DNA of 64,000 nt from Eledone cirrhosa (taxonomy: Eukaryota). The notes below the pieces were generated by a model. It worked only from the letters and a program-made list of their open reading frames with translations. It ran no database searches and was not told where the DNA came from. Made by a program: the position numbers and the translations under genes. The stretch spans positions 324,136,001 through 324,200,000 of the forward strand of contig OZ024740.1 of NCBI GenBank assembly GCA_964016885.1. Reading direction: 5' to 3'. Shown one piece after another: positions 1-64,000 of this stretch (position 1 is its first letter; each line of letters opens with the position of its first letter).

Positions 1-1048
1 TCATCATCATCATCATCATTTTAACCCACGCTGCATACATCAACTTATGGGTGAAGTCTTCGAAATCCCCTTCCAGAACTATATTATCTTTGACACCCAA
101 AACATAATCTACCATTTAACTAAATATCCTATTACAAAATCAAACTGGATGTTATTGATACAAATCACTTCTAGTCACTTCGATTACTAAGTACGAGAAA
201 ATCGAAGTGGCTGTAAATGATTTTTGTTCCTCCAGGAAATATTGAATATTTTCAATCGATATTTTGTAGCCCTATTAATACGATAATAAATTTATAAATA
301 GCAATTACCTCGTGGAAGAGTTATTTAAATCATTTAATAATCAGACAAAACTATTTGATTCACTTTACATTTATCATTAATTTTGTGGTGTCAAAATTTT
401 CGTCGTAAAGTGTTCCGTTGAAAATTTTAACACCATGAAATATAGGAAAAGCGAAAAATGAATTCGATGTTTTTTTTGTTTTTGCTTTTTTTTTCGAATG
501 ACTTTTACAAAACTGTTAAAGTCAATTTTCCACGATGTTAGTGCTTTAAGTTTCAACACATGGTTTCAGATCAAATCCCTTTCCAGATATGTACAACAAA
601 AATGACTCTTCTGCGAAAATGACTCTTCTGTAATTGTTTTAATAGAGGCATATCTGAAAGCATATACTATATGTTTATGTATAACTATTATATACAAGTC
701 ATGCTGCGGGTCTTTTAAGCAGTGATTGTGTCACAGCTACCTCAGTAATGATTTTAGTTTTAACACACGGTTTCAGATCACGTTACAGACCAAATACCAT
801 ATAGAACAAATGTTCTTTTATTCTTTTATATTCAGAATACGACTACGTTGGGTCACTATCTTAAAGGGATTTAGACGATCATATATTACTACTTAATTTA
901 TCGATCACTTTACACACAGACACACACACAATTATTTGGTTGTCAAACGCACATCTTGACAACACATTCATGCCTAGAACAATTTGAAATTGTGAAGTCA
1001 AGTAACACATATTTAACAGTTTTACTAGGTTATTGTGGATATAAATAT

Positions 1049-1251
1049 ATAGGAAAAAGTATGACCCCGACGGCAGAGATCAAGCCTTTTCGACGGCTAT
1101 TTCTAGACTCCTTCAGTCTAGAAATAGCCGTCGAAACGGCTTGAGCTCTGCCGTCGGGGTCATACCTTTTCCTATTTCCCACTCTACTACCCTAAGTATT
1201 GAGTACTCTGGTGCGTTATGGTCCATCTGATTCCTTACCACAATTCCTTTG

Positions 1252-1252
<1 letters not shown>
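1049..1252 (+). mobile_element. Fold-back PLE-type pseudo-LTR fragment, family A (hairpin + 77-nt tail) with 3' half of a hammerhead
   Basis: Arms 1049-1109 and 1115-1175. GAAACGGC-ttgagctct-GCCGTC at 1133-1155. Tail 1176-1252, then (TA)n. Homologous to 21944-22136. Confidence 0.8.
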
Positions 1253-1336
<84 letters not shown>

Positions 1337-1339
<3 letters not shown>

Positions 1340-1604
1340 AGAATATTTTCGAAACAGCGAGTTGATTTGAAATTATTAGAAATGTTAGCTATCGCCGTAT
1401 TTTGACTAAAGAAATTAAAGAAATTATTTAGCCTGATAGTGGGGTTAAGAACCCTCGGAGAAATGGAAAAAGATGAGTATTGACGTACATGTACGTCTAT
1501 ACTCATCTTTTTCCATTTCTTCGAGGGTTCTTAACGCCACTATCAGGCTAAATAATTTCTTTAATTTCTTTAGTCAAAATACGGCGATAGCTAACATTTC
1601 TAAT

Positions 1605-1607
<3 letters not shown>
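1337..1607 (-). mobile_element. Fold-back element in (TA)n: 236-bp near-perfect palindrome + 35-nt tail
   Basis: Arms 1372-1489 and 1490-1607, centred on GACGTACATGTACGTC, with a few substitutions between arms. Tail 1337-1371; TA arrays on both sides. Confidence 0.75.
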
Positions 1608-1667
<60 letters not shown>

Positions 1668-2738
1668 GGGAGAGAGAGATGAAAACAGTGAGAGAGAGAG
1701 AGAGAGATATGAGGAGAGTGTATGAGTAGAGTGAATGAGAGAGAGAGAGAGATGATGATGAGAATGAGAAATGAAGGAAATGAGTGAGAGACGAAAAGAG
1801 AGCATGTGTGGGTACGTAAGGGGCTAGCACAATTTTCTGGAAACTCGCCATAAAAGTAAAATTCCTCGTTCACGTTTTATAATTATATAACATAATATAT
1901 TCATGTTGCTGGTTGTATATTATCTGAATGGTTCAATATGTTGGCTGCTATATACTCATCAAAGTTAGATAAATATAGAACAAAGCTTTTTACAAAATAT
2001 AAAACACATTTTAAAGGTTATATATTTGTATTGTCCTGGTTTGCATTATTCTGAAAATGTATTTATATCTAAATCTAATACTAAAATAAAAGAAATGAAT
2101 TGGGTGGGGGAGAGGTTGAGGAAGACATTATATGAAAACTATAACAGCCGCCAAACTTCCTCGTCCCCTTTTGTAACTATGTCAGAAAACAATCATCATC
2201 TACCATAATAATGTGGGTCGTGTATGTTTGTAATTTTATTTATATCTAGTACTGAAATAATAGTAATGAATGAGTGTGTGTGTGGGGGGGGGGGGGGGGT
2301 ACATATGAACACCCGTCCCTCCCACTCACTCTCTAACAAAGTCAGAAAACAATTAGTAAGGAAAAGCTACACATTTTATAAAAATATGAGGGTCGGTGTG
2401 TGTGTGTGTGTGAGCGCGCGCGCGTGAATATGTGTATTTGTGTATGTAAGGGCTAGTGTGTGTATTTGTGTATGTGACGGTTAGTGTGTGTGTCTATGTG
2501 TGAGGGTTAGCGTATGTATGTGTCTATGTGTAGAATAGATGGTATTTGAGTACGTGTGTTGTGTGAGAGTGTATATGTGAATATGTGTATGTGCGGGTGA
2601 TATTCAAATTCAAACATATTTTCTTCAAAGGCGACCAAGTTAAATAAAAAATATATAATTACATGTTTAATACAAAATTAATGGTTAACACATGTCGTAT
2701 AAATGAAAACACTAACACACAGACAGACGTCTTTTGCA

Positions 2739-2878
2739 AGGCAGTGAATTGGTAGAGTCGCTCGAACATCGGATAGAGAGCTTCGCGGTATTCGTTTCAG
2801 CTTTCTGATCTCTTGAGTTCAAATCCCACCGAAATCAATTTTGCCTTTCATCTTTTCGAAACCGACAAATGTACCAGA
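2739..2878 (+). mobile_element. tRNA-headed SINE, family 1 (diverged)
   Basis: A-box-like tggtagagtcg, B-box gagttcaaatccc, core ttgcctttcatc. Confidence 0.75.
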
Positions 2879-3836
2879 ACGAGTAATGCAGTCTATACTC
2901 CCCCTTCCACTCTCTCTCTCTCTCTCTCTGGATAAGCTTCACCAGGTTTAGAATGCTCACGACACACCATATCTCATGACGATGCCCCTACGACTCTCTC
3001 AAGAGTTCAGAGACCAGGTCTCAGTTATGGTATAACTCCCCCCCCCCCTCTTACTATTGTTAAATACTCTATATTTTACACAGTCACTACTTTTTGTTGC
3101 GATTCGTGGATCTTCTGTTATTATATTACAACTTCTAGTTTCGCCATAACAAGACTCTTTGGTTAATGTTCCATATATTAATTATTTTCCAATCTCGAAA
3201 TAAATCAGTACTATTACCACCACTACGACTACTACTCTATCCACACTCCTTTTCTTCACTACTATCCACGAACCCTAGCTCCACCGCCGCCACTACTGTC
3301 ACTACCACCAACACACCCACAGCTACAGCAGAATGCACTCAGCAAAGTTGAATGATTCGAGAACGTTTAATGTTGGTTTGTATAAAAAGAGAAGTAAACC
3401 ATTTTAGTTGAGGGATGTAATCAAACGTAAATATAGGAAATGGTCAATGAAGAATTGGCACGGGAATCAATAGTAGAAGAAACAATAATAGTCTCACAAT
3501 AAAAACGTACCAAACATACATTAGTGTGGCGTGTGCGCGTGTTTATATATATGTATATAAGTATGTATGTGTGTGTGTTTGGGCGTATGGACGTTTCTGC
3601 AAACATTTATGCCTGTCTAAACGCATGTGTATGTGGGTTTCCATGTACTCAGAAATATGAACGCAAATATGTACAGATCAGGAGGATGTGGGTTGGATTC
3701 CTGGACTGGGCCTTGTGTGTTCTAGAATAAAATACATATTTCACATACCCACTTTTGTCAAAAGTTGCAACCAAGATAGTATTAGCAAATGGAAAGACCA
3801 ATGGAAACATTTGTTTCCTAGGTCCTATTTTTCCTC

Positions 3837-3907
<71 letters not shown>

Positions 3908-3908
3908 T

Positions 3909-4001
<93 letters not shown>

Positions 4002-4103
4002 TATCTGCAAGTATAGGTACATCAATATCTGCGTGACTTTCTATGTACATAAGCATGTATGTTTGGATGTATGAGATTCCATCTAGCCAGAAACATTAAG
4101 GCA

Positions 4104-4161
<58 letters not shown>

Positions 4162-4164
<3 letters not shown>

Positions 4165-5044
4165 GAAAAATTTACGAAATGGAAATGCGGGTATATAGAA
4201 TTTATAACAATTGTTTCTATAGTGTATGAGTTACCTATACCTCGCTATTTGAATAATACACAAATATTATCAAAAACCGAAAGTACACTGTAAGTCAACA
4301 CACCATGTCATCAGACCTTTGTATTAGAATGATATTTTCTTTTTTTAAATGCATATAATGTTACCTTTTTACACCAACGTTTGCAAATTTCTGTCTTATA
4401 TGTTTATACACTAAATATGGCTTTCTATAATAATAGTACTAAACACTGTTTTTTCTGGACCCCTTTAGAAATAACCTGCTACTATAATAGCCCTAATAAC
4501 TTGTCTGTGACATTGTACCACTTTGACCCCTCTAACTAAATTTTGTCCGAACAACACCACTAGAAGTATCTACTTCCCAGCCAACCTTAGCACGCCTCAT
4601 TAAGCTAACTGCTGCCAAAACATTCTCTCTTCACAATCTCTACTAGTCTGACAGTCTTAAACCCTAAGACTCCCTCCACCTTACTCACTTCCCTCTTCCC
4701 CTTCTCTTCCTACCTCCTTCTTTATCTTTTATCTAGTGTATAAAATATTTTCATATCATTCTAATACAAAGGTCTGATGACATGGTGTGTTGACTTACAG
4801 TGTACTTTCGGTTTTTGATAATATTTGTGTATTATTCAAATAGCGAGGTATAGGTAACTCATACACTATAGAAACAATTGTTACCTAATAAATTCTATAT
4901 ACCCGCATTTCCATTTCGTAAATTTTTCCTCCATATTTTCTCCGGATTTTAAAACACACTTTATTATACGTTGAGCAATCTCTGACGTCAGTTGACTCCA
5001 TCCAATGCAACTACTTAGTAACATTGGAATACAAATTATCTAAT
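4162..5044 (+). mobile_element. Non-coding PLE-type insertion: inverted pLTR arm, 417-bp spacer, direct pLTR arm with hammerhead, tail
   Basis: 4162-4335 is the reverse complement of 4753-4931. Tail 4932-5044; flanked by (TA)n. Confidence 0.82.
4770..4886 (+). ncRNA. Type I hammerhead ribozyme with 90-nt stem II
   Basis: AGGT-CTGATGA (4774-80)-catggtgtg...tacactata-GAAA (4871)-CAATTG-TT-ACCT. Stem I AGGU/ACCU, palindromic stem III. Confidence 0.75.
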
Positions 5045-5380
5045 TATATATATATATATATATATGAACGGTTTCAACCTTAATTTAACGAAAATGTAGT
5101 GATTTCCACGGGTTGACTGAGGAGATTGGACTGTTTGTCTTTTCCTCCATTATCCTGTATATTATTTCGAATATATATATATATATACTGAAAGTATGCT
5201 GAATCTCCCTGAGAATTACCTTAAGACTATGTATTATTTGCGAAAATGTGGCTGTCTGAATGCCTATGTATGTGTCCGTGTCTTCATAGGTATGTATATC
5301 CGAATATGTGTGTGTGAAAATATGGATGTCTGGCTATCTGAATGCATATATATGTGTGCGTCTCTGCATAAGTATCTATA

Positions 5381-5444
<64 letters not shown>

Positions 5445-5468
5445 ACAAATTCTCAGACAGTTCCCACT

Positions 5469-5660
5469 AATAATAATTGTTTCTATTTTTGGCACAAGGC
5501 TACCTATTACCCAATACATTACTGGTACTTATTTTATCGACCCCCGTAAGGATGAAACGCAAAGTTAACCTCGGTGTGATTTGAACTCACTCCGTAAAGG
5601 GCCATAACTATACTGCAAAGCATGGCGTCCGATCCTTTACCGATACTGCCAATCCACCCC
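5469..5660 (-). mobile_element. SINE family 1, full length with target-site duplication
   Basis: Head, B-box, gtcgataaaataagtaccag core, (ATT)n tail. gttcccact(a/t)ataataat duplicated at ~5460 and ~5664. Confidence 0.9.
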
Positions 5661-7157
5661 TTTGTTCCCACTTATAATAATAATACAACAGTAAAGAAAT
5701 GGTTTCTTCCTTCTTAACTTCTTCAGTCATTTATCCTATTCTTAACCCCTTCTACAATTACCCATTAACTCATTAATTCCTCTACAATATTTTCTTATTC
5801 GTCCATCAAGTCATTTACCTATGTATTTCTAGATATTTTCCTCATATATTTATATATATTTATATGTATTTTCGTTGTTTATAAATATTCTTATATGTTT
5901 CTAGACATATTTTCTTCTGTTTCTTTATATTCATTATATATATATATATATATGTATGTATAATTATACATCTTATATACGCATTTGTATATTTATTTTG
6001 CTTACATAAGTATACTCGTATATATGTATATATATGTGTGTGTGTGTGTGTGTATATTGCTTGTTTATTTACGTTTTTATTTTTGCTTGTATATGTATTT
6101 TTCTTATTTATTTGTATATATTTTGCTTATATTTGTATATATATATTTTTTTCTTGTATGTATTTTTCTTGTTTATTTGTATGTATTTTTCTTATTTATT
6201 TGTATATATTTTGCTTATATATATATATATTTTTTTTCTTGTATGTATTTTTCGTATTTATTTGTATATTTGTATATTATATTTATTTTTCATATTTATT
6301 TCTTCATTCATGTATCTATTTATTTAATTATTAACTGATTTATTAACGTATCGACTAATTTATCTTCTACCCCGCCCCACCCCATCGGACCCACCCCGCC
6401 CCCTCACGCCCATCCGGACCCCACCATCTTTCTTCTCTGTCTCAATATATAGAAAGAGAAATCTGCTCCGTCTGGCGTTGAAAGTTAATTTCCGAAGTCC
6501 ATTTGTGAGGTCAACCAAGTTCGATTAGGCTAATTTGCAATACACATATATCAACCAATCCACGCATGAATCTCATCGGTAATATTCACTGCCCACATAC
6601 ACTGACTGGTTTATATGGTGGTGGTGGTAGTGGTGGTGGTGCTCGTGGTAGTAGTGGTGGTGGTGGTAGTGCTGGTGATGGTAGTGGTAGTGGTAGTGGG
6701 GATGGTGATGCTCGTGGTGATGGTGTTATTTATGGTGGTGGTGGTGGTGGGGATGATAGTATTAGTTGTGGTGGTGGTGGTAATGGTGGTGGTAGCAGTG
6801 GTGATGGTAGTGTTTGTGGTGGTGATACTTTATATGGTAGGCGATGGTTGATGTCATGTTGTTTGCTGGTGCAGGAGGTGGTGGTAGTGATAATGTTGTA
6901 GGTGATGGTAGTAATCATGTTGTTGATGGCGGTGGTGGTAGTGGTAATAGCGATGGTTACACTTAATAAGGTAGGTGATACTGGTAGTGGTGGTCTGTTA
7001 CTAGTGATGGTGATGATGATGATAAAGACAACGTCATCATTATCAGCATCAATTAGACATTATAGTTTATATTTATAATGAATATCAAGACCAATAAACA
7101 TACGACTATGATTAAGATACGTTGTTGTATCTTATGATGATTGATGATATCAACGAA

Positions 7158-7483
7158 AATAATTGTTTCTACTTTTGGCACAAGGCCAGCAATTAATCCA
7201 GTGTATTACTGGTACTTTATTTTATCGACCCCGTAAGGATGAAAGGCAAAGCTAACCTCGGCGTGATTTGAACTCAGACCGTAAAGAGGCGTAACTATGC
7301 TGGAAAGCATGGCGTCCGACGCTCTACCGATACTGCCAATCCACCGCCAACAATAAAAATAATTTTTTTTTTCTACTTTAGGCACAAGGCCAGCAATTAC
7401 CCAGTACATTACTGGTACTTTATTTTATCGACCCCGTAAGGATGAAAGGCAAAGTTAACCTCGGCCGGATTTGAACTCAGATC
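7158..7483 (-). mobile_element. Two tandem SINE family 1 copies (full 7158-7349, partial 7355-7483)
   Basis: Repeated ggcacaaggccagcaatta..tactggtactttattttatcgaccccgtaaggatgaaaggcaaag..gatttgaactcag. Confidence 0.9.
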
Positions 7484-7780
7484 ATAAAAAAATAATGTTC
7501 AATAACATGATGAAGACGATGAAGCTGGCGATGAAGAGGATAATAATAAAGTCTTTAACGATGACGATAATAAAAATGGTGACAGTCACAACCGTTACAA
7601 AGATAATGAGAAGCAACATAAACAGTAAAATGGCGATTGTTCTGTCGTCACGAAGAAACAACAGATCATATTTCCGTCATCTAACCCTACCTAACCTTCA
7701 ACACCCCTCCCCTACATTTCTAACTCTCTTCTTTAACAAACAATACTTGACATAATATGACTGACTGTGGTGCTATGCTG

Positions 7781-7829
<49 letters not shown>

Positions 7830-8014
7830 GATAAATCTACCAAGAGTTTACGGTAGTGTCCAATCCGTATGAAGAACTCAATGTATTCCGGATATCATGG
7901 AAAGAAGAGATGTAATGAAAAATCACTTTCGGTGAAAGATAAACGGTATAAGGAGTTAAGATAAAATATTAAACAAATAATGAATAAACAATTCCTTATA
8001 TTAAACAAAAAAAG

Positions 8015-8168
8015 TTCATTATTTAACGATCGTTTCTAGGATATATATGTGTTAGAATTGGCATGCATATTCAACAGATCTATGTACAAAATTATACAAA
8101 ATTATACAAACTATCAAGATTAAATATACATACCAACACATATATACGCCGTCTTCAGAAATAATGAA
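8015..8168 (-). ncRNA. Type I hammerhead ribozyme with expanded stem II (pLTR copy)
   Basis: Minus strand: UUCAUUAUUU-CUGAAGA-[115 nt hairpin]-GAAA-CGAUCG-UU-AAAUAAUGAA. 10-bp perfect stem I, palindromic stem III. Confidence 0.8.
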
Positions 8169-8815
8169 GTATATTTATTGATAATAACAACAATTCAAAA
8201 TTTCAGGTCCGTTTGGGAACAAAATTGACCAATGAAAACACAAAGGGTTAAATGCAGTTCGGTGTGTGTATATACATGTAAAACCCTTACACATATTTTA
8301 CAAAAATGTATGTATAATTTGTATACGCATACTAAAAGGATGGATGCAAATACAAAATTTCAAGGTTAATGTCTCTGTAAGTTTATAATGCACAGATAAG
8401 ATGCGTATTGACACAAGTATGAAATTAAGTATATAAATATATTTTTTCATACTCACACATATCCGTACAATCACACATACACGCGCGTATATGCATAAAT
8501 ATACACATAACCACGAACATACAAACACACACACACCCCCACTCACATTTATATATGTGGATATAAAATCATAAGCACATGGATATTAATTCACTCACAT
8601 AAACACTGGCACACACATTTTTAGATCAAGATACAGAAATTAGGTGGGAGGAGGGGGGGGGGGAGAGGTCAGTATTCAACGGTCTGAGCAGACTGCCTAA
8701 TATAGATGTATCTATAAACTAAGAAAATAAAAATAAAAAATAATAAATAAACATTAAAGAGGAAAGAATAGAAAGAAAAAAGAAAAAAGAAAAAAGAAAA
8801 AAGAAATATATCAAG

Positions 8816-8851
<36 letters not shown>

Positions 8852-9068
8852 CACATACATATATATATATATATATATACACACACATATATATATACAA
8901 TATACATATATATACACATAGACACACACACACACATACATAAATATACACACATATACAAACACATACATACATATACACACATCCACACTAAGAACAT
9001 ACATACACACACATATATAAACATATACATATACACACATACATACATATACACATATACATACAAAT

Positions 9069-9113
<45 letters not shown>

Positions 9114-9490
9114 TACATATATATGTATATACACGTACATATACACACACATATACATATAATCACACATACTATATAGATACACATATATATAACCACA
9201 CACATACATGCACATATACAACACTTACATACTAATATACATACAGATATACACATACATAGCTATATATACACACAAATATATACAGACTTACATATAT
9301 ACATACAGACAAATACTTACGCATCTATATATCGGTATATACATACAAACACCACTACACTATCACACAACTTAGACATACAAAGAGAAAGGTATATACC
9401 TATACACACATACATATACAAATAGAAAAACATATAGATATATATATATATATATACACACACACATATATATACATATATATATATAAC

Positions 9491-9523
<33 letters not shown>

Positions 9524-9743
9524 CATATACACATACACACACATACACATACATACATGTACACACACATAGAAATATATACGCATACACACATACACAC
9601 ATACATATAAAGTCATACACACACATACACCTACACGAACATACACATACACATATATAAAGATATATATACACACACACACACACACAACACATACACA
9701 CATACACATATATATAAAAAAAATAAATAATAAAGATATATAC

Positions 9744-9800
<57 letters not shown>

Positions 9801-10147
9801 CATATATATATACATACACATACATACACACATACATAGACATACATGTACATACATACACGTACATCGATATACATACATATATATATACACACATAGA
9901 CATATACATACATACACACACAACTTACATACACACATATATATACATGTATATTCATACATAGAATTAGATATATAATCATACATACATATGCACTTAC
10001 TTATACTCATATATACAAATACATACGCATCCATATATGCGTATATACATAAAAAAACCACTACAACCTCACCTAACTCAGACATACAAATAAAAATAAA
10101 AAGGCATATGTATATACATATATACACGCATTAATAGAGATATATAT

Positions 10148-10211
<64 letters not shown>

Positions 10212-10447
10212 ATTCATATATATATATATATAGATACCCACACACACATACCACCATAAATACACATACAAACACCCACATATACATATATATACACACA
10301 TATATATATATATATATATACACACACATAAAAAACAGACATGCACATATATATATATTTTTTTACACTTATATATATACATATTATATACACATACACA
10401 ACCTCACATATACACACATACACATAAGTTATATTATAATAATAAAA

Positions 10448-10502
<55 letters not shown>

Positions 10503-10588
10503 CATATATATATATATATATATACATATAAACATATACATACATATATACACACATACGAATATAGACATATATTCACACATAGACA

Positions 10589-10632
<44 letters not shown>

Positions 10633-10848
10633 TACATATACACAGAGACATATATACACACTCACATATATATGTGTGTGCACACACACATATATACACA
10701 CATACACACATATACACATAAACACATATATGTGCATACATGCACACACACACATATATCCACATAGATACGAAGATAGACATATAAATAGAGAGACATA
10801 CATATATATACAACACACATACACACACATACATACACACACACATAC

Positions 10849-10882
<34 letters not shown>

Positions 10883-10888
10883 CTATAT

Positions 10889-10935
<47 letters not shown>

Positions 10936-12287
10936 CATACACATACACATACACACATTCACATACACATACATATATACATGCATATATACACATATAT
11001 ACATACATACACACACTCATATATACACACACAATCTTACATTCATATTTGCATGCGCATATATGTATTTTTATATTCAGATATAAATACCCAAACCTAT
11101 ATATACACCTACCTACATATATATTCATACATACACGCTTACAAATACAGATGATAATAGTATGGGGGAAAGGGGGGGTTTGGAGAAGGGGATCATAGTA
11201 AATATATGTTTCAAGAAACATAGAATATTTTCCGTATCTTGATCCAATGTATGTTTCTACATAGTTTCAGTGTTAGGAAATACAATAAACAAGAACTAAG
11301 GCAAAATCTATGCATCTCAAAATAAACAAGTATACCATTAATTATATGTTAACTAAACCAAAGATAGTTAACATATTGATTTCTAAGGTGTAAATTAGTT
11401 AGGTTTATAATATTTGAAGCAGAATTTTGAAGTTAAATAGTAGTAGAGTATTAATTATAGTATAACTAAATTAAAGTTAATAACGTTATGGTATCAATAT
11501 TAGGAAATGAATTTAGTAATAGGGAAAAAACAAATAAAATAAAGTATTACATCGGTAGTAGAATATAAATTATAGGTTAACTAAATTAAAAATTATATAT
11601 TTATTTCTATAGTATATGTTAATTAGGTATATAATACATAAAACAGATATTGTATTTTATCAATAGCATAATATAATTATATGCAAATAGAAATCAAAAT
11701 TAATACATATACATATACATATACATACACATACATATATACATATATATACACATATATATATATATACATATATACTCATATACATACATACACACAT
11801 ACACATACACATATACATATACATATTTTTTTCAAAAAATTGCATAGAATATATTAACTAGGTATATATCCAAAACACATCCCATTCTATGATTACATGA
11901 CATTCTGCAATTCGTCTGTATAAGGATACTAATTTTAAGCAAATTAAAATTAAATTTTTAGGTTGATTAAAATTAAAACCAAATTATAAATATATTTCTA
12001 AAATGTATATTAATTAGGTCTATAATACTAAAAATTATTTCTCTGTCATTGGATACACGATATTATTTTGTTATATTTTATCTGTAAAAGAATTATAATA
12101 AAAGGTTTAAATAAATTAAAATTAATCTATAAATTAAATTACTAAGTATATATTAGTAATATTTAAAGGTTTTTCACAATTTATGATTACATAATATTTT
12201 ATATTCTCATCTGTAATAAAATTTTAATTAAATTAAATTTATAGGTTAACTAACATTTAAATTAAATTAATTTCTAAAATAATGTTA

Positions 12288-13849
12288 TTAATTAGGTTTA
12301 TAATATTTAAATGTTTTTTTTAGTTTATGATTACACGATATAATTAATTCCTGTCGTTTATTTAATAAGATATCCTTAGACTTCATTATTTCAAATAGTT
12401 CTTGGGAACATAATCTACATTCATTTCTATTATTTTGATAAGGGGTGGCTCTTTTGAGCACACTCCAGGTCAAATCATATTCTATATTCTTATTTTTATA
12501 ACTATTGATTTTTTCTGCTAGAGATGTTGTATTAGCCAGTGCGGCATTTTTAAAACTATGCTTGTGGGTATTAAACCTTGTCTTAAAATTGTTAGAGGTA
12601 GCTCCTATATATGAGCAAATAGAATCTTTAGTTTTAACATTACATTTATAGACTATGTTGTTAACAAGACAATTCCCTTTTAATGGGCAGTTTGCTTTGT
12701 TTCTACAGTTACATCCTTTCGTTAATTCTGTATTTGAGGAGATATTATGGTTAATTTGATGTACTGGTGGTATACTTATGGTTTTCTTACATTTATATGC
12801 ATTATGGGCACTTATATTTTGTTTTACGTTATTTGTTGTAGAGTATGAGAATTTAACTGTAGACCTATTTAAGATTTGATGGTATTTGTGGTTTGGCGGG
12901 AAGTTTTTCTCAAGGATATAAAAAAATTTTTTAGCAATATTATCCTTAACTTGTAAATTAAAAGGAGCATTATACCAAGTAACCCGTCTATTACGGTTTC
13001 TATGTTGTTTATTATTTTTATTATTTTTATAGGTTGTATCGTGATTTTTACTAGGAGGATTAATGTTAATGATCTCACCACAACTATTTTTAGTTATATT
13101 TGTAGATTTAGGTGTTTTATCCTTTTTATTAGGAGTTTTATTATTAATATTTATTAGAGTTGTATGATGAGTAGTTTTTTGAGAGTTACTATACTTTATA
13201 TTAGAAGATTTGGTATTTTGGGGTATAGTGTGGGTGGCATTTAGGTGTGTACTTTTCATTTGGTGTTTGTTGGTAATATTATGTTGTATGCTTTCAGTAT
13301 TTTTAGTAGAAGGTATATACTCTAATCTATTTTTGTGGCCACTTCTATCTAGAGCTTCGTTATAGAAGGTCGCATTTTTATCAAATACATCTTGGTTAGA
13401 AGAAAGGTTAGAAATTCTAAGTGATATATTATATGCAAGGTTTTTAAGGATAGATTTAGGGTGATTAGATTGTGAGTGTATGTAATGTAAGTTTTGGTTA
13501 GGTTTATGGTAAGGTTGGTAGATACCCGTAGCTAAATCTAAAGTTATATCTAGGAAATTTACTACTTTACTTGTTTTTTCAAAAGTAATATTAAGATTAT
13601 AATAGTCTTTAAGGAAAGTTCTAATATGTTTTTTGTTTTTTTCAATTTCTGAAAGGCTAAGGTTGTTAGAAAGAAGAAGACAGTCATCACGATATAAACC
13701 ACCTTTGAGGTGGGGAAAAGAGGCATTTATGTTGAAAAGGAGAAAGAGGCCCACAAGATCAGTAATTTGGGCGGAATCGCTTGAACCCATAGTAATATCA
13801 AAAAGATTACTATATGTGTTTCTGGTCCAGTATTCATTCTGAAATTCAA

Positions 13850-13850
<1 letters not shown>
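12288..13850 (-). CDS. Penelope-like reverse transcriptase (C-terminal half) + GIY-YIG endonuclease, N-terminally truncated
   Basis: Frame stays open upstream of the listed ATG (IEFQNEYWTRNTYSNLFDITMGSSDSAQ). Contains FDITMGS, GLYRDD catalytic motif, NFLDITL, YIHSQSNHP, TWYNAPF, CNCRNKANC (CxCx5C), IVY...YIGAT..FKTRFNTH (GIY-YIG), CRLC, LLNKRQE, CNH. Confidence 0.93.
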
Positions 13851-13904
<54 letters not shown>

Positions 13905-14073
13905 ATTTGTATGTATATGTGTATATGTATGTATGTGTGTATATGTATATGTTTATATATGTGTGTGTATGTATGTTCTTAGTGTGGATGTGTGTATATG
14001 TATGTATGTGTTTGTATATGTGTGTATATTTATGTATGTGTGTGTGTGTGTCTATGTGTATCAATAAATATAC

Positions 14074-14227
14074 TTCATTATTTCTGAAGACGGCGTATAT
14101 ATGTGTTGGTATGTATATTTAATCTTGATAGTTTGTATAATTTTGTATAATTTTGTACATAGATCTGTTGAATATGCATGCCAATTCTAACACATATATA
14201 TCCTAGAAACGATCGTTAAATAATGAA
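14074..14227 (+). ncRNA. Type I hammerhead ribozyme with expanded stem II (inverted pLTR copy)
   Basis: ttcattattt (14074-83), CTGAAGA (14084-90), GAAAC (14206-10), GATCGTT, aaataatgaa (14218-27). Reverse complement of 8015-8168. Confidence 0.8.
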
Positions 14228-58814: not shown

Positions 58815-59110
58815 AGAGAGAGAGAACGTGAAGCGAGCGAGAGAAAAGGAGAGAGAGAACGTGAAGCGAGCGAGAGAAAAGGAGAGAGAGAACGTGAAGC
58901 GAGCGAGAGAAAAGGAGAGAGAGAACGTGAAGCGAGCGAGAGAAAAGGAGAGAGAACGTGAAGAGAGCGAGAGAAAAGGAGAGAGAGAACGTGAAGCGAG
59001 CGAGAGAAAAGGAGAGAAAGAACGTGAAGAGAGGGAGAAAGATAAGAAGAGAGTGAGAAAGATAGGAAGAGAGTGAGAAAGATAGGAAGAGAGTGAGAAA
59101 GATAGAAAGA
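58815..59110. repeat. 33-bp tandem repeat (GAGAGAGAACGTGAAGCGAGCGAGAGAAAAGGA) followed by a 20-bp repeat
   Basis: About seven units of 33 bp, then GATAGGAAGAGAGTGAGAAA x3. Confidence 0.92.
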
Positions 59111-59124
59111 GGGTAAAACATACA

Positions 59125-59285
59125 CGGGAAGAATCGACCCAGTATTAGACTCATTCTTCCGAGGTTGATAAAACAAAGTACGAAAGGCAAAGTTGACCTT
59201 CGCGGGGTTCGAACTCAGCGCAGGGAACTGAAACGAATACCGCAAAACATTCTATCCCATGTTTTAACACCTCCCAATTCGCCGC
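59125..59285 (-). mobile_element. SINE family 1 relative (diverged)
   Basis: gaaaggcaaagttgaccttcgcggggttcgaactcag...ccaattcgccgc. Confidence 0.7.
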
Positions 59286-59582
59286 GTCTAAGATGTATTT
59301 ATAAATTTCATGTAAAACTTATCCAAGTTCTTAAAGGGGTGCCAAGATTACTAAGCCGTTAAATATATTGATTTATACATGAAATTCACTAATAGTCACA
59401 ATGTAGCTCCCGTTTGGAAATGTACCTTTTATCTACTAGAACATTCCATCCAATATGAGCCCTTAACTCATCACGCAGCCGTAAGGGCGCCGTCCTGGGT
59501 ATGCTAAACCTGACAGCGCTTATCCCTTTCTATGTCTACAGCTGATCTCTTCCAGAGAAAAAGTGATAAAGGAAAAATTAGC

Positions 59583-59696
59583 TCCAGTACTGAACATTTT
59601 ATTTGTCGACCCCTAGGTAGGATTTGAACTCAGAACACGGGGAGCTGGAACGAATATAGTAAATCCTTATATCCGACGCTCTAACGACACCACCAA
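59583..59696 (-). mobile_element. SINE family 1 relative, internally deleted
   Basis: gtcgacccc..ggatttgaactcagaac...tccgacgctctaacga. Confidence 0.65.
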
Positions 59697-60827
59697 GTCC
59701 CTAAAATATTGTAACTCTTCGAAAATGACCAAGGATCTAGACAGTGTGTTCTTGTTATAGACTGGTTTTGTTGGTAAATTTCCCTGTCCGAGATATGTTG
59801 ACAACATATCTTAACTCTTAAGATCCTGTACACATGAAACAACAATAGCAAGGCATTCTTGAAAAATATAAAGCAACACTATGGTTAAATAGCATTAAAA
59901 ATTAACTTATTTACTCTCTAGAACTGCAAATTTTCACAATTTATTCGCTAGTAAATATACTATAATTCACAAACAACATTAACAAGACATTGATGAAAAG
60001 CCTAAAACAACTCGGTGAGTACATTACATTAAAAAGTAAAGTCTTTACATTAATATTTCATCTCTATCAACTCGAAGTTGGTCCAAGCAGAGGTTCGAAC
60101 ACACAGTGTCAGAATGTGATGTTTTATTGCGATCCGGATGTTAGATTTTTGGATTTAGAAAGATTTCTGTTTACAATGTAATATATTTCCCTCGTGTCAT
60201 GTGAGCATTTATGGCTTTGATTTCCGGTGTGACAGGAAATCACGAAAGGAAATAGCTGACATAGATTTGTTTTAAACACTAACCATTAATTTATTATATC
60301 TTATCCACACTGGCTGAGGATTTATTTGTATGGGTTGTTTAATCAACTTTTTAGGGACGTTGATGTCTTATTTTAAAACAAAAACTACAAGAGTCTTTAT
60401 TTTGTTAAACTATTTGCAAAGCTGTAGACAGACGACATAGCGCAGTCGTTAGAACGTAGGGAAAATGTCTTGCAGTATTTGTTCCGGCTTTTATTGTCTT
60501 TAAGTCGATAAATTAAAATACCAGTCCAAGGCGGTGGATTGATGGGGATGTTAAAACGTCGGTCGAGATGCTCTGGGTTCATTTGTTCGAGATGCTTTGC
60601 GTTCTGTGATCAAATCCCGTTGCGGTTTACTTCGATGGCATACTGACTAAGCCACCCGGTTTATTACCACCACGACCTGTATTTGGTACTTCGGTACCTT
60701 TAACCGAGACTATTTTTCTGTTTAACTAGTGTTGTTTGACAATCTCTCTCACTCTCTCTCAAGTCGGAGGTGCCGAAAAGGATGACTACCCTTCTCTCTC
60801 ACTGTACACTAAAATAAACCATAATAA

Positions 60828-60937
60828 TAACGGTTTCTGAATTAAGCACCAGGCCAACAATTTTGGGGGAGAGGAAAGTCGATTAAATTGTCCCCGGTGC
60901 GTTACTGGTACTTTATTTTATCAACCTCGTAAGGATG
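60828..60937 (-). mobile_element. SINE family 1 3' half (long variant)
   Basis: gagaggaaagtcgattaaattgtcccc..tactggtactttattttatcaacctcgtaaggatg. Confidence 0.75.
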
Positions 60938-61270
60938 TAAAAATATTGTGTGTTACTACAATAATTTCTCTTTCCAATAACAATGTCATGGGTTCTAGCC
61001 CTATATTTGCATCTGTAAATAGGTAATTCTCCAATGTTACGCATATATTTAATCCTGCATGTCACTTGAACATATTATACTGAACATTTATGTAATCTAA
61101 CTCATCTTTTATTTCTAGGATAAAATTACATAAAAATAATAAAGAATTTAATATTTAGTCAAAGATTAAGAAAAAGAAAGAAGCATTGCAAGAGACCAGA
61201 AATGAGAAGAAAAGGAGGGAAAGGACAAGGATTATTAAGCAACGAAATAAATAATTAAAATATAATTCTG

Positions 61271-61548
61271 CAGTGGATTAGCAAAGCTGTTAAAGCGTCG
61301 GACAAAAGGATTTACGGCATTTGCTGTGGCTCTTTACGTTTCGGGTTCAAATCCCGCCAAGTTCGACTTTGATCACTGACCCGTTATAGTTAAGTCTGTC
61401 CTGGTGTTAAACAACGAAAATATTCATTGATAAATGATACTAATGGTGTTTATTGTGGCTCAAATCCCGCCAAGGACAACTTTGCCTTTGATCACAGATC
61501 CATTATGGTCAAATCTGTCCTGGGGTTAAATAACGAAAATATTCATTG
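61271..61548 (+). mobile_element. SINE head with local ~90-bp tandem duplication
   Basis: gggttcaaatcccgccaag..tttgatcac..tctgtcctgg..aacgaaaatattcattg occurs at ~61345-61430 and ~61460-61548. Confidence 0.65.
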
Positions 61549-62368
61549 GGGATCGAAAATATACAAATGGCTGATCGATAGATCCATCATATTGTGATAT
61601 CGAAAATCTTAATGAGGTACAGACAGTCAGACAAACAGGCATGTAGGTAAACAGTCGGAGACAGACGGACAGATAAATAGACAAGGAGACACACAGATAC
61701 ACAGTCAGAAAAATTAACAAATAGGAATATATATGAGATTGAATATGTGAAGAGAGAGAGAGAGGTGCGGAGGTGGTGGGGGGAGAAGGGGGATAACGGG
61801 AGAGAGAGAGAGGTCAGGAAGAATGGGAAAGAGAGAGAGAGAAGGAGTCGGAAGGATGGGAAAGAGAGAGAGAGGACAGGAAGGATGGGAAAGAGACAGG
61901 GGGAGAAGAGGAGAGAGAAGGTGGAAAGGATAGGGGAAAGAGGGGAGCGGAGAGGATAGTAAAAAGAGGGAGGGCGGAGAGTAGAGAAAGAGAGAGAGTT
62001 GTGAACCAGTGAATGATACTTTATTAGATACAGATGTTGGTATACAGTAAACATTTAATGAGAGGCCACCATTACTATCTCCACCTTCACAATCCCCGAC
62101 CATCACAAACACCACCAACAACAACATCACCATTACCAACAACACCATCACTACCATCAACAACATCACTACCAACAACATTACTACCAACACCATCACT
62201 ACTACCAACACCATCAACAACATCACCACCACAAACAACAGCAACAACAACAACATCACCACCACAAACAACAACAACATAACCACCAGCAGCAACAACA
62301 TCACCACCAACAACAACACCACTACCATCCCCACCACCACGACCACCATCTCTAACATCACAGGGGAG

Positions 62369-62436
<68 letters not shown>

Positions 62437-62877
62437 TATAGTTGAGACAGTAAACAAAAAAAAACAAAAAAACAACGTAAAAGCGAAGAGGCAGTACAAA
62501 TGTTAATATTAGTTTCACGCTTGAGAGTGGGGGGTATTTGTTCTAACCACGGAAATATCAAGTTTCGGTAATATAGGTTAACAGGTACACTGGTTTATCA
62601 AACACATATATGTATCTATCGAATCTCAAGATATCCATGTCTGACGAGGCAGTACTAGGACAGACTATATATTTCGCCGAGGAGATCTAATGAGAACGAA
62701 ACATGTCTGGAGTTATCATCGCATTGCCAATGGCAGGCTTGTTCCACATTTGCAGCATGATGAAACTTTAGCTGTACTTTTCTTTATACAATTACACAGT
62801 AAACAAAGCGACATACACAAATTCGTTCACAAGTTTCAGTCATGCTAGTACACCGCCATAAAGGGAATCAGTGGATC

Positions 62878-62996
62878 ATAATTGTTTCTATTATTGGCAC
62901 AAGGCCAGCAATTACTCAGGACATTACTGGTACTTTATTTTACCGACACCGTAAGGATGAAAAGCAAAGTTAACCTCGATGGGATTTGAACTCAGA
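62878..62996 (-). mobile_element. SINE family 1 3' part
   Basis: Core plus B-box. gtggatcataat duplicated at ~62871 and ~62998 (candidate TSD). Confidence 0.85.
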
Positions 62997-63257
62997 AGTG
63001 GATCATAATGACCTCATTACATACTCAATCAACTTTTTTTATCGACTTTATCAACTTTTTTTATCGACTTTAATTTACAGATTCGAAATAAATAACACAC
63101 ACACACAATATAGGCACCGGTTTACGTGTGTTGTATTGAAGCGAATAACTGTATACTCTGGGAATGTATCATACATTGCCCATGCAGTACGCTGAGATAC
63201 AAGCGGTACTGGCATTGATAAATATGCTGGGTCCGTCAACTCATTATTATTATATAT

Positions 63258-63440
63258 TGGATTGGCACTATCGGTAGAGGGTCGGACGCCATGCTTTGAA
63301 ACATAGAGTTACCTCCCTGTATGATCTGAGTTCAAATCCCGCCGAGGTTAACTTTGCCTTTCATCCTTACGAGGTCGATAAAATAAAGTACCAGTAATGC
63401 ACTGGGTAATTGCTGGCCTTGTGCCAAAAGTAGAAACAAT

Positions 63441-63444
<4 letters not shown>
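63258..63444 (+). mobile_element. SINE family 1, full length
   Basis: Highly similar to 17538-17725. Confidence 0.9.
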
Positions 63445-63488
<44 letters not shown>

Positions 63489-63497
63489 ATACACATC

Positions 63498-63537
63498 CCG
63501 AGCTGAAGATCCGCGAAAGTGAAACAATTGTTCTCGG
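63498..63537 (+). ncRNA. Type I hammerhead motif adjacent to (TA)n
   Basis: CCGAG-CTGAAGA (63503-09)-tccgcgaaagt-GAAA-CAATTG-TT-CTCGG. Perfect 5-bp stem I, palindromic stem III, imperfect stem II. Confidence 0.65.
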
Positions 63538-64000
63538 TATGGTGAACTAACTGTTGTGTAACCACTTCTACCTAACTCGTCTCTTGGACTGAGTGCTCTA
63601 CCACTGCGGATATTACCTTCCAGTGTTCCACCACTATATATAAAATTTAGTACAGCATCAACGAAGCCATGGTTGCAGCCAAGCTAACGAATGCAGTTTC
63701 GGTGTGCAGCTAAGCACTCGATAGGGTATATAACCCTAGAGTTATAACATTACGTTTAGACAGCTTTACAAAATGAAGACAGCGACCGATAGAAGGGCCG
63801 CAGTGACCATAGCCACGAAAAAGACTGAACTCAGGAAATACGTGTGTGTCTGCCTGTGCGTGTGTGCAAAAAGTAAACAAATAAACCAATCGATACAATA
63901 CGATGAAGAAATATAGTAGTCTAACGCTTCAAATAACAGGAACAATCTTAACGTTGTCTAAAGTGAACAACAAAATATAACTACTCCATTTCTAATTAAA

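Follow-up and report, generated by a model that had tools for sequence, protein, structure and literature searches.

A type I hammerhead ribozyme motif with a 115-nt stem II in the 3' repeat of a Hydra-clade Penelope-like element

The motif studied here is, as judged from its sequence, a type I hammerhead with a predicted cut after position 14217 of the window, by which we mean the whole 64,000-nt stretch of AT- and microsatellite-rich animal DNA that was analysed. It lies within an inverted, 5'-truncated duplicate, typical of Penelope-like element (PLE) insertions, that belongs to a young, multi-copy PLE of the Hydra clade. PLE hammerheads and their dimer design are already known, and so are the Hydra clade and the inverted copy; in the literature searched, what is new is the length of stem II, which reaches 115 nt in this family (family A) and 90 nt in a second one from the same window (family B). 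Weighing the predicted folds together with the copies found, we think it probable that the motif represents a weak, conditional PLE ribozyme in which the expansion of stem II has been tolerated and kept structured. The features on which the analysis draws are collected in Table 1.

Table 1. Positions of the element, its hammerheads and related features in the window
Feature	Position	Strand	Details
PLE ORF, 5'-truncated, Hydra clade	12288..13850	-	RT motifs B-thumb, CxCx5C linker, GIY-YIG endonuclease
3' UTR, inferred, ~4.1 kb	8169..12287	-	degenerate tandem duplications and TA/TG microsatellite
Sense hammerhead copy	8015..8168	-	core 8158-8152, predicted cut after 8025
134-nt tail, sense copy only	7827..7960	-	ends at (TA)n 7792-7826
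3' end of the element, inverted and 5'-truncated copy	13849..14281	+	
(TA)n run bounding the inverted copy	14279..14340	.	
Hammerhead, inverted copy	14074..14227	+	flagged motif, family A
Stem I 5' strand, inverted ribozyme copy	14074..14083	+	
Core box 1, CUGAAGA	14084..14090	+	
Stem II, 115 nt	14091..14205	+	43 predicted pairs, basal C.A mismatch, -40.5 kcal/mol
GAAA box, 8-nt palindrome and U17	14206..14217	+	palindrome 14209-14216, dimer-type stem III
Stem I 3' strand	14218..14227	+	
Stem I 5' 10-mer, second copy	14258..14267	+	3' of the cut; may compete for the 3' strand
Family B long-stem-II hammerhead	4770..4886	+	4-bp stem I, 90-nt stem II, palindrome ACAAUUGU
Family B 3' end, inverted copy	4162..4335	-	97% identity; adjoins (TA)n
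Family C compact Hydra-type hammerhead	63498..63537	+	motif at 63503, 11-nt stem II region, U.U base

The initial annotation had described a perfect stem I, a CUGAAGA box, a 115-nt stem II, a GAAA box and a palindrome, and all of these were confirmed where it had placed them. The type I core is complete (C3 U4 G5 A6 N7 G8 A9 / G12 A13 A14 / A15.1-U16.1 / H17), stem I consists of 10 Watson-Crick pairs, and after the GAAA at 14206 the sequence reads C-GAUC-G, with U16.1 at 14216 and U17 at 14217; H17, U in this copy, occurs as A as a variant in others. Three helices surround the core, the ends lie in stem I, and the fold constrained to this shape is predicted at -43.3 kcal/mol. The usual, though not invariant, G10.1-C11.1 pair is absent, its place being taken by C.A and then G.U; the C.A base is common to families A and B, and the 8-nt stem III palindromes are perfect in both as well as in a compact family (family C). 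When the window was shuffled block-wise 200 times with its dinucleotide composition preserved, and both strands were scanned with the descriptor, stems I of at least 10 pairs gave no match, against the two observed (the flagged motif and its copy), and stems I of at least 8 gave 0.005 matches per shuffled window. The z-score of the fold is -6.4 for the whole motif and also -6.4 for stem II of family A alone, for which none of 300 shuffles was equally stable. The hairpin by itself is nevertheless common in this microsatellite-rich window, where 77 of the 1278 windows of 115 nt fold at least as stably; it is the combination of hammerhead features that is rare.

A link between the hammerhead and a reverse transcriptase (RT) ORF had also been claimed. 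Both do belong to the same retroelement, but the flagged copy has the antisense orientation and faces away from the ORF, and the copy that shares the orientation of the ORF is an identical one that the annotation had left unmentioned, at 8168-8015 (-), in the element's 3' repeat and 4130 nt past the stop codon. The ORF (P0001) encodes 500 aa, with its first Met at 13790 and its stop side at 12288 (-), and the frame remains open and homologous up to ~13850, where it ends near the inversion junction. At this break the inverted piece is joined head to head, its source sequence lying 3-4 kb downstream: the first part, 13849-14058, copies (-)9124-8913, and the second, 14059-14281, equals (-)8183-7961 with 100% identity over 223 nt. 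Between the two parts 729 nt are skipped, with a 3-nt microhomology at the joint; a spliced intron was considered for this skip and rejected, there being no GT-AG in any register. The element unit is flanked by (TA)n on both sides. It is the anatomy of the inversion, and that only, which assigns the interval between ORF and ribozyme to the 3' UTR, the corresponding distance in relatives being 71-344 nt. Where this UTR starts (12330-11330, -), the final 150-240 nt of the ORF recur in degenerate form, and at 11121-8819 (-) there is a long TA/TG array with duplications inside it. Retrotransposition of the element seems to take ~2.2 kb of microsatellite along.

The length of this interval raises the question of whether the hammerhead module could be a separate non-autonomous repeat, retrozyme- or SINE-like, that merely lies beside the ORF. 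A distance of 4.1 kb from the stop codon is unlike that in relatives, contig coverage of the module is far deeper than that of the sequence upstream, and family B comes without an ORF, all of which would suit such a repeat. Set against this, the inverted piece adjoins the ORF break, holds 210 nt of the ORF-ribozyme interval and is identical to the local copy, there is no other hammerhead 3' of the ORF, and a simple (TA)n target pattern is seen at the outer ends only. We consider a separate repeat to be highly improbable. Non-LTR retrozymes are non-coding head-to-tail tandem units that each carry a type I hammerhead; the copies here stand in opposite orientations on either side of an ORF, with no tandem arrangement.

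The assignment of the element to the Hydra clade comes from its protein and its target. Of 6850 candidate proteins, 300 are homologous to the ORF protein at E <= 1e-5, and an alignment (n=11) shows the RT motif GLYRDD, the CxCx5C linker (C360, C362 and C368) and a GIY-YIG domain with CxxC..E..N..CxH and without CCHH; Y394-G396, R405, C458/C461, E464, N477 and C486/H488 are invariant in all 11 sequences. The RWK/DKT region is cut off by the truncation in the window and is seen in full-length homologues such as P0003, P0006 (as RWR/DKT) and P0011. Since the RT and GIY-YIG motifs without CCHH match the clade as defined in Craig et al. 2021 (PMC8557442), namely by a C-terminal GIY-YIG without CCHH, a CxCx5C linker and CxxC/CxH around E and N, and given that the target preference stated there for the clade is (TA)n, the ORF homologues, motifs and (TA)n target together identify this as a Hydra-clade PLE. 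A quick tree of 37 homologues (those of at least 480 aa among the first 70 ids, with no named clade references) groups P0001 with P0002, P0003 and P0006 (SH-aLRT 100, long branches). Pfam gave no family for P0001 and only faint GIY-YIG and RVT_1 matches in 2 of 8 homologues, a PDB profile search with the ORF protein gave no match, and no relatives were found in viral contigs or prokaryote genomes.

The initial annotation took the motif at 4770 (core 4774) to be of the same design with unrelated sequence, and this is borne out. Family B has a long stem II (34 bp, z = -5.2), a C.A base and a palindrome, and its likeness to family A is not significant: of 1000 shuffles, 384 (stem II), 838 (tail) and 654 (upstream sequence) aligned as well or better; a tail motif apparently shared by the two families was not significant and was rejected. 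Family B ends in (TA)n, no ORF was found for it, and its inverted copy has a 5-nt deletion in the 3' strand of stem I. As for the suggestion of a recurrent long-stem-II class, the design does recur in two unrelated families, but these are only two and come from one window, and the long form appears in none of the 79 related metagenomic loci that served as our comparison set.

Several further hammerheads and repeats lie in the window. Family C, which served as an internal control for compact-motif searches, has the same palindrome as family B and starts ~10 nt past a (TA)n run. A decayed GIY-YIG endonuclease of another PLE clade (41581-42124, +; tblastn E 3e-4 to P0120) is accompanied by a hammerhead-like motif at 42085, ~340 nt after it and after a (TA)n run. 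A minimal Penelope/Poseidon-type hammerhead at 21627-21596 (-) combines CUGAUGA, 13 nt, GAAACGUU and a 4-bp stem I, with no ORF seen, and there is a possible degenerate compact hammerhead at 17384-17432 (+; E 0.44 with the covariance model R1 described below). A near-perfect 113-nt palindrome at 22021-22136 adjoins (TA)n and has related sequence at 1039-1247; more long inverted repeats occur at 1372-1607 and 44310-45098, and a near-perfect 95-nt tandem repeat at 45466-45897. About 10 copies of a 190-nt SINE-like repeat are present, at 5465-5656, 7157-7488, 14568-14730, 17533-17726, 31824-32001, 57570-57938 and 62875-63446. The base composition of the window, a likeness of this SINE and the existence of a published octopus Hydra family would suit an octopus-like host.

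How unusual the long stem II is can be gauged from the comparison set, in which 66 loci reach the end of the endonuclease. A downstream hammerhead was called in 38 of these 66; in 37 of the 38 the core boxes are 10-30 nt apart and the motif lies 71-344 nt past the ORF. Of the 28 loci that gave no call, the 14 with at least 250 nt downstream were inspected and none had a long form; a call of a 135-nt stem II in L027 was rejected as the false pairing of a damaged compact motif. Two Hydra 3' hammerheads (L006:2747 and L045:1807) have a first core box with no nearby partner, in interrupted or chimeric contigs. The 42 distinct compact motifs have at the stem II base U.U (20), G-C (13), G.U (3), A-U (3), A.C (2) or U.C (1), and none has C.A. 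The covariance model R1, built from 40 of the 42 with two doubtful ones omitted, matches family C in the window (63496-63539, E 1.7e-4), and the long motifs at 4774, 8158 and 14084 are absent among its 18 matches at E <= 10. Of the 5 Rfam matches at E <= 10 none was to a hammerhead family, a miss that is expected given a 115-nt stem II; a microRNA precursor was also considered and rejected, the Rfam microRNA matches being sub-threshold only and on microsatellites. In a scan of viral contigs for the long-stem-II pattern there were at least 120 loci, none of those listed having both a stem I of at least 4 and a palindrome.

The literature searched likewise yielded no PLE hammerhead with a 90-115-nt stem II, although the dimeric PLE hammerheads of Lunse et al. 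could include long variants. The 'long helix II' in PMC13725137 is 6 bp. Among the 26 Hydra rows of File S2 in PMC8557442 all stems II are 3-7 bp with loops of up to 10 nt, against 43 and 34 bp in families A and B, and the octopus family Hydra-1_Obim has a different, compact hammerhead. Hydra-clade elements, as the same source presents them, are also usually shorter than 3 kb and have tails of 30-40 nt, whereas the present element exceeds 6 kb by virtue of its 4.1-kb UTR and the tails measure 134 (A) and 107 nt (B). In other respects the element is like them: the GIY-YIG domain lacks CCHH, the linker and the (TA)n target agree, a type I hammerhead follows the ORF in sense orientation, stem II has an additional 1x1 position at its base, and an inverted 5'-truncated copy is present. 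A 5'-truncated copy with an attached inverted 5'-truncated copy is drawn in Fig. 2 of Craig et al. 2021, where Penelope-13_HM has an inverted 5'-truncated copy too, and the same layout is described for a Cotesia bracovirus PLE.

A similar picture emerges for the metazoan PLE pseudo-LTR hammerheads of Cervera and De la Pena 2014 (PMC4209133), which are alike in being type I, with CUGANGA/GAAA, a palindromic stem III, extra nucleotides at 10/11 and an opposite-strand copy at the truncated 5' end. The descriptor in that paper has a stem II of 3-7 bp and a loop of 3-10 nt, the 56 motifs examined in its Fig. S3 are compact, and its metazoan PLE consensus keeps G10.1-C11.1, so that the flagged motif falls outside both consensus and descriptor. 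Even where a compact stem II is taken as 3-8 bp with a loop of 3-10 nt, families A and B have 115 and 90 nt instead. The longest published PLE stem II region that we found, in PLE-X1_sMoe (9 bp plus a 34-nt loop; PMC8557442), is half the length of that of family A, is a loop and not a rod, and comes from another clade and other hosts. A basal stem II mismatch in PLE hammerheads is already published, and in PMC8557442 PLE-X1_cBra (Chlamys/PLE-X, plants) has C.A at this position. U.U at 10.1/11.1 is tolerated in hammerheads, and stem II is the usual site of tolerated insertions in the engineered hammerheads covered by our sources.

The long form is not confined to the window. Words of 7835-8650 were present in 18 of the 22 runs listed, from 14 studies, with at least half of the words in 5 runs; none of these runs is recorded as RNA, which tells neither way. 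The long form recurs in many contigs and in sequencing runs of several species. Run X1 (organism A) gave 2609 contigs (identity bands 754/689/583/583), X5 gave 370, X7 gave 26 and X6 gave 412, the last mostly on a microsatellite and with one contig over the ribozyme. The ribozyme variants listed, beyond which there are 21 more variant rows, fall at 8 positions of the 154 nt and none is in the core; at that density chance alone predicts ~0.6 variants in 11 core positions, so their absence is not significant, and a core without listed variants is consistent with selection but not proof of it. A pair is kept at 3 of the 8 positions (two G.U to A-U, one U-A to U.G), two are unpaired, one is the allowed U17 to A, and two break a pair, one of them terminal.

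These contigs also bear on the possibility that the long stem II is a selected module, a dsRNA rod that would bind the element's RT or host ADAR or Dicer, which we judge unlikely, as we do the related idea that the rod would gate cleavage or mark a stall site for reverse transcription. Immediately upstream of the ribozyme (above ~8190), contig depth in X1 and X5 is lower by a factor of about 3 to 4, and in X7 two contigs diverge at 8181, close to the switch at 8183 in the window's own inverted copy; depth does not, however, measure copy number, and an excess of 3' sequence is already expected from 5' truncation by itself. No contig joint omitting stem II was found among those listed in 4 runs, and X1 has 22 A/G changes on the sense strand against 13 C/U changes, numbers too few for a test. 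The convergence of two unrelated families on a long, nearly fully paired rod with a C.A base would speak for selection, yet the rods of A and B have no common sequence, TA/TG-rich DNA pairs readily (as the equally stable windows noted above illustrate), and the listed variants include no two-sided compensatory changes. It seems to us unlikely that a PLE lineage has repeatedly turned stem II into a 35-45-bp protein-sensing rod responsive to its own RT or to ADAR/Dicer, an 'aptazyme-like' class that would be abundant in these genomes and missed by descriptor- and Rfam-based surveys.

Folding in context qualifies the reading of a weak, conditional ribozyme, which we continue to prefer. In the predicted ensembles the mid-pair of stem I has a probability of 0.016, 0.18 and 0.0 in three contexts, so stem I appears mostly outcompeted; the hammerhead fold lies 3.2 kcal/mol above the MFE and is not the predicted ground state. 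The 5' 10-mer of stem I recurs 30 nt beyond the 3' strand, and this downstream copy pairs with that strand at a probability of 0.16-0.52. Stem III contributes 0.2 kcal/mol in the monomer, and the palindrome duplex is predicted at -10.0 kcal/mol.

The disfavoured stem I and the C.A at 10.1/11.1, missing from the 42 related motifs, would suit a catalytically dead relic, passively carried by an element that can transpose without it, in which stem II ballooned once constraint was lost. In family B the inverted copy no longer has an intact stem I, and in published work insertion by PAc (Poseidon, Anolis) in vitro is unaffected by hammerhead mutants, while Naiad PLEs do well with no hammerhead at all. 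The core is nonetheless intact at all 11 positions in families A and B, stem I is a perfect 10-mer, the palindromes are perfect, the listed variants mostly respect the structure, and a non-canonical 10.1/11.1 is usual in Hydra motifs, C.A itself occurring in PLE-X1_cBra. On this balance we regard a dead relic as quite improbable. That the flagged copy is the element's own inverted duplicate is supported by the 100% identity over 223 nt between the two window copies, despite the spread of X1 contigs over identity bands.

If the motif is a weak, conditional ribozyme, it would act as a type I hammerhead in the 3' pseudo-LTR of the PLE, and, to go by its folding and by published PLE ribozymes, it may be nearly inactive as a monomer, as are other animal PLE hammerheads. 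The palindromes would let two ribozymes swap strands into an 8-bp helix III, the partners being either tandem copies on one transcript or two transcripts, and the element's protein may assist. In published work, PLE hammerheads are inactive or protein-dependent as monomers and weak as dimers, with uncut RNA as the main substrate; given this need for dimers or protein, and a stem III of dimer type, an assay of monomer cleavage could return a false negative. A likely role would be to cut tandem read-through transcripts occasionally, yielding unit RNAs. The tolerant stem II could have grown into the 43-bp rod alongside the swelling of the 3' UTR by duplication and microsatellite growth, its pairing keeping it from disturbing the core.

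The genomic copies run past the cut site and end 64 and 198 nt beyond it, and since both traverse the site, both appear to have been reverse-transcribed from uncut RNA; no useful ORF start was found 3' of the cut. By analogy with PAc (Frangieh et al. 2024, PMC11167929), reverse transcription would have begun on uncut RNA at two internal starts, 64 and 198 nt past the cut. The downstream 10-mer would keep the 3' ribozyme inactive within the template, and it could free the product after cutting. As reported for PAc in vitro, uncut RNA is the template, internal RT starts define the tail and targets are AT-rich; it differs in belonging to another clade and in having a compact ribozyme that needs protein and overlaps the ORF start.

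These findings reveal neither new ribozyme chemistry nor a new type of element. What they do indicate is that stem II of PLE hammerheads can exceed the catalogued lengths 4- to 10-fold, with two independent families at least doing so, and that long forms of this kind are missed by published descriptors, by Rfam and by a clade-specific model. Elements regarded as 'hammerhead-less' or as having a 'half-core', some Naiads for example, may therefore need re-screening, as may ribozyme counts in repeat-rich animal genomes, and the families described here offer a natural test case for whether animal PLE hammerheads are selected for catalysis.
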